From the sequence record AP018932: a stretch of DNA of 64,000 bases. One strand, given 5' to 3'. Shown here piece after piece: positions 1 through 64,000 of the stretch (positions are counted from its first letter, which is position 1; every line of letters begins with the position of its first letter). The translations under genes and the position numbers were made by a program. The notes beneath the pieces are model-generated. The model saw only the letters and a program-made list of their open reading frames with translations, made no database searches and was not told the origin of the DNA. Source of the DNA: Escherichia phage KIT03.

Positions 1-1190
1 CACTTCGTGCGGTATATGGTAAAGACCCAATCGCTTCCGGCGCTAAAGAAGCATTCCACCCAATGTATGGTCCAGATGCAATGTTCTCTGGTCAGGGTGC
101 TGCTAAGAAATTCGCTGCTTTGAAAGCAAGTGATACTCTTGAAGTCGGAACTATTTACACCCACTTCTTCCAGGACACTGGTACTGTGTATCTGCAAGCT
201 ACAGCAGCTAAACAAATTGATTCAGGTGCATCTGACGCAGACAAATTAGATGCTGAAATTAAGAAACAAATGGAAGCAGGTGTACTGGTAGAAATCGCTG
301 AAGGTATGGCTACTTCTATCGCTGAACTTCAGGAAGGTTTTAACGGTTCTACCGATAACCCATGGAATGAAATGGGCTTCCGTATCGATAAGCAAGTTAT
401 CGAAGCTAAATCTCGTCAGCTGAAAGCTGCTTACTCTATTGAATTAGCACAAGACCTCCGCGCTGTTCACGGTATGGATGCTGATGCTGAACTGTCTGGT
501 ATTCTGGCTACAGAAATTATGCTGGAAATCAACCGTGAAGTTGTTGATTGGATTAACTACTCAGCACAGGTTGGTAAATCTGGTATGACCCTGACTCCGG
601 GTTCTAAAGCTGGTGTATTTGACTTCCAGGACCCAATCGATATTCGTGGTGCTCGCTGGGCAGGTGAATCCTTTAAAGCTCTGTTGTTCCAGATTGATAA
701 AGAAGCAGTTGAAATCGCTCGTCAAACCGGTCGTGGTGAAGGTAACTTCATTATCGCTTCCCGTAACGTAGTTAACGTTCTGGCTTCAGTTGATACCGGC
801 ATTTCTTATGCTGCGCAAGGTCTGGCTACCGGCTTTAACACTGATACTACCAAGTCAGTATTTGCTGGTGTTCTGGGTGGTAAATACCGTGTATATATCG
901 ACCAGTATGCTAAACAGGATTATTTCACTGTAGGTTATAAAGGTCCGAACGAAATGGATGCTGGTATTTACTACGCTCCATATGTAGCTCTGACTCCACT
1001 GCGTGGTTCTGATCCGAAGAACTTCCAACCGGTAATGGGGTTCAAAACTCGTTACGGTATCGGTATCAACCCATTTGCAGAATCCGCTGCTCAGGCTCCG
1101 GCTTCTCGCATTCAGAGTGGTATGCCTTCTATCCTGAACAGCCTTGGTAAGAACGCTTACTTCCGCCGTGTATATGTTAAAGGTATCTAA
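1..1190 (+). CDS. 23: major capsid protein gp23, C-terminal ~375 codons (5' end lies upstream of window)
   Basis: ORF 63..1190 stays open in frame to the window edge; translation recognised as T4 gp23 C-terminal region; hairpin terminator follows. Confidence 0.95.
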   Translation, partial: LRAVYGKDPIASGAKEAFHPMYGPDAMFSGQGAAKKFAALKASDTLEVGTIYTHFFQDTGTVYLQATAAKQIDSGASDADKLDAEIKKQMEAGVLVEIAEGMATSIAELQEGFNGSTDNPWNEMGFRIDKQVIEAKSRQLKAAYSIELAQDLRAVHGMDADAELSGILATEIMLEINREVVDWINYSAQVGKSGMTLTPGSKAGVFDFQDPIDIRGARWAGESFKALLFQIDKEAVEIARQTGRGEGNFIIASRNVVNVLASVDTGISYAAQGLATGFNTDTTKSVFAGVLGGKYRVYIDQYAKQDYFTVGYKGPNEMDAGIYYAPYVALTPLRGSDPKNFQPVMGFKTRYGIGINPFAESAAQAPASRIQSGMPSILNSLGKNAYFRRVYVKGI

Positions 1191-1205
1191 TCTTTGACGA
1201 TTTAA

Positions 1206-1235
1206 GGGACCTTCGGGTCCCTTTAGTTGTTTTTA
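1206..1235 (+). terminator. rho-independent terminator after gene 23 (GGGACC-UUCG-GGUCCC hairpin plus T-run)
   Basis: perfect GC-rich stem with CUUCGG loop at 1206..1221 followed by tttagttgttttt. Confidence 0.7.
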
Positions 1236-1238
1236 TGG

Positions 1239-1246
1239 TATAAATA
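1239..1246 (+). promoter_or_regulatory. T4-type late promoter (TATAAATA) for gene 24
   Basis: exact TATAAATA about 28 bp upstream of the gene 24 ATG. Confidence 0.65.
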
Positions 1247-1273
1247 AATCATATAAACTGAAAGGAAAGCGCA

Positions 1274-2557
1274 ATGGCTAAAATCAACGAACTTCTGCGC
1301 GAATCAACCACAACGAATAGCAACTCAATCGGTCGCCCAAATCTCGTTGCTTTGACTCGCGCTACCACTAAATTAATATATTCTGACATTGTAGCAACGC
1401 AAAGAACTAATCAACCTGTTGCTGCTTTTTATGGTATCAAATACCTTAACCCAGACAACGAATTTACATTTAAAACTGGTGCTACTTACGCTGGCGAAGC
1501 TGGATATGTAGACCGAGAAAAAATCACAGAATTAACAGAAGAGTCTAAATTAACTCTCAATAAAGGCGATTTATTCAAATATAATAATATCGTTTATAAA
1601 GTATTAGAAGATACACCATTTGCTGATATTGAAGAAAGCGATTTAGAATTAGCTCTTCAGATTGCAATTGTTCTTTTAAAGGTTCGTCTATTTTCTGACG
1701 CAGCGTCAACAAGCAAATTTGAAAGCTCTGATAGTGAAATTGCGGATGCTAGATTCCAGATTAATAAATGGCAAACCGCAGTTAAATCTCGCAAACTTAA
1801 AACTGGTATCACAGTTGAATTAGCACAAGATTTAGAAGCAAACGGATTCGATGCTCCTAATTTCTTAGAAGATTTGCTTGCAACCGAAATGGCAGATGAA
1901 ATCAATAAAGATATTCTGCAGTCTTTGATTACAGTATCAAAACGTTATAAAGTTACAGGAATTACTGATACTGGATTCATTGATTTGAGTTATGCATCTG
2001 CACCTGAAGCTGGTCGTTCATTATACCGAATGGTATGTGAAATGGTTTCGCATATCCAAAAAGAATCAACTTATACAGCAACGTTCTGTGTTGCTTCTGC
2101 TCGTGCCGCTGCGATTCTTGCTGCATCAGGTTGGTTAAAACATAAACCAGAAGATGATAAATATCTTTCACAGAATGCCTACGGGTTCTTAGCTAATGGT
2201 TTACCGCTTTATTGCGATACTAACAGCCCATTAGATTATGTAATCGTTGGCGTAGTAGAAAATATCGGTGAAAAAGAAATTGTTGGATCAATTTTCTATG
2301 CTCCGTATACAGAAGGTCTCGACTTAGATGACCCTGAACATGTAGGTGCATTTAAAGTTGTGGTTGATCCAGAAAGCTTACAACCGTCTATCGGTTTATT
2401 AGTTAGATATGCTTTATCTGCAAATCCTTACACCGTAGCAAAAGATGAAAAAGAAGCAAGAGTAATTGATGGTGGAGACATGGATAAAATGGCGGGTCGT
2501 TCAGATTTGTCCGTTTTATTAGGTGTTAAGCTACCAAAAATTATCATTGATGAATAA
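1274..2557 (+). CDS. 24: head vertex protein gp24
   Basis: 427-aa ORF, gp23 paralog, position right after gene 23. Confidence 0.95.
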   Translation: MAKINELLRESTTTNSNSIGRPNLVALTRATTKLIYSDIVATQRTNQPVAAFYGIKYLNPDNEFTFKTGATYAGEAGYVDREKITELTEESKLTLNKGDLFKYNNIVYKVLEDTPFADIEESDLELALQIAIVLLKVRLFSDAASTSKFESSDSEIADARFQINKWQTAVKSRKLKTGITVELAQDLEANGFDAPNFLEDLLATEMADEINKDILQSLITVSKRYKVTGITDTGFIDLSYASAPEAGRSLYRMVCEMVSHIQKESTYTATFCVASARAAAILAASGWLKHKPEDDKYLSQNAYGFLANGLPLYCDTNSPLDYVIVGVVENIGEKEIVGSIFYAPYTEGLDLDDPEHVGAFKVVVDPESLQPSIGLLVRYALSANPYTVAKDEKEARVIDGGDMDKMAGRSDLSVLLGVKLPKIIIDE

Positions 2558-2562
2558 AACAA

Positions 2563-2588
2563 AGGGACCGAAAGGTCCCTTTTTATTT
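2563..2588. terminator. bidirectional hairpin terminator between gene 24 (+) and rnlB (-)
   Basis: GGGACC-GAAA-GGTCCC stem-loop flanked by T-runs on both strands. Confidence 0.65.
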
Positions 2589-3591
2589 AGCTCACCAACT
2601 CAATCCAAGCCGGACGAAGTACATCTTGTACCATTTTAACTAATTCCTTTTTAACCAAAGAAGGATTATCCGCTTGAGTTAGAGTAATACCTTCACGAGA
2701 AGTTTCTTCCAAAATATCTTGAACAGTTAATCCCATCACCTTTCCAAAATCTTTTGGACCAATTTCGCCAATTTTGGAAATAACGTTATTTACTCGGTTC
2801 AATGTAACATAACAAGCTAAAATTCCAACCAATTTGTTATCAGCTTCTGACAATTCAACTTTAGCTTTAATAGGCTTATCAGACTTTTTCTTTTCACTAA
2901 ATTTAGAATTCTTGCATTTGATGGCCACACGATTGCGATTAGGCAGCCAAGAAGGATAACAAGGTTTCAATACATATCCTTCAGCAGTAAATACTTCGCC
3001 TTTTGCTTCGGCATTCCAAACACATTTATTTGCATCAACTAATCCAGCATGGTCTACTGTAAAATTATAATCTTGGACGACAGAATCTAAATCATTTGGC
3101 AATTTAATAAGCTCTTCAAATTTACCGCGACCTAAAAGTGGAGCCATTTTAAATTTAAATGTATTACAGAATGATTCCATCATATAATCATCGACATAAG
3201 TCACATCACCACTTTCTGTAGTGACAATAATGTCAAATACATAAAAATCTTTATCACCATAATCAACATTCTTCTGAATGCCAGGTCCAGCGAATTCGCC
3301 AAAGACTTGATAAGATACAACCGCTGAAGTTTCCATAATATCTTGTACTGCTTTAATGGAATCAGCGTAATTCTTTAGAATAATTTCATACCCAAAGAAA
3401 TCTTCAGCAGGAATAATCGGTCCAGTACGTTTAGCGTAAGTTACTTTATCACGCTCAATAATCAATGAGAAATTTGTGCCGTGAATCTTTTCACGAGCTA
3501 CCCATTCGCCGCCAGTCAATCCTAAACTGTAAAGTTTTTCAATGAACTTAGAATTGTAATGATTTTCAAGACTGCTATACTTTTTAAACAT
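2587..3591 (-). CDS. rnlB: RNA ligase 2 (Rnl2)
   Basis: 334-aa ORF; N-terminus contains the nucleotidyltransferase lysine motif (KIHGTN). Confidence 0.93.
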
Positions 3592-3600
3592 AATTAATCC

Positions 3601-3879
3601 TCAAAATGTAATTTCTAACCAATCACCATCACGCTGATCACTATTGACTTTAAAGCTGAATCCTTCTTTTCTCAGCCAATCACCAATTTCTTCAGTAATC
3701 AATTTATCGCGAGCAGTACAATAATAACTAAAATATGTTTTACCTTGTTCAGCTGCTTTATTAGCAAGTTCTGAAAAATCTTTAATAAAACACTCTAGCT
3801 TAAACTGTTTACTTTTTAATGCTTTTTCGCGTAATTGATTAGCAAAAGATTCATTTTCATAAAGATCATACTGTTCCAT
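3601..3879 (-). CDS. 24.2: hypothetical protein (24.2 position)
   Basis: 92-aa ORF in conserved position between rnlB and hoc. Confidence 0.7.
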   Translation of the reverse strand: MEQYDLYENESFANQLREKALKSKQFKLECFIKDFSELANKAAEQGKTYFSYYCTARDKLITEEIGDWLRKEGFSFKVNSDQRDGDWLEITF

Positions 3880-4081
3880 TTTTCACCTTTTTATTAATAT
3901 GTCTTTTTCTATAGACAACTTTTTCTCGAGTTTCAAATTTATTCTTAGCAGTCATAGCTCGAGCCCATAATACAGCCACTTCTTTCGCCTGTAAGTTTAA
4001 TTCACGAGCAATTTCAATGAATGACTTTCCAGACTCATGAAGAGTAAACACCACAACCTCAGTTCTCATAATCAATCTCAT
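3866..4081 (-). CDS. 24.3: hypothetical small protein with helix-turn-helix-like segment (24.3 position)
   Basis: 71-aa ORF; segment GKSFIEIARELNLQAKEVAVLW looks like an HTH. Confidence 0.6.
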   Translation of the reverse strand: MRLIMRTEVVVFTLHESGKSFIEIARELNLQAKEVAVLWARAMTAKNKFETREKVVYRKRHINKKVKNGTV

Positions 4082-4136
4082 GTTATCGAGTTGGTGCCAT
4101 TATATACATCGTTTTCTGACTATGTTTTGTGTGCTT

Positions 4137-4164
4137 TCAAAATGAAGAAAGGGGCCGAAGCCCC
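4137..4164 (-). terminator. hairpin terminator downstream of hoc
   Basis: GGGGC-UUCG-GCCCC on the - strand followed by U-rich tract. Confidence 0.6.
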
Positions 4165-4170
4165 TTACGA

Positions 4171-5301
4171 TTATGGATAAGTATAGATGATACCATTTTC
4201 TAAAGCAGTTTTATGAATGATGTATCCATTACGTGATTCTTGAACATCAACTTCTGGATAGTCTTTCATCATCTTCTGAAGAGTGTAACGATGCAGGTAA
4301 TATTTACTATCTGGATCGTCAGTTTTCCAATCTTTACCTTCTTCAGTCATTTTTTGGATTTCATCCATAACCCACCAACCGCACCAGATGTAAGCTGAAG
4401 TACGGTGTGGAAGAGGATGAACATAAGGCAATTCACCTTCTGGTTCCGGAGCAACTTTATCAGTCACTTGAACTTGACCTGTTGTTTTAGCTGTTTTGCT
4501 ATCATAATCAGTTGCTGCAACGACAGCAGTAACTTCAATAGTTTGACTTCCAACAGATGAGGTATCGACAGTATATACGTTAGTTGACCCTTCTACAGGA
4601 GAAGAATCTTTCTTCCACGAGTAAGTAATTTGTGCTTCTTCTGGAGCATCCGTAACATTAGCCGTAAATGTAGCCGAAGCATCTTGCTGAACGTTAATAG
4701 AAGGAGGAGTCAATGTAACCTGTGGATTCATTGTCTTCTTATTAACCGTTAATGATACTTCATTCGAAGTAACTTCCTTTTCATTGTAATTTTCAGCAGT
4801 TACTTGGGCTACGCATTTAATTCTTTTTACTCCACTTGTAGTTGGAGTATAGCTAAATGTAGAGTTAGTTTCTCCACCAACTTGTGAATCATCTACATAC
4901 CACTGATACGTAGCAGATGCGCCTGATGGCTGCGAAGCCAAAGCAGCGGTAAATTTAACAGCTGTTCCAATCACTCCAGCCGCAGGACTAGCAGGAGTTA
5001 CGGCTAAGGTAGTCGTCTGTGTCTTATTTTTAACTGTGATAGTTGTTGTCGCTTCAGCCGTTTCCGGGCCTCCTTCAGAAAGTGTATTTGTTGCAACTAC
5101 TTTAATAGTCTTTTGACCAGCAGGACCTTTTAATACATAATCAAAAGTTGCTTCAGACCCATCTTGTGGAGCATTATCTACACTCCAAGCATAAGTAATA
5201 GTTCCACCTCCAGTTTCACCACTGGGTGCAGCAGTAAACTGCTTAGTCTCATCTATAACTCCAGTAGGTGTTTTAGGAGTTATATCAACTGTAAAAGCCA
5301 T
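4171..5301 (-). CDS. hoc: highly immunogenic outer capsid protein Hoc (Ig-like domains)
   Basis: 376-aa ORF with repeated Ig-like segments (TYSW/TYQWY motifs). Confidence 0.93.
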   Translation of the reverse strand: MAFTVDITPKTPTGVIDETKQFTAAPSGETGGGTITYAWSVDNAPQDGSEATFDYVLKGPAGQKTIKVVATNTLSEGGPETAEATTTITVKNKTQTTTLAVTPASPAAGVIGTAVKFTAALASQPSGASATYQWYVDDSQVGGETNSTFSYTPTTSGVKRIKCVAQVTAENYNEKEVTSNEVSLTVNKKTMNPQVTLTPPSINVQQDASATFTANVTDAPEEAQITYSWKKDSSPVEGSTNVYTVDTSSVGSQTIEVTAVVAATDYDSKTAKTTGQVQVTDKVAPEPEGELPYVHPLPHRTSAYIWCGWWVMDEIQKMTEEGKDWKTDDPDSKYYLHRYTLQKMMKDYPEVDVQESRNGYIIHKTALENGIIYTYP

Positions 5302-5310
5302 AAGTTATCC

Positions 5311-5991
5311 TTATTTTAATGTTACGAAAGAAGAATTACGTGTTTCACGAATTAGAACTGATCCGTCACGGTTAATGTAGTAAATTAAGCTAAACAGAGT
5401 TTGATGTGCCGACGCGTGTTCAAAACTAGTTGGGTGAGATTTCCAATCCGGAGTTTCAGCAATCCATTGGTAAATCCACCAAGGAACAGTACAGAATCCT
5501 GGATTTTTTCCAATCAACTGAAGATTCGGGCTAAAGTTTTCCGGAAGAGTAAATACAGACGGCTTTTCAGATTCAATAATCTCAGCTACAGCCTGTTCGA
5601 ATTTTTCTTCAACAAAAGGAGTATCTTCAATCAAAACATCGGTATTTTCAGGAATTTTATCCGTTTCTACTACTTCAATTTTAATATCAGATTTAACTGG
5701 AGAATCAATCAGAAGTGCTGCTTCTGGATTAACTTCTTCATCGTCATATTTTAATCCCTCTGCAGCATCAGCAGCATCAATTAAGTCTTTAATAGATAAC
5801 CCATCAGTCTCTGGCATAGGTTCACTAGCGAGCTTCTGGAGGGCTTCTTCAATATCAACAACGATATTATCAAAAGATTTATTCTTTTTGACCTTTATAC
5901 CAAACTGTTCAGCATATTCAGCTAATTTAGCTTTAGCTTCTTTATTATCATCAAGAGCCTTCAGCTCTGCAATATAATCTTTATCTATCAT
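5311..5991 (-). CDS. inh: inhibitor of prohead protease (Inh)
   Basis: 226-aa ORF adjacent to hoc. Confidence 0.85.
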   Translation of the reverse strand: MIDKDYIAELKALDDNKEAKAKLAEYAEQFGIKVKKNKSFDNIVVDIEEALQKLASEPMPETDGLSIKDLIDAADAAEGLKYDDEEVNPEAALLIDSPVKSDIKIEVVETDKIPENTDVLIEDTPFVEEKFEQAVAEIIESEKPSVFTLPENFSPNLQLIGKNPGFCTVPWWIYQWIAETPDWKSHPTSFEHASAHQTLFSLIYYINRDGSVLIRETRNSSFVTLK

Positions 5992-6004
5992 AATATTTCC
6001 TCAG

Positions 6005-6012
6005 TATAAATA
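6005..6012 (+). promoter_or_regulatory. late-promoter motif TATAAATA upstream of seg gene
   Basis: exact TATAAATA 29 bp upstream of the ATG at 6041. Confidence 0.5.
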
Positions 6013-6040
6013 TAGATATATTTATTACTCGGAAAATAGT

Positions 6041-6658
6041 ATGTACCACTTTGTATATGAAACAACAAATCTAATAAATGGTAAAAAGTATATAGGAAAA
6101 CACTCTACTGATGACTTAAATGATGGTTACCTTGGTTCCGGTAAGGCAATTCAGCAGGCTATAAAGAAATATGGTGAAAACAATTTCTCTAGAACAATAC
6201 TAAAAGAGTTTAAAACTTCCGAAGAAGCGTACATGTATGAAGAAGAAATTATAACTCCTGAACTAATAAAAAGCAAAAATTATTATAATATGAAACCTGG
6301 TGGAATTGGTGGAATTGTTATGACTACAGAGGTTATAGCAAAGATGAAAGAATCTTCCGCTAAAAGATTTGAAAACTCACCAGGCACGGTATTAGGTAAA
6401 ACTTGTTACACTAATGGAACTAAAAATATTTTTATTAAACCTGGAGAACTTGTTCCAGAAGGATTTGTAAAAGGGATGGTTCATCCTAATAGAAAGTCCA
6501 GAAAAGGATGTAAAGTCAAACCGACTACCACAGGAACTTTTTGGGTCAATAATGGCGCAATAAATAAATTAATACAACCAGACGGTATTATTCCCGACGG
6601 ATTTATTAAAGGTCGTCTCATGAAAAGAGATTCTAAAGGCAAATTTAGTAAGGCATAA
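6041..6658 (+). CDS. segE: GIY-YIG free-standing homing endonuclease (Seg family)
   Basis: 205-aa ORF; N-terminal GIY-YIG motif (VYETTN...GKKYIGKHS); sits between inh and uvsW on the opposite strand to its neighbours; segE versus segD assignment is uncertain. Confidence 0.8.
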   Translation: MYHFVYETTNLINGKKYIGKHSTDDLNDGYLGSGKAIQQAIKKYGENNFSRTILKEFKTSEEAYMYEEEIITPELIKSKNYYNMKPGGIGGIVMTTEVIAKMKESSAKRFENSPGTVLGKTCYTNGTKNIFIKPGELVPEGFVKGMVHPNRKSRKGCKVKPTTTGTFWVNNGAINKLIQPDGIIPDGFIKGRLMKRDSKGKFSKA

Positions 6659-6660
6659 TT

Positions 6661-8169
6661 ATGGATATTAAAGTACATTTTCACGACTTCAGTCATGTAC
6701 GCATCGATTGTGAAGAGAGCACGTTCCACGAATTAAGAGATTTCTTTTCGTTTGAGGCCGATGGATATAGATTTAACCCTCGCTTCAGATATGGCAACTG
6801 GGATGGACGAATCCGTCTTTTAGATTATAATCGCCTTCTTCCATTCGGCTTAGTCGGGCAAATTAAAAAGTTCTGTGATAACTTTGGCTATAAAGCCTGG
6901 ATTGACCCACAAATTAACGAAAAAGAAGAATTATCAAGAAAAGATTTTGATGAATGGCTTTCTAAATTAGAAATCTATTCAGGAAATAAAAGAATTGAAC
7001 CACACTGGTATCAAAAAGATGCAGTGTTCGAAGGATTAGTTAATCGTCGTAGAATTCTTAATCTTCCAACATCTGCAGGTAAATCTTTAATTCAGGCTCT
7101 GCTTGCGCGATATTATTTGGAAAATTATGAAGGTAAAATTCTTATCATTGTTCCAACAACTGCTCTGACAACTCAGATGGCTGATGACTTCGTTGACTAT
7201 CGTTTATTCAGTCATGCAATGATAAAGAAAATTGGCGGCGGAGCATCAAAAGATGATAAATATAAAAATGATGCACCAGTCGTTGTTGGTACATGGCAAA
7301 CTGTAGTTAAACAACCAAAAGAATGGTTCTCACAGTTTGGAATGATGATGAATGATGAATGCCATCTTGCTACAGGAAAAAGTATTTCATCTATCATATC
7401 AGGTTTAAATAACTGCATGTTCAAATTTGGTCTATCTGGTTCATTACGTGACGGCAAAGCCAATATCATGCAGTATGTTGGAATGTTTGGCGAAATATTT
7501 AAGCCAGTAACGACTTCTAAATTAATGGAAGATGGGCAAGTAACTGAGCTAAAAATTAATAGTATTTTTCTTCGTTATCCTGATGAGTTCACTACTAAAT
7601 TAAAGGGAAAAACTTATCAAGAAGAAATAAAAATTATTACGGGGCTTAGTAAAAGAAATAAATGGATCGCTAAATTAGCTATTAAGCTTGCGCAGAAAGA
7701 TGAAAACGCTTTTGTCATGTTTAAACATGTATCGCACGGTAAAGCTATTTTCGATTTAATTAAAAATGAATACGATAAAGTTTATTACGTATCAGGGGAA
7801 GTTGATACCGAAACACGCAATATAATGAAAACCTTAGCTGAAAATGGTAAAGGAATAATTATAGTAGCTAGTTATGGTGTATTTTCTACTGGTATTTCAG
7901 TTAAAAATCTGCATCACGTTGTTTTAGCACACGGTGTTAAATCAAAAATCATTGTATTACAAACAATCGGTCGTGTATTACGTAAGCATGGTTCTAAGAC
8001 AATAGCAACAGTCTGGGACCTCATAGATGATTGTGGTGTTAAGCCAAAATCTGCTAATACGAAAAAGAAATATGTTCATTTGAACTATCTTTTAAAACAC
8101 GGCATTGATCGTATTCAGCGCTACGCAGATGAAAAATTCAATTACGTAATGAAAACAGTTAATTTATAA
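6661..8169 (+). CDS. uvsW: UvsW SF2 DNA/RNA helicase
   Basis: 502-aa ORF with helicase motifs (LPTSAGKS Walker A, DECH box). Confidence 0.95.
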   Translation: MDIKVHFHDFSHVRIDCEESTFHELRDFFSFEADGYRFNPRFRYGNWDGRIRLLDYNRLLPFGLVGQIKKFCDNFGYKAWIDPQINEKEELSRKDFDEWLSKLEIYSGNKRIEPHWYQKDAVFEGLVNRRRILNLPTSAGKSLIQALLARYYLENYEGKILIIVPTTALTTQMADDFVDYRLFSHAMIKKIGGGASKDDKYKNDAPVVVGTWQTVVKQPKEWFSQFGMMMNDECHLATGKSISSIISGLNNCMFKFGLSGSLRDGKANIMQYVGMFGEIFKPVTTSKLMEDGQVTELKINSIFLRYPDEFTTKLKGKTYQEEIKIITGLSKRNKWIAKLAIKLAQKDENAFVMFKHVSHGKAIFDLIKNEYDKVYYVSGEVDTETRNIMKTLAENGKGIIIVASYGVFSTGISVKNLHHVVLAHGVKSKIIVLQTIGRVLRKHGSKTIATVWDLIDDCGVKPKSANTKKKYVHLNYLLKHGIDRIQRYADEKFNYVMKTVNL

Positions 8170-8194
8170 GGGCTTCGGCCCTTTGGAGAAAAAG

Positions 8195-8428
8195 ATGTTA
8201 CTAGAATTTAAACAATTTCTTTATGAAGCTTCTATTGATGAATTTATGGGTAAAATTGCCTCTTGTCAAACATTAGAAGGTTTAGAAGAACTTGAAGCTT
8301 ATTATAAGAAAAGAGTTAAAGAAACTGAATTAAAAGATACTGATGACATCTCAGTCAGAGATGCTTTGGCAGGAAAAAGAGCTGAATTAGAAGATTCAGA
8401 CGATGATGAAGTAGAAGAAAGCTTTTAA
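8195..8428 (+). CDS. uvsW.1: UvsW.1 small helical protein
   Basis: ORF following uvsW; ATG at 8195 preceded by GGAG; the tracked ORF begins at a TTG at 8183. Confidence 0.8.
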   Translation: MLLEFKQFLYEASIDEFMGKIASCQTLEGLEELEAYYKKRVKETELKDTDDISVRDALAGKRAELEDSDDDEVEESF

Positions 8429-8483
8429 ATTAAAAAAGGCCCAACCGAAAAGGAAGGGCCAAAACTATAGACTAAAGGTCACA

Positions 8484-8651
8484 CTATAGCAAAAGTTGTG
8501 TTTCATTTAATTGTTCTTCCGAACTTTCTGAAACTGGTAGTTCTTTAATGTAATTATAGCAAGGCCCAGGATGTACAGGACCTTTGTCTGTTTCAACAAC
8601 CAATGCAGAATCGATTGGAGTTTTACAGACAACACAAATCTTATCTGACAT
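8484..8651 (-). CDS. uvsY.-2: small Cys-rich (zinc-ribbon-like) protein, uvsY.-2 position
   Basis: start MSDKICVVCKT preceded by AGGAGA RBS; CxxC...C pattern. Confidence 0.65.
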   Translation of the reverse strand: MSDKICVVCKTPIDSALVVETDKGPVHPGPCYNYIKELPVSESSEEQLNETQLLL

Positions 8652-8774
8652 GATTGTCTCCTTTTGAATATAGTAATATTTATAAACCCATTTTAATCCG
8701 CATTTCTTGTACACGGATTAAGCAAGCTTCCATCTCTGCTAATAGTCGAAATACTTCTTTATAATCTGTCATAT

Positions 8775-9002
8775 TTACCCCATATCTCTCATATGCATAT
8801 CAATGCCCATATCTTTAGAATAAAAATATTCATCAAGATATCCGGCAAATTTTCCTTTAATATAAAGGACATCTTCACCACATGGGTGGTCGGCCAGGAT
8901 ACGAATATCCTGACGCTTAAGATTATGCTTTTTCATTAAGAATTGAATTTCCGTTTCAAATTCTTCTTCATAATTAAAAGCATCATCAATGCTATATCTC
9001 AT
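8775..9002 (-). CDS. uvsY.-1: hypothetical protein, uvsY.-1 position
   Basis: 75-aa ORF, start overlaps uvsY stop. Confidence 0.7.
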   Translation of the reverse strand: MRYSIDDAFNYEEEFETEIQFLMKKHNLKRQDIRILADHPCGEDVLYIKGKFAGYLDEYFYSKDMGIDMHMRDMG

Positions 9003-9415
9003 TATTTTCCAGCCTCAAATGCTCGCATGTCTTGAATATGCTTAATAGCAAATCCACGTGATTTAATAGCATCAAGAGCTCCGCTACAGAAATCTAATAA
9101 AATCCCCCAATACTGCAACGAGGTATCAACCTTTAAAACATCCTTATCAGCTGATAGAACTGTTTTCATTTCTGATTTCTCGTAACGATCCATACTAAAT
9201 TCATCACCATCTCCTCGTCCCGAGTAGTAGTCTAATTTAGCTTTAAGAGCAACTTTTTTCTGTGCGTCAATTCTAAGCATTTCCTTTTTAATACTTGAAT
9301 GCTTATTAAGCCATTTACTATATAACATCACATTATTAGCTGCTTCATACTGCAATTTAGTCGAATCTATAAACACATCTTTCTTCAATTCTTCTTGAAG
9401 ATCTTCTAATCTCAT
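9002..9415 (-). CDS. uvsY: recombination mediator UvsY
   Basis: 137-aa ORF recognised as T4 UvsY. Confidence 0.93.
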   Translation of the reverse strand: MRLEDLQEELKKDVFIDSTKLQYEAANNVMLYSKWLNKHSSIKKEMLRIDAQKKVALKAKLDYYSGRGDGDEFSMDRYEKSEMKTVLSADKDVLKVDTSLQYWGILLDFCSGALDAIKSRGFAIKHIQDMRAFEAGK

Positions 9416-9481
9416 ATTGTTCTCTATTCAATTGTTATTGGATGGACTTAGATTCATTATACCACGTTTATACGTGAAGCA

Positions 9482-9880
9482 TTATACTCTATTACTGGAA
9501 GCCAGTTGCAGTTTTATCTGCTCAATATCATCAGGATTATCGATGACCGAAAAGCGTATTTCTACTATCAAAGTATAATCATCATAAACCGGTATTACAT
9601 TAACTGCTAATTTATCAATACGTGGCTCATAGTTTCTTACTGCGCTTTCGATATTGCGCTCAACCGTGTCAGCAGTAAGAGGAGTCATATTCTCAAAAAG
9701 CTGGTCAGATAAATCACATCCAAATTCAGGGTCAAACGGTCTTGAACCTTTTCTTGTTGTAATAATTCCTAAAAGACTATTTTTAATTGACCTTAATCCA
9801 AGTGATCTTGAAACGTCTTTGTTCCAATCCATTTTCATCTCTGGGTCAATATCAGAATAAAGCTTATTAATATTTGCCAT
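9482..9880 (-). CDS. 25: baseplate wedge protein gp25
   Basis: 132-aa ORF recognised as gp25. Confidence 0.93.
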   Translation of the reverse strand: MANINKLYSDIDPEMKMDWNKDVSRSLGLRSIKNSLLGIITTRKGSRPFDPEFGCDLSDQLFENMTPLTADTVERNIESAVRNYEPRIDKLAVNVIPVYDDYTLIVEIRFSVIDNPDDIEQIKLQLASSNRV

Positions 9881-10506
9881 TACAATAGCTCAAAGAATTC
9901 TTTGAGTCCTCTTATTACATGAGCGTGAGTTTTTCCACACTCTGGACATTTAATTGGAACAGCCAAATAAACAGTAGGCTTTAAAAGAATATCTTTTATA
10001 GCTACAATATCTGACTCTGTGATGATAGAATATAAATCTTCCAACTCTTTTTCATTCAAGTCTTCAACTGGAATGCTTTCCCCGTTAGCGTGAATCGTTT
10101 CTATACATGATACTATCATGTGGGCTATATTTTTATCATCAAAAATTTTAGGGTAATGGAATTTAATTTTAATGTCACCCAGTGTATACCAGAGGTCTTC
10201 TGGTGCATCTATTTGTGTATGTAATAGATTTATATGGGTTGGTATTTCAGCTCCACAGGTGCACTTCCAGGAGTTTTCGTGATTAACTTCTCCAAGAGAA
10301 TGCGCCCATAAATGAATTAGTAATAGTTCTGATTCTTGGCGGTTTAAATCTTTTGCATTTGTACAGTCTTTGATTAGCTTTTTAACAATTACTTCTACGG
10401 AACCATTATTTTTGGCAGTAATAAGTTCTAGATATTCTTTAAGCGTGAATGCGCGACAATTGATTATTTTAGAACCAACTCTCACATCAAATTTGTATTC
10501 ATACAT
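9880..10506 (-). CDS. 26: baseplate hub protein gp26
   Basis: 208-aa ORF, conserved position. Confidence 0.9.
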
Positions 10507-10527
10507 ATTTAGCTCCTTTATTTATCA

Positions 10528-10539
10528 TATTTATAAATA
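10528..10539. promoter_or_regulatory. overlapping divergent late promoters (TATTTATAAATA) for gene 26 (-) and gene 51 (+)
   Basis: palindromic TATTTATAAATA gives TATAAATA on both strands between the divergent start codons. Confidence 0.6.
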
Positions 10540-10556
10540 GAATAAAAGGAGCATCT

Positions 10557-11309
10557 ATGGCAAACATTATTCGTTGTAAATTACCAGATGGTGTTCATCG
10601 TTTTAAACCATTTACGGTAGAAGATTATCGAGATTTTTTGTTAGTTCGAAACGATATAGAACATCGGTCACCACAAGAACAAAAAGAAGTAATTGCTGAT
10701 TTAATTGCTGATTATTTTGGAGACTATCCAAAGACTTGGCAACCATTTATATTTTTGCAGGTATTTGTAGGTTCAATAGGTAAAACTAAAGTACCAGTCA
10801 CATTTGTATGTCCAAAATGTAAAAAAGAAAAGACAGTTCCATTTGAAATATATCAAAAAGAATTAAAGGAACCTATTTTTGATGTAGCTAATGTTAAAAT
10901 TAAATTAAATTTTCCTTCTGAGTTTTATGAAAATAAAGCAAAGATGATTACTGAAAATATTCATTCTGTTCAAGTAGATGAAATGTGGTATGATTGGAAG
11001 GAAATTAGTGAATCGAGTCAAATAGAACTTGTTGACGCCATCGAGATAGAAACATTAGAAAAAATTCTCGATGCAATGAATCCTATTAATTTAACATTGC
11101 ACATGTCGTGTTGTGATAAGTACATTAAAAAATACACTGATATAGTAGATGTGTTTAAGCTATTAGTTAATCCAGATGAGATATTTACTTTTTATCAAAT
11201 TAATCACACGCTTGTAAAAAGTAATTATAGCTTAAATTCAATAATGAAAATGATTCCTGCCGAGCGCGGATTCGTATTAAAACTGATTGAGAAGGATAAA
11301 CATCAATGA
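10557..11309 (+). CDS. 51: baseplate hub assembly catalyst gp51
   Basis: 250-aa ORF. Confidence 0.92.
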
Positions 11310-12478
11310 GTATGTTACAACGTCCTGGATATCCAAATCTCAGCGTTAAATTATTTGAGAGTTATGACGCTTGGAGTAATAATAGATTTGTTGAATTAGC
11401 TGCTACTATTACCACATTAACTATGCGTGACTCTCTTTATGGTCGAAATGAAGGAATGCTACAATTTTATGATTCTAAAAACATTCATACAAAAATGGAT
11501 GGAAATGAAATAATTCAGATTTCTGTAGCTAATGCAAATGATATTAATAATGTTAAAACACGAATTTATGGATGCAAGCATTTTTCCGTGTCAGTAGATT
11601 CAAAAGGCGATAACATCATTGCTATTGAATTGGGAACTATTCATTCTATAGAAAATCTTAAATTTGGTAGACCATTTTTCCCTGATGCTGGTGAATCTAT
11701 AAAGGAAATGCTTGGTGTCATTTATCAAGACCGCACATTATTAACTCCAGCGATAAATGCTATTAATGCTTATGTTCCTGATATTCCATGGACTAGCACA
11801 TTTGAAAACTATTTGTCATATGTAAGAGAAGTTGCTCTAGCGGTAGGAAGCGATAAGTTCGTATTTGTATGGCAAGACATCATGGGAGTTAACATGATGG
11901 ACTATGATATGATGATAAATCAAGAACCATATCCAATGATTGTAGGTGAGCCAACTTTAATAGGTCAATTCGTCCAAGAATTGAAATATCCATTAGCATA
12001 TGATTTTGTTTGGTTGACTAAATCAAACCCGCATAAACGTGATCCAATGAAAAATGCTACTATCTATGCTCATTCATTTTTAGATTCTTCATTACCAATG
12101 ATTACTACAGGAAAGGGTGAAAACTCTATTGTAGTGTCAAGGTCAGGTGCTTATTCTGAAATGACTTATAGAAATGGATATGAAGAAGCTATTCGTCTTC
12201 AGACTATGGCGCAGTATGATGGTTACGCTAAATGTTCTACTGTCGGTAATTTTAACTTGACTCCCGGCGTTAAAATTATTTTTAATGATAGTAAAAACCA
12301 ATTTAAAACAGAATTTTACGTTGATGAAGTTATTCACGAATTATCAAATAATAATTCCGTAACTCATCTTTATATGTTCACTAATGCAACGAAACTGGAA
12401 ACAATCGACCCAGTTAAGGTTAAAAATGAATTTAAAACTGATACTACCACTGAAGAAAGTAGTTCTTCCGATAAGTAA
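11306..12478 (+). CDS. 27: baseplate hub protein gp27
   Basis: 390-aa ORF. Confidence 0.93.
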
Positions 12479-12959
12479 TAAAGAAGTTTCTATTCCTAAG
12501 ATGGGTCTTAAACATTATAACATTTTAAAAGATGTTAAAGGTCCTGATGAAAATTTAAAGCTTCTTATTGATTCTATTTGTCCAAATTTATCACCGGCAG
12601 AAGTTGATTTCGTTTCTATTCATTTGCTAGAATTTAATGGAAAGATTAAATCTCGTAAAGAAATAGATGGTTATACTTATGATATTAATGACGTTTATGT
12701 ATGCCAAAGATTGGAATTTCAATACCAAGGAAATACATTTTATTTTAGACCTCCTGGAAAATTTGAACAATTTTTAACTGTAAGCGATATGTTATCCAAA
12801 TGCTTGCTTAAGGTCAATGATGAAGTTAAAGAAATTAATTTTCTTGAGATGCCAGCATTTGTTTTAAAATGGGCAAATGATATTTCTACAACTTTAGCAA
12901 TTCCTGGCCCTAATGGTCCAATAACCGGAATTGGCAATATTATTGGATTATTTGAATGA
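12426..12959 (+). CDS. 28: baseplate hub distal subunit gp28
   Basis: ORF 12384..12959; likely start at MNLKL (177 codons), overlapping the gp27 3' end. Confidence 0.85.
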
Positions 12960-14728
12960 AAAAGCCACAAGAAATGCAAACGATGCGTAGAAAAGTTATT
13001 TCAGATAATAAACCAACACAGGAAGCGGCTAAATCCGCTTCTAATACTTTATCTGGTCTTAATGACATTTCTACAAAATTAGATGATGCTCAAGCTGCCT
13101 CTGAATTAATAGCTCAGACTGTTGAAGAAAAATCAAATGAAATAGTTGGAGCAATTGATAACGTTGAAAGCGCAGTAAGTGATACTACTGCCGGTTCTGA
13201 GTTAATTGCTGAAACTGTTGAAATTGGAAACAATATTAATAAAGAAATCGGTGAATCGCTCGGAAGCAAATTAGATAAATTAACAAGTTTACTGGAACAA
13301 AAAATTCAGACAGCTGGAATTCAGCAAACTGGAACGAGTTTAGCAGTAGTCGAAAATGCTATTCCTGTTAAAGTCGTCGAGGATGATACGGCTGAATCTG
13401 TGGGTCCTTTATTACCGGCTCCTGAAACAGTTAATAATGATCCTGATGCTGATTTTTTCCCTACTCCTCATCCAATTGAACCAAAACAAGAGTCTCCAGA
13501 AGAGAAGCAAAAAAGAGACGCATTTAACTTAAAATTATCTCAAGCTTTAGATAAATTAACAAAGACAGTTGATTTCGGATTTAAGAAATCTATTTCAATT
13601 ACTGATAAAATATCTAGCATGCTATTTAAGTATACCGTCAGTGCTGCTATTGAAGCTGCTAAAATGGTTGCATTGATAATGGCTGTTGTTATTGGAATAG
13701 ACCTGCTGATGGTTCATTTTAAATACTGGTCAGATAAATTTTCAAAAGCCTGGGATTTATTTAGCACTGATTTTAAAACTTTCTCAAGCGAAACAGGAAC
13801 TTGGGGTCCTTTATTACAAAGCATCTTTGAATCTATTGATGAAATTAAAAAGTTCTGGGAAGCTGGAGATTGGGGCGGATTAACAGTAGCTATTGTTGAA
13901 GGGCTTGGAAGTGTTCTTTATAATTTAGGAGAGCTTATTCAATTAGGTATGGCTAAATTATCTGCTGCAATTCTTCGAGTCATTCCTGGCATGAAGGATA
14001 CTGCTGATGAAGTAGAAGGAAGAGCATTAGAAAATTTCCAAAATTCTACTGGAGCATCTCTTAATAAAGAAGACCAAGAAAAAGTAGCAAATTATCAAGA
14101 TAAACGAATGAATGACGATCTTGGCCCAATAGCAAAAGGATTAGACAAAATTGCGAACTGGAAAACTCGTGCATCTAACTGGATTCGTGGTGTAGATAAT
14201 AAAGAAGCATTGACTACTGACGAAGAACGTGCAGCAGAAGAAGAAAAATTAAAACAACTTTCACCGGAAGAAAGAAAAAATGCTTTAATGAAAGCTAATG
14301 AAGCTCGTGCTGCGATGATTCGTTTTGAAAAATACGCTGATTCAGCTGATATGAGCAAAGACTCGACAGTTAAATCAATTGAAGCTGCTCATGAAGACCT
14401 TAAAAAACGAATGAATGATCCGGATTTAAATAATTCACCAGCGGTTAAAAAAGAACTTGCTTCTAGATTTGCTAAAATTGATGCCACTTATCAAGAGCTC
14501 AAGAAAAATCAACCTGAAGCAAAACCTGAAACTTCTGCTAAATCACCAGAAGCAAAACAGGTCCAGGTGATTGAAAAGAACAAAGCACAACAAGCTCCTG
14601 TTCAACAAGCATCTCCTTCAATCAATAATACTAATAATGTTATTAAGAAAAATACTGTCGTTCATAATATGACACCTGTCACAAGCACAACTGCTCCTGG
14701 TGTATTTGGTGCGACGGGAGTTAATTAA
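12956..14728 (+). CDS. 29: baseplate hub / tail length determinator gp29
   Basis: 590-aa ORF. Confidence 0.93.
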   Translation: MKKPQEMQTMRRKVISDNKPTQEAAKSASNTLSGLNDISTKLDDAQAASELIAQTVEEKSNEIVGAIDNVESAVSDTTAGSELIAETVEIGNNINKEIGESLGSKLDKLTSLLEQKIQTAGIQQTGTSLAVVENAIPVKVVEDDTAESVGPLLPAPETVNNDPDADFFPTPHPIEPKQESPEEKQKRDAFNLKLSQALDKLTKTVDFGFKKSISITDKISSMLFKYTVSAAIEAAKMVALIMAVVIGIDLLMVHFKYWSDKFSKAWDLFSTDFKTFSSETGTWGPLLQSIFESIDEIKKFWEAGDWGGLTVAIVEGLGSVLYNLGELIQLGMAKLSAAILRVIPGMKDTADEVEGRALENFQNSTGASLNKEDQEKVANYQDKRMNDDLGPIAKGLDKIANWKTRASNWIRGVDNKEALTTDEERAAEEEKLKQLSPEERKNALMKANEARAAMIRFEKYADSADMSKDSTVKSIEAAHEDLKKRMNDPDLNNSPAVKKELASRFAKIDATYQELKKNQPEAKPETSAKSPEAKQVQVIEKNKAQQAPVQQASPSINNTNNVIKKNTVVHNMTPVTSTTAPGVFGATGVN

Positions 14729-14736
14729 GGAATAAT

Positions 14737-15831
14737 ATGGCAATTGTTAAAGAAATAACTGCTGATTTAATTAAAAAGTCCGGTGAAACAATTTCAGCCG
14801 GACAGAGTACTAAATCAGAAGTAGGAACTAAAACATACACAGCCCAGTTTCCAACTGGGCGTGCTAGTGGTAATGACACTACAGGGGACTTCCAGGTAAC
14901 AGATCTATATAAGAATGGATTATTATTTACTGCATACAATATGTCATCTAGGGATTCTGGAAGTCTTAGAACGATGAGATCTAACTACTCTTCTTCATCT
15001 TCGAGTATTTTACGTACAGCCAGAAACACTATCAGTAATACAGTATCAAAACTATCAAATGGACTAATATCAGATAATAATTCAGGAACAATAAGTAAAG
15101 TTCCTGTTGCAAATATTCTTTTACCTAGATCTAAATCTGACGTCGATACGTCATCACATAGATTTAATGATGTTCAAGATAGTCTTATTACAAAAGGCGG
15201 AGGAACTGCTACGGGTGTATTAAGTAATATGGCTTCAACTGCGGTATTTGGTGCGCTTGAAAGTATAACACAAGGAATAATGGCTGATAATAATGAACAG
15301 ATCTATACAACAGCTAGAAGTATGTATGGCGGTGCTGAAAATAGAACAAAAGTGTTCACCTGGGATTTAACTCCGCGCTCAACAGAAGATTTAATGGCTA
15401 TTATTAATATCTATCAGTATTTTAACTATTTTTCTTATGGTGAAACTGGTAAATCTCAATATGCTGCTGAAATAAAAGGATATTTAGATGAGTGGTATCG
15501 TTCTACATTTATTGAACCATTAACGCCAGAAGACGCGATTAAAAACAAGACGTTATTTGAAAAAATGACATCGAGTTTAACGAACGTTCTTGTAGTTTCA
15601 AACCCGACAATTTGGATGGTGAAAAACTTTGGTGCAACTTCTAAATTTGATGGAAAGACTGAAGTATTCGGTCCATGCCAAATACAGAGTATTAGATTTG
15701 ATAAAACACCAAATGGTAACTTTAATGGATTAGCTATTGCTCCTAACCTTCCAAGTTCTTTTACACTCGAGATTACTATGAGAGAGATTATTACGTTAAA
15801 CCGTGCTTCTTTATATACGGGGACTTTCTAA
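14737..15831 (+). CDS. 48: baseplate tail-tube junction protein gp48
   Basis: 364-aa ORF. Confidence 0.93.
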   Translation: MAIVKEITADLIKKSGETISAGQSTKSEVGTKTYTAQFPTGRASGNDTTGDFQVTDLYKNGLLFTAYNMSSRDSGSLRTMRSNYSSSSSSILRTARNTISNTVSKLSNGLISDNNSGTISKVPVANILLPRSKSDVDTSSHRFNDVQDSLITKGGGTATGVLSNMASTAVFGALESITQGIMADNNEQIYTTARSMYGGAENRTKVFTWDLTPRSTEDLMAIINIYQYFNYFSYGETGKSQYAAEIKGYLDEWYRSTFIEPLTPEDAIKNKTLFEKMTSSLTNVLVVSNPTIWMVKNFGATSKFDGKTEVFGPCQIQSIRFDKTPNGNFNGLAIAPNLPSSFTLEITMREIITLNRASLYTGTF

Positions 15832-16796
15832 TGTATTCTTTAGAGGAATTTAATAATCAAGCAATAAACGCAGACTTCCAACGTAATAATATGTTCAGCT
15901 GTGTTTTTGCTACAACTCCATCAACTAAAAGCTCATCGTTAATAAGCTCAATTAGTAACTTTGCTTATAATAACTTGGGTCTAAATTCAGATTGGTTGGG
16001 ATTAACTCAAGGTGATATTAATCAGGGAATTACCACGCTAATTACCGCTGGAACACAAAAACTAATAAGAAAATCGGGAGTCAGTAAATATCTTATTGGC
16101 GCTATGAGTCAGCGTACTGTCCAGAGTTTATTAGGCTCATTTACAGTTGGTACATATTTAATTGACTTCTTTAACATGGCATATAACTCATCTGGATTGA
16201 TGATATATTCTGTAAAAATGCCAGAAAATAGATTATCTTATGAAACTGACTGGAACTATAACTCTCCTAATATTCGTATAACTGGAAGAGAATTAGACCC
16301 TTTGGTTATTTCATTCAGAATGGATTCAGAAGCTTGTAACTATCGTGCAATGCAAGACTGGGTTAACGCTGTTCAAGACCCAGTAACTGGATTGCGTGCT
16401 TTACCGCAAGATGTCGAGGCAGATATTCAGGTTAATCTTCATTCTCGCAACGGATTACCACATACTGCGGTGATGTTCACTGGCTGCATTCCAACATCTG
16501 TGAGTGCTCCTGAGTTATCGTATGATGGAGATAACCAAATAACTACATTTGATGTTACTTTCGCTTATAGAGTCATGCAGGCTGGAGCAGTTGATAGACA
16601 AGCTGCCCTTGAATGGCTTGAATCTGCTACTATAAATGGTATTCAAAGCGTTCTCGGAAATAGTGGAGGTGTTACTGGACTATCTAATTCGCTTTCACGA
16701 CTTAGTAGATTAGGGGGAACTGCAGGAAGCATTTCAAATATTAATACTATGACAGGAATTGTCAATTCGCAGAGTAAAATATTAGGAGCAATATAA
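15831..16796 (+). CDS. 54: baseplate tail-tube initiator gp54
   Basis: 321-aa ORF. Confidence 0.93.
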   Translation: MYSLEEFNNQAINADFQRNNMFSCVFATTPSTKSSSLISSISNFAYNNLGLNSDWLGLTQGDINQGITTLITAGTQKLIRKSGVSKYLIGAMSQRTVQSLLGSFTVGTYLIDFFNMAYNSSGLMIYSVKMPENRLSYETDWNYNSPNIRITGRELDPLVISFRMDSEACNYRAMQDWVNAVQDPVTGLRALPQDVEADIQVNLHSRNGLPHTAVMFTGCIPTSVSAPELSYDGDNQITTFDVTFAYRVMQAGAVDRQAALEWLESATINGIQSVLGNSGGVTGLSNSLSRLSRLGGTAGSISNINTMTGIVNSQSKILGAI

Positions 16797-16800
16797 CAAT

Positions 16801-16830
16801 GGGGACCGAAAGGTCCCCATATTTTTATTT
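16801..16830. terminator. bidirectional hairpin terminator after gene 54
   Basis: GGGGACC-GAAA-GGTCCCC flanked by T-runs on both strands. Confidence 0.65.
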
Positions 16831-17115
16831 ACGGAATGAAATAAAAGCAGCAACTGAAGCAACAGAGGTTTCTTCAATATAAACCTCAATTTTTACCGGA
16901 GCTTCTGACTCAAATTTACCTGTTACTACACCTTGGAAAATACTTTCAGTCTGTTCTGGCTTTGAAAAATTTTCAGAAGGAAAAATTCCAAACTTTTTAT
17001 CGGTTCCGAAAATTTTAATAAATTCATCATAAACTGCTTCATTGAAAGCGTTATCAGCGGGAATAACGCCTTCAACGACGAGTTCTTGACCTAAAAAGCG
17101 CAAAGAAGATTTCAT
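16825..17115 (-). CDS. hypothetical protein upstream of alt region
   Basis: 96-aa ORF with GAGGA RBS immediately downstream of an early promoter. Confidence 0.7.
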   Translation of the reverse strand: MKSSLRFLGQELVVEGVIPADNAFNEAVYDEFIKIFGTDKKFGIFPSENFSKPEQTESIFQGVVTGKFESEAPVKIEVYIEETSVASVAAFISFRK

Positions 17116-17146
17116 TTTGTGTTCCTCATGTTATGTCAGTAAAACT

Positions 17147-17176
17147 ACTATAACACAATACGAGGGACTTGTAAAC
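17147..17176 (-). promoter_or_regulatory. T4-type early promoter (-35 GTTTAC, 18 bp spacer, -10 TATAGT)
   Basis: gtaaac at 17171..17176 and actata at 17147..17152 on the + strand. Confidence 0.6.
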
Positions 17177-19233
17177 TACATTTTGAACTTTTTAGACATT
17201 CCGTTGATGTTAACCAAAGAAGCTAAGATTTGAGAAACTTCGTTTTCCTCTTCTTTTGATTCTTCTACAAGGAATTGATTAAATCCAGCCATTGGACGAA
17301 CTTCACCAGTTTCCATCAGATGGTCGCCATCATATACTGATTCTTCTAATTGTTCAGAAGGAGGAACGATTGTACCTTCGATTAGATACTTGTTATAAGC
17401 AGTTTCTTTCATCATGTACGTACTTACTTTATTAATCTTCAGTAAAATTCCACGCGGCAAAATAACTTCAGCTTCTGATGGAAATCCTGATAAATGACCC
17501 GGAACGATAACTTTGATTCGCTCAGCTCCTTTAATTACCATACCCACGCTAGTTTCAGCATCTTCATTAGCATATGTAGAATGACTACCCATATGCATCA
17601 AATCTTCTGCATCAACAGAACCTTCTCCTTCGCCAGAAAATACTGCACCGGAATCATCTAGAGCCATATAGTTTTTACCATGCTCACCGAAGATATTTGG
17701 TTTAAGTGATGTCGATACGAAGTTCTTGAAATAGAACATTTTATTTTCAATATTGTGACGCAAAGTTTTAAAGGTAACTTCTTGTCCACGGTAAAGTGTA
17801 GTTCCTGGAGGAAGAACTGAACCTTTAGCGAATGCAGAATCCAGCGTCTCAATATGTTTAATAGCTCGTTCCATATATTCTTCACGGGTAGAATCTGGTT
17901 TACCCAAAAGGAACGAGTTCATTTCAACATATGAATCTGCGCAATAATCTTCAATTACGTCAGATTCAGCCTGAGTTAATCCTTTTGGAGTTACTTCAGT
18001 ACTTGCATATTCATATGCCTGAGCGGCAGATTCATTAATCAATTTATAAATGCCATTCATGACAAATTGAATAATAGCTGTCTTTTCATCTGGCGTAGCT
18101 TTAGAACCTTTAACTAAATCATTGATAATTTTCTTAATAACATCAAAGCTATTAGAAATATTAATGTCAGCAAGATCGCTTAAAATTTTATCAGTTTTAT
18201 AATCAAAGAATTCTTTATTCTTTAAATATTCTTGAGAACCTTGATATGTTATATCGCTCTGCAACTTGATAGATGGATCACGTAAACGTGCATGGGCTAA
18301 TGCAATATGATTTCGGAAGTTTTCTAGTTCATAATCGCTAGATTTAAAACGAGAAGCGCTCCTCATACCACCGATAGCTCCTTTGTTGAAGTTTGAACCA
18401 ATCTGAATAACGCCAGAGTTCATTGGTCCTTCTGCTTTATATACCGGAACTTTAGATTCAAACTCTTGATATTTCTTAGCAGCGAAGCTATCACCCTGAA
18501 GTGAAGCATCAACAGTAGAATATTGAGCTTGTGCTGCTAATCGACGACTAATTTTAGTTTTCTGAATAACAGCTTGATCCGTGCGCTTATCATTTTCTAA
18601 GGCAATAGAAGCAGCAACAGCAACAGCTTTAGGAACAGCATTACCTGTTTTAACGTCTACATAAACATCACCAACCTTTGATTCAACTTTTGTGAATAAC
18701 TCAGTTGAAATAGGAGGTACACCTGGAATGTCTTCTAAATTGGCATTTTTACGGTAAACCATAATATATGCATATTTCTTATCATAGTCCCAGATTTCCT
18801 TTAAAAGAACATATCGGCCTGCTCCTTTAGTACGTACTAAACGGTCAGCAATAACTTGCATTTGACGAGCAGCGCCATTTGTTTTACTCTTTAGTACGCG
18901 GAATAAGCATGCATCAATTTTATACTGTTTCATTGTTTGAAGAGCAGTATCAAAAACAGCATTAATGACGCCAATTGGATTTCCACCCAAGTTTCTAAGC
19001 TTAACCAGCGATAATTTCTCGTTGACACCTATCATTACGATATGCATCATTTTATCGCCTGGCTTAACGTTTTTATTTGTATCACCACCAGAGGTGTATG
19101 TACAAAATCTAAATCCAGGAAGCACGCTTTCTTCACCGGCTTGGATAGCAAAAATTTGTGGTATTTTATGCTTAGGATTTAAGTTAACAACCGGCGCCGA
19201 AGCGCCGTCAAATAATTCTGTAATAAGTTCCAT
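17176..19233 (-). CDS. Alt-like ADP-ribosyltransferase paralog (intact, 685 aa)
   Basis: shares N-terminal MELITELFD...CTYTSGGDTN capsid-targeting region with Alt and a C-terminal ART domain carrying R (LYRG), STS (FVSTSL) and E (EAEVILPRG) motifs. Confidence 0.85.
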   Translation of the reverse strand: MELITELFDGASAPVVNLNPKHKIPQIFAIQAGEESVLPGFRFCTYTSGGDTNKNVKPGDKMMHIVMIGVNEKLSLVKLRNLGGNPIGVINAVFDTALQTMKQYKIDACLFRVLKSKTNGAARQMQVIADRLVRTKGAGRYVLLKEIWDYDKKYAYIMVYRKNANLEDIPGVPPISTELFTKVESKVGDVYVDVKTGNAVPKAVAVAASIALENDKRTDQAVIQKTKISRRLAAQAQYSTVDASLQGDSFAAKKYQEFESKVPVYKAEGPMNSGVIQIGSNFNKGAIGGMRSASRFKSSDYELENFRNHIALAHARLRDPSIKLQSDITYQGSQEYLKNKEFFDYKTDKILSDLADINISNSFDVIKKIINDLVKGSKATPDEKTAIIQFVMNGIYKLINESAAQAYEYASTEVTPKGLTQAESDVIEDYCADSYVEMNSFLLGKPDSTREEYMERAIKHIETLDSAFAKGSVLPPGTTLYRGQEVTFKTLRHNIENKMFYFKNFVSTSLKPNIFGEHGKNYMALDDSGAVFSGEGEGSVDAEDLMHMGSHSTYANEDAETSVGMVIKGAERIKVIVPGHLSGFPSEAEVILPRGILLKINKVSTYMMKETAYNKYLIEGTIVPPSEQLEESVYDGDHLMETGEVRPMAGFNQFLVEESKEEENEVSQILASLVNINGMSKKFKM

Positions 19234-19236
19234 GAT

Positions 19237-21330
19237 TTATCCTTGAACGAACTTGTAAGGCATGTTTGTAATATCTATGCAAGACGCAATAATTCCAAGA
19301 GATGATTCTACTTTCTGTTTAACATTTGATGAAACAAATGATGCAAAGTCAACTTTGTCTTCTATTTCAATATCACCTGTCATTGCAACCAATTCACCAG
19401 TTTCCATTAAATGGTCTCCATCATAGATTACCGATTCGGTGAGCTCTTCCGTGGTCATAACTTCAGCTTGAATGAGTTTTGTATTATTAGATGTTGTTCC
19501 GTCATTATTAGAAGCATCAGTTATTTTATTAACCTTGACCATCAATCCGCGTGGTAGAATAACTTCAGCTTCTGTTGCTATTCCGAGACTTCCTGGATAT
19601 ACAACATTAACTTTATGAGCTCCATCAATTGCCCATCCTATTTGAACTTTAACATATTCAGGATTTTCTTTATACGCTCTTATTTCGTTTGGATTAATAG
19701 TTATTCCTTCTTCATTTTTATCAACTGTTAATTCATTGCGAGCTTCTGGTTCTAAAAGACCAATACCAGCATGTGTGATTCCAAAACGTCCAAAAATGAT
19801 AGGAGTTAAAGAAGTAGATACAAAATTTCTGAAGTAGAACACTTTATTTTTAACTAACGCTTCATATATAGGAGCAGTCATACTTTGAGCACGATAAACT
19901 GTAATGCCTTCTGGTATACGGTCACCATTTTCAAAAGCTGAATCTAAGTTATTTATAGCAGATTCAATTTCTTTTTCACTCATTACATCGTATCGTTCTG
20001 GATTGTAACGACCTAAAAGAAGATTATTGATGTCAGTATATCCTGAACCGCAATATTCTCTAATGCCACGCTTTTGTGATGGAGTATATTTAGAACCATC
20101 GCGGGCAATAGTAATATCAATCATTGGACCAGCACCAATTCCAGAAAAACTGTAAATCATTCGTTTGAGGAATTTAGTTTTTGCTGCGTTCCAGGAATTT
20201 TTAGTTATTTCTTCCCAGACTTCATCTGGTTGTCCTTTACGATTTTTATTATGATTAGCAAGCCATTTATCTTTATAATCTTCAAAGAATTGATTTACAG
20301 CTGCTGCGTATTTCTCTAAACATTTTATTGAAGTAGTTGGTTCATTTTTAATTGCATTAAAAATTACTTCTTTAATTTTTTCTGAAACTTCACCGACTTG
20401 ACTCATTGGAAAGAATTTATAATCATAGTGAAGTTCATCTGCCGTTCCTTCAGCAATAATTTTTGCTGCCTTTGTTTTAGAAGCTAATGAATTAATTCCA
20501 ATTTTCATTTCTTCTGCTTCGGGAATTAAAGGTGCAGTAGCTGGTTTATTAAAATTGGCTGCTGTAGATTCATACTTCTGGAATAATTCACTTTCAAATC
20601 TAGAAGATTCCAATGACTGACTTTGTGCAATTGCTCTACGGGAAATTTTAACTTTAACGATTACAGCTTGATCAGAACGTTTATCGTTTTCTTGCGCAAT
20701 AGATGCTGCAATTGCCTCATTTTTAGTTACTTGAGCTCCGGTATCTTTATTGATATAAACATCGCCGACCTTCGATTCAACTTTAGTAAAGAGCTCTGTA
20801 CTAATTTCCGGAACTCCTGGAATGTCTTCTAGTGATACATTTTTGCGATGTATAAGAATATATGCGTACTTTTTATCATAATCCCAGAGTTCCTTAAGAA
20901 GGACGTATCTGCCACCTGAACGACTACGGATAAGTCTATCAGCAATAAGTTGAATTTGACGAGCTTGACCAGCAGTTTTAGACTTAAGAATACGGAGCAT
21001 GCAGGCATCAATTTTATACTGACGCATCGTCTGCATCGCAACAGTAAAAACTGAATTGATGTAATTAATTGGGCTTGGACCGAGACCTTTTAATTTAGCA
21101 ATTGAACCTTTAGCAGTTAATGTAAAAGGAACAATATGCATCATTTTATCGCCCATCTTTAAATCGCGATTAGTATCACCTCCAGATGTATAGGTACATA
21201 AACGAAAGCCTGGTTGTTCAATTGCGTCATCAACATGAACTGAAAAAATTTGCGGTATTTTCTTCTTTGGATTTAAGTTTGTAATCGGAAGAGTAGTATC
21301 TTCGTCAAATAATTCTGTAATGAGTTCCAT
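19237..21330 (-). CDS. alt: internal head ADP-ribosyltransferase Alt
   Basis: 697/698-aa ORF recognised as T4 Alt; R-STS-E catalytic motifs present. Confidence 0.92.
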   Translation of the reverse strand: MELITELFDEDTTLPITNLNPKKKIPQIFSVHVDDAIEQPGFRLCTYTSGGDTNRDLKMGDKMMHIVPFTLTAKGSIAKLKGLGPSPINYINSVFTVAMQTMRQYKIDACMLRILKSKTAGQARQIQLIADRLIRSRSGGRYVLLKELWDYDKKYAYILIHRKNVSLEDIPGVPEISTELFTKVESKVGDVYINKDTGAQVTKNEAIAASIAQENDKRSDQAVIVKVKISRRAIAQSQSLESSRFESELFQKYESTAANFNKPATAPLIPEAEEMKIGINSLASKTKAAKIIAEGTADELHYDYKFFPMSQVGEVSEKIKEVIFNAIKNEPTTSIKCLEKYAAAVNQFFEDYKDKWLANHNKNRKGQPDEVWEEITKNSWNAAKTKFLKRMIYSFSGIGAGPMIDITIARDGSKYTPSQKRGIREYCGSGYTDINNLLLGRYNPERYDVMSEKEIESAINNLDSAFENGDRIPEGITVYRAQSMTAPIYEALVKNKVFYFRNFVSTSLTPIIFGRFGITHAGIGLLEPEARNELTVDKNEEGITINPNEIRAYKENPEYVKVQIGWAIDGAHKVNVVYPGSLGIATEAEVILPRGLMVKVNKITDASNNDGTTSNNTKLIQAEVMTTEELTESVIYDGDHLMETGELVAMTGDIEIEDKVDFASFVSSNVKQKVESSLGIIASCIDITNMPYKFVQG

Positions 21331-21361
21331 CATATCCTCTCTAGTGTTTATTCTATTTATA

Positions 21362-21381
21362 AAATTAAAGGCCCGAAGGCC
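21362..21381 (-). terminator. hairpin terminator (AGGCC-UUCG-GGCCU) between ligase operon and alt
   Basis: GC stem with UUCG loop then UUUAAUUUU on the - strand. Confidence 0.6.
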
Positions 21382-21382
21382 T

Positions 21383-21571
21383 TTAATAATCTATTGGTAA
21401 GAGAGTACGATATATTTCAAACTTTGGACCTTTTTCATAAGCATCAAAAGTTTCTGTGAATTTATTATAAGCATATGCATCTATAAATTCAATCATGATT
21501 TGTGATACAGAAGTAGAAACATCTCCACCTTCTTTTTGAGCCACGACAATTGTTTCTAAGTAAGCTTTCAT
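21383..21571 (-). CDS. hypothetical small protein
   Basis: 62-aa ORF, start overlaps DNA ligase stop. Confidence 0.6.
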   Translation of the reverse strand: MKAYLETIVVAQKEGGDVSTSVSQIMIEFIDAYAYNKFTETFDAYEKGPKFEIYRTLLPIDY

Positions 21572-23031
21572 AAACCAGTTACCTCATGAAAATCACCAAA
21601 TACATCCTCGAATGTATTAGCTTTAGTTTTATCTTCACGCAAACGAATCGCAATTGGAAGAAATAATTTAACGTAATCAGTGCGGCCATCGGATTTTAAC
21701 CAACCGTTGCATTCGCACTCTAGAATTTTTCCAATATAATAATTTTGGTTTTCCATAATGCGAGTACGGTCAAGTTCATGTGATTTTACTCCGGCTTTAT
21801 CTTTTAAGCCTGAACCGGCATTTACCTTAATTTTTCCACACTCTGACTCAAGAATAAATCCACCTGCTTTAGTAGGGTCTTTACGGTGAGGATAAATTCC
21901 TACAATTTTTAAATCAACATCAATTACTTCTTTAAATTTATAGAGATTTTTTGAACGAGCATTTTCCCATAATCCATCGATATTTTTGAGAATAATACCT
22001 TCAAGACCTTGGTCAATATACTTTTTATAAATTACCTTAGCTTCATCTAGGTTATTTACTACTTGGTTTTCAATTAAAATTACTTTATCATATCCTGATG
22101 TCATTTGTTCTAATTTAGAAAAACGTACATCATATTTTAAACGAAATGCTGGAAGACCGTATATTTCTACCAACGGAACATAATCCCAGACCTGAAACTT
22201 CATGCATTGAGCTTCTTTTTCTGAAATAGTTCCCTTTAAAGATTTATTAGCGATTCCATTAGAAGTAGTACGTGATTCAGCTACTTCAGCAAACTCTTTA
22301 GCTTTACTAATTTCAGGATAAGCATCAAAAAGAAAATCTAGGCCTTCTGGCTCCTTTTTAACTTGCTCATGGTATACCAATTCGCCATCAATTAACACAC
22401 CTTCTGGATGAATCTGGCGGGCTTCAGCGGTCATTTTGATTAACTCTTCCTTAAGAAGATCTAATCCTAGATATTCATTACCAGCTCGTGATAAAAGACG
22501 GACATCATCTAATTCATCACCTCTAACTTCAGCAAAACACCGAGCTCCATCTGCTTTTAATTGTGCAAAGGCTGGAAATTTGATATTCTTACTAATGCCT
22601 TTTTCATCATAAGAACTTGCGAGCATTTGAGGTTGTTCAGGAATTAAACTTGGCCAAACTTTGTTTGCAATAGATACTGAAGCACCACATTCAAGGTCTC
22701 GCATCATCACTCGACGCAAAACTTCAACATCATCTTTTTTACCATCGGTGATATATCCAGATAATTCCTCAATTGCCGCATTTCCGGTCAATTTCCGAGT
22801 AGCTAACGTGAATTCAATGAAGTCAAGCATATCGGTAAGAGTCAACATTCCAAAACTCTGGGTAGCAATACCAGATTTAGGCCATTTCTTGATATAATAC
22901 TGCAACCCACGAGAATAAGTCAGACGATATACTCGTTTAAGCAATTCATTATCTTTATTCTTTTCAAGAATTGCTTGCTTCTGCTTAGTTGAACCAATAG
23001 ATGCTATTTCGTTCAGAATTTTAAGAATCAT
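21568..23031 (-). CDS. 30: ATP-dependent DNA ligase gp30
   Basis: 487-aa ORF recognised as T4 DNA ligase; adenylation lysine motif (KADGAR) present. Confidence 0.97.
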   Translation of the reverse strand: MILKILNEIASIGSTKQKQAILEKNKDNELLKRVYRLTYSRGLQYYIKKWPKSGIATQSFGMLTLTDMLDFIEFTLATRKLTGNAAIEELSGYITDGKKDDVEVLRRVMMRDLECGASVSIANKVWPSLIPEQPQMLASSYDEKGISKNIKFPAFAQLKADGARCFAEVRGDELDDVRLLSRAGNEYLGLDLLKEELIKMTAEARQIHPEGVLIDGELVYHEQVKKEPEGLDFLFDAYPEISKAKEFAEVAESRTTSNGIANKSLKGTISEKEAQCMKFQVWDYVPLVEIYGLPAFRLKYDVRFSKLEQMTSGYDKVILIENQVVNNLDEAKVIYKKYIDQGLEGIILKNIDGLWENARSKNLYKFKEVIDVDLKIVGIYPHRKDPTKAGGFILESECGKIKVNAGSGLKDKAGVKSHELDRTRIMENQNYYIGKILECECNGWLKSDGRTDYVKLFLPIAIRLREDKTKANTFEDVFGDFHEVTGL

Positions 23032-23297
23032 TGTTCATCCTTTAGAGTTTGGTTTACAGCTCTATTATAAATCAATTCATCATTAAGCTCAGTCAAAGAC
23101 CTATGGTACGTGGTTCTAACTTTATTTCCTTGCATCCAGTGTTTGACGTAAATGAAACCTTGCTCTACACATTTTTTAAAAATTCGTTCGTCTTTTTGAG
23201 CTCGGAATTCTGGATTGCATCTAAAAAATTGATTTACGTGACCGTAATCACGTGTAGTATTACCTTCATTTTCATAAATAGTGTGAACAACAAACAT
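23028..23297 (-). CDS. 30.1: hypothetical protein
   Basis: 89-aa ORF, translationally coupled. Confidence 0.7.
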   Translation of the reverse strand: MFVVHTIYENEGNTTRDYGHVNQFFRCNPEFRAQKDERIFKKCVEQGFIYVKHWMQGNKVRTTYHRSLTELNDELIYNRAVNQTLKDEQ

Positions 23298-24136
23298 TAG
23301 AATGCTCCTTGGAAAATATTATCACCACTAGTAGGTCTATTATACAAATACTCTATGCCACCAGGTTTAATATAGTTCCATGTCTGAAACGGATGTGTCT
23401 GATATGGATGATATGGATGATTATAAGGATTAAATCCAGGAGTTCTCCAGGTAGTGTTCCAACGAAAAGAATCATTTTTAATCATCTTTTCAATTACATC
23501 TTTTATAGCTTTTTCACTATCAAAACTTTCTTTATTTTCCTTTGGTGAAAAAAGCTTATTCTCTACATCGTTCCATGTATAAACTCGCTGAGCGGTTTTT
23601 GGAATACTGTCACGTTCCCCTCGAGCCATCCAATACACAGGAACACGTAATATTTCACTCGCATGATCGCAATGGTGAGCGAGATCGTCAATATAACAAA
23701 TTACGTTATATTTCTCTTTTGCCTTTTTGAACAACTCTTCTTTTGAAGAATCATGACCACACATCAATACTTCTGAGAAAGCACCAGGAAAAAGAGCATT
23801 CAAATTAAATTGACGATTCAACAGAGCGTCAATAGAATCACCCAATGCTGTAACAGCTACAAAATTATAATCTTCTTTTAATTTGTTAATTACACACAGT
23901 GCATCTTTATATGGAGACAAATAACGAATAAAATCTGATCGATTATATTTTTCAATTAACTTGACACCAAGTTCTTCATCACAATTAAAGAGTTTACCCG
24001 GAGAAATAAATTTCTCATCTTGGATCATTTTTAAAATATGTTCTAACGGAAGATTATATTTCTGAGCAAAATAAGGAAGGCCTGATTGCCAGCTTAAACA
24101 TACCCCGTCAATATCAGTCAAAATAGTAGGCTTCAT
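23297..24136 (-). CDS. 30.2: HAD-superfamily hydrolase-like protein
   Basis: 279-aa ORF; N-terminal DIDGV motif (HAD motif I) and later YIDD; Pro/His/Tyr-rich C-terminus. Confidence 0.75.
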   Translation of the reverse strand: MKPTILTDIDGVCLSWQSGLPYFAQKYNLPLEHILKMIQDEKFISPGKLFNCDEELGVKLIEKYNRSDFIRYLSPYKDALCVINKLKEDYNFVAVTALGDSIDALLNRQFNLNALFPGAFSEVLMCGHDSSKEELFKKAKEKYNVICYIDDLAHHCDHASEILRVPVYWMARGERDSIPKTAQRVYTWNDVENKLFSPKENKESFDSEKAIKDVIEKMIKNDSFRWNTTWRTPGFNPYNHPYHPYQTHPFQTWNYIKPGGIEYLYNRPTSGDNIFQGAF

Positions 24137-24597
24137 AGAGAGTCTCTTAATAGGTTTAACACATCAATAAATTCAGCTTCGGTTAGTATTGTATCATCTT
24201 TTGTTAGACCACTAGCCATGCTGTGCTTCAAAACTTTTCCTTTCGAGGCTAGTAATGCATTACGAAAGCCCTTGTTTTGAATCGCTGCTTCAAAATATGC
24301 ATTTGTGTATAATTCTTTCCACGCCGGGGAGTATCTTGAAAACGGAACTCCGAGCCAGAAGAGGGTCCCACGGTCCTGAGCTCTTGCATAAGACCTTCCA
24401 GCTTGTTGGGCGGCAAGCCCGGATAACCCAAATATACGACGCTGTTGTTCAACATTTTTCACCTTACATCCTTGGAGGAATCCTTCGAGACCTCCAAATT
24501 GGATACCATCCATAACAAAAGGCCATTGGGCGAAATTACTTAATGCACATGATGGCCATCTAAAATTGCTTCTTATCTCTAACTCAGACATTTTCAA
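24133..24597 (-). CDS. 30.3: NADAR/YbiA-like (DUF1768-like) protein
   Basis: 154-aa ORF; LSNF...GGLEGFLQGCK pattern resembles the NADAR family; assignment from memory. Confidence 0.65.
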   Translation of the reverse strand: MKMSELEIRSNFRWPSCALSNFAQWPFVMDGIQFGGLEGFLQGCKVKNVEQQRRIFGLSGLAAQQAGRSYARAQDRGTLFWLGVPFSRYSPAWKELYTNAYFEAAIQNKGFRNALLASKGKVLKHSMASGLTKDDTILTEAEFIDVLNLLRDSL

Positions 24598-24790
24598 TAC
24601 TTATAATTTCAACATCAGCCCAATGACCATAGCAAGGAAGACGAAATTCAACTGGCCAGTTAGGGTCCTTTTCTAATATAATAGACTGAACTTGTGGCTC
24701 TTCATGTTCATCGGTATACGGACCTTTATACGTTACTTTATATGTAACCTTAATGTACTGAATTCCAAAAATCTTATTAATTATATTCAT
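24584..24790 (-). CDS. 30.3': hypothetical protein
   Basis: 68-aa ORF. Confidence 0.6.
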   Translation of the reverse strand: MNIINKIFGIQYIKVTYKVTYKGPYTDEHEEPQVQSIILEKDPNWPVEFRLPCYGHWADVEIISIENV

Positions 24791-24984
24791 ATTAATTCCT
24801 TTAATCCATAGATAGGAGATAATTCATCACCCATACGAAGGTCTTCATTTCCATCTACCCAGGAAACAATATAAGCCTCTTTTATTTGAATACCACTCCA
24901 TTTAAATGGAGGTAGAACCTTAGAAATTAATCCAGGTATACCAACTCCCTTTAATTCAACAGTTTGACCCAAAAAGAATTTCAT
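24787..24984 (-). CDS. 30.4: hypothetical protein
   Basis: 65-aa ORF. Confidence 0.6.
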   Translation of the reverse strand: MKFFLGQTVELKGVGIPGLISKVLPPFKWSGIQIKEAYIVSWVDGNEDLRMGDELSPIYGLKELI

Positions 24985-25271
24985 TAGAACCTCATCTGAA
25001 AACCATGCGATTTAACATTACCGCCGCCAATATCAGAAATGTTAATTTCACGCGCAATTGAAGGGTCAATGTCAATTTCACGATTGAGTTTAGTGATAGC
25101 TAAAGTATCACGCCCATTTACTGTACGGAATTCTAAAGGACAAACCACATCAACGTAATTTTTAATCGATTCACTGGTAGGTTGCAAATGAGCAGGAAGG
25201 CCTTTGGGCGCCTTTGAGAAAACCACTTCACAGAAATTTTTGCGGGTGTCAAAATAAGTAGTCATAAACAT
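24984..25271 (-). CDS. 30.5: hypothetical protein
   Basis: 95-aa ORF with GAGG RBS just downstream of a CUUCGG hairpin. Confidence 0.65.
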   Translation of the reverse strand: MFMTTYFDTRKNFCEVVFSKAPKGLPAHLQPTSESIKNYVDVVCPLEFRTVNGRDTLAITKLNREIDIDPSIAREINISDIGGGNVKSHGFQMRF

Positions 25272-25312
25272 AATATTTTCCTCAGTAAGGGGCCGAAGCC
25301 CCTCATTTATTT

Positions 25313-25690
25313 TTAAATATCAAATTCGTTAAGAACTACATCAAAGATTGCTTCAAGATGCTCAGGTTTAGCTCTGTTACTCAGAATATGACGAATCCAA
25401 GTTTTAACCAAAAGCTTACGATTATCACCATTCCAGCAAGGATGAGTCCCTAAATCGCGTTGACGAAAATCATCATCCAGAGCGATTTTGAAGTTAGAAC
25501 CTTCCATTGTGATTGAAACCGTGATGCCATTTTCAAATCGCATATAAACGTAGTTAGGAGTCATATACTGTTCAATTTCGCATACTGATCCATTTTGATG
25601 TTTCCAAAGGCAAATAGTATCAATAGAACCTGCAATACTATTAGAAACATATTTACGTTCAAAGTTGATGTAGTTCATTTTATTCTCCAA
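25313..25690 (-). CDS. 30.6: hypothetical protein
   Basis: 125-aa ORF. Confidence 0.65.
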   Translation of the reverse strand: MENKMNYINFERKYVSNSIAGSIDTICLWKHQNGSVCEIEQYMTPNYVYMRFENGITVSITMEGSNFKIALDDDFRQRDLGTHPCWNGDNRKLLVKTWIRHILSNRAKPEHLEAIFDVVLNEFDI

Positions 25691-25745
25691 GATGTTTAAT
25701 TGCGGTACAGGTATATAATATCATATCCTGTACCAAAGTAAACAA

Positions 25746-26078
25746 TTATTTTACTACTTTCCAATGCTGCATGTCAAGTTTACCAACTTTTTTCATCTTC
25801 TCAATTAAGCGTTCTGCACGTTGACGAGCTGTAACATAATGCCATTCACCTAATTCATTTTGTTCAATTTTTCCAACGATTACTGTATTCAATTCATAAA
25901 TCCAACCAGTAAAGAAATTATGAACTTGAATAGTAAAGGTGAAATCTGTTCCCATACCTTCTGCTGTTTCTACTTCAATAATATCACCTTCAACTGCCAT
26001 TAAGAACCACATAGTTTCATCATATTTACCATTGAAGCATTTAGTTTTAACTGCAGCGTTCAGATTAATCGTTTTCAT
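25746..26078 (-). CDS. 30.7: hypothetical protein
   Basis: 110-aa ORF downstream of an early-promoter-like element. Confidence 0.65.
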   Translation of the reverse strand: MKTINLNAAVKTKCFNGKYDETMWFLMAVEGDIIEVETAEGMGTDFTFTIQVHNFFTGWIYELNTVIVGKIEQNELGEWHYVTARQRAERLIEKMKKVGKLDMQHWKVVK

Positions 26079-26187
26079 TTTATTCTCCTTTGTTTGTGTA
26101 AGATAATACTATCACAAAGGAGCTTACTGTAAACAACTTTATGCAATCTTTGGAAAATAAAAAAGGACTCCCGAAGGAGTCCTCAAC

Positions 26188-26364
26188 TTATGCTTTCTGC
26201 TTACCAAAACGAGAAGCATCATCTCGAAGAACCGCACGTGCTCGGCGCATGATCTTCTCAACAGTTTGATTGATACGAGAGTTCGACCCACGCTTGTAGC
26301 CAGCGCGTTTAGAATCACCAACTTTCTTTTCAACTGCTTTCTTTGCTTTAACTTGTTTTGCCAT
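26188..26364 (-). CDS. 30.8: small highly basic protein
   Basis: likely start MAKQVKAKK with AAGAG RBS (tracked ORF extends to 26406); Lys/Arg-rich. Confidence 0.55.
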   Translation of the reverse strand: MAKQVKAKKAVEKKVGDSKRAGYKRGSNSRINQTVEKIMRRARAVLRDDASRFGKQKA

Positions 26365-26609
26365 TATAAATTCTCTTTTAAATGAAAATGCAGGACTTAT
26401 TGGCATTGCCTGCGCAAGCCCTCAAGGGGAACATAGGTTTTTGGATATTTAACGACCAGGATAACCATAAACCCGTCATCATTCACATTCAAGAGGTACA
26501 CCGTAAAACTGCCGGGGTCTTAAAACTATAATGATTCGCAAATCATTAATCAGACAGTTCGACGGCTCCTCGATTTTAGCTCACACTAAGGCAGTGAATC
26601 TCCAATAAA

Positions 26610-26858
26610 TTACTTCAATGTTACCACAAAGTGACGAACTGCTTTTCGTGCAGCAGAAGCCAAAGGCTTAGCATATTTAAGTTCATCTTTTTCCTGAAGC
26701 TCAGCAGCTAGTGCAGTTTGAGCAGGATTCAGATGTTTGAAATAACGCAGGATTTCAAGAGCTTCGGCTTCAACATCAATAGATGCGCCATAGTTTTCGT
26801 GACCATTATTCCATGCGTTTCGTTGCAGTTCAAGAGCGTGTTGTAATTGTTTAATCAT
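26610..26858 (-). CDS. rIII: lysis inhibition accessory protein rIII
   Basis: 82-aa ORF recognised as rIII. Confidence 0.9.
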   Translation of the reverse strand: MIKQLQHALELQRNAWNNGHENYGASIDVEAEALEILRYFKHLNPAQTALAAELQEKDELKYAKPLASAARKAVRHFVVTLK

Positions 26859-27005
26859 TTAAAAATTCTCGTTAGAGATTAAAACTCGGTAGTCACGTTC
26901 TTCTGAATTTCATCTTCTTTCGACAGATCTCTCAGTTGTAGACTACCACATAGAATTGTTCGGTTAACTTATTATTCCGACACCCAATTCATATTATTAT
27001 TTATA

Positions 27006-27341
27006 TCACTTATAAAGACACGGAATAGCTTTATAGTGACAAGTAACGAATTTTTGTTTAATTTCTTTTGGCTGCTTAAGACCCAGAGCTACAAAAGGAT
27101 GCGGAACATTTCGAATTTGACCAACTGGAAGAGAAGTCAAATCACCAACTTCGCAGAAACCTTCAGGAACATCAGGACCAACAGAGTGAACTACACACAG
27201 TTCAGGAACTTCACCTTGAGCACGTTTACCGATAATAAGTCCTGATTCTGTAACTTCTTCATCACCGGCTTGTGCAGGTTCAGAAACTAAAATAACATAT
27301 TCACCGACAGCACGAATTGGTAGCTGTTGTACTTCAGACAT
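27006..27341 (-). CDS. 31: co-chaperonin gp31 (GroES analogue)
   Basis: 111-aa ORF recognised as gp31. Confidence 0.93.
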
Positions 27342-27397
27342 CGTTTTTCCTTTTTGTTAACAGATGAATTAATAATAACAAATAATTCTTAAAGCAT

Positions 27398-27706
27398 TTA
27401 TTTACCAATAAATTGGAGTAAATGCTCAACTTTCATACCATTAACAGAAATCAATTTGTCAATAGAAAAACCTCGCCACTCGCCAAGCTCAACATCAAAT
27501 ACTGGAATCATGCCAGTAGATTCTTTCCGAGTAGATTCAGTCAATTTACCGGTTTGCATGGTTGGCATAAAGTCTGCATCACGAGTACCTTTCATAGTAC
27601 GAATAGTACCATCAGACTTTTCAAAAACCACGTTTGAAATACCCATGGACAATTTAGTTTTCAAAATTTCACGAATTGCTACTTTCTGTTCAGTTGTCAG
27701 TTTCAT
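27398..27706 (-). CDS. 31.1: hypothetical protein
   Basis: 102-aa ORF. Confidence 0.65.
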   Translation of the reverse strand: MKLTTEQKVAIREILKTKLSMGISNVVFEKSDGTIRTMKGTRDADFMPTMQTGKLTESTRKESTGMIPVFDVELGEWRGFSIDKLISVNGMKVEHLLQFIGK

Positions 27707-27943
27707 TTATTTACCTATTACAGTTTTAATATGAGTTGTTCCACGTTCTTTAAGAGTGGAAAGCAACTTTTGGCATTTTTCTAAATCAGATTTCCAACTA
27801 TACGGCCTATCAATACAAACCCATTCTGACTTATAATACTGTTTCCATTTAGAGAAAAAATATTTCTTATACTCTACAGCAAATGAAATGTTCTCGTTAG
27901 AATAAGAACTAATTGCTGTGAGCTGTACCAAACGAAATTTCAT
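27707..27943 (-). CDS. 31.2: hypothetical protein
   Basis: 78-aa ORF. Confidence 0.6.
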   Translation of the reverse strand: MKFRLVQLTAISSYSNENISFAVEYKKYFFSKWKQYYKSEWVCIDRPYSWKSDLEKCQKLLSTLKERGTTHIKTVIGK

Positions 27944-28524
27944 TATTCACCACAGAATTCGTTGATATTTTCCCAGTTTAACTTATTCAAGTTTTTCTTA
28001 GGAACATTAAACACTTCAATACCTGCATTTCGCAGAATATCATCCCAGCCAGGTTTATTTTTATCGTATGTTTCACAATAAACCAACTTTTTAATTCCAG
28101 ATTGAGCTATCGCTTTTGCACAATCTGGGCAAGGAGAAAGTGTTACATACATAGTAGCACCTTCAATAGAAGAACCATTTCGTGCAGCAAACAAAATTGC
28201 ATTTAGTTCAGCATGAATTTCATTTTTAGACGACCATTCAGAGTGAGCGCTCCGGTGTTCTTTTGCCAAGATAAAACGATCAGTTGAACCAAATGATACA
28301 CATTCGGGCTTATGACCTTGGATGATAGTATGTTTAGGTTTATTCAGCAACCAACCTTGCTCGGCGGCATAATCACAACAGTTCACACCACCAGCAGGTG
28401 AACCATTATATCCGGTAGAAATAATACGTCCATTCTTTTCAATTACTGCTCCTACCTTCCAGGAGCAACATTTTGATTCTTGTGATACTAAATATGCAAT
28501 TTGAAGTACTGTACTCGCTTTCAT
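27943..28524 (-). CDS. cd: dCMP deaminase
   Basis: 193-aa ORF with cytidine/deoxycytidylate deaminase zinc motifs (HAE...PCPDC). Confidence 0.95.
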   Translation of the reverse strand: MKASTVLQIAYLVSQESKCCSWKVGAVIEKNGRIISTGYNGSPAGGVNCCDYAAEQGWLLNKPKHTIIQGHKPECVSFGSTDRFILAKEHRSAHSEWSSKNEIHAELNAILFAARNGSSIEGATMYVTLSPCPDCAKAIAQSGIKKLVYCETYDKNKPGWDDILRNAGIEVFNVPKKNLNKLNWENINEFCGE

Positions 28525-28859
28525 TTCATAATCACCAGATAAGCAGATTTAGCAGTTTCAACACGATAAATTTCGTGACGAAGTTTAGTTATACTTTTAA
28601 TAACAGAACTAATTATATTCTGCCCATCTTTAAAGCGGTTTTTCTTATCAATAAAAATTGCGCCAACCATCTTTTTGTGAAGCTCAACTGGATACTTCGT
28701 CACAATAATAGCATCATATACGGAAGGATGAATACTATTCACCAGAGTGTCATTCATTAAAGTTATTCTAATGAACTGAGCTGTTTCAGAGTCAAGCGCT
28801 CTATGATCGCCAGTATCATTTTCAAGACAATTATCAATTATATCAGTTAAATTCATCAT
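28521..28859 (-). CDS. cd.1: hypothetical protein
   Basis: 112-aa ORF. Confidence 0.65.
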   Translation of the reverse strand: MMNLTDIIDNCLENDTGDHRALDSETAQFIRITLMNDTLVNSIHPSVYDAIIVTKYPVELHKKMVGAIFIDKKNRFKDGQNIISSVIKSITKLRHEIYRVETAKSAYLVIMK

Positions 28860-29095
28860 AGTACGCCATACACCCTTTGTGCTTCAACTAATCCATCAAA
28901 ATCCAATTTGAGATGTGTTATTTGATCACCATCACCTGGATTCACAATTACTAATACTGAACGAGGAGTTTCGGTAATAACACGAACCGATGTTTCAGGA
29001 AATCGTTCAGAAACCTTATTTACCAATTCCTGGGCAAATAGTTTAACTTTTTCTTGGAATTCTTTAACAGTAATCGGTTTTTCACTTAGCAGCAT
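28856..29095 (-). CDS. cd.2: hypothetical protein
   Basis: 79-aa ORF downstream of an early-promoter-like element. Confidence 0.65.
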   Translation of the reverse strand: MLLSEKPITVKEFQEKVKLFAQELVNKVSERFPETSVRVITETPRSVLVIVNPGDGDQITHLKLDFDGLVEAQRVYGVL

Positions 29096-29156
29096 TTTGT
29101 TTTCCTCATTTGTTTGGTAGAGCTATAATATCACAACTCTACCGTAAAGTAAACTA

Positions 29157-29432
29157 TTAAATTGCTTTGAATTCTGCTGTCTGCGATTCAAAGCGAATGT
29201 CGCCTTTAATAACTAACTCAGCATCAAGACCGAATACGACAATGATATGCGCGGAACCTGGATACAGCGTAATGGCAACAGAATCCACCTGGTCTGGAAG
29301 CAAAGTGTTCAATACATGAGTCACTTGAGCATGGATTCGAAGCTCGGCTGCGTTATCAAGCTTTTCAAACATGTTATTAGCGATAATTTGACTAAACACT
29401 ACTTCTACGATTTTAGAATAAGTCGGAAACAT
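29157..29432 (-). CDS. cd.3: hypothetical protein
   Basis: 91-aa ORF. Confidence 0.65.
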   Translation of the reverse strand: MFPTYSKIVEVVFSQIIANNMFEKLDNAAELRIHAQVTHVLNTLLPDQVDSVAITLYPGSAHIIVVFGLDAELVIKGDIRFESQTAEFKAI

Positions 29433-29434
29433 AT

Positions 29435-29635
29435 TTACCTCACATAATTTTCTTCAAGCCAATCAATAACATCCAACGCATTATCAAAAGTTGAACCATC
29501 TACTTTGTCTTCTGTTTCATAATCAAGAACATCTAAACCTACTCTTCCATCAACAATAGGCCATAAACAAAATAGATATTTCTTTTCTTTTTCAATTTTA
29601 TCACAAAGACGATAAATCTTTTCTAGGTTATTCAT
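29435..29635 (-). CDS. cd.4: hypothetical protein
   Basis: 66-aa ORF. Confidence 0.6.
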   Translation of the reverse strand: MNNLEKIYRLCDKIEKEKKYLFCLWPIVDGRVGLDVLDYETEDKVDGSTFDNALDVIDWLEENYVR

Positions 29636-29824
29636 AAGTTTTCCATGGTAAAGGCAGTTTAGTTTTCTTTACTGTTAGTTCAATATCAGGATTCTTTTCT
29701 CTTAATTTAAGGCATTCCTCCCAAGCTCTGATTTCACTAGTGAAAACACAAAATTGACCATTACTAGTACCAACTAAACCGCTATTTACAATAACAATAG
29801 CCCAAGTTTCATGATGCAAAGCCA

Positions 29825-29825
<1 letters not shown>
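29628..29825 (-). CDS. cd.5: hypothetical protein
   Basis: 65-aa ORF; start overlaps the terminal stop of the pseT C-terminal reading frame. Confidence 0.6.
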
Positions 29826-31029
<1,204 letters not shown>

Positions 31030-31033
<4 letters not shown>

Positions 31034-31260
31034 TTATTTTTCTCAACCAATGATTGAATATAATCATGCAGGTCTTTAGATGCTTTACCCCACTTATTTT
31101 GATATTCATTTTTGAGATTAGCGCGTGATTGAGCTAATAAAACATCATTAGTTGGAGGTAAAGATTCTAATCGTTGAATCTGTCGTCCATAAATCATTGC
31201 AGCCATCTCGGATTCATAAATTAATCCTTTTAGATGTTCAAATTGATACCATGAAATCAT
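31030..31260 (-). CDS. pseT.2: hypothetical protein
   Basis: 76-aa ORF. Confidence 0.6.
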
Positions 31261-31556
31261 TTACATTTATCCTCTTTTAGCTCTTGACGATAATAACATA
31301 TCATAGTTTTCTGGTCATGTACATATCGTTTTACATCATTAAGCCAAATACGAAATTCCTGGGAATCTTCAAATGGCATACCGACCCAAGCTTTACCATC
31401 AATAACTTTAACTTGCCAAGATAGTTTAGCTTCATCATATGACTTTATTTGTACAGGCCAATTAGGATGAACTGCTTCTTTCTTTACTTCTAGAGGCTTT
31501 GTCGAACAACCAACTAGAAGACCAATAGATAATATTACTGCTGATAGTTTAATCAT
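31257..31556 (-). CDS. pseT.3: predicted lipoprotein
   Basis: 99-aa ORF; N-terminal signal peptide with lipobox LLVGC. Confidence 0.65.
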   Translation of the reverse strand: MIKLSAVILSIGLLVGCSTKPLEVKKEAVHPNWPVQIKSYDEAKLSWQVKVIDGKAWVGMPFEDSQEFRIWLNDVKRYVHDQKTMICYYRQELKEDKCK

Positions 31557-31906
31557 TTAGAAAGGTCCTGGATGTCTTCTGCGAACTTGTTGAAGGAGTT
31601 GTTGATTTGTTTTTCAACCAATCCTGGCTTATGAGCCACCACATCCGCCTTCTTTGCGTCTTTGCGCAGTTTTTCATTTTCACGCTCAATAGCAGCAATT
31701 GCCTCACGATTTTTATTATTCATCGCATCAATATAATTATACTGAATTCGCAAATTATTTAATGCTAAAGCGTTTTCATTGGCCGTTTTTGTAATTTCTA
31801 CAACAGACGTTTCTAATCTTTCAATTTTATTTTTTAAAATTAAAGAAGTTCCGCCCAATGCAATTACAATTAATAGCAAACCTGTTGTCGTATTACTTAA
31901 TTGCAT
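31553..31906 (-). CDS. membrane-anchored coiled-coil protein
   Basis: 117-aa ORF; N-terminal hydrophobic helix (LLLIVIALGGTSLIL) followed by charged coiled-coil-like region. Confidence 0.6.
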   Translation of the reverse strand: MQLSNTTTGLLLIVIALGGTSLILKNKIERLETSVVEITKTANENALALNNLRIQYNYIDAMNNKNREAIAAIERENEKLRKDAKKADVVAHKPGLVEKQINNSFNKFAEDIQDLSK

Positions 31907-32400
31907 AAAGTTTTAATAACCTCTATAATATCGTCTTGAGAAAGACCGTTAATTAAAATATGATGTTCAGCTGGAGATTTAGAAATTTTAAAGCATGCCT
32001 CAACATCTTCTGCCATATCCGATGCACTACGATTTGGATTACTAATACCAAGGCGGTGTTTTCCCGTCAAAGGATTAACGATGATATAGCATTTACAGCT
32101 ATTGATATGAACATTAGGTTGAGTCTGATTAATGAACACTTCACAATCATACTTAGCGAGTTGATTTTCTAAAAAGACTTTCATCTCCTCAACCGCATCA
32201 GGAAGCATATCACGGGCTTGCTCAAGACGACGATTTCGATATTCTTTAATGGTCGTTTTCCGCTTGACTTGTTTAGCTAAATCTTTCTTAAGATCAGTGA
32301 TATATCCAACTCGACGATTTCCTTTGAATACAGAAATCCCATCTGTAGTATCACCGTATGCTTCAACGACCATTTCAGTAGTAATAAGTTGTAAATCCAT
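31897..32400 (-). CDS. alc: Alc, host transcription elongation inhibitor
   Basis: 167/168-aa ORF recognised as Alc, immediately downstream of an early promoter. Confidence 0.85.
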   Translation of the reverse strand: MDLQLITTEMVVEAYGDTTDGISVFKGNRRVGYITDLKKDLAKQVKRKTTIKEYRNRRLEQARDMLPDAVEEMKVFLENQLAKYDCEVFINQTQPNVHINSCKCYIIVNPLTGKHRLGISNPNRSASDMAEDVEACFKISKSPAEHHILINGLSQDDIIEVIKTLCN

Positions 32401-32431
32401 CATAAAGTCCTCATGTTATGTCAGTAAGATT

Positions 32432-32461
32432 ACTGTAACACAACACGAGGGACTTGTAAAC
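32432..32461 (-). promoter_or_regulatory. T4-type early promoter (GTTTAC, 18 bp spacer, TACAGT) for alc
   Basis: near-identical copy of the element at 17147..17176. Confidence 0.6.
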
Positions 32462-32464
32462 AGC

Positions 32465-34052
<1,588 letters not shown>

Positions 34053-34079
34053 AATAAAATGGGCCTTGCGGCCCACTCC

Positions 34080-35258
34080 TTAAAAGTATTTTTTAAAACT
34101 CATCATAACTTTATCATCAACATCATTATCAATCTGTGCTACAAGGTAAGATGACAGCTCTACTTCTTGCGGTGCAGATTGAACATTATCAGAATTAAGA
34201 TATTCACGAATCCAAGGATATGGATGTTTAACCGGAGCATCGGTAATTGGGCATGGAAGACCACACTGTTTCATACGAGATACAGTTAAGTAATCAATAA
34301 AGCTCCACATGCTATTTGTATTTAATCCAGGAACATCGCCATCTTTAAATAAATGAACTGCCCAATCTTTTTCTTGGCGGTTAACTTCCATGAAAATATC
34401 AACTGCTTCTTGTTCACACTCTTGAGCAATTTTAACCCATTGATCGCCATCAGTACCAGATTGAAGTTGACGAATAATATATTGGGTGCCTTTAAGGTGA
34501 AGCTGTTCATCGCGTGCAATGAACTTCATAATCTTGGCATTACCTTCCATGATTTCCATGTTCTTATGGAAGTTAAAGGTACATGCGAAAGATACATAAA
34601 AACGAATAGCTTCCAATGCGTTGATTACATGCAAACAGAGGTAAAGAGATTTCATTAGCTCACGCTTCCAATATGTCTCATGCTCAATAGCATCTTCAAT
34701 AACGTCTTCGTCTGCATTAATTTCTTTTTGGTATTCGATATCAGCTTTAGCGTTTTCCCAATAACGAGTTTTAATCAGAACATCATCATAATAACGTCCA
34801 ATGGATTCAGCACGTTTCATAATAGCTTCATCTAATACAATTTCATCAAATACCTTCGATGGATCAGTATAAAGATTTCGCATGATATGAGTATATGAAC
34901 GACTGTGAATAGTTTCACTAAAAGTCCATGTAGCAACCCATGTATCAAGGCTCGGGTCTGAAATTAATGACATAAGTACAGCAGACGGCGCACGACCCTG
35001 AATGCTATCCAAAAGTGATTGATACTTCAGATTATTAGTAAAAATATTTTGCTGATACTGAGGAAGCTTATTAAACTGTGCAGCATCCATCATCAAGTTT
35101 ACTTCTTCAGGCCGCCAGAAAAATGATAATTGCTTTTCGGTCAAATCTTCAAAAACTTTATGACGTTGAATATCATAACGCGCAATACCAAGACCTGAAC
35201 CAAAAAACATAGGTTCTTTTAAAACATCAACTGGATTTGTATTAAAAACTGTGCTCAT
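34080..35258 (-). CDS. nrdB: ribonucleotide reductase small subunit NrdB (uninterrupted, no intron)
   Basis: continuous 392-codon ORF recognised as NrdB. Confidence 0.95.
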   Translation of the reverse strand: MSTVFNTNPVDVLKEPMFFGSGLGIARYDIQRHKVFEDLTEKQLSFFWRPEEVNLMMDAAQFNKLPQYQQNIFTNNLKYQSLLDSIQGRAPSAVLMSLISDPSLDTWVATWTFSETIHSRSYTHIMRNLYTDPSKVFDEIVLDEAIMKRAESIGRYYDDVLIKTRYWENAKADIEYQKEINADEDVIEDAIEHETYWKRELMKSLYLCLHVINALEAIRFYVSFACTFNFHKNMEIMEGNAKIMKFIARDEQLHLKGTQYIIRQLQSGTDGDQWVKIAQECEQEAVDIFMEVNRQEKDWAVHLFKDGDVPGLNTNSMWSFIDYLTVSRMKQCGLPCPITDAPVKHPYPWIREYLNSDNVQSAPQEVELSSYLVAQIDNDVDDKVMMSFKKYF

Positions 35259-35309
35259 AAATTTTCCGCTTAGTTAATAGATAGTGACTCGTCCGTGAGT
35301 CAAATTATA

Positions 35310-37574
35310 TCATAATTTACAGGATGAACAATCTTCAGCTTTTGGAGTTTCTATTTCATAATCATCAGTACCAGAACCGTCACGGGTATTATGATAATAG
35401 AAATTTTTTCCGCCAAAATACCAAAAATACAAAAGGTCATCAATCATTATTGACATTGGAACCTTGCCTTTAGGGAAGATTTGGGGGTCATAGTATGTAT
35501 TCGCCGAAGCTGATTGACAAACCCATTTCAGCATAATAGCTACCTGTGTAAGATAAGGTTTATTACCTTTCTTAGCTAATTTCCATGTATAGTCGTAAAG
35601 GTCTATGTTATGCTCAATATTGGGCACGACCTGATTAAAGGAGCCCTCTTTTGATTCTTTAACAGAGACTGGTCCACGTGGAGGCTCGATACCGTTTGTA
35701 CTGTTAGAAACTTGGGAAGATGACTCACATGGCATAAGTGCTGATAATGTGCTATTACGGATGCCAAAGAGCTTAAGGTCTTCCCGCAGCGCCGACCAGT
35801 CACAAACGTATTTTGGAGCTGCGATTTGGTCAATCTTTTTATTGTACCAGTCGATAGGTAATTCGCCTCGAGACCAACGAGTGTCTGAATAATATTCGCA
35901 AGGTCCTTTTTCTTTGGCGAGTTTAATGGATGCTTTAATGAGTCCATACTGTAATCTCTCAAATAGTTCATGTGTTAAATCGTTAGCATCTTCATAAGAA
36001 GCAAAGTTACTTGCCAACCAAGCTGCATAGTTAGTAACACCTACACCGAGGTTACGACGCTTTTTAGCTTTTTCTGCTTCAGGAACTGGATATCCTTGGT
36101 AATCCAAAAGATTATCAAGAGCACGAACCTGGACTTCTGCCAATTCATTAATTTTATCTTGGTCTTGCCAGTCAAAATTATCCAGTACGAATGCAGAGAG
36201 AGTACACAATCCAATTTCAGCATCAGGACTATTCACATCATTTGTTGGAATAGCAATTTCACAGCACAAGTTACTCTGACGAATAGGTGCCTTTTCACGA
36301 ATAAACGGAGTATAGTTATTCGTATTATCAGTGAACTGTACATAAATCCTTGCTGTTCCTGAGCGTTCAGTCATGAGCAATTCAAATAGTTCACGAGCTT
36401 TAATACGCTTTTTACGAATATTAGGGTCTTTTTCTGCGGCTTCATACAATTCACGGAAACGGTCTTGGTCTTTAAAATAAGAATAATAAAGCTCTCCGCC
36501 CATTTCATGGGGACTGAACAAAGTAATGTAATCGTTCTTTCCAAAACGTTCCATCATCAAATCATTCAGTTGAACACCATAATCCATATGACGAATGCGG
36601 TTTTCTTCTACGCCTTTGTTATTTTTCAAAACAAGAAGATTTTCAACTTCCAAATGCCAAATAGGATAATAAGCAGTAGCAGCGCCGCCACGAATTCCAC
36701 CCTGTGAGCATGATTTAACAGCAGTCTGAAAATGTTTCCAAAAAGGAATAACACCAGTATGGCGTACTTCACCCATGCCAATCTTAGAACCTTCAGCACG
36801 AATCATACCAACGTTAATACCAATTCCAGCGCGTTTAGAGATATATTCAACAATTGAAGCGGAAGCCTTATTGATAGACTTTAATGAATCACCTGCCTCA
36901 ATAACAACGCATGAACTAAACTGCCGGGTTGGAGTACGGCAACCAGCCATAATAGGAGTTGGCAATGAAATCTGTCGAGTAGATACTGCTTCATAAAAAC
37001 GGATAACGTGTTTTAATCTATCAACAGGTTCATCTTGATGCAATGCCATTCCAATAGTCATAAATGCAAACTGTGGAGTTTCATAAATTTGACCAGTGGT
37101 TTTATCTTTAACTAGATATTTTTCTTTTAATTGCATCGCCCCGGAATAAGTAAATTCCATATCCCGCTCGTGCTTAATTTTTGATTCTAAAAATGTAATT
37201 TCTTCTGCAGAATATTTTGACAACAATTCAGGGTCGTATTTACCTTCATTTACACAGTAAGAAATATGGTCAATAAATGAACGTGGTTCATACTGCCCAT
37301 AAACATGCTTACGAAGAGCAAACATTAAACAGCGTGCAGCTACATATTGATAATCAGGTTCTTCAACCGAAATAGAATTCGCAGCGGCCTTAATGACAAT
37401 AGTCTGAATATCATCAGTTGTCATTCCATCACGGAGATAAGATTTAATATTTTCATATAATTCATAAGGATCTACTGATGTTCCTTCAGCTGCCCAAGAT
37501 AAAACTTTAATAATTTTTTGTGGGTCAAAGCTCTGAGAAACACCACTACTTTTGATAACATTAATTAATTGCAT
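35310..37574 (-). CDS. nrdA: ribonucleotide reductase large subunit NrdA
   Basis: 754-aa ORF with active-site NLCCEI/SNLC-type and C-terminal CSSCKL motifs. Confidence 0.96.
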   Translation of the reverse strand: MQLINVIKSSGVSQSFDPQKIIKVLSWAAEGTSVDPYELYENIKSYLRDGMTTDDIQTIVIKAAANSISVEEPDYQYVAARCLMFALRKHVYGQYEPRSFIDHISYCVNEGKYDPELLSKYSAEEITFLESKIKHERDMEFTYSGAMQLKEKYLVKDKTTGQIYETPQFAFMTIGMALHQDEPVDRLKHVIRFYEAVSTRQISLPTPIMAGCRTPTRQFSSCVVIEAGDSLKSINKASASIVEYISKRAGIGINVGMIRAEGSKIGMGEVRHTGVIPFWKHFQTAVKSCSQGGIRGGAATAYYPIWHLEVENLLVLKNNKGVEENRIRHMDYGVQLNDLMMERFGKNDYITLFSPHEMGGELYYSYFKDQDRFRELYEAAEKDPNIRKKRIKARELFELLMTERSGTARIYVQFTDNTNNYTPFIREKAPIRQSNLCCEIAIPTNDVNSPDAEIGLCTLSAFVLDNFDWQDQDKINELAEVQVRALDNLLDYQGYPVPEAEKAKKRRNLGVGVTNYAAWLASNFASYEDANDLTHELFERLQYGLIKASIKLAKEKGPCEYYSDTRWSRGELPIDWYNKKIDQIAAPKYVCDWSALREDLKLFGIRNSTLSALMPCESSSQVSNSTNGIEPPRGPVSVKESKEGSFNQVVPNIEHNIDLYDYTWKLAKKGNKPYLTQVAIMLKWVCQSASANTYYDPQIFPKGKVPMSIMIDDLLYFWYFGGKNFYYHNTRDGSGTDDYEIETPKAEDCSSCKL

Positions 37575-37891
37575 AAGTCCTCAACTTGAAAATCGTCTTT
37601 AAACAATCGGTTAACTATATGAGCTATTATATCACCATGACACGGCTTTGGTTTACATGTGCATCCTAGCCTCATTCCACGTAAAGGCTCTAAATGTGCT
37701 TTAGTTATTTCTCCGGATTTAATTCGACGTATAAAATCTTTTTTGAATAATTCAATGGCAGCCTCCCGGCTGCCAGCATCTTTACCGACGTAATTTCCCC
37801 AAAATGTACCACGGTGAATATTAACATCAAAGTCGGATTTATATTTATTCACTACTCGGCATATACGGCCTGCGCGGTTGTAAGTGTTCAT
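37565..37891 (-). CDS. nrdA.1: hypothetical Cys/His-rich protein
   Basis: 108-aa ORF; [11 protein letters not shown] motif. Confidence 0.65.
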
Positions 37892-38120
37892 ATTGTTCTT
37901 CCGTTAAAACAGTAATATCGTAGTAACAGTCAGAAGAAGTTTTAACTGTGGAAATTTTATTATCAAAATACTCACGAGTCATTTTATGAGTATAATATTT
38001 TTTGCCATAAATGATAATAGGCTGATTTGGTCCTGGAACTTCTAACTCACTTGGATTAGGAAGTGTAAAAAGAACTACACCAGAAGTATCTTTAAATCGT
38101 AAAATCATATATCCTCGCAA
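37845..38120 (-). CDS. nrdA.2: hypothetical protein
   Basis: 91-aa ORF. Confidence 0.6.
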
Positions 38121-38128
38121 TAATAAAA

Positions 38129-38989
38129 TTACACCGCCATCTTTCCTTTAATAGGAGGATGTGATTCATAGTTGTTAAGAACAAAATTATGAGGCTTTGC
38201 AAATTGACTCAACCAAAATACCTGCGATTCTGTGTCCCATTCATCAAATTCATCTGGAAATTTTAATTGTAATTCGCATAAATCCATAGGTTCACGACAT
38301 AAAATTTCTTTACATTGTTCTACGTGATTCATATAGATATGAGTATTACCACCAGAAAATATCAAATCTCCCGGAATAAGATTACACATCTTAGCTACAA
38401 TATGAACTAACGTAGCATATGATGCAATATTAAATGGAAGACCGAGGAAAACATCTACCGAACGTTGATACCACTGAAGGTCAAGGTATCCATTACGCAC
38501 ATTAAACTGATAGAACATATGACAAGGCGGTAATGCCATATATTTAAGTTCAGCTGGATTCCACGCAGAAACAATTTGACGCCTATCATTTGGCAGTTTT
38601 TTAATACGATCAATAACTTCTATAATTTGATCTACACCGCCAAAATCACGCCACTGTTTTCCATAAATTGGACCAAGTTCACCACTATGGTATCCTAAAT
38701 CTTTTGCTTGATTTTCGTAATTTTCATCCCAGACTGTTTTGCCTTGGATTAACGAATCATGCTGAATTAATCGTAAATCATTGACATTTGTGCTTCCTGA
38801 TAAAAACCATATTAGCTCAGCAATGCATGCATTCCAGGCGAGCTTCTTAGTCGTTACTGCAGGAAAACCTTTAGTTAAATCCCAGCGTAATTTAGTACCG
38901 AACAAAGCAATTGTTCCTGTGCCTGTTCGGTCATCAGTTTCATAGCCATTTTCAAAAATGTCTTTAATTAAATCTTGGTATTGTTTCAT
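38129..38989 (-). CDS. td: thymidylate synthase Td (uninterrupted, no intron)
   Basis: continuous 286-codon ORF with TS active-site region ([12 protein letters not shown]). Confidence 0.96.
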
Positions 38990-39033
38990 TTAGTACCTTA
39001 TATAAATTATAATACATTTTATGAAGCTAATAA

Positions 39034-39393
39034 TCAATACGGTTTAGCATCAAATTTTCTTTCGATTTCAGGAGTGAAATATAATTCTTTACCACGTTTG
39101 GAAAAACGACCAATAATATGATAATTATTCTCATCAAACGTGATATTACCAATATCCATAGCTTTCAACCAAATATCGATATTTCTATCTAGTTTTATAT
39201 CAAAATTCCAATACGGAGAACTATTACCAAAAATACTACAAGCGGATTCAGTGAAACAACTGCTATAAATCTTGTCTTTAGGAACTACTAATTGATAGAC
39301 GCCTTTAATAAACTGAGGACCCTGCCATTTTGGTTGTTTCGCGTCTTTTTCTAATAGAATAGGGTAATAATTAAAATTCATATTTTCCGCCAC
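39034..39393 (-). CDS. hypothetical protein encoded in an insertion between frd and td
   Basis: 119-codon ORF (GTG start at 39393, or ATG at 39381) filling a ~410 bp gap between frd stop and td start; no recognisable domain. Confidence 0.6.
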   Translation of the reverse strand: MAENMNFNYYPILLEKDAKQPKWQGPQFIKGVYQLVVPKDKIYSSCFTESACSIFGNSSPYWNFDIKLDRNIDIWLKAMDIGNITFDENNYHIIGRFSKRGKELYFTPEIERKFDAKPY

Positions 39394-39401
39394 GTGTTAT
39401 T

Positions 39402-40231
<830 letters not shown>

Positions 40232-40242
40232 ATTATCTCCTA

Positions 40243-40575
40243 TTAAAAAGGATCAGGAACATACCCACTAGCTTTAATCATTTTAACTAATGTTACCATT
40301 CCTTTGTTAACTGCTTGTGAGATTTCATCAAAAACTTCATCATTAAAAAGTTCTAGCACACCCTTCTGAACTTTTAATTTACAGCCAACAATTTCGTCAT
40401 CGCCTATAGTAAATTCATTACCGCCAATTCCACCGAAAAACTTAATTACCCCAGTTAACTGTCTTCCACGAGAATATGGGTCATGTGATAAAGTAATATG
40501 AGTCACCCCAGGTACAGTTTTAAATTGACAGCGAATGTTTACTTGAGAAATTCCAGTTACATGAATGTCAGACAT
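40243..40575 (-). CDS. hypothetical protein
   Basis: 110-aa ORF. Confidence 0.6.
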   Translation of the reverse strand: MSDIHVTGISQVNIRCQFKTVPGVTHITLSHDPYSRGRQLTGVIKFFGGIGGNEFTIGDDEIVGCKLKVQKGVLELFNDEVFDEISQAVNKGMVTLVKMIKASGYVPDPF

Positions 40576-40585
40576 AATATTTTCC

Positions 40586-40828
40586 TCAAACAGACTTTTT
40601 CACAATTTTCCAATCAGCTTTAAACTGTTCAACGTCAGAATGGTAAATCCAGAATCCTGCGCTTTCTCCATCCTCATAAAGAGGGCATCCATCACATTCA
40701 TCTTCCCACCCCATGTCACGTAAAAGATGTTCAGCTTTTTCAACAAGTTCAGAATCTTTACCGATGATATTAAAATACCATTTACCTTTAACTTCTGAAT
40801 CTTTGATGCTCTGACGTTGTAATCTCAT
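40586..40828 (-). CDS. hypothetical protein
   Basis: 80-aa ORF downstream of an early promoter (40854..40883). Confidence 0.6.
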   Translation of the reverse strand: MRLQRQSIKDSEVKGKWYFNIIGKDSELVEKAEHLLRDMGWEDECDGCPLYEDGESAGFWIYHSDVEQFKADWKIVKKSV

Positions 40829-40882
40829 TTTATTCTCCTTAGTTGATAGGGTAATAGTATCACACTACTACCCTTCTGTAAA

Positions 40883-41245
40883 CTACTTTTTGAAAGTTTT
40901 TCGCAAAAGTTCAATGATTTCATCTACATTGTTTTCGTCTACAATGCAGTGAATTTTTGTTACGCCAGAAACCTTGTCTTCTATTTCATCTTCAGAAGTC
41001 GGTTCTTTATACTCACGAAAACAATGAAATTCATCTTCGCAGACGTTGAAGTAAAAATGCTTTCCATTGGCGCATTCTACGTGTTTTACTACTTTAAATC
41101 CATCAGCAAAGAAAACTTCTTTAACTTCAAACCATCCGCCATTTTCTTGAATAGCTTTAACTATTAATGAATTAGAACGCGGGCGATAATTAATAAATGT
41201 ATCAATAAGTCTTGGAACAAGTTCGTACTTTTTATCAATATACAT
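40883..41245 (-). CDS. hypothetical protein
   Basis: 120-aa ORF. Confidence 0.6.
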   Translation of the reverse strand: MYIDKKYELVPRLIDTFINYRPRSNSLIVKAIQENGGWFEVKEVFFADGFKVVKHVECANGKHFYFNVCEDEFHCFREYKEPTSEDEIEDKVSGVTKIHCIVDENNVDEIIELLRKTFKK

Positions 41246-41289
41246 TATGTTTTCCTCATTTTAATAGGGGCTTGATATCCCCTCGATAA

Positions 41290-41541
41290 TTACTGTTCAA
41301 TCAATCCCATGTAAAATTCTGCATCTTCAGCATCCATACCATCACAGTATTCATTAGCCATAAATCGTTCAAGAACTTCTAAAGGACCTTCAATAACAAT
41401 AGAAAAATTGCAATAATTGGGATCATCATGAATACTTGTGATACTAAGTTCAGGATAACGATTACGAATAATTTCTTCAATATATTCAAAATCAACGATG
41501 TCAATATCAACTTTAGCCATATTGTTTTCCTCTTTAATCAT
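41290..41541 (-). CDS. hypothetical protein
   Basis: 83-aa ORF downstream of an early promoter. Confidence 0.6.
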
Positions 41542-41563
41542 CAGCAGTATTGCCGATAGTTGT

Positions 41564-41593
41564 ATAGTACCATAAAGCTTTATGCTTGTAAAC
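41564..41593 (-). promoter_or_regulatory. T4-type early promoter (GTTTAC, 18 bp spacer, TACTAT) with A/T-rich upstream element
   Basis: gtaaac at 41588..41593 and atagta at 41564..41569; module repeated at 58271..58300 and 61924..61953. Confidence 0.6.
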
Positions 41594-41604
41594 CGTTTTG
41601 TGAA

Positions 41605-41644
41605 AAAATTTTTGAAATAAAAAAGGGGACCTCTAGGGTCCCCA
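41605..41644 (-). terminator. hairpin terminator downstream of gene 32
   Basis: GGGGACC-CUAG-GGUCCCC then UUUUUUAUUU on the - strand. Confidence 0.65.
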
Positions 41645-41665
41645 ATTAATTAGTAATATAATCTA

Positions 41666-42574
41666 TTAAAGGTCATTCAAAAGGTCATCCAGGTCCGTGT
41701 CATCAGCACTAGATGAACTGCCAGAGCTTGAGCTCATAAAATCATCTTCAGTTTTTGTATTGAAGTCATCAACATTGAATGCATCCAAATCATCAGCAAC
41801 TTTATCAGCTTTCTTAGCAGCAGTTGCTGCGGCACCACCCATAGCAGCAGTTCCCATAACTTGACTGAACTTAGTGCTCAGTTCTTCAAACGATTTGAAT
41901 TTATCTTTAGAAGTCATTTCAGAAAGGTCAACCATTTGTTCGAACAGTTCTTTCTGGAAAGATTCATCATCAATGTTTGGAATCGCAGATTGATTCAGGA
42001 ATTTAGATTCGTCGTAGTTACTAAAACCAGAAACTTGTTTAACTTTCAGTACAAAATTAGCACCTTCCCACGGACAAGTTACATCAACCGGAGTTTCACC
42101 CATTTCAACATCAACTGCAATCATTGCGTTGATTTTATCCCAGATTTTCTTACCGAAACGGTATTTAAATACTTTACCTTCATTTTCTGGAGCAGCTGGG
42201 TCTTTTACTACAAGAATGTTAGCCCAGTAAGAAGTTTTACGTTTAACAAGACTGTACTCTTTATTATCAGTGTTGTACAAATCATTTTTACTGATGTACT
42301 GACATACTGGACAAGAATCATAATCACCGTGGGTAGATGAGCAATTTTCGATATACCATTTACCGTTTTTCTTGAAACCGTGATTTACAAGAATTGCGAA
42401 TGGTGCTTGTTCATCATTTTTAGACGGAAGAAAACGAATTACTGCTTGACCGTTACCCGCATTGTCGAGTTTCAGTTTCCACTCGCCTTTATCTTCAGAA
42501 GAAAAACCACCTTTATTTCCAGCCAGTTTAGCCATTTGTGCAGCGAGTTCAGCAGTAGATTTACGTTTAAACAT
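41666..42574 (-). CDS. 32: single-stranded DNA-binding protein gp32
   Basis: 302-codon ORF recognised as gp32 including the acidic C-terminal tail. Confidence 0.97.
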
Positions 42575-42640
42575 TTTTATTTCCTTTTTAATTTAATTAA
42601 CAGTTGGTGCTATGACGATGTATGACCTCATAGCTGGTCA
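42575..42640 (-). promoter_or_regulatory. gene 32 translational operator (mRNA pseudoknot plus unstructured A/U-rich leader)
   Basis: leader reads UGAGGUCAUACAUCGUCAUAGCACCAACUG followed by UUAAUUAAAUUAAAAAGGAAAUAAAAAUG, matching the known autoregulatory site. Confidence 0.75.
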
Positions 42641-42673
42641 GTGAGATAATTATAATCTATTTATAATAAGCAA

Positions 42674-43327
42674 TTAATACTTACAAGATTTCACAGTTTC
42701 AATAAAAACTTTTTTAGCTTCCTGTGAATCAATATTTAAAATTTTTCTATAAGCCTTTAACTTTATAGAATAATTATTCCAGACTAAATTATCAGTCTGT
42801 TCATCATGTTTATCGATTATATTTAAAAACGAATCAAGCAAGATAAACGTCTCAAACGAAATTATATTCGATTGAAGTAGTTTAAAAATATAACTTGATT
42901 GAACTTTTGGATTATATTCAAAAATTTCTTTAAAAGCAGAAACTTCAACTTTTTTACTAAAATAATAAATGTTGCGAATATCTTCTTCAAACTTAAATTT
43001 AATTTGCTTTAAGCGTCCGATATATTCACGATAAAACACAAGTGCATCAGCGTCAGAGATGTCACCAATCCAAGCATCTTGGTTAGCAACCAAATTACTT
43101 ATAAAGATTAAAGCAAGTTCCTTTAATTTATATTTTTCTGATAACTTCTGAAAAAAATACTTATCCCTTCGCTTTTGATAAGCGGCATCAGACACCCGCA
43201 TGCACCAATTATACTTAATAACATCATACTTTCCATTCATATGCTGTTTTATCATTAAGTATAATTTATAAACTGATTTACCATCAATGTATCTTTCACC
43301 ACCAGCAGGCATGCGGAGTTTAATCAT
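42674..43327 (-). CDS. 59: helicase loader gp59
   Basis: 217-aa ORF. Confidence 0.93.
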   Translation of the reverse strand: MIKLRMPAGGERYIDGKSVYKLYLMIKQHMNGKYDVIKYNWCMRVSDAAYQKRRDKYFFQKLSEKYKLKELALIFISNLVANQDAWIGDISDADALVFYREYIGRLKQIKFKFEEDIRNIYYFSKKVEVSAFKEIFEYNPKVQSSYIFKLLQSNIISFETFILLDSFLNIIDKHDEQTDNLVWNNYSIKLKAYRKILNIDSQEAKKVFIETVKSCKY

Positions 43328-43662
43328 AGTAGAAAATCTAATGTATTAGTTTTTTCACAACGAACAACAGAAGGACGTAAAAGATTTTCGTCAATGGCTT
43401 CTGACTGAATTTTTTCAATTATACCCGAAGGAATAAATTTAGCAAATTGAGTTTCAGGAATAGAATTTTCTTCTAAGAATGCTGTTGTAGCTTCAAGATA
43501 ACTCATTCCAAACTCTTCTACCATTTTTTCAATAATAAATCCATTTTCTTGACGATCAAGAAGCTTTGCTATTTCATCCTTTTCTTTCTTAAGGGAAAGT
43601 TCTTTTTCTGAAAGCCCGGCCTCATCGACCGGACGAATATCATTTAGAGAAAACTGTGTCAT
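43324..43662 (-). CDS. 33: late transcription co-activator gp33
   Basis: 112 codons from MTQFSLNDIRP. Confidence 0.9.
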   Translation of the reverse strand: MTQFSLNDIRPVDEAGLSEKELSLKKEKDEIAKLLDRQENGFIIEKMVEEFGMSYLEATTAFLEENSIPETQFAKFIPSGIIEKIQSEAIDENLLRPSVVRCEKTNTLDFLL

Positions 43663-43909
43663 AAAGTTCAACTACCTCTTCAGTTTCAGCTTCAAACACA
43701 TCACGGTTATCTTTATGATATAGAGCCAAAAGACGATTAAACATCTTGCCATCAACACCAAGTTCATCTTTGGCACGAATTCGAATATCTTTAATCAATT
43801 CATTATAACCGGAAATTTTCAGTTTATGATCAGATGCTTCTTTAATAAATTTAGCCAAGTCTTCGCCATGGATAGCTTCATCAAATTCAACCATTTCTTT
43901 TTTAGCCAT
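43640..43909 (-). CDS. dsbA: double-stranded DNA-binding protein DsbA
   Basis: 89-aa ORF. Confidence 0.88.
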   Translation of the reverse strand: MAKKEMVEFDEAIHGEDLAKFIKEASDHKLKISGYNELIKDIRIRAKDELGVDGKMFNRLLALYHKDNRDVFEAETEEVVELYDTVFSK

Positions 43910-43917
43910 TATTCACC

Positions 43918-44835
43918 TCAAAATTCATTAATGCTGTTAGTTAATTTAGAAAGACCAGATTTTACAAAATAAGAATAAATTTTGCCACGCGGTGGTAATT
44001 TATATGAATTATAGTAATTCACAATGTTTGAAGCAATATTATCAGGAATATAATCAAAATCAATTAGAACTAAATTTTCTTTATAACGATTATATTCAGA
44101 TTCTGTGAGAAGCACCTTAGCTTGTTCACGGTCATTAGCAATAGCTTCAACGATTGAAGTTTTCATTGAAGGAGTTCGTTCACCTTCAACTTTGGTAAAC
44201 CAAAAGTCAGATCGTACTTTAACTGAAGCAACGTTATCCTTTTTGTCACCTTTAAGGATTTTAGTCATACAGTCAATTTCAGCAGAACCGCTTTTAATTT
44301 TAACCCATTTCTTATGCATCGGTGACCATTGCTTAACATTTGGGTATTTGTGAAGCTGTGTAAAGTCACCATCCGACGAAATGATTAAAATCTTATGTCC
44401 TTCTAAAGAGAACTTTTTAACAAGAACAGCAATATGGTCATCTGCTTCATACTTATCAATATCCATAACAATGTATGGCATATAAGCTTTCAATTCATCT
44501 ATAACTTTATGGCTGGATTCAAAATAACCTTCCCAGTCCCAAGTTGATTCTTCTCGTGCTTTTCCACGGTTTTTCTTATAATAATACGCGAAATCACGAC
44601 GCCAGTATCCAGATTTCGCATTATCAATACACAGTACAATTTTAGTGTATCCAAGAGTTTTTGCTTTTTTGACATTAAACTTAATTGAGTTCAATATCAA
44701 ATGACGAACCATTGATAAATTAATTTTTTCTTTATCTGGAAAGTTTACCAAAGCAGTTGAAAGCGCAATTTGACTAAAGTCAATAAAGCAAATTCCTTCT
44801 TTGTAATCTTCATCCAGCATCATTTCTAAATCCAT
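43918..44835 (-). CDS. rnh: RNase H (5'-3' exonuclease, FEN-1 family)
   Basis: 305 codons from MDLEMMLDEDYKEG; the tracked ORF has a 5-codon extension. Confidence 0.93.
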   Translation of the reverse strand: MDLEMMLDEDYKEGICFIDFSQIALSTALVNFPDKEKINLSMVRHLILNSIKFNVKKAKTLGYTKIVLCIDNAKSGYWRRDFAYYYKKNRGKAREESTWDWEGYFESSHKVIDELKAYMPYIVMDIDKYEADDHIAVLVKKFSLEGHKILIISSDGDFTQLHKYPNVKQWSPMHKKWVKIKSGSAEIDCMTKILKGDKKDNVASVKVRSDFWFTKVEGERTPSMKTSIVEAIANDREQAKVLLTESEYNRYKENLVLIDFDYIPDNIASNIVNYYNSYKLPPRGKIYSYFVKSGLSKLTNSINEF

Positions 44836-44897
44836 ATGAACCTCGTTCAATTAGTGAGATTTCTATTATATACCATCCAAATCTTAAAGTAAACAAG

Positions 44898-44905
44898 TAT
44901 AAATA
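44898..44905 (+). promoter_or_regulatory. late promoter TATAAATA for gene 34
   Basis: exact TATAAATA about 35 bp upstream of gene 34 ATG. Confidence 0.65.
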
Positions 44906-44939
44906 CTTATTATTGAAAACACAATAGGAGCCCGGGAGA

Positions 44940-47900
44940 ATGGCCGAGATTAAAAGAAAGTTCAGAGCAGAAGACGGTCTGGACGCAGGTGGTGATAAAA
45001 TAATCAACGTAGCTTTAGCTGATCGTACCGTAGGAACTGACGGTGTTAACGTTGATTACTTAATTCAAGAAAACACAGTTCAACAATATGATCCAACTCG
45101 TGGATATTTAAAAGATTTTGTAATCATTTATGATAACCGCTTTTGGGCTGCTATAAATGATATTCCAAAACCAGCAGGAGCTTTTAATAGCGTACGATGG
45201 AGAGCGTTACGTACTGATGCAAACTGGACAACTGTTTCGTCAGGACCTTATCAATTAAAATCAGGCGAATCGATTTCAGTTAACACTGCAGCGGGTAATG
45301 ACATTACATTTACTTTGCCATCTTCTCCAATTGATGGTGATACTATCGTTCTCCAAGATATTGGAGGAAAACCTGGAGTTAACCAGGTTTTAATTACAGC
45401 TCCGGTACAAAGCATTGTAAACTTTAGAGGTCAACAAGTACGCTCAGTACTAATGACTCATCCAAAATCACAGATAGTTTTAATTTTTAGTAATCGTCTG
45501 TGGCAAATGTATGTTGCTGATTATAGCAGAGAAGCGGCAGTTGTAACGCCAGCGAGTCTTTATCAAGCGCAATCAAACGATTTTATCGTACGTAGATTTA
45601 CTTCTGCTTCAGCAATTAATATTAAACTTCCAAGATTTGCTAATCATGGCGATATTATTAATTTCGTTGATTTGGATAAATTAAATCCACTTTATCACAC
45701 AATTGTTACCACATACGATGAAACGACTTCAGTACAAGAAGTTGGAACTCATTCCATTGAAGGTCGTACATCTATTGATGGTTTCTTGATGTTTGATGAT
45801 AATGAGAAATTGTGGAGATTGTTTGACGGGGATAGTAAAGCACGTTTACGCATTATAACGACTAATTCTAATATTCGTCCAAATGAAGAAGTCATGGTAT
45901 TTGGCGCGAATAATGGAACAACCCAAACAATTGAACTTCAGCTTCCAACTGATATTTCTATCGGTGATACTGTTAAGATTTCCATGAATTATATGAGAAA
46001 AGGACAAACAGTTAAAATCAAAGCTGCCGGTGAAGATAAAATTGCTTCTTCAGTTCAATTGCTGCAATTTCCAAAACGTTCAGAATACCCACCTGAAACT
46101 AAATGGGTGACTGTTCAAGAATTAGTTTTTAATGGCGAAACCAATTATGTTCCAGTTTTACAGCTTGCTTATATCGAAGATTCCGATGGAAAATATTGGG
46201 TTGTACAGCAAAACGTTCCAACCGTAGAAAGAGTAGACTCTTTAAATAATTCTACTAGAGCAAGATTAGGCGTAATTGCTTTAGCTACACAGGCTCAAGC
46301 TAATGCTGATCTAGAAAATTCTCCACAAAAAGAATTGGCAATTACTCCAGAAACGTTAGCTAATCGTACTGCTACAGAAACTCGTAGAGGTATTGCAAGA
46401 ATAGCAACAACTGCGCAAGTAAACCAGGATACCACATTCTCTTTTGCAGATGACCTTATCATCACTCCTAAAAAGTTGAATGAAAGAACAGCTACTGAAA
46501 CTCGCAGAGGTGTTGCTGAAATTGCTACGCAGCAAGAAACTAATGCAGGAACCGATGATACTACAATCATTACTCCTAAAAAGCTTCAAGCTCGTCAAGG
46601 TTCTGAATCATTATCTGGTATTGTAACCTTTGTATCTACTGCAGGAGCTACTCCAGCTTCTAGCCGTGAATTAAATGGTACGAATGTTTATAATAAAAAC
46701 ACTAATAATTTAGTTGTTTCGCCAAAAGCTTTGGACCAGTATAAAGCTACGCCTACTCAACAGGGTGCAGTAATTTTAGCAGTTGAAAGTGAAGTAATTG
46801 CTGGTCAAAGTCAAGAAGGATGGGCAAATGCTGTTGTAACGCCAGAAACGTTACACAAAAAGACATCAACTGATGGAAGAATTGGATTAATTGAAATTGC
46901 TACGCAAAGTGAAGTTAATACAGGAACTGATTATACTCGTGCAGTCACTCCTAAAACTTTAAATGACCGTAGAGCAACTGAAAGTTTAAGTGGTATAGCT
47001 GAAATTGCTACACAAGTTGAATTCGACGCAGGCGTCGACGATACTCGTATCTCTACACCATTAAAAATTAAAACTAGATTTAATAGTACTGATCGTACTT
47101 CTGTTGTTGCTCTATCTGGATTAGTTGAATCAGGAACTCTCTGGGACCATTATACCCTTAATATTCTTGAAGCAAATGAGACACAACGTGGTACACTTCG
47201 TGTGGCTACACAAGTTGAAGCTACTGCTGGAAAATTAGATAATGTTTTAATAACTCCTAAAAAGCTTTTAGGTACTAAATCTACTGAAGCACAAGAAGGT
47301 GTTATTAAAGTTGCAACTCAGTCTGAAACTGTGACTGGAACGTCAGCAAATACTGCTGTATCTCCAAAAAATTTAAAATGGATTGTGCAGAGTGAACCTA
47401 CCTGGGCAGCTACTACTACAGTAAGAGGCTTTGTTAAAACTTCATCTGGTTCAATTACATTTGTCGGTAATGATACAGTCGGTTCTACCCAAGATTTAGA
47501 ACTGTATGAGAAAAATAGCTATGCAGTATCACCATACGAATTAAACCGTGTATTAGCAAATTATTTACCGTTAAAAGCAAAAGCTGCTGATAGTAATTTA
47601 TTGGATGGTCTAGATTCATCTCAGTTCATTCGTAGGGACATTGCGCAGACGGTTAATGGTTCACTAACCTTAACCCAACAAACGAATCTGAGTGCCCCTC
47701 TTGTATCATCTAGTACTGCTACGTTTGGTGGTTCAGTTACAGCAAATAGTGTACTAACGATTTCTAATACTGGAACAGCAACTCGATTGATTTTTGAGAA
47801 AGGACCTCAAACTGGAACAAACCCAGCCCAAACGATGACTGTTAGAGTGTGGGGAAATCAATTTAGTGGGGAATTAGATACAACACGTTCTACCGTATTT

Positions 47901-48809
47901 GAAGTTAGTGATGAAACATCTAGTCATTTTTATTCTCAGCGCAATAAAGCCGGAAATATAACATTTAATATCAACGGTACAGTAACACCGATAAATGTTA
48001 ATGCTTCAGGAACATTGAATGCAAATGGCGTAGCAACATTTGGTAATTCAGTCACTGCAACTGGTGAAATTATTTCTCGAAGCGCAAATGCTTTCCGTGC
48101 TATTAACGGAAATTATGGTTTCATTGTTCGCAATGATGGATCAGTAACGAATTTTATGCTTACTGCATCGGGTGATCAGACTGGTGGATTTAATGGATTA
48201 CGTCCTTTGGCTATTAATAATGCATCTGGTCAAGTAACGATTGGTGAAAGCTTAATCATCGCCAAAGGTGCTACTATAAATTCAGGTGGTTTGACTGTTA
48301 ACTCGAGAATTCGTTCTCAAGGTACTAAAACATCTGACTTATATACACGTGCGCCAACATCTGATACTGTAGGATTCTGGTCAATTGATATTAACGATTC
48401 AGCTACTTATAACCAGTTCCCAGGTTATTTTAAAATGGTTGAAAAAACTAATGAAGTGACTGGTCTTCCATATTTAGAACGTGGCGAAGAAGTTAAATCT
48501 CCTGGTACACTGACTCAGTTTGGTAACACACTTGATTCGCTTTACCAAGATTGGATTACTTATCCAACGACACCAGAAGCGCGTACCACTCGCTGGACAC
48601 GCACATGGCAGAAAACCAAAAATTCTTGGTCAAGTTTTGTTCAGGTATTTGATGGAGGTAATCCTCCTCAACCATCTGATATTGGTGCTTTACCATCTGA
48701 TAATGCTACAATGGGTAATCTTACTATTCGTGATTTCTTACGAATTGGTAATGTTCGCATTATTCCTGACCCAGTGAATAAAACTGTTAAATTTGAATGG
48801 GTTGAATAA
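44940..48809 (+). CDS. 34: long tail fibre proximal subunit gp34
   Basis: 1289-aa ORF; internal ~40-residue repeats. Confidence 0.96.
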   Translation: MAEIKRKFRAEDGLDAGGDKIINVALADRTVGTDGVNVDYLIQENTVQQYDPTRGYLKDFVIIYDNRFWAAINDIPKPAGAFNSVRWRALRTDANWTTVSSGPYQLKSGESISVNTAAGNDITFTLPSSPIDGDTIVLQDIGGKPGVNQVLITAPVQSIVNFRGQQVRSVLMTHPKSQIVLIFSNRLWQMYVADYSREAAVVTPASLYQAQSNDFIVRRFTSASAINIKLPRFANHGDIINFVDLDKLNPLYHTIVTTYDETTSVQEVGTHSIEGRTSIDGFLMFDDNEKLWRLFDGDSKARLRIITTNSNIRPNEEVMVFGANNGTTQTIELQLPTDISIGDTVKISMNYMRKGQTVKIKAAGEDKIASSVQLLQFPKRSEYPPETKWVTVQELVFNGETNYVPVLQLAYIEDSDGKYWVVQQNVPTVERVDSLNNSTRARLGVIALATQAQANADLENSPQKELAITPETLANRTATETRRGIARIATTAQVNQDTTFSFADDLIITPKKLNERTATETRRGVAEIATQQETNAGTDDTTIITPKKLQARQGSESLSGIVTFVSTAGATPASSRELNGTNVYNKNTNNLVVSPKALDQYKATPTQQGAVILAVESEVIAGQSQEGWANAVVTPETLHKKTSTDGRIGLIEIATQSEVNTGTDYTRAVTPKTLNDRRATESLSGIAEIATQVEFDAGVDDTRISTPLKIKTRFNSTDRTSVVALSGLVESGTLWDHYTLNILEANETQRGTLRVATQVEATAGKLDNVLITPKKLLGTKSTEAQEGVIKVATQSETVTGTSANTAVSPKNLKWIVQSEPTWAATTTVRGFVKTSSGSITFVGNDTVGSTQDLELYEKNSYAVSPYELNRVLANYLPLKAKAADSNLLDGLDSSQFIRRDIAQTVNGSLTLTQQTNLSAPLVSSSTATFGGSVTANSVLTISNTGTATRLIFEKGPQTGTNPAQTMTVRVWGNQFSGELDTTRSTVFEVSDETSSHFYSQRNKAGNITFNINGTVTPINVNASGTLNANGVATFGNSVTATGEIISRSANAFRAINGNYGFIVRNDGSVTNFMLTASGDQTGGFNGLRPLAINNASGQVTIGESLIIAKGATINSGGLTVNSRIRSQGTKTSDLYTRAPTSDTVGFWSIDINDSATYNQFPGYFKMVEKTNEVTGLPYLERGEEVKSPGTLTQFGNTLDSLYQDWITYPTTPEARTTRWTRTWQKTKNSWSSFVQVFDGGNPPQPSDIGALPSDNATMGNLTIRDFLRIGNVRIIPDPVNKTVKFEWVE
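46290..47300 (+). repeat. degenerate tandem coding repeats in gp34 shaft (~40-codon units)
   Basis: repeated units of the type ITPKKL..R.ATETRRG...IATQ.E.N.GTDDT at least six times. Confidence 0.7.
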
Positions 48810-48817
48810 GAGGTATT

Positions 48818-49933
48818 ATGGAAAAATTTATGGCAGAGTTTGGACAAGGATATGTCCAAACGCCATTTTTATCGGAAAGCAATTCAGTAAGATATAAAAT
48901 AAGTATAGCGGGTTCTTGCCCGCTTTCTACCGCAGGACCATACGTTAAATTTCAAGATAATCCTGTAGGAAGTCAAACATTTAGTGCAGGTCTTCATTTA
49001 AGAGTTTTTGACCCTTCTACAGGAGCATTGGTTGATAGTAAGTCATATGTTTTTTCTACTTCAAATGATACAACATCTGCTGCCTTTGTTAGTTTCATGA
49101 ATTCTTTTTCAAGCAATAGACTTGTTGCCATATTAACTAGCGGAAAGGTTAATTTTCCTCCTGAAGTAGTATCTTGGTTAAGAACGGCAGGAACATCTGC
49201 TTTTCCATCTGATTCTTTATTGTCAAGATTTGACGTATCATATGCTGCCTTTTACACTTCTTCTAAAAGAGCTATCGCACTAGAGCATGTTAAACTGAGT
49301 AACAGAAAAAGCACAGATGACTATCAAACTATATTAGATGTAGTATTTGATAGTTTAGAAGATGTTGGAGCGACAGGATTTCCTAAAAGAACATATGAAA
49401 GCGTTGAGCAATTTATGTCAGCTGTTGGTGGAACTAATAACGAAATTGCACGTCTACCTACAGCATCTGCAATAAGTAAACTTTCTGACTATAATTTAAT
49501 TCCTGGAGATGTTCTTTATCTTAAAGCACAACTATATGCTGATGCTGATTTATTAGCGTTGGGAACTACTAATATTTCAATTCGTTTTTATAATGCGTCG
49601 AATGGATATATTTCCTCGACACAAGCTGAGTTTACTGGACAGGCTGGGTCTTGGGAATTAAAAGAAGATTATGTAGTTGTTCCAGAAAATGCAGTTGGAT
49701 TTACGATATACGCACAGAGAACTGCACAAGCGGGTCAAGGCGGTATGAGAAATTTAAGCTTTTCTGAAGTGTCAAGAAATGGTGGCATTTCAAAACCTGC
49801 TGAGTTTGGCGTCAATGGTATTCGAGTTAATTATATCTGTGAATCTGCTTCACCTCCGGATATAATGGTACTTCCTACGCAAGCATCGTCTAAAACTGGT
49901 AAAGTGTTTGGACAGGAATTTAGAGAAGTTTAA
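48818..49933 (+). CDS. 35: long tail fibre hinge protein gp35
   Basis: 371-aa ORF. Confidence 0.93.
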   Translation: MEKFMAEFGQGYVQTPFLSESNSVRYKISIAGSCPLSTAGPYVKFQDNPVGSQTFSAGLHLRVFDPSTGALVDSKSYVFSTSNDTTSAAFVSFMNSFSSNRLVAILTSGKVNFPPEVVSWLRTAGTSAFPSDSLLSRFDVSYAAFYTSSKRAIALEHVKLSNRKSTDDYQTILDVVFDSLEDVGATGFPKRTYESVEQFMSAVGGTNNEIARLPTASAISKLSDYNLIPGDVLYLKAQLYADADLLALGTTNISIRFYNASNGYISSTQAEFTGQAGSWELKEDYVVVPENAVGFTIYAQRTAQAGQGGMRNLSFSEVSRNGGISKPAEFGVNGIRVNYICESASPPDIMVLPTQASSKTGKVFGQEFREV

Positions 49934-49937
49934 ATTG

Positions 49938-49960
49938 AGGGAGCCTTCGGGTTCCCTTTT
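49938..49960 (+). terminator. hairpin terminator after gene 35
   Basis: GGGAGCC-UUCG-GGUUCCC followed by UUUUUCUUU. Confidence 0.6.
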
Positions 49961-49964
49961 TCTT

Positions 49965-49972
49965 TATAAATA
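49965..49972 (+). promoter_or_regulatory. late promoter TATAAATA for genes 36-37-38-t
   Basis: exact TATAAATA 24 bp upstream of gene 36 ATG. Confidence 0.65.
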
Positions 49973-49995
49973 CTATTAAAATAAAGGGGCATACA

Positions 49996-50652
49996 ATGGC
50001 TGATTTAAAAGTAGGTTCAACAACTGGAGGCTCTGTCATTTGGCATCAAGGAAATTTTCCATTGAATCCAGCCGGTGACGATGTACTCTATAAATCATTT
50101 AAAATATATTCAGAATATAATAAACCACAAGCAACTGATAACGATTTCGTTTCTAAAGCTAATGGTGGTACTTATTTAAATAAAGTAATTTTTAATAAAG
50201 GAATGACTGTTCCTGGTACTGGGTCAGGTGACAACGGTATTTTTGCCGGTCCTGGTGATAATGCCACATATGATACTACAAATATGGATATTGTTTCATG
50301 GTATGGTATCGGCTTTAAATCATCACAAGGGGCAGCAGGTAGAACTGTAGTAATTAACACACGAAACGGAGATATTAGCTCAAAGGGTGTAATTGAAGCA
50401 TCACAAATACGCGCAACTTCGTTATCACCAGTAAATAATTATGACCTTACGAGAAAAGATTATGTTGATGGAGCAATAAATATTGTTACAACAAATGCAA
50501 ACTCTAGAGTATTACGCTCTGGAGACACTATGATAGGAAATTTAACTGCGCCAAACCTTTTTTCACAGAATCCTGCATCTCAACCCTCGCATGTTCCGCG
50601 ATTTGACCAAATCGTAATTAAGGATTCTGTTCAAGATTTCGGCTATTATTAA
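49996..50652 (+). CDS. 36: long tail fibre distal connector gp36
   Basis: 218-aa ORF. Confidence 0.93.
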   Translation: MADLKVGSTTGGSVIWHQGNFPLNPAGDDVLYKSFKIYSEYNKPQATDNDFVSKANGGTYLNKVIFNKGMTVPGTGSGDNGIFAGPGDNATYDTTNMDIVSWYGIGFKSSQGAAGRTVVINTRNGDISSKGVIEASQIRATSLSPVNNYDLTRKDYVDGAINIVTTNANSRVLRSGDTMIGNLTAPNLFSQNPASQPSHVPRFDQIVIKDSVQDFGYY

Positions 50653-50660
50653 GAGGACTT

Positions 50661-53600
50661 ATGGCTACTTTAAAACAAATACAATTTAAAAGAAGCAAAA
50701 CGGCAGGTCAACGTCCAGCTGCTTCAGTATTAGCCGAAGGTGAATTGGCTATAAACTTAAAAGACCGTGTACTTTTTACTAAAGATGACCAAGGAAATAT
50801 TATTGATTTAGGTTTTGCTAAAGGCGGTAGTATTGACGGGAATGTTATTCATAAAGGCAATTATAACCAAACTGGCGATTATACTTTAAACGGTACATTC
50901 ACCCAGACTGGTAATTTTAATTTAACCGGTATTGCTCGAGTAACTCGTGATATTATTGCTGCTGGGCAGATTATGACTGAAGGCGGAGAACTTATTACAA
51001 AAAGTTCAGGAACGGCACACGTTCGTTTTCATGATTCCGCCGACCGTGAACGCGGTATTATTTTTTCTCCTGCTAATGACGGTTTAACTACACAAGTAAT
51101 TAACATCAGAGTTCAAGATTACAAAGCCGGTTCAGAAAGCACTTTCGCTTTTAATGGAAATGGTTTGTTTTCTTCACCAGAAGTTTTTGGGTGGAAATCT
51201 GTATCAACTCCGGTAATTTATACCAATAAAGTTATCACCAATAAAAAAGTTAAAGATGATTATGACATCTATTCGATGGCAGATAATGTTCCATTATCTG
51301 AAAGCACTACTGCTATTAATCATCTTCGTGTTATGCGTAATGCAGTCGGTTCTGGTATTTTCCATGAAGTTAAAGATAATGATGGAATAACATGGTATAG
51401 TGGAGATGGATTAGATGCTTATCTGTGGTCATTTACCTGGAGCGGCGGAATTAAATCAAGTCACTCAATTTCCATCGGTTTAACACCCGGACCTAAGGAT
51501 TACTCAATATTAGGACCGTCTAGTATCGCTTTAGGAGATAATGATACTGGATTTAAATGGCATCAAGACGGATATTATTTCAGTGTTAATAATGGCACAA
51601 AAACGTTTTTATTTAGCCCTAGCGAAACAACTAGCCTAAGAAAATTTGTAGCTGGATATTCTACTAATGGAACCGATTTAACTACTCCTCCGACTGAAAA
51701 CTATGCTCTTGCTACTGTCGTGACATATCATGACAATAACGCGTTTGGAGATGGTCAGACTCTTTTGGGGTATTATCAAGGCGGTAGATATCACCATTAC
51801 TTTCGCGGAAGAGGAACAACTAATATTAATACTGCTGGAGGGTTATTAGTTACTCCTGGTAATATTGATGTTATTGGCGGTTCTGTTAATATCGATGGTA
51901 GAAATAATGCTTCTACAGCTCTGTTTAAAGGTAACACAACAGGTAGTAGTTCTGTGGATAACATGACAATTTCTGTGTGGGGTAATACATTTACTAATCC
52001 AAGCGAAGGTAATCGCAAAAATGTCATGGAAATTTCCGATGCAACTAGCTGGATGAGCTATATTCAAAGACTTACTACTGGTGAAGTAGAAATGAACGTT
52101 AACGGTTCATTTGAATCATCTGGTGTTACTGCTGGAAATAGAGGAGTTCACACAACAGGCGAAATTTCATCTGGAGCAGTGAATGCTCTTCGCATTTGGA
52201 ATGCAGATTATGGAGCCATTTTTAGACGTTCAGAAGGTAGTCTTCATATTATTCCAACTGCTTATGGTGAAGGCAAAAATGGTGATATCGGTCCACTTCG
52301 TCCATTTAGTATTGCTTTGGATACTGGTAAGGTTGTTATTCCAGATTTAGAATCAAGTTATAACACGTTTGCTGCAAATGGCTACATTAAATTTGCTGGT
52401 CATGGCGCGGGTGCAGGTGGTTATGATATTCAGTATTCACAAGCTGCTCCTATTTTCCAAGAAATCGATGATGCTGCTGTAAGCAAATATTATCCTATTG
52501 TTAAACAGAAGTTTTTAAATGGTAAAGCTGTCTGGTCTTTGGGTACTGAAATTAATTCTGGTACATTTGTTTTACATCATTTGAAAGAAGATGGTTCACA
52601 AGGCCATACATCAAGATTTAATGCTGATGGTACAGTTAACTTCCCGGATAACGTTCAGGTCGGCGGCGGTGAAGCTACTATTGCTCGTAATGGTAATATC
52701 TTCTCTGATATTTGGAAAACATTTACTTCTGCCGGAGATACTACAAATATTCGCGATGCAATAGCTACTCGTGTTGCCAAAGAAGGCGATACGATGACTG
52801 GCAAATTAATCGTTAAAAGAGGCTCTGACGCTATTAACATTGCTGCCGATGAAAATGATTCTTGCTATTTACTTGGAACATCGGGTGGAGCGAATTCATG
52901 GTACATCGGTAAAGGAGGAGCAGATGACACTGCTTCATTTTATAATTTCAAAACTACCGCAGGAATTACTCTTAATAGTGTTGGTGATATTGATTTTAAC
53001 GTTAAAAATCAAGCTACTGCAGCTTCATTAAATTTTTATCGTTTATATTTAAATGGAAGACAGTGGACAGCTACACAAGGACATGGATATAATAATCAAT
53101 GGCAAACAGAAGCCCCATTCTTCGTTGACTTTGGCGAATCTGTTCCGAAAGATAGTTATATGCCTATAATTAAAGGAAGAAGCCAAATCATTAACGAAGG
53201 ATATGCCACAAAGGCAGATTTTGGTATTATTCGATTAGGCGGAAATGCTACTTGGGGAAATGCAGTAATTCGTGTTGGTTCTGCGGAAAGCGGAGATAGC
53301 AGTCATCCTAATGCAATATTTGTGTTTCAGGCTAATGGTGATTTTAAAGCTCCGGCTGGCCTTCGTGCTGGTGTTAACTTGGGCGTCGGCACAATTCCAG
53401 TATGGGGCGGAGCATCTATCGCCATCGGGGATGATGATACCGGTTTAGTTCATGGCGGTGATGGTCGAATTAATATGTATGCTAACTCGCAGCATATAGC
53501 ATCATGGGGCACAATGTATCAATCTCATCCAGGCCTTTGGGATTCGAATGGAGCTTTTTGGACAGAAGTTGGCAAAGCAATTATTTCTCATGGCCATTTA

Positions 53601-53987
53601 GTTCAGGCGAATGACAGCTATTCAACGTATGTCCGCGATGTTTATGTCCGCTCTGATATTCGTGTTAAAAAGGATCTAGTTAAATTTGAAAATGCTTCTG
53701 AGAAGCTTTCAAAAATTAATGGTTACACTTATATGCAGAAGCGAGGCCTAGATGAAGAAGGTAATCAGAAATGGGAACCAAACGCTGGGTTAATTGCTCA
53801 AGAAGTTCAAGTTATTTTACCTGAATTGGTTGAAGGCGATCAGGATAGTGAAGCTTTACTTCGTTTGAACTATAACGGTGTAATTGGTTTAAATACAGCT
53901 GCAATCAATGAGCATACTGCAGAAATTGCAGAACTTAAGTCAGAGATTGAAGAGCTTAAAAAATTAGTTAAATCATTGTTAAAATAA
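50661..53987 (+). CDS. 37: long tail fibre distal subunit gp37 with C-terminal intramolecular chaperone (self-cleaving) domain
   Basis: 1108-aa ORF; C-terminus carries an SDIRVKKD...coiled-coil region typical of endosialidase-type chaperone domains. Confidence 0.93.
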
Positions 53988-54018
53988 AATGAGGGGCTTC
54001 GGCCCCTTGGAGGTTTAT

Positions 54019-54813
54019 ATGGCAGTTGAAGGACCGTGGGTAGGATGGTCTGCGAGGGTACAAACTGGAGACCCTTGGATGGGTGGTGCCGCGCTGAGAT
54101 TGAGAATGGGAATTCCGTTTTGGATGAGTAATATGATAGGTCGATCTGTTGAAGTAATTCACACCCTTGGAGCGGACCATAACTTTAATGGTCAATGGTT
54201 CCGAGATAGATGTTTTGAGGCAGGTAGTGCACCTATAGTGTTTAATATTACCGGAAATTTGGTATCATATTCTAGAGACGTTCCTTTATTCTTCATGTAC
54301 GGAGATACACCTAATGAATATGTTCAGTTGAATATTGGTGGCGGCGTCCATATGTGGGGTAGAGGTGGACAAGGTGGATGGACTCATTCCGGCGGAGATG
54401 GTAATGGTCAACAAGGTGGTCATTGTATTCAAAATGACATCGGTGGACGATTAAGAATTAATAACGGTGGAGTAATTTGTGGTGGAGGTGGAGGTGGAGG
54501 TGGTATCGCTTATCGTCCTCACTCTGGTGCAAATTGGCAAGATATTGGTGGTGGTGGAGGAAGACCATTTGGCCCAGGAGGAGGCGGAGGTTATTCCGGC
54601 GGCGCAGCTTCTTATGATGGCCCAGGAGGTGGTTATAATTATGGTAATGCTCACTCTGGCCAGGGTGGTGATGCTGGCGCAAATGGACAAAATGCCTGGT
54701 ATGATGGCGGTAAAGTTCTAAAAGTTGGAGCTGGTGGCGCTGCCGGATATGCTGTTATAGGATCAGCTCCAACATGGCAAAATGTTGGAGTAATATATGG
54801 TCCAAGGGTATAA
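54019..54813 (+). CDS. 38: T2-type tail fibre adhesin gp38 (glycine-rich motifs separating variable segments)
   Basis: start [10 protein letters not shown] with GGAGG RBS; poly-Gly runs (GGGGGGGG, GGGGG) interleaved with variable segments. Confidence 0.88.
54481..54504 (+). repeat. (GGTGGA)n simple-sequence repeat encoding poly-glycine in gp38
   Basis: ggtggaggtggaggtggaggtggt. Confidence 0.8.
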
Positions 54814-54844
54814 TTTTGAATAAATATCCTTAAAAGGAGGGTCT

Positions 54845-55501
54845 ATGGCAGCACCTAGAATATCATTTTCGCCCTCTGATATTCTATTTGGTGTTCTAGA
54901 TCGCTTGTTCAAAGATAACGCTACCGGGAAAGTTCTTGCTTCCCGGGTAGCTGTCGTAATTCTTTTGTTTATGATGGCGATTGTTTGGTATAGGGGAGAT
55001 AGTTTCTTTGAGTACTATAAGCAATCAAAGTATGAAACATACAGTGAAATTATTGAAAAGGAAAGAAATGCACGCTTTGAATCTGTCGCCCTGGAACAAC
55101 TCCAGATAGTTCACATATCATCTGAGGCAGACTTTAGTGCGGTGTATTCTTTCCGCCCTAAAAACTTAAACTATTTTGTCGATATTATAGCATATGAAGG
55201 AAAATTACCTTCAACAATAAGTGAAAAATCACTTGGAGGATATCCTGTTGATAAAACTATGGATGAATATGCAGTTCATTTAAATGGACGTCATTATTAT
55301 TCCAACTCAAAATTTGCTTTTTTACCAACTAAAAAGCCTACTCCCGAAATAAACTACATGTACAGTTGTCCATATTTTAATTTGGATAATATCTATGCTG
55401 GAACGATAACCATGTACTGGTATAGAAATGATCATATAAGTAATGACCGCCTTGAATCAATATGCGCCCAGGCGGCCAGAATATTAGGAAGGGCTAAATA
55501 A
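54845..55501 (+). CDS. t: holin T
   Basis: 218-aa ORF recognised as T4 holin; single TM segment. Confidence 0.96.
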   Translation: MAAPRISFSPSDILFGVLDRLFKDNATGKVLASRVAVVILLFMMAIVWYRGDSFFEYYKQSKYETYSEIIEKERNARFESVALEQLQIVHISSEADFSAVYSFRPKNLNYFVDIIAYEGKLPSTISEKSLGGYPVDKTMDEYAVHLNGRHYYSNSKFAFLPTKKPTPEINYMYSCPYFNLDNIYAGTITMYWYRNDHISNDRLESICAQAARILGRAK

Positions 55502-55774
55502 TTATTTGTTCGTATACATCTCTAGATATCGATATACACCCTCAAAACCCTCGTTGAATTCGTCGATGAGGGTTTTCTTATCTTCTTGAGTTAATTCAGA
55601 AACAATTTTACGGAATGAATTCTGATTTAATTTTCTACCTTCATGCGTTACTCCAATCTCATTCAGAAATGCAATAAAATTAGCACGATTTTCAACAATA
55701 TCTTCTCTGGAAAATTTAATCAAAATAGACGCAACGGTAATAATTTCACGAACTGTATCAATATTTTTATTCAT
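55502..55774 (-). CDS. asiA: anti-sigma70 factor AsiA
   Basis: 90-aa ORF recognised as AsiA. Confidence 0.95.
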   Translation of the reverse strand: MNKNIDTVREIITVASILIKFSREDIVENRANFIAFLNEIGVTHEGRKLNQNSFRKIVSELTQEDKKTLIDEFNEGFEGVYRYLEMYTNK

Positions 55775-55786
55775 TAACTATACCAC

Positions 55787-55939
55787 TCAATTAGTTGACT
55801 TTATTATAATATCATCAGACGCTTGATTTGTAAACTGGTCTGTGTTATTTTCTTCAAAAATTTTTTCTACGAATTCCTTGAACGACTTACGTTCCTGAGC
55901 TACATTATGCTCGATTACTTTTTCAAGATTATGACTCAT
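55787..55939 (-). CDS. hypothetical small protein
   Basis: 50-codon ORF; ATG overlaps arn stop (ATGA). Confidence 0.45.
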   Translation of the reverse strand: MSHNLEKVIEHNVAQERKSFKEFVEKIFEENNTDQFTNQASDDIIIKSTN

Positions 55940-56214
55940 TCGAAATAATCTTCAATTTCATAATCATGGACGTAAATCATTATAGTTTTTAATACATCAT
56001 CAATACTTTTTCCTGGTGCTGGAATTACGTAGAAATATCCTGCTTTTGAAAGGTCTTTATAAGTTCCAATCAAGAAATCATTATTCTCGAGATGTAATTC
56101 TTCAACTAATTCATTAACAATTGAGTGGTATAAATTTGGTAGAAACTTATATAGCTTTTCTAGAATATCAATTTTGATTGTGTATTGAACCACGGACTGA
56201 GAATCAATAATCAT
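55936..56214 (-). CDS. arn: anti-restriction nuclease Arn (McrBC inhibitor)
   Basis: 92-aa acidic ORF recognised as Arn. Confidence 0.85.
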   Translation of the reverse strand: MIIDSQSVVQYTIKIDILEKLYKFLPNLYHSIVNELVEELHLENNDFLIGTYKDLSKAGYFYVIPAPGKSIDDVLKTIMIYVHDYEIEDYFE

Positions 56215-56297
56215 AGACCTTCCCCTTATGTTTCTGTTTGCGATTAGATTCTTTAAACGCTTTCTTCTTATCCTTATGAACAGAAGCTTTATTAAAA

Positions 56298-56516
56298 TTA
56301 TGTTTTGCGACTAAATTGTTCATAATGCTGAATTACCTCTCTTAAACATTTGCATGTGAATGAGAACTTTTTAGCTACACCACACTCAAATATATGTTCT
56401 CTTAAATCACGTGTATCAGTATATCCCATCTCAACAATAAAATGCCTTATTAGATTTTTATCTTTATCATTGAGAGAATTAAAATAATCAGATTTTGAAT
56501 TAATTTCCCTGGCCAA
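56298..56516 (-). CDS. hypothetical protein
   Basis: 72-aa ORF. Confidence 0.6.
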   Translation of the reverse strand: MAREINSKSDYFNSLNDKDKNLIRHFIVEMGYTDTRDLREHIFECGVAKKFSFTCKCLREVIQHYEQFSRKT

Positions 56517-56796
56517 ATTGAATCACCTTCAGTTGACGTTTTAATTCTTTTATCATTTCTTCGTTCATCGCAATATAAAGATCGTGTAAAGCAGGTTTTA
56601 GCATTCCATTTACTGGAGAACTAAATGGGCATACATAATCTTTTCCTACAAGCTTTTTGGTGAATTCCATATCACAAAATTTAAATGCCGGCTCATTCGC
56701 ATAAATTCCCCAATTAGTTGACATCATTTTATTGGCATATTCCAGTGCCTGAATTTGATTCATAATTCCATCAATTTGAAACTTTTTAATATTCAT
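56500..56796 (-). CDS. hypothetical protein
   Basis: 98-aa ORF. Confidence 0.6.
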   Translation of the reverse strand: MNIKKFQIDGIMNQIQALEYANKMMSTNWGIYANEPAFKFCDMEFTKKLVGKDYVCPFSSPVNGMLKPALHDLYIAMNEEMIKELKRQLKVIQFGQGN

Positions 56797-57257
56797 TAGT
56801 AAAGGTCCTCAGAGTAAAGTTCTTTTTCACTACCACCACGTTCAATACGTACTTGTCCAGCGTAAGTTGCAATAATCATTGCTTCTTCACGTGTCCAATA
56901 ATTACTGTATTGGTCAATAAACCCTTGGTCATCATCACAAACTTGTTGAGTAACTAATTGAGGTTTAACTACATCTAAAACTTCTGCCATATCTTTAGAA
57001 TAATGACGAGCACCTGGAATAACGAGAGTTCGTCCATCTTTTAATTTAAAACGGTTGGCTGCGCAAACAATTCGTCGTTGATACTTTTGGTTTTCATCCC
57101 AGTATGCAGTCTGCCAACAGATTTCAGGAACTTCTTTCAGAATATCTTCTTCTGTGCATTTATAACCATGCGCTTTAAATTTTTGAACAAGACTCTCCGG
57201 AGTCTCACGAGATAAAGGCACATTCAGCATTTTTAAACGATTAATAAATGAGTTCAT
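56796..57257 (-). CDS. hypothetical protein
   Basis: 153-aa ORF. Confidence 0.65.
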
Positions 57258-57583
57258 TTAAACCATCCTTTAATACGTTGCCACAAAGTTTTCTGTTGAG
57301 CTTTGTTAACACCAATTGAGCGAATAACCGGTTGAGATTCCTGGAATTCTTTATAATCAGCAAGGTAAATTTCGTAAGCTGCATCCGTAAATGAACTTAT
57401 CGCTGCCATAAAATTATTACGAATACCTACTGGAGCATCTTTACTTTCACGAATAATCATGTATTTACCAGTCTTAATCTTTACGATAGTTCCAAGATAA
57501 GCTCCATGATACCAGATGTCCCAACCCTCTTGGGTAGGTTCTGCACAACGACGAAGTTCATTAACAATTTCTAACTTGTTCAT
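57254..57583 (-). CDS. hypothetical protein
   Basis: 109-aa ORF. Confidence 0.65.
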
Positions 57584-57593
57584 TATTTATTCC

Positions 57594-58229
57594 TCACAGT
57601 TCAGATGCTACAGTGATTACTGCTTCAATGTTTTCTGCCGAACGTTTAATGTCAAGATACACATTACCGTTTTTAGCGATTTTACAAGACATTCCGATAT
57701 CGGTAAATTTCTGAATATGATGTTCCATCATTTTGTATCCAAAAATTCGCATGTTTCCATTATTGTTAATTTCAAAATTGCGAATTCCGTGAGTGCGTTT
57801 TTCTAAAATAGCAAGATAGTTACTGCGGTAAGTTTCAACCTTTTTAAGAACAAATCCATTTTCATCTAAAAGTTTTAACATGAGGTCTTTATCTTCTTCC
57901 ATATCGGAAGTAATCTCACGAGCTTTACGAGTTGCTCGTTTTTTCAGTAGTTCCGGAGCATTTTCCTGCGCGTATAAAGTTGCTGCATTTGAAATAATAT
58001 CTTGAGCTTCACCAGTAATGATTAATCCATCACCAGATTTCTCTACCAGGCCTTTTTTAATCAATACACCAATATTACTATTAACTACTGCATTACCTAA
58101 ATCTGGATGCACCTCACGAACTTCTGCAGCTGTAATGAAATCTTTCTTAGCAATAGTAATTAAAATCGCAGCAGTTTTTTCATTCAAAACATCGTTAGAA
58201 GCTTTGATGATGTAAGTTACTTTAGACAT
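57594..58229 (-). CDS. motA: middle transcription activator MotA
   Basis: 211-aa ORF recognised as MotA. Confidence 0.95.
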   Translation of the reverse strand: MSKVTYIIKASNDVLNEKTAAILITIAKKDFITAAEVREVHPDLGNAVVNSNIGVLIKKGLVEKSGDGLIITGEAQDIISNAATLYAQENAPELLKKRATRKAREITSDMEEDKDLMLKLLDENGFVLKKVETYRSNYLAILEKRTHGIRNFEINNNGNMRIFGYKMMEHHIQKFTDIGMSCKIAKNGNVYLDIKRSAENIEAVITVASEL

Positions 58230-58270
58230 TTTCTAATCTCCGTAATTCTGTATCAGTAGTTGATAGTTGT

Positions 58271-58300
58271 ATAGTACCACAGTATGCTTTGGTTGTAAAC
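58271..58300 (-). promoter_or_regulatory. T4-type early promoter for motA (GTTTAC, 18 bp spacer, TACTAT)
   Basis: gtaaac at 58295..58300 and atagta at 58271..58276. Confidence 0.6.
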
Positions 58301-58315
58301 CGTTTTGTGAAAAAA

Positions 58316-58354
58316 TTTTTGAAATAAAAAAAGGGGAGAGCCGAGGCTCTCCCC
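58316..58354 (-). terminator. hairpin terminator upstream of motA promoter
   Basis: GGGGAGAGCC...GGCTCTCCCC stem followed by U-rich tract on the - strand. Confidence 0.6.
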
Positions 58355-58359
58355 AAAAA

Positions 58360-58509
58360 TTACTGCATGACTGTGATAACTGTCATGATAACACGTTGAA
58401 TGCCGAACGCAAGAAGACCTCCTGCTACGGCTGGAACAACACCTACCCCCGCTAGTAAAATGCCGCCAGATACTAATGCTGCGCTTGTAATACCTATAAA
58501 TGGACTCAT
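58360..58509 (-). CDS. small hydrophobic membrane peptide (49 aa)
   Basis: MSPFIGITSAALVSGGILLAGVGVVPAVAGGLLAFGIQRVIMTVITVMQ; ATG overlaps gene 52 stop (ATGA). Confidence 0.55.
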   Translation of the reverse strand: MSPFIGITSAALVSGGILLAGVGVVPAVAGGLLAFGIQRVIMTVITVMQ

Positions 58510-59834
58510 TTGATTTCCTCTAAATCTTTGGTGTATTCTGTAACTACATCAGTAGTTTTCCAGTATTCGTTTTCTTCTTTTTTAGCTTTAGCTTCTTCAG
58601 CAAGTTTCTTTGCTTCATCAGAAGTCATATGAAAAATATTCATTCCAACCAGTTTATCAACATAAGAAGAATACATATCAATTTTAGAAAGTTCTTCGGT
58701 CAGTTCTTTACGAGTTTTACCTTGAACAACAATTTCACCTGAAATTACTTTCTTAATGAAATGTGACTTGGCAAAGGCTAAACGAAAAGCTGACTCAGTT
58801 TCTTTGATTTTGTTATCAATTCGTTTTTGGACATAAGTTTTACGAACTTCAACAAAGTCTTTAATTAAATCGACTACGTTATCGTAAACTTGTAGTTTTC
58901 CTTTCTCATTAATAACCGTAATATTCTGAGAACGACGCTCAATCAACCCGAAGTCTTTCATAATTTTTGCATGGCGTTCTTCTTCATTATCGCTCAAAGA
59001 ATATTCTTTACGGAATTTAACTTTAAAGCCAAACCCGTGCTCACCACAAGCATCATCCCATGTAATGAAGCCTTTATCTTCAAGTGGGTCTAAGATTTTA
59101 CTCACATAAGTTTCACGATCATACTTATACGGAATCTCAGTGATATGCATTTGAGTTCGTGAAGTAAACTTGTATGTTCCACGAATTTCATATTGACCGT
59201 CAATTTCAACGACTTCACCACGAAATTCTGGGAATTCTACCTTCGGTTTAATTACTTTCTTTCCTTGAAGAGCTTGTAATACAGCTTTCTTGACAGAAGA
59301 AACGCTATGAGGAAGAATGTAAGTTGCATAACCAGTTGCAATACCGGAAACACCATTAAGAAGAACGGTAGGAATAATAGGCAAATAGAAAGCAGGCGGA
59401 ATGTGTTCTTTATCTTGATGTACCGGAGCATATTCAGTATCTTTATATACGTTATAGAAATTTTTACTTACACGAGCAAAAATATAACGACTTGCCGCTG
59501 CTTTTTGAACGGTACGAGAACCAAAGTTTCCTTGACCATCTAACAGAGGAAAGTTATTGTTCCAAGTATTCGCCATCAAAGCACCTGCATCTTGTGCAGA
59601 GTTTTCGCCATGATGATATCCAAGGTCCGCTACACCACCTGCAATAGAAGCGAGTTTGTGAAACTTATCTTTATTTCCTCGTGCCAAATCAAGAGCTCGA
59701 GCAATAACAAATCGTTGAACTGGCTTAAATCCATCAATCATATTTGGAATAGCACGATTTTCAACCGTGTACATAGCATAAGCCAATGCTTCATTATCAA
59801 TGATACTTTTTAAATCGCGATTATTCAGTTGCAT
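58506..59834 (-). CDS. 52: DNA topoisomerase II medium subunit gp52
   Basis: 442-aa ORF recognised as gp52. Confidence 0.96.
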   Translation of the reverse strand: MQLNNRDLKSIIDNEALAYAMYTVENRAIPNMIDGFKPVQRFVIARALDLARGNKDKFHKLASIAGGVADLGYHHGENSAQDAGALMANTWNNNFPLLDGQGNFGSRTVQKAAASRYIFARVSKNFYNVYKDTEYAPVHQDKEHIPPAFYLPIIPTVLLNGVSGIATGYATYILPHSVSSVKKAVLQALQGKKVIKPKVEFPEFRGEVVEIDGQYEIRGTYKFTSRTQMHITEIPYKYDRETYVSKILDPLEDKGFITWDDACGEHGFGFKVKFRKEYSLSDNEEERHAKIMKDFGLIERRSQNITVINEKGKLQVYDNVVDLIKDFVEVRKTYVQKRIDNKIKETESAFRLAFAKSHFIKKVISGEIVVQGKTRKELTEELSKIDMYSSYVDKLVGMNIFHMTSDEAKKLAEEAKAKKEENEYWKTTDVVTEYTKDLEEIK

Positions 59835-59838
59835 AAAT

Positions 59839-59979
59839 TTACCATACTAGTGAATGTAGTGCCATAATAACATCAGAAATGAAAAGCACGACTTGAATTA
59901 ATCCGAACATTACTCCATAATATAACGCTATCAATAAAATAGCAAGGGCTAATGAATAGCCCAAGATTTTCTTAATCAT
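59839..59979 (-). CDS. small hydrophobic membrane peptide (46 aa)
   Basis: MIKKILGYSLALAILLIALYYGVMFGLIQVVLFISDVIMALHSLVW; start overlaps the upstream ORF stop. Confidence 0.5.
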   Translation of the reverse strand: MIKKILGYSLALAILLIALYYGVMFGLIQVVLFISDVIMALHSLVW

Positions 59980-60133
59980 CTTTAATCATCTTAAGTAAGC
60001 CAACAGAAGTAGAAAGCACCCAGCCAATAAACAGAAAACTTAAGAATACTGAACCTGGGGTCCACACGCCTAAAAAGAAGCAAACCGAACAGACAATAGC
60101 CGTAATAAGTTCAATAAAAACCAGAATAACCAT
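59972..60133 (-). CDS. ac: small hydrophobic membrane peptide (53 aa), probable Ac (acriflavine sensitivity)
   Basis: MVILVFIELITAIVCSVCFFLGVWTPGSVFLSFLFIGWVLSTSVGLLKMIKDD; position next to stp. Confidence 0.5.
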   Translation of the reverse strand: MVILVFIELITAIVCSVCFFLGVWTPGSVFLSFLFIGWVLSTSVGLLKMIKDD

Positions 60134-60140
60134 GTTTTCC

Positions 60141-60221
60141 TCACTGGCGTCCGAAGACGCCTTTGGTTTTAAGATTGTTACGATAGAACTGCATCACATG
60201 TTCGTTATGGAAATTACTCAT
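60141..60221 (-). CDS. stp: Stp peptide (26 aa), activator of host PrrC anticodon nuclease
   Basis: encodes [26 protein letters not shown]; ATG overlaps ndd stop. Confidence 0.85.
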
Positions 60222-60679
60222 TAGTATGCCTGTAAAACAAATTTAAAGTTATCAGCCAACATACGGTTCATTTCTTCAAGTGTTTGATACTCAGAATGAT
60301 GATTACGAGTAAACGCTAAAGCTAACTGTCCTTTTCCAAATCCCGTCGTCAGAGGTTTCATCTTAGAAGCAGGCAGATAAAATACTGTGTATGGAACATT
60401 GTTATTTGCAATAGTACGCGCAAGCTGAGACCGGCGTTGACGAATATGACTTAGAACTGCGCTGAATCCTTGCTTAGAACGCTGATTACCTACATAAAAT
60501 CGTGCAGACACACATGGATTACTAAATGGACGACCATCTAATTTACTCACTAAAAAGTAAAATCCAGGTTTAGATAAAATGTCTTTATGTGGAGTTCCCA
60601 AAAACCACTCACCGCCCTTGATTGTACCAATAACAGTAGCGCCCGCATTATTCAGATCAGTAACAGTCATATATTTCAT
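60221..60679 (-). CDS. ndd: nucleoid disruption protein Ndd
   Basis: 151 codons from [13 protein letters not shown]; the tracked ORF has a 16-codon extension. Confidence 0.9.
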
Positions 60680-60739
60680 ATTAATTTCCTCTAAATTATT
60701 TTCTACTCCAAGGCCGCATGAATACACGCGGCAATTAAA

Positions 60740-60955
60740 TTAATCGTCGCAGTCGACGCTCAATTCCCAAAACTCTTCTACGGTATAAGTTTCAGTATCA
60801 TTTTCAATACAGAAACGTTCATTACTGTTATTTGCTAAAGTAGCATTAACTGTCGGTTTCTCGCCAGTGCTCTTAAGAGGTGAAATACGAATTAACTGAT
60901 CACCATTATCTAAACAGAAAATTTCACCAACTTTTACATCTTTAAAACTTTTCAT
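60740..60955 (-). CDS. ndd.1: hypothetical protein
   Basis: 71-aa ORF. Confidence 0.6.
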   Translation of the reverse strand: MKSFKDVKVGEIFCLDNGDQLIRISPLKSTGEKPTVNATLANNSNERFCIENDTETYTVEEFWELSVDCDD

Positions 60956-61070
60956 AATTCACCTCAAGGAGTATAAAATCCGAATGCAGTTGTTGACCAT
61001 CCCATCCAATATGGAAAATTTGCACCAATGTAAAACATAAGAATATAAAACCAAATGTTTAGTAAATTCA

Positions 61071-61289
61071 TTATTTTACACCATTCCAAATTGTTTCAAC
61101 TACGGATTTTAAACCATTTTGATGAATATCCATTCCGACTACCGCCATCAAATAGATTCCAACTACAACTGAACCTAAGGCAAAAATCAGCATGAAAATG
61201 AATAAAGCCGGAAAAATATTATCGAAAAACCATTCAATAAATGTAAAAGCACTGCGTTTACGCTTCATATTTTCCTCACATAAATCCAA
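61071..61289 (-). CDS. hypothetical membrane protein
   Basis: 72-aa ORF with two hydrophobic segments. Confidence 0.6.
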   Translation of the reverse strand: MDLCEENMKRKRSAFTFIEWFFDNIFPALFIFMLIFALGSVVVGIYLMAVVGMDIHQNGLKSVVETIWNGVK

Positions 61290-61389
61290 AGTAAACGTTT
61301 AATACATCAATCATTAAAACGATTGGGAATATACTCAAAACTATTAGTATTATAACTACATTCCATATAGCTTTAATAATCTTTTTCAT
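61276..61389 (-). CDS. small hydrophobic peptide (37 aa)
   Basis: MKKIIKAIWNVVIILIVLSIFPIVLMIDVLNVYFGFM with GGAGGA RBS; the tracked ORF extension covers the promoter. Confidence 0.5.
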   Translation of the reverse strand: MKKIIKAIWNVVIILIVLSIFPIVLMIDVLNVYFGFM

Positions 61390-61417
61390 TTTCTGTTCCT
61401 CCGTAGTTGATAGAGTA

Positions 61418-61447
61418 ATAATACCACAGAGGAACAGTCTTGTAAAC
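61418..61447 (-). promoter_or_regulatory. T4-type early promoter (GTTTAC, 18 bp spacer, TATTAT)
   Basis: gtaaac at 61442..61447 and ataata at 61418..61423. Confidence 0.55.
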
Positions 61448-61631
61448 AACTTTTTAAAAATATTCGTAATAAATGTGAATACCAATCACTACTGCCGAAA
61501 CTTGTGCAACCCACCACGCACAAGCAATAAGTACAGAATTAAAAATTTTCATAATAACCTCATCACAAAAGTAAATGTTAAACAAATTACTGGAATACTA
61601 ATTAACCAAACAAAACACCACCATAGTGAAC

Positions 61632-61895
61632 TCATAGCTCAATCTCAGCGATTTTCATTTCATTACTATTAATAGCCGCTTTAAGACTATCTGAAAGAAT
61701 TACATTCCAATGGTCATTCATATGACCACTAACTAAGCGTGTAATTTCTTCAGGAGTTGAAAAATAAGGCTGATCAGACTCCCAATGCGATAGTCCCAAG
61801 CGAGTATAAATCATACCTTCATCATCGCTAGAATATTCAACTGACACAAACTCATCAGTTATTTTATGTTTAGCGTAATAAAATTTAAATTTCAT
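61632..61895 (-). CDS. hypothetical protein (87 aa)
   Basis: start MKFKFYYAKHK with GGAGGAG RBS; the tracked ORF 5' extension spans the promoter element. Confidence 0.6.
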   Translation of the reverse strand: MKFKFYYAKHKITDEFVSVEYSSDDEGMIYTRLGLSHWESDQPYFSTPEEITRLVSGHMNDHWNVILSDSLKAAINSNEMKIAEIEL

Positions 61896-61923
61896 TTTCC
61901 GCTCCTCCGTAGTTGATAGTTGT

Positions 61924-61953
61924 ATAGTACCACGATCCTTGTGGTATGTAAAC
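61924..61953 (-). promoter_or_regulatory. T4-type early promoter (GTTTAC, 18 bp spacer, TACTAT)
   Basis: third copy of the gatagttgtatagtacca...gtaaaccgttttgtgaaaa module. Confidence 0.55.
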
Positions 61954-61969
61954 CGTTTTGTGAAAATTT

Positions 61970-62527
61970 TTAAATGGAAAGATACCATCCGTTGTAGTTG
62001 CTTTTTCTTACAACCTTACGAAGGTCTTCTCTATCACCGATGAACTTCGGAGTGTACTGGATGACACCTGGATGAATTTCTTTAGTGTTGAATATAATTA
62101 TACAGTCCGCGACTTGATGATTTAGAATGGGCCCTAGATTTATTCCAGAACCATATGGATACTCTCCGCTGCATCCCGTTGTTACCGAAATCCAACGCGA
62201 GTCAGTTTGATGTGTCTTAACTTCTACACGGAGCCCACAGTATTTTGGATGTGCTAAAACATCCCATGCATACGTGTACGGATCATCGACATCTTCTTGG
62301 CCTTTATTGACATATCCGCTTAGCCAATCTGCCACCACATACTCGGCATACACTGCGATACGGCATCTTTCGATAACTTCTGCCTTATCCTGATTTGGGT
62401 TTTGTTTTAAAGAGTATCTCGCAGTATCAGCAATTTTGACCTTCATTTCACTGGTCAAGTCACCGTTCGATAGGGTAAATGTCGGAATCTGAAATAGTCT
62501 CTGTAGCCCCGGATTCGTTTTCTGCAT
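61970..62527 (-). CDS. denB: endonuclease IV (DenB)
   Basis: 185-aa ORF, size and position match DenB. Confidence 0.8.
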   Translation of the reverse strand: MQKTNPGLQRLFQIPTFTLSNGDLTSEMKVKIADTARYSLKQNPNQDKAEVIERCRIAVYAEYVVADWLSGYVNKGQEDVDDPYTYAWDVLAHPKYCGLRVEVKTHQTDSRWISVTTGCSGEYPYGSGINLGPILNHQVADCIIIFNTKEIHPGVIQYTPKFIGDREDLRKVVRKSNYNGWYLSI

Positions 62528-62789
62528 TTAGACTTTCCTTTTTACCACTAAGATAAGCGTTATACACTTTAAGAGTACCATAGTAAATTCGATCATTTTC
62601 ATCTAAAGAATTATGATCAAGTTCATCGAGATTATTTTTGTCCATGACTATAACATCATTACAGTAAAGAACTCCAAGTTTTTCGTGACCAAACTCTAAT
62701 TTATTACAATACACAATGTTAGCGTGATGATTTCCGTGCAGTTTAATCTCTTTTATGTCGGAATCGCCGATATTCATACAATAAATCAT
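62460..62789 (-). CDS. hypothetical protein
   Basis: 109-aa ORF, 3' end overlaps denB start. Confidence 0.55.
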   Translation of the reverse strand: MIYCMNIGDSDIKEIKLHGNHHANIVYCNKLEFGHEKLGVLYCNDVIVMDKNNLDELDHNSLDENDRIYYGTLKVYNAYLSGKKESLNAENESGATETISDSDIYPIER

Positions 62790-62827
62790 AATTTTTCCTT
62801 AAAACAAAAGGGCCGAAGCCCTTTATT

Positions 62828-63022
62828 TTACTTGAATTGTGCAATTCTTTTCTCTAGACATTCAGCATAAGATTTCATTGAGATGAACTGTGAAAGCAGC
62901 AGTTCTTGCTCAACTACACTAGCCGTTAGAAACTTTGTGCTTTCTAAAAATTTGCTCAGTGCATTAATTTTGAGCATTAATTGATCGTATTCTTCTTTTA
63001 CTCGTGCTTGATAACCTAACAT
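62828..63022 (-). CDS. hypothetical protein
   Basis: 64-aa ORF flanked by two GGGCC-UUCG-GGCCC hairpins. Confidence 0.55.
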   Translation of the reverse strand: MLGYQARVKEEYDQLMLKINALSKFLESTKFLTASVVEQELLLSQFISMKSYAECLEKRIAQFK

Positions 63023-63050
63023 AATTTTCCTTAGTTAAGGGCCGAAGCCC

Positions 63051-63989
63051 TTATTTAAATTGTTCAGTAACGTCTTCAATTACTTCATACTGGCAGGTAC
63101 GCATTTTAGCATCGTTGTAATCAATCGGAATTGATACTACATCGCGAGGATGAACTTTAACTTTTACAACTCGACTAGTTGAACCACCGAAGTGACGAAT
63201 ATAAGATTTAGAACACACATGCAGACCACGAGAACAAGTTTGTGTATCATCGTCATTCACACGAGTACGCGGCATTTTAACTACTTTACCAGGACTGTTA
63301 TCAAAGGTATTTGAGTGACAGTCAAAGTAATTATTGCGAACTACTTTCCAAGCATAGAAGTAACCATCTTCTGTAATTTCAATATCGTTTGCTACCAAGA
63401 AATCAAAAAGTCGAGATACCGCTTTCTGGCTTGGGTTTTCCAGCAGATTTTCCAAGAACGGAAAATAAAATTCAAAGTTTTCGCCTTTTTCCATCGAATC
63501 AAGAATACGATCAACCAAACCAGACCGCAATTCAATATTTTGATAGAATAAGCTTCCACCTTCAATTCGAACATCGCCGGAAATATATTTTTCAACAGCG
63601 CGACGAACATTAATTTTTTGTGCCGCTTCTTCCAGCTTATCCGCTACAAGCAGATTGAGAATTTCCTGGAAGTTTGAATGAGTATTAGGTGTTGCATTAT
63701 AAGTTACACCATCGACAGTAATCGAAATGAATTTTTTAGATGCATTCCAAATAATGTCAGATTTAGTAACTGGAGCAATAACTGCATCGCTATTAACTTT
63801 AACTGTAATATCACCGCTAATAGTAACTTTAGAGCGTTTAGCTTCTTCAGCATTTTTCAAAACACGACGGATTGTATCAACCGATACACCTTGCCAATCA
63901 GCCAATTCCTGCTGAGTATAATTACCGCTTGAATACAGTTTAACAATTTCAGCTTGTTCGTTTTTGGTCAGGCATTTAATATTGTACAT
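63051..63989 (-). CDS. rIIB: rIIB membrane-associated protein
   Basis: 312-aa ORF recognised as rIIB. Confidence 0.93.
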   Translation of the reverse strand: MYNIKCLTKNEQAEIVKLYSSGNYTQQELADWQGVSVDTIRRVLKNAEEAKRSKVTISGDITVKVNSDAVIAPVTKSDIIWNASKKFISITVDGVTYNATPNTHSNFQEILNLLVADKLEEAAQKINVRRAVEKYISGDVRIEGGSLFYQNIELRSGLVDRILDSMEKGENFEFYFPFLENLLENPSQKAVSRLFDFLVANDIEITEDGYFYAWKVVRNNYFDCHSNTFDNSPGKVVKMPRTRVNDDDTQTCSRGLHVCSKSYIRHFGGSTSRVVKVKVHPRDVVSIPIDYNDAKMRTCQYEVIEDVTEQFK

Positions 63990-64000
63990 AATTTTCCTTA

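Follow-up and report, generated by a model that had tools for sequence, protein, structure and literature searches.

The gene at positions 54019..54813 of the window, the whole 64,000-nucleotide stretch of Escherichia phage KIT03 (sequence record AP018932) that was analysed, belongs to a Tequatrovirus (T2/T6-like) phage and encodes a gp38 receptor-binding adhesin of the T2/T6 type. Viewed as a whole, the evidence makes it very probable that this protein is an OmpA-binding gp38 of the RB32/AV119/FL08 'type 1' group, with a polyglycine-II (PGII) core, glycine runs constrained in length, and a history of genetic exchange at the level of entire cassettes. As proposed here, a monomeric adhesin would dock through its N-terminal ~40 residues on the mature gp37 trimer, at its tip; its five glycine-rich motifs (GRMs) would fold to a compact PGII sandwich atop a short beta-helix, from which four hypervariable segments (HVSs) would project as loops that touch an outer-membrane protein at its extracellular loops. 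The primary receptor would most likely be OmpA, with sensitivity to the structure of the LPS core, and the poly-Gly runs would serve as structural elements under length constraint, not as slippage tracts. Changes of host range in this lineage could then arise in two ways: by point substitution of loop residues, 172 and 228 being examples, and by a swap of either the whole HVS1-4 cassette or a module composed of gp37 plus the gp38 N-terminal domain.

The locus and its adhesin gene

The relevant genes lie in the order gp36-gp37-gp38-t, with the following features:

49996-50652, gp36
50661..53987, + strand, gene 37, coding for the 1108-residue distal long-tail-fibre subunit that carries gp38 (Pfam and homology to 6f45_A)
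53992-54007, + strand, GC-rich intercistronic hairpin AGGGGC-TTCG-GCCCCT, directly 5' of the gene 38 Shine-Dalgarno sequence
54019..54813, + strand, gene 38, coding for the T2-type long-tail-fibre tip adhesin of 264 residues plus stop (ORF, Pfam and PDB matches)
54845-55501, holin t

Gene 38 extends from an ATG, placed 5 nt downstream of a Shine-Dalgarno sequence (GGAGG, 54009-54013), to a TAA stop at 54811-54813. An alternative frame of 274 residues opening at ATG 53989 was rejected, and 54019 taken as the real start, because the homologues all begin MAV while the upstream ATG falls within the intergenic hairpin region and has no Shine-Dalgarno sequence of its own. Minus-strand frames of 48-79 residues within the gene were likewise dismissed, as frame artefacts of GGN-rich DNA. 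The hairpin occupies part of the 31-nt spacer that separates the gp37 stop from the gene 38 ATG; comparison of sequences by eye placed a hairpin of different sequence at the equivalent position in RB32, T2 and IMG/VR loci.

The upstream partner, gp37, contains a C-terminal intramolecular chaperone domain (Peptidase_S74, 1.4e-11, residues 998-1057, 53652-53831), and its last 194 residues (915-1108) show homology to the gp37 chain of S16 in the gp37-gp38 complex 6f45_A (7.3e-45). With an S16/T2-type gp37 tip and chaperone on one side and holin t on the other, the surroundings are those of a T2-type gp38: the locus is a complete T2-type arrangement in which a self-chaperoning gp37 is capped by a gp38 adhesin, and not the T4 arrangement.

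A Pfam scan of gp38 returned two families only at E<=0.01, neither of them a tail-fibre-assembly chaperone family: GP38 (PF05268; 1.3e-68, 231.6 bits against a cut-off of 25) over residues 45-264 and the entire profile (positions 1-218/218), and Gp38_N (PF21721; 7e-19, 68 bits, cut-off 25) over residues 1-40. Sequence matches in the PDB were to the PP01 gp38 binding domain (9v85, 2.8e-73) and to S16 gp38 (6f45_D, 3.3e-48). An AlphaFold2 model built on an alignment of 44 sequences had a mean pLDDT of 87, with low values (54-65) confined to the N-terminal ~40 residues, as expected of a domain that folds on its gp37 partner. When that model was submitted to Foldseek the same two structures were recovered (9v85_C, E 8e-28, TM 0.86; 6f45_D, E 5e-24, TM 0.84), and nothing else scored below E=1. 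The predicted structure thus has the three-domain fold, and its match in fold to those two entries suggests a PGII core; in the published gp38 structures the GRMs form a three-layer PGII sandwich with the HVS loops projecting.

The GenBank label carried by the wV7 and HY03 orthologues, 'distal long tail fiber assembly catalyst', would suit a quite different role, in which gp38 is only a T4-type assembly chaperone for gp37, is missing from the virion, and leaves gp37 itself to read the receptor. Such a role is barely credible given that the matching folds are those of virion-tip adhesins crystallised on gp37, that gp37 has both an intramolecular chaperone and an S16-like tip, and that swaps of the HVS block carry specificity across in RB32. 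The identity with the T4-type chaperone was rejected, both for want of a match to the assembly families and because a protein of 264 residues with 27% glycine was being compared with a short one devoid of glycine-rich motifs. Placement of the adhesin at the virion fibre tip, where it would mediate adsorption, is inferred from the structure of the S16 complex, from cross-linking in PP01 and from the RB32 HVS-block swaps. The first-pass annotation had already described a 264-residue glycine-rich gp38 distinct from the T4-type chaperone, with the architecture of a T2/T6-family adhesin: the ORF, Pfam and structure matches agree with the first of these claims, and the second is borne out by an alternation of GRMs and HVSs in the 44-sequence alignment, laid out as in Trojet 2011.

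Segments, glycine runs and routes of exchange

The borders of the GRMs and HVSs were drawn from the 44-sequence alignment, in which glycine-rich blocks that are invariant or nearly so are separated by variable stretches to give five GRMs and four HVSs, and the loop definitions of PP01 were mapped through the 9v85 sequence alignment:

54019..54138, + strand, N-terminal attachment domain, residues 1-40, predicted to dock on the gp37 trimer tip (Gp38_N)
54139..54357, + strand, conserved beta-helix domain, residues 41-113 (alignment; longest DNA homology to heterologous gp38 alleles)
54358..54378, + strand, GRM1, residues 114-120, GRGGQGG (G114, R115, G116, G117 and G119 invariant in 44 sequences)
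54379..54414, + strand, HVS1, residues 121-132, equivalent to PP01 loop A (segment identities)
54415..54504, + strand, GRM2, residues 133-162, with the Gly8 run at its end (invariant G133, G134, I137, N139, G142, L145, I147, I153 and G156-G160)
54481..54503, + strand, perfect (GGTGGA)x3.8 tandem repeat encoding the Gly8 run (Tandem Repeats Finder)
54505..54546, + strand, HVS2, residues 163-176, equivalent to PP01 loop B and holding N172, codon 54532-54534 (alignment)
54547..54591, + strand, GRM3, residues 177-191, with two Gly5 runs (invariant G180, G181, R182, P183, G185 and G188)
54592..54657, + strand, HVS3, residues 192-213, equivalent to PP01 loops C and D (segment identities)
54658..54690, + strand, GRM4, residues 214-224 (invariant G214, G216, G217 and G223)
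54691..54726, + strand, HVS4, residues 225-236, equivalent to PP01 loop E and holding Y228, codon 54700-54702 (alignment)
54727..54810, + strand, GRM5 and conserved C-terminal strand, residues 237-264 (alignment)

The attachment domain (residues 1-40) is of the wV7/AV119/Ac3 type (98-100% identical) and not of the T6/RB32 type (50% identical to RB32, T6 and M1). Glycine accounts for 71 of the 264 residues (26.9%), and for 36.6% over residues 112-264. The poly-Gly runs reported earlier between the variable segments are indeed present: a Gly8 run at residues 155-162 (54481-54504, coded GGT GGA GGT GGA GGT GGA GGT GGT) and two Gly5 runs at residues 177-181 (54547-54561) and 187-191 (54577-54591), to which can be added Gly3 runs at residues 107-109 and 203-205.

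The first-pass annotation had also called the GGT/GGA repeats 'slippery'. The perfect array is real, and together with the other GGN runs it could be regarded as a diversification device, slippage or short-homology recombination serving to alter loop length or shuffle HVSs. The length of the Gly8 run is nevertheless constant throughout ~40 type-1 cluster representatives (HVS2 = IAYRxHSGAxW), two of which have a point substitution and none a change of length, so that the repeat-number polymorphism among close relatives that marks a contingency locus was not seen in this set; in other HVS2 types the long run consists of 6, 7 or 9 glycines. Nor is a nucleotide repeat conserved: among the relatives compared, the perfect GGT/GGA alternation is common only to RB32 and wV7, IMG/VR relatives have the glycine codons scrambled, and AV119 encodes the same protein run as GGT GGC GGA GGC GGT GGT GGC GGC. 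A fixed length combined with scrambled synonymous codons argues for structural constraint, or selection on glycine number, rather than slippage, and the slippage reading of the array is not supported by these sequence comparisons.

The recombination half of the same proposal draws on published suggestions that the GRMs are recombination sites (Lutz 2025; Trojet 2011), on imperfect direct repeats (family D3) linking, over a distance of 66 nt, the glycine runs of GRM2 and GRM3, on four database gp38 variants of other types (P0048, P0084, P0088 and P0090) from which exactly HVS2 is missing and the two glycine runs are fused, and on an engineered CM8 x EV240 cross that swapped only from HVS2 onward (2026 preprint). 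As the HVS2-lacking variants and the cross demonstrate, short-homology events at glycine runs do occur. However, a four-gamete analysis of 91 representatives yielded no quartets between any pair of HVSs as against 6-11 for the N-terminal domain versus the HVSs, a result that depends on an arbitrary 60% identity threshold and a query-biased sequence set, such that rare exchange at inner GRMs could escape detection; clear reassortment between single HVSs was seen in none of the 91. The longest exact DNA matches to heterologous alleles measure 62-65 nt in the beta-helix region; within the GRMs they do not exceed 17 nt, and the poly-Gly runs contain none. Likewise, none of 14 selected RB5 x RB32/33 chimeras had a crossover inside GRM1-GRM5 (Trojet 2011), and the published structures assign the GRMs to the PGII core. 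A diversification device built on the glycine codons is, on balance, improbable.

What the comparisons favour instead is exchange of larger units. Among megablast matches to heterologous gp38 alleles, drawn from 372 phage records, nt 317 and 350 of the gene recur as end points, and the starts fall at nt 1, 81, 103 or 133. Between RB32 and the KIT03 window the binding domain and downstream DNA are shared (98% from 54099 on), whereas RB32 has a T6-type N-terminal domain (50% over residues 1-40) beside a T6-like gp37 that is unrelated. Such joint exchange of gp37 and the gp38 N-terminal domain agrees with Trojet 2011, where the gp37 tip and the gp38 N-terminus were described as co-varying in lock-and-key fashion. 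In Sf23, by contrast, flanks that are 97-98% identical enclose a PP01-like binding cassette: identity drops at gene nt ~310-330, just before GRM1, and recovers at ~730-750, around GRM5 (~54750). Similarity to T2 resumes at 54733. The lineage is clearly mosaic, these alignments pointing to two kinds of exchange: replacement of HVS1-4 as one cassette bordered near GRM1 and GRM5, and replacement of the N-terminal domain along with gp37. The earlier suggestion that the GRMs act as recombination points consequently survives in part: the outer GRMs would mark the cassette borders, as in Sf23, while the inner GRMs, with zero quartets between HVSs and matches of <=17 nt, are not demonstrably used as exchange points in the KIT03 gp38 lineage.

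Predicted receptor and loop residues 172 and 228

Alignment of the individual segments gave identities for HVS1-4 of 100/93/100/92% to RB32, 100/93/86/92% to AV119 and 100/86/86/92% to FL08, so that the four HVSs are essentially those (86-100%) of adhesins whose dependence on OmpA is experimental. Identities to M1, FL18, T6, T2, PP01 and S16 were <=39%, and for HVS1 alone <=17% to M1, T6, T2, PP01 and S16. Near-identity to OmpA-typed adhesins, set against such low values for other binders, leads to OmpA as the predicted receptor. The alignment of variable segments to adhesins of known specificity that the first-pass annotation had proposed as a check therefore returned the OmpA type of RB32, AV119 and FL08, and not that of Tsx, FadL/OmpF or OmpC binders.

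RB32 requires OmpA and is LPS-sensitive, and a 400-bp RB32/33 HVS block moved into RB5 carries the OmpA/LPS specificity along with it (Trojet et al. 2011). AV119 and FL08 are OmpA-dependent, form part of 'type 1', a group able to use each of the eight OmpA loop variants tested, and have modelled OmpA contacts centred on R165-A170, which correspond to R166-A171 in HVS2 of the gp38 considered here (Lutz et al. 2025). A literature search found no receptor experiment for KIT03 (citing papers only), wV7 or Sa45lw, and none came to light for O157 typing phage 7 or fFiEco06. By sequence, it is highly likely that OmpA is the primary receptor of the KIT03-type gp38 and, by analogy with RB32, the protein probably depends on the LPS core as well. 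The view that receptor specificity is set in gp38 stands for primary specificity, which the HVS matches and the results of Trojet 2011 and Lutz 2025 locate here, but it is not set only here: the RB32 type is LPS-sensitive, and a secondary LPS receptor is set by the short fibre gp12 (Trojet 2011 / 2026 preprint).

From residue 47 onward, two loop residues set the protein apart from RB32, RB33 and wV7. Residue 172 is N here and in AV119 and FL08, but K in RB32, RB33 and wV7; residue 228 is Y here, H in RB32, RB33 and wV7, and S in AV119 and FL08. Over gene nt 148-795 these are the only differences from RB32 (at 54534 and 54700), both of them non-synonymous and in loops, with no synonymous change in 648 nt. 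Position 228 is the most variable binding-domain site within the type (Y16, H12, S9, N3 and Q1 in 41 representatives).

It could be argued that N172 and Y228 have retargeted the same adhesin away from OmpA, to OmpC (as in PP01 and S16) or to another porin. A single HVS3 substitution, Q206L, switches the gp38 of RB51/RB68 from OmpF to OmpW (preprint), loop E is published as governing specificity in PP01, and the two non-synonymous differences from RB32 fall in the loop-B and loop-E equivalents; Y228 is absent from every adhesin found with a typed receptor, and KIT03 is reported to infect both O157:H7 and Salmonella, these being also hosts of OmpC binders such as PP01 and S16. Nonetheless, N172 is common to the OmpA-dependent AV119 and FL08, position 228 varies naturally (Y/H/S/N/Q) with both the H and the S variants binding OmpA, type-1 representatives most often have Y there, and the HVSs are no more than 39% identical to those of OmpC binders. 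A receptor other than OmpA is for these reasons distinctly unlikely, and OmpA remains the predicted receptor.

A further combined proposal has a small chance of being correct: that N172 and Y228 would be adaptive host-range substitutions retuning which OmpA loop variants are bound and that, separately, short GGN direct repeats would occasionally delete HVS2 to create a four-loop adhesin class. The loop variants contemplated would include those of E. coli O157:H7 and Salmonella, and the four-loop class is that of P0048, P0084, P0088 and P0090.

The practical gain is small: the allele lets OmpA be predicted as primary receptor for this phage and for the others with the same binding domain (143 records), which helps in the design of phage cocktails that avoid shared routes of resistance. 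For an understanding of gp38 the allele adds nothing new, since its architecture and structure are already in the literature, as are the determinants of specificity and the exchange of cassettes.

Comparison with known gp38 systems

The KIT03-type gp38 is already annotated, belongs to an experimentally studied kind of gene, and is present as the exact allele in public databases. The protein matches the gp38 of Escherichia phage KIT03 at 100% identity and that of wV7 at 99%; for the DNA of gene 38 the identities are 99.9% (Sa45lw), 99.7% (O157 typing phage 7) and 99.6% (wV7). For the surrounding 24 kb the best match in the phage collection was Sa45lw (Tequatrovirus), at ~97%. Over residues 107-264 the protein has exact counterparts (100% identity) in fFiEco06, Sa45lw and fHoEco02, and the binding-domain type occurs in 143 phage records, in 73 of them at an identity of at least 90%.

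Among these close relatives, KIT03, Sa45lw, O157 typing phage 7, wV7 and fFiEco06 have the same gene order as that described above. The gp38 of wV7 differs in K172, H228 and one synonymous site and in nothing else, while that of fFiEco06 differs in its N-terminal ~27 codons. RB32 and RB33 match residues 47-264 except for K at 172 and H at 228. The AV119 and FL08 proteins are 95% and 93% identical, with 13 and 19 differing positions respectively; the changes in or near loops include P167V, D200V, G201A, N207Q, A221G and Y228S, and IGA replaces GGGV at residues 107-110.

The OmpC-binding gp38 proteins of PP01 (9V85) and S16 (6F45) share the attachment domain, the beta-helix, and the PGII sandwich with loops A-E (TM 0.84-0.86), as well as a Gly8 run at the equivalent position. 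Their loops, however, are unrelated (HVS identity <=39%), their receptor differs, and loop C is replaced in the present protein by a Gly5 run followed by Tyr. The adhesins of T2 (FadL/OmpF), T6 (Tsx) and M1/FL18 (classical / 'type 2' OmpA) are alike in family, in GRM/HVS layout and in position 3' of gp37, but have HVS identities of only 0-30%, and their long glycine run comprises 7 residues in T2 and 9 in T6, M1 and FL18 compared with the 8 found here. The gp38 of T4, an assembly chaperone that is absent from the virion, shares its gene name and map position with the adhesin described here, yet the two proteins are unrelated.

Intercistronic stem-loop and start of gene 38

Two features were located immediately ahead of the coding region for the 264-aa adhesin gp38 (54019-54813, plus strand):
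53992-54007, GC-rich stem-loop, next to the Shine-Dalgarno sequence on its 5' side
54009-54013, gene 38 Shine-Dalgarno sequence

A GC-rich stem-loop in this position was present in each of the loci examined (compared with L014, 3880-3917; L016, 6049-6086; L002-L012, 1466-1503), and its stem sequence varied from locus to locus, being AGGGGC/GCCCCT in the window as against GAGGGC/GCCCTC in T2, AGGGCC/GGCCCT in L008, L009 and L012, and GGGGGC/GCCCCC in L004. This retention of the structure with differing stems suggests a conserved intercistronic RNA element, which perhaps serves in transcript stability or translation. On the minus strand, the same hairpin also scored as a terminator-like site.

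A mechanical list of open reading frames included a 274-aa frame (53989-54813) beginning at an in-frame upstream ATG. This codon at 53989 was rejected as the start of gene 38: it sits in the hairpin's 5' arm region, no Shine-Dalgarno sequence accompanies it, and homologues lack it.

Variant database forms of gp38

Four database cluster representatives (P0048, P0084, P0088 and P0090), belonging to other specificity types (T6-like, Ac3-like and PP01-like), lacked exactly the hypervariable segment HVS2, with the glycine runs of the flanking conserved motifs GRM2 and GRM3 joined as AIAGGGG(GG)RPFG. These fused runs have the pattern expected for deletion between GGN direct repeats; the four sequences may represent working adhesins, genes that are defective, or errors of assembly.

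The E. coli-derived P0089 (303 aa) carried Peptidase_S74, Gp38_N and GP38 domains in a single chain, and looks like a fusion of the gp37 C-terminus with gp38; loss of a stop codon or faulty annotation may account for it.

Mosaicism of gp37 and the Sf23 cassette

An internal gp37 segment (~52807-53424; residues ~716-921) had flanks 89-97% identical to Shigella phage Sf23 and AV119, and blastn of the segment against these two phages recorded similarity to neither. By this comparison, gp37 itself is mosaic upstream of its gp38-binding tip. One repeat was listed at its extreme C-terminus:
53920-53959, 21-nt tandem repeat, 1.9 copies, 84% match

It encodes a 15-residue heptad-like stretch in the coiled coil of the intramolecular chaperone.

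Sf23 (locus L018) is a close genomic relative: gp36, the greater part of gp37, t and the sequence beyond t are 97-98% identical to their counterparts in the window. When its 4501-5277 region was compared with 54019-54813, its binding cassette proved to be PP01-like (OmpC-type), replacing the OmpA-type cassette that the window has there; this is a natural swap of the whole binding cassette.

Follow-up and report, generated by a model that had tools for sequence, protein, structure and literature searches.

In the 64,000-nucleotide stretch of Escherichia phage KIT03 DNA analyzed here (AP018932; hereafter, the window), the small open reading frames (ORFs) around gene 52 very likely belong to the denB-to-motA early block of T4-like phages and represent genuine, long-annotated accessory genes, with an ac slot that lacks the ac gene of T4. 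The accessory set consists of motA.1, 52.1, the ac-slot peptide, stp, ndd.2, ndd.2a/3, ndd.4, ndd.5 and ndd.6, all encoded, like every other feature described below, on the minus strand. The small genes themselves are already known, having been part of the T4 annotation for decades. The cluster is ordinary because it is made up of already annotated, dispensable early genes of T4-like phages; the exception is the exchanged ac-slot peptide.

The window belongs to a Tequatrovirus (T4-like phage), with 97.4% DNA identity to phage AugustSocin/Bas38 and a collinear annotation. The gene 52/stp/ndd neighborhood proposed in the initial annotation is borne out as a T4-type phage locus, and all six minus-strand ORFs listed there are present, five of them matching T4 genes one-to-one (motA.1, 52.1, stp, ndd.2 and ndd.4). 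The ends and lengths given for motA.1, 52.1, the ac-slot ORF, stp and ndd.4 were right; ndd.2, listed as 60961..61071 with 34 aa, has its TGA stop at 60966-60964 and therefore is a gene of 35 aa at 60964..61071, 3 nt off at the 3' end. Three further small genes of the same kind (ndd.2a/3, ndd.5 and ndd.6) were absent from that list, which also left unmentioned the T4 annotation of the unnamed ORFs and the known dispensability of the block. The PHROG and Pfam family matches of the small ORFs, including PF08133, DUF7396 and DUF7248, have E-values of 1e-17 to 1e-30. The order, strand, overlaps and sizes of motA.1, 52.1, ndd.2, ndd.2a/ndd.3, ndd.4, ndd.5 and ndd.6 are the same as in T4 (NC_000866, T4p263-T4p275), and the protein sequences show 0-4 differences (none in Ndd.6 and 2 each in motA.1 and 52.1); unlike T4, the window encodes an 87-aa protein between ndd.6 and denB.

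This 87-aa hydrophilic gene (61632..61895; phrog_2390; dN/dS 0.13) is the first of the unit and starts behind a strong Shine-Dalgarno (SD) sequence, GGAGG. Its stop overlaps the start (ATGA) of ndd.6 (61549..61635), which encodes a 28-aa hydrophobic peptide (phrog_8851, E 1.6e-17) with a W-C-x-x-W...IP-x-x-C motif conserved in 20 loci. The next gene, ndd.5 (61454..61552; 32 aa; phrog_5011, E 9e-26), is linked to ndd.6 by another ATGA overlap; its hydrophobic product contains a lipobox-like LIAC at residues 8-11 and is confined to close relatives of T4. The ndd.4 gene (61276..61389; phrog_3098, E 5e-21), with a strong SD, encodes a peptide with one hydrophobic segment and is present in 27 of the 41 related loci. 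Whereas the T4 annotation assigns it 42 aa, the inner ATG is the sole possible start in the window (37 aa), because the upstream ATG of T4 is replaced by ACG, so that the 5 extra N-terminal codons are unavailable; the annotated start of T4 ndd.4 is probably 5 codons too early. In the window, ndd.2a/ndd.3 (61071..61268) is a single unbroken gene for a 65-aa product, residues 6-63 of which match Pfam DUF7248 with 71.9 bits (cut-off 27). The N-terminus of this product is basic (MKRKRS), residues 13-49 form a hydrophobic core, and the C-terminal tail is polar. Of 493 phage records, 492 contain the gene intact, whereas in the T4 reference a 1-nt deletion in codon 3 splits this one gene into ndd.3 and ndd.2a. 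The aromatic-rich peptide encoded by ndd.2 (phrog_4135, E 3e-23) lacks the first Met of its T4 counterpart; the start codon of the gene overlaps the preceding stop by one base (TAATG). The 71-aa hydrophilic protein encoded at 60740..60955 matches T4 ndd.1, the product of which has been detected as an early protein (PMC9697503 supplementary file 6). Downstream of a G+C-rich RNA hairpin in the ndd.1-ndd spacer (60713..60732; GCCGCGUG-UAUU-CAUGCGGC; fold -15 kcal/mol, z -2.8) lies ndd (60221..60679), which encodes the 152-aa nucleoid disruption protein and shows 94% nucleotide identity to T4.

The remaining genes are stp (60141..60221), coupled to the ndd stop through TAATG; the ac-slot ORF (59972..60133; 53 aa); 52.1 (59839..59979); gene 52 (58506..59834), for the 442-aa medium subunit of topoisomerase II; and motA.1 (58360..58509). 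The 46-aa hydrophobic product of 52.1 matches DUF7396 over residues 1-46 of 46 (80.1 bits against a cut-off of 27); the gene ends 4 nt before gene 52 and is present in 28 of the 41 loci. The motA.1 gene, which has its own SD (GAGGA), encodes a 49-aa Gly/Ala-rich hydrophobic peptide (phrog_3487, E 2e-30) represented by only 3 clusters among 1.84 billion representatives. The overlapping start and stop codons that had been noted for the listed ORFs are found in four of the six: motA.1 shares 4 nt (ATGA) with gene 52, 52.1 shares 8 nt with the ac-slot ORF, and the overlaps of stp with ndd and of ndd.2 with ndd.2a/3 are 1 nt each. Gaps of 7 nt set ndd.4 and the ac-slot ORF apart from their neighbors.

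The ac-slot ORF lies between stp and 52.1, with its 3' end overlapping the 52.1 start, exactly as ac does in T4; because of this overlap, its C-terminal codons are fixed. The 53-aa product shares with T4 Ac (51 aa) the slot, the size class, hydrophobicity and a probable two-helix membrane hairpin, with helices predicted at residues 2-21, where the acidic residue E8 is conserved, and at residues 29-52, linked by a G-V-W-T-P-G-S turn. Nevertheless, the initial assignment of this ORF as probable ac does not hold: a BLASTP comparison of the two peptides produced no alignment at E<=100, hhalign gave a probability of 0.3% over 2 columns, and a PHROG scan assigned the window peptide to phrog_9347 only and T4 Ac to phrog_2501, without a cross-match at E<=1. 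The former family is centered on Dhakavirus (JS98-like phages) and is rare in Tequatrovirus. The DNA of the ac-slot ORF is 53% identical to T4 and 92% identical to JS98, in contrast to gene 52, for which the values are 96.9% and 75.2%, respectively. The exchange has sharp edges, one at the ATG and one at ATGATTAAG, and the DNA between the conserved flanks cannot be aligned to T4. Furthermore, a true Ac relative (orf256, phrog_2501) and a window-type peptide are encoded in tandem in JS98; therefore, these are two different genes. Taken together, these comparisons show that the ac slot holds an unrelated, predicted two-helix peptide of the Dhakavirus type, exchanged precisely by recombination within two conserved flanks, the 3' end of stp and the 5' end of 52.1.

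The window-type peptide is present in 75 phage records and T4 Ac in 460; among the related loci, 9 contain only the window type, 10 only the T4 type and 2 both. A tentative interpretation, to which we assign somewhat less than an even chance, is that the ac slot is a hot-swap locus in which unrelated two-helix peptides are traded between T4-like genera via two short anchors. The proposed anchors are the first codons of 52.1 and, at the stp end, the SD together with a UUCG-tetraloop hairpin (60146..60161; GGCGUC-UUCG-GACGCC) that is formed by the last stp codons, immediately before the SD from which the following gene is translated. This hairpin is the left edge of the exchangeable cassette and is retained in both stp copies of JS98. 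T4 Ac confers acriflavine sensitivity, and a preprint proposes that it acts on AcrAB-TolC (bioRxiv 10.1101/2025.06.30.662393). Should the slot indeed be a site of such exchange, the window phage and Bas38 are predicted to be naturally resistant to acriflavine; we found no literature data on the acriflavine phenotype of the window allele. If alleles of the slot target different envelope proteins, a swap would alter the drug or efflux sensitivity of the infected cell, or exclusion. In either case, the natural polymorphism of the slot provides a ready-made allele swap for the proposed Ac/AcrAB-TolC mechanism. Alternatively, the unrelated peptides might perform the same job, with the slot accommodating interchangeable peptides directed at one host envelope target. 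The similarity in position, size, early context and two-helix hydrophobic architecture, and the presence of one or the other type in most genomes, are compatible with this possibility, which we nevertheless consider rather unlikely: the two families have no common motif (F6, I7, L9, G22, W24 and P26 in one; W15, T22, V30, Q33 and Q37 in the other), and the two phages that keep both genes argue against redundancy.

Hyperplastic regions and PeSL (promoter-early stem-loop) cassettes of T4-like phages were reportedly described by Arbiol in 2010 and also by Comeau in 2014 (PMC4122927). The window resembles these regions in having three copies of a repeated early-promoter/SD cassette of about 85 nt (repeat families D1/D2), one of them behind a stem-loop terminator. 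The three cassette sites match TTTACW N17 TAYWAT, the PeSL promoter consensus of T4/PST (PMC4122927), and each is followed by GGAGG or GGAG and an ATG. They comprise candidate early promoters of the sigma-70 type upstream of the 87-aa gene (61924..61952; TTTACA N17 TACTAT, with TG before the -10) and upstream of ndd.4 (61418..61446; TTTACA N17 TATTAT, with TG), and a candidate motA promoter (58271..58299). Overall, promoter-like sites are not enriched (21 found against 20.5 expected from shuffled sequence), and only the three repeated cassettes stand out. A predicted intrinsic terminator (58333..58354), in which a T run comes after a G+C-rich stem of 9 bp, lies 5 nt past the motA.1 stop (fold -21 kcal/mol, z -5.1). 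This stem-loop directly precedes the motA copy of the promoter, with which it may form a PeSL-like stem-loop-plus-promoter unit; the scan gave no comparable hairpin upstream of the other two copies. The ndd.4/ndd.5 locus is a published example of exchange in T4-like phages (PMC4122927). The ac-slot exchange has no PeSLs at its borders; these lie in coding sequence, namely the 3' end of stp, with its UUCG hairpin and SD, and the first 52.1 codons. The two predicted early promoters (61952 and 61446) would feed one leftward unit that passes through ndd, stp, the ac-slot gene, 52.1, gene 52 and motA.1 and ends at the strong predicted terminator (58354-58333). Every small gene has a good SD start or a start overlapping the preceding stop, suggesting translational coupling.

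The identification of the 26-aa ORF as Stp, put forward in the initial annotation, is confirmed: the peptide is identical to T4 Stp in 26 of 26 residues, occupies the same position after ndd and matches PF08133 (Nuclease_act) over residues 1-26 of 26, with 75.3 bits against a cut-off of 25. Its suggested role as the trigger of the host PrrC nuclease also is correct: T4 Stp is a known activator of PrrC, which it unmasks by inhibiting EcoprrI, a type IC enzyme (PMC3014915). In T4 Stp, the N-terminal 18 residues matter, and loss-of-function mutations cluster at residues 4-14 (PMC3014915). The same 18 residues are found in the window, and the first 10 are invariant in 12 related loci, with variation at later positions (for example, QWHRHNLK in loci L007 and L033). 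From its identity to the tested T4 peptide, we infer that the window Stp inhibits EcoprrI/EcoR124I and activates PrrC: as a soluble 26-mer, it would bind the type IC complex EcoprrI and block restriction, releasing the latent tRNA-Lys anticodon nuclease PrrC. The partner gene for repair, pseT, is frameshifted in the window.

The original description of the listed peptides as hydrophobic is accurate for five of the six, which rank among the top 17 by GRAVY of 376 ATG-initiated ORFs of 20-70 aa in the whole window, but not for Stp, which is hydrophilic (GRAVY -1.03). The Kyte-Doolittle 17-residue maxima are 2.2-3.4 for motA.1, 52.1, the ac-slot peptide, ndd.2a/3, ndd.4, ndd.5 and ndd.6, a borderline 1.54 for ndd.2 and -0.54 for Stp. 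The first seven of these peptides contain bilayer-length hydrophobic segments, with membrane insertion and topology predicted from hydropathy and AlphaFold models. The expectation that most are single-pass proteins fits ndd.2 and ndd.4 at best, as well as ndd.5 and ndd.6 outside the original list; the ac-slot peptide is a predicted two-helix hairpin, and the hydrophobic stretches of motA.1 and 52.1 exceed 35 residues in length. Judging from sequence, the eight hydrophobic products, of 28-65 residues, would enter the inner membrane within minutes of infection.

Several small bacterial membrane proteins, including AcrZ (with AcrB), KdpF, MgtS and SgrT, regulate transporters. These are proteins of 30-50 residues with one or two membrane helices that bind larger complexes, a mode of action that the preprint also envisages for T4 Ac with AcrAB-TolC. 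The initial suggestion that the other small peptides could modulate membrane transporters or defense sensors has indirect support at most, from this proposal for T4 Ac. The phage membrane peptides probably bind proteins of the host envelope, for example complexes for efflux or transport, in the way proposed for T4 Ac; we know of no partner protein for any peptide of the cluster except Stp. The possibility that the hydrophobic peptides are, like Stp, anti-defense or defense-triggering effectors, directed against membrane immune sensors or superinfecting phages rather than transporters, appears improbable. The peptides are accessory, have a patchy distribution and cluster with stp not far from rIIB and denB, where cassette shuffling is known to occur, and the phage can do without them on laboratory strains, which are devoid of most defenses; however, no sequence or experimental link to any defense system was detected, and we found no functional studies of motA.1, 52.1 or ndd.2-ndd.6 in the literature. 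The preferred interpretation of the membrane peptides remains binding to envelope proteins.

The length of these ORFs is not above chance, given that 6 kb contain 89 ORFs of >=20 aa, most of them spurious. The features that do stand above chance are the tiling of one strand without gaps, the SD or coupled starts, the family matches and the conservation, with orthologues open in 7 to 28 of 41 related loci, down to about 60% gp52 identity. The dN/dS values for close pairs are low for stp (0.02), motA.1 (0.06), ndd.2a/3 (0.11), ndd.5 (0.12), ndd.2 (0.14) and 52.1 (0.15), compared with 0.12 for motA and 0.08 for ndd as control genes, and high for ndd.6 (0.90), ndd.4 (0.56) and the ac-slot peptide (0.46); the true frame scores below the shifted frames in every case. 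Tiling, coupled starts, family matches and purifying selection (weak for ndd.4 and ndd.6) show, at the level of sequence comparison, that these are real genes; for ndd.6, ndd.4 and the ac-slot peptide, the coding case rests on frame conservation, sequence motifs and family matches. In T4, motA.1, 52.1, ac and stp are assigned to the RNA class "early" with protein "NA" (PMC9697503 Table S2) and were not detected by mass-spectrometric proteomics (PMC9697503). In the T4 knock-down screen, gene 52 ("Fit") is the only gene of the block with a fitness phenotype, the small genes being "Not Fit" (PMC11879866 supplementary file 15), and T4 remains viable after a 3,254-bp deletion that takes out ac, stp, ndd, ndd.1-6 and denB (PMC9712115), so that loss of the T4 block on laboratory hosts is established.

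These observations could be taken to indicate that ndd.6, ndd.4 and ndd.2 are leader or spacer frames that pass ribosomes downstream, or annotation artifacts, rather than functional peptides. Apart from the dN/dS near 1 for ndd.6, the intermediate value for ndd.4 and the lack of protein detection and knock-down phenotypes in T4, T4 ndd.3 is truly a frameshift artifact, and ATGA and TAATG overlaps are typical of coupling. We nevertheless regard this as quite improbable because the frames, lengths, hydrophobic patterns and motifs are deeply conserved (27 loci for ndd.4 and 20 for ndd.6), ndd.4 has a predicted promoter of its own in addition to the strong SD, ndd.2 has a low dN/dS, and short membrane helices are expected to show relaxed residue identity. 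As genuine genes of a known plastic, laboratory-dispensable region, the small genes have little discovery value and the window adds no special handle on their functions; they remain fair targets for small-protein studies.

Least probable of all is that the 53-aa ORF is ac itself, determining acriflavine sensitivity through blocked efflux or raised permeability, for which the exact slot, the similar size, the predicted hairpin and the annotation of the closest relative, AugustSocin, as "acridine resistance protein" might be adduced, against the BLASTP, hhalign and PHROG results, the unalignable DNA inside sharp conserved flanks and the presence of both genes in JS98. Identity with ac by descent is ruled out by the lack of any profile similarity. 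The label "acridine resistance protein" on the 53-aa ORF of Bas38-like phages is wrong by homology.

Over its full length, the region from 57000 to 63000 of the window is 97.4% identical to Escherichia phage AugustSocin (Bas38), and it also resembles more than 400 other Tequatrovirus genomes. The gene order is that of T4 at ~163-168 kb, namely, motA, motA.1, 52, 52.1, ac, stp, ndd, ndd.1-ndd.6, denB, denB.1 and rIIB, with all genes on the - strand. All six small - strand ORFs listed in the initial annotation are present in the window, five of them with exact coordinates; the sixth, ndd.2, should read 60964..61071 (35 aa) because its TGA stop lies at 60966-60964. The start and stop signals, which had been described as overlapping, do so for four of the six ORFs, and the other two are set off from their neighbours by 7-nt gaps. 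The overlaps consist of ATGA between motA.1 (58360..58509) and gene 52, 8 nt between 52.1 (59839..59979) and the gene in the ac slot, and TAATG between stp (60141..60221) and ndd as well as between ndd.2 and ndd.2a/3. Three small genes similar to those listed had been overlooked, all on the - strand: ndd.2a/3 (61071..61268, 65 aa), ndd.5 (61454..61552, 32 aa) and ndd.6 (61549..61635, 28 aa). Two further - strand ORFs lack a T4 counterpart and are shared with AugustSocin: one at 61632-61895, between denB and ndd.6, encodes an 87-aa hydrophilic protein (phrog_2390), and the other, of 109 aa, lies at 62460-62789 between denB.1 and denB. The small ORFs are already known: they are accessory genes, annotated in T4 and non-essential there, in a region of documented plasticity. 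The original observation is borne out, and its interpretation is supported in part.

The small genes are real, tightly coupled and driven by early promoters. ORF length by itself means little in the A+T-rich DNA of this region: mechanical listing over 6 kb yields 89 ORFs of 20 aa or longer, the majority inside or antisense to real genes. Four features go beyond chance. The small ORFs tile one strand, leaving 150 nt non-coding in all between 58360 and 61895; every start is either preceded by a GAGG/GGAGG Shine-Dalgarno sequence or overlaps the preceding stop; all match phage protein families (E 1e-17 to 1e-30), three of these being Pfam families above the curated cut-off; and open-frame orthologues are found in 7 to 28 of 41 related loci, with gp52 identity down to about 60%. 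When all 376 short ATG-ORFs of the whole window are ranked by hydrophobicity, five of these ORFs come within the first 17. A scan of ten small proteins against NCBIfam gave no matches.

A promoter/leader cassette of ~85 nt (repeat families D1/D2) occurs three times, upstream of the gene for the 87-aa protein, ndd.4 (61276..61389) and motA. In each copy, an A/T-rich stretch is followed by TTTACA, a 17-nt spacer, TAYTAT preceded by TG, 'ctatcaactac' and GGAGG-ATG, and all three copies fit the published consensus of the T4/PST promoter-early stem-loop (PeSL) early promoters (PMC4122927). A strong terminator (-21 kcal/mol, z -5.1) located 5 nt after motA.1 closes the unit, and a G+C-rich hairpin is present in the ndd.1-ndd interval. 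Comparison of 57000-63500 with Rfam at E<=1 identified no family, the three matches all falling far under threshold. A 16-nt palindrome, AAGGGCCGAAGCCCTT, which forms a UUCG-type hairpin on the - strand, is present in two identical copies 229 nt apart (62808-62823 and 63037-63052), on either side of denB.1.

Because the all-pairs pN/pS values are saturated (pS about 0.5-0.65), we relied on dN/dS for close pairs; in the saturated all-pairs data too, the true frame was below both shifted frames in every case. The close-pair dN/dS is 0.02 for stp, 0.06 for motA.1, 0.11 for ndd.2a/3, 0.12 for ndd.5, 0.14 for ndd.2 and 0.15 for 52.1, with 0.12 for motA and 0.08 for ndd as controls. The ac-slot peptide (0.46), ndd.4 (0.56) and ndd.6 (0.90) are only weakly constrained at the residue level, and for these three the evidence for coding is the conservation of frame, length, hydrophobic pattern and motifs.

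The ac slot, that is, the position between stp and 52.1, contains an exchanged cassette in the window, a modest new detail. The 53-aa ORF found there (59972..60133, -), previously proposed as probable ac, shows no homology to T4 Ac by BLASTP, hhalign or PHROG comparison. BLASTP produced no alignment between its product and T4 Ac at E<=100, and hhalign of the profiles of both families gave a probability of 0.3%; T4 Ac and JS98 orf256 belong to phrog_2501 and the window peptide to phrog_9347, without a single cross-hit at E<=1. A diverged Ac is rejected on these results, and the annotation of the ORF as ac in AugustSocin is wrong on the same evidence together with DNA identity. Identity between the window and T4 is 96-97% across stp, 52.1 and gene 52 versus 53% in the slot; with JS98, a Dhakavirus, it is 64-85% in the flanking genes versus 92% in the slot. 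The switch points are sharp: one is the ATG following the shared 'GGCGTCTTCGGACGCC..TGAGGAAAA', and the other is the beginning of 52.1, where 'ATGATTAAGAAAATCTTGGG' is shared. JS98 itself carries a tandem duplication (positions 2118-2800 of its locus, L044) in the order stp, Ac-like orf256, a fusion of a 52.1 fragment with a 5'-truncated stp, the window-type peptide and full 52.1; this arrangement, with its fused 52.1/stp remnant, is the footprint of recombination via the slot flanks. The JS98 record has no annotation for the window-type ORF (L044 2501-2662). A T4-type ac was not found elsewhere in the window (best E 0.2).

The window-type peptide is encoded in 75 of 50,697 phage records, mostly those of Dhakavirus and of Enterobacter/Edwardsiella relatives, and T4 Ac in 460. 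Of the window-type records inspected, only those of AugustSocin and Shigella phage ESh24 are from Tequatrovirus. In ESh24 (positions 2398-2647 of its locus, L045; the record is marked UNVERIFIED), the stp/ac-slot region differs from the window by 1 nt in length and is merged by the annotation into a 57-aa ORF, with stp uncalled. Among 5.8 billion proteins, the ac-slot family comprises six clusters, of which the source-named ones are all from phages and the remainder are unnamed metagenome sequences, the only names being 'putative membrane protein' or 'hypothetical protein'. The AlphaFold model, from a 7-sequence alignment, consists of helices 2-21 and 29-52 connected by a GVWTPGS turn (pLDDT 74), and an acidic residue in helix 1 is conserved across the family. 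The PNAS 2026 paper contains no acriflavine data on Bas38.

On its left side the exchangeable cassette is bordered by a GGCGUC-UUCG-GACGCC tetraloop hairpin (60146-60161, -) in the final codons of stp (G-V-F-G-R), and the DNA of this hairpin is conserved even in JS98's truncated copy. Stp reportedly depends little on its C-terminal 8 residues, and therefore RNA structure rather than peptide may be the conserved entity at this end. The 26-residue, hydrophilic Stp of the window is identical to that of T4, which is necessary and sufficient for activating the latent anticodon nuclease, with the activity residing in the N-terminal 18 residues; it targets the type IC enzyme EcoprrI, inhibiting its restriction activity, and inhibits EcoR124I as well (PMC3014915). 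The description of Stp as the known PrrC trigger was accordingly right (PMC3014915), although its primary role is anti-restriction.

Elsewhere in the window, pseT (polynucleotide kinase/3'-phosphatase; 29973-30734, -) is frameshifted by an insertion near 29985, yielding an ORF of 253 aa versus the expected 301, with the final 54 residues in another frame. The insertion is one extra C, outside any homopolymer (CGCGAACCAGCGCGATACC versus T4 CGCGAACAAG-GCGATACC); in every one of the top 12 listed records, 200 bases align with 201 of the window, and no record among the 510 that match is 100% identical. The frameshift may be a sequencing error. Both rnlA (32468-33589) and stp are intact, and if the kinase defect is real, the phage would be self-restricting on prr+ hosts.

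An exhaustive HMMER search for motA.1 among 1.84 billion representatives recovered only three clusters, each of 49 aa, and thus no remote relatives hinting at function; AlphaFold without an alignment predicts a single 46-residue helix, compatible with one pass or a hairpin. In T4, ndd.3 and ndd.2a are the two parts of a single 65-aa gene (DUF7248) that a 1-nt deletion at codon 3 has broken (window 61071-61268; T4 locus L001 6433-6629); the gene is intact in 492 of 493 phage records and in the window, and T4 ndd.3 is a singleton in PHROGs. The annotated ATG of T4 ndd.4 (MEEQKM...) lies inside the Shine-Dalgarno sequence and is ACG in the window (61390-61404; L001 6751-6765), so the conserved product is likely the 37-aa form starting with MKKII. 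In Ndd.5 (61454-61552, -), a lipobox-like L-I-A-C occupies residues 8-11 behind a short basic N-terminus and probably explains why the T4 protein is labelled 'outer membrane protein'; lipoprotein processing appears doubtful given the very short h-region.

In a time-resolved study of T4, motA.1, 52.1, ac and stp gave early RNAs and undetected proteins (PMC9697503, Table S2), such gaps being attributed by its authors to small size or low expression. On dCas13d knock-down, motA.1, 52.1, ac, stp, ndd and ndd.1-ndd.6 all scored 'Not Fit' and gene 52 'Fit' (PMC11879866 supplementary file 15). A re-created 'GT7-like' T4 deletion (165,257-168,510), which removes 12 genes from ac through denB.1 and parts of 52.1 and rIIB, is viable (PMC9712115), and a cassette exchange between T4 and phage PST at the ndd.4/ndd.5 locus has been published (PMC4122927). 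Our literature search found no functional studies on motA.1, 52.1 or ndd.2-ndd.6, turning up just two passing mentions, and no T4 ribosome-profiling data. The acriflavine phenotype of T4 ac is established, and a preprint proposes that Ac blocks AcrAB-TolC (bioRxiv 10.1101/2025.06.30.662393); as cited there, Miller et al. 2003 place ac in one of three predicted membrane-protein gene clusters. Early in infection, the hydrophobic peptides would insert into the inner membrane and could exert their effect by binding complexes of the host envelope; their targets could be transporters, defence sensors or superinfecting phages, and the window's peptide in the ac slot may be a functional analogue of Ac. 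Short ORFs that are very hydrophobic (GRAVY above 1.6) are found elsewhere in the window, at 35351-35440, 32067-32150 and 7617-7718 (-), among others, and some of these may be further T4-type small membrane-protein genes.
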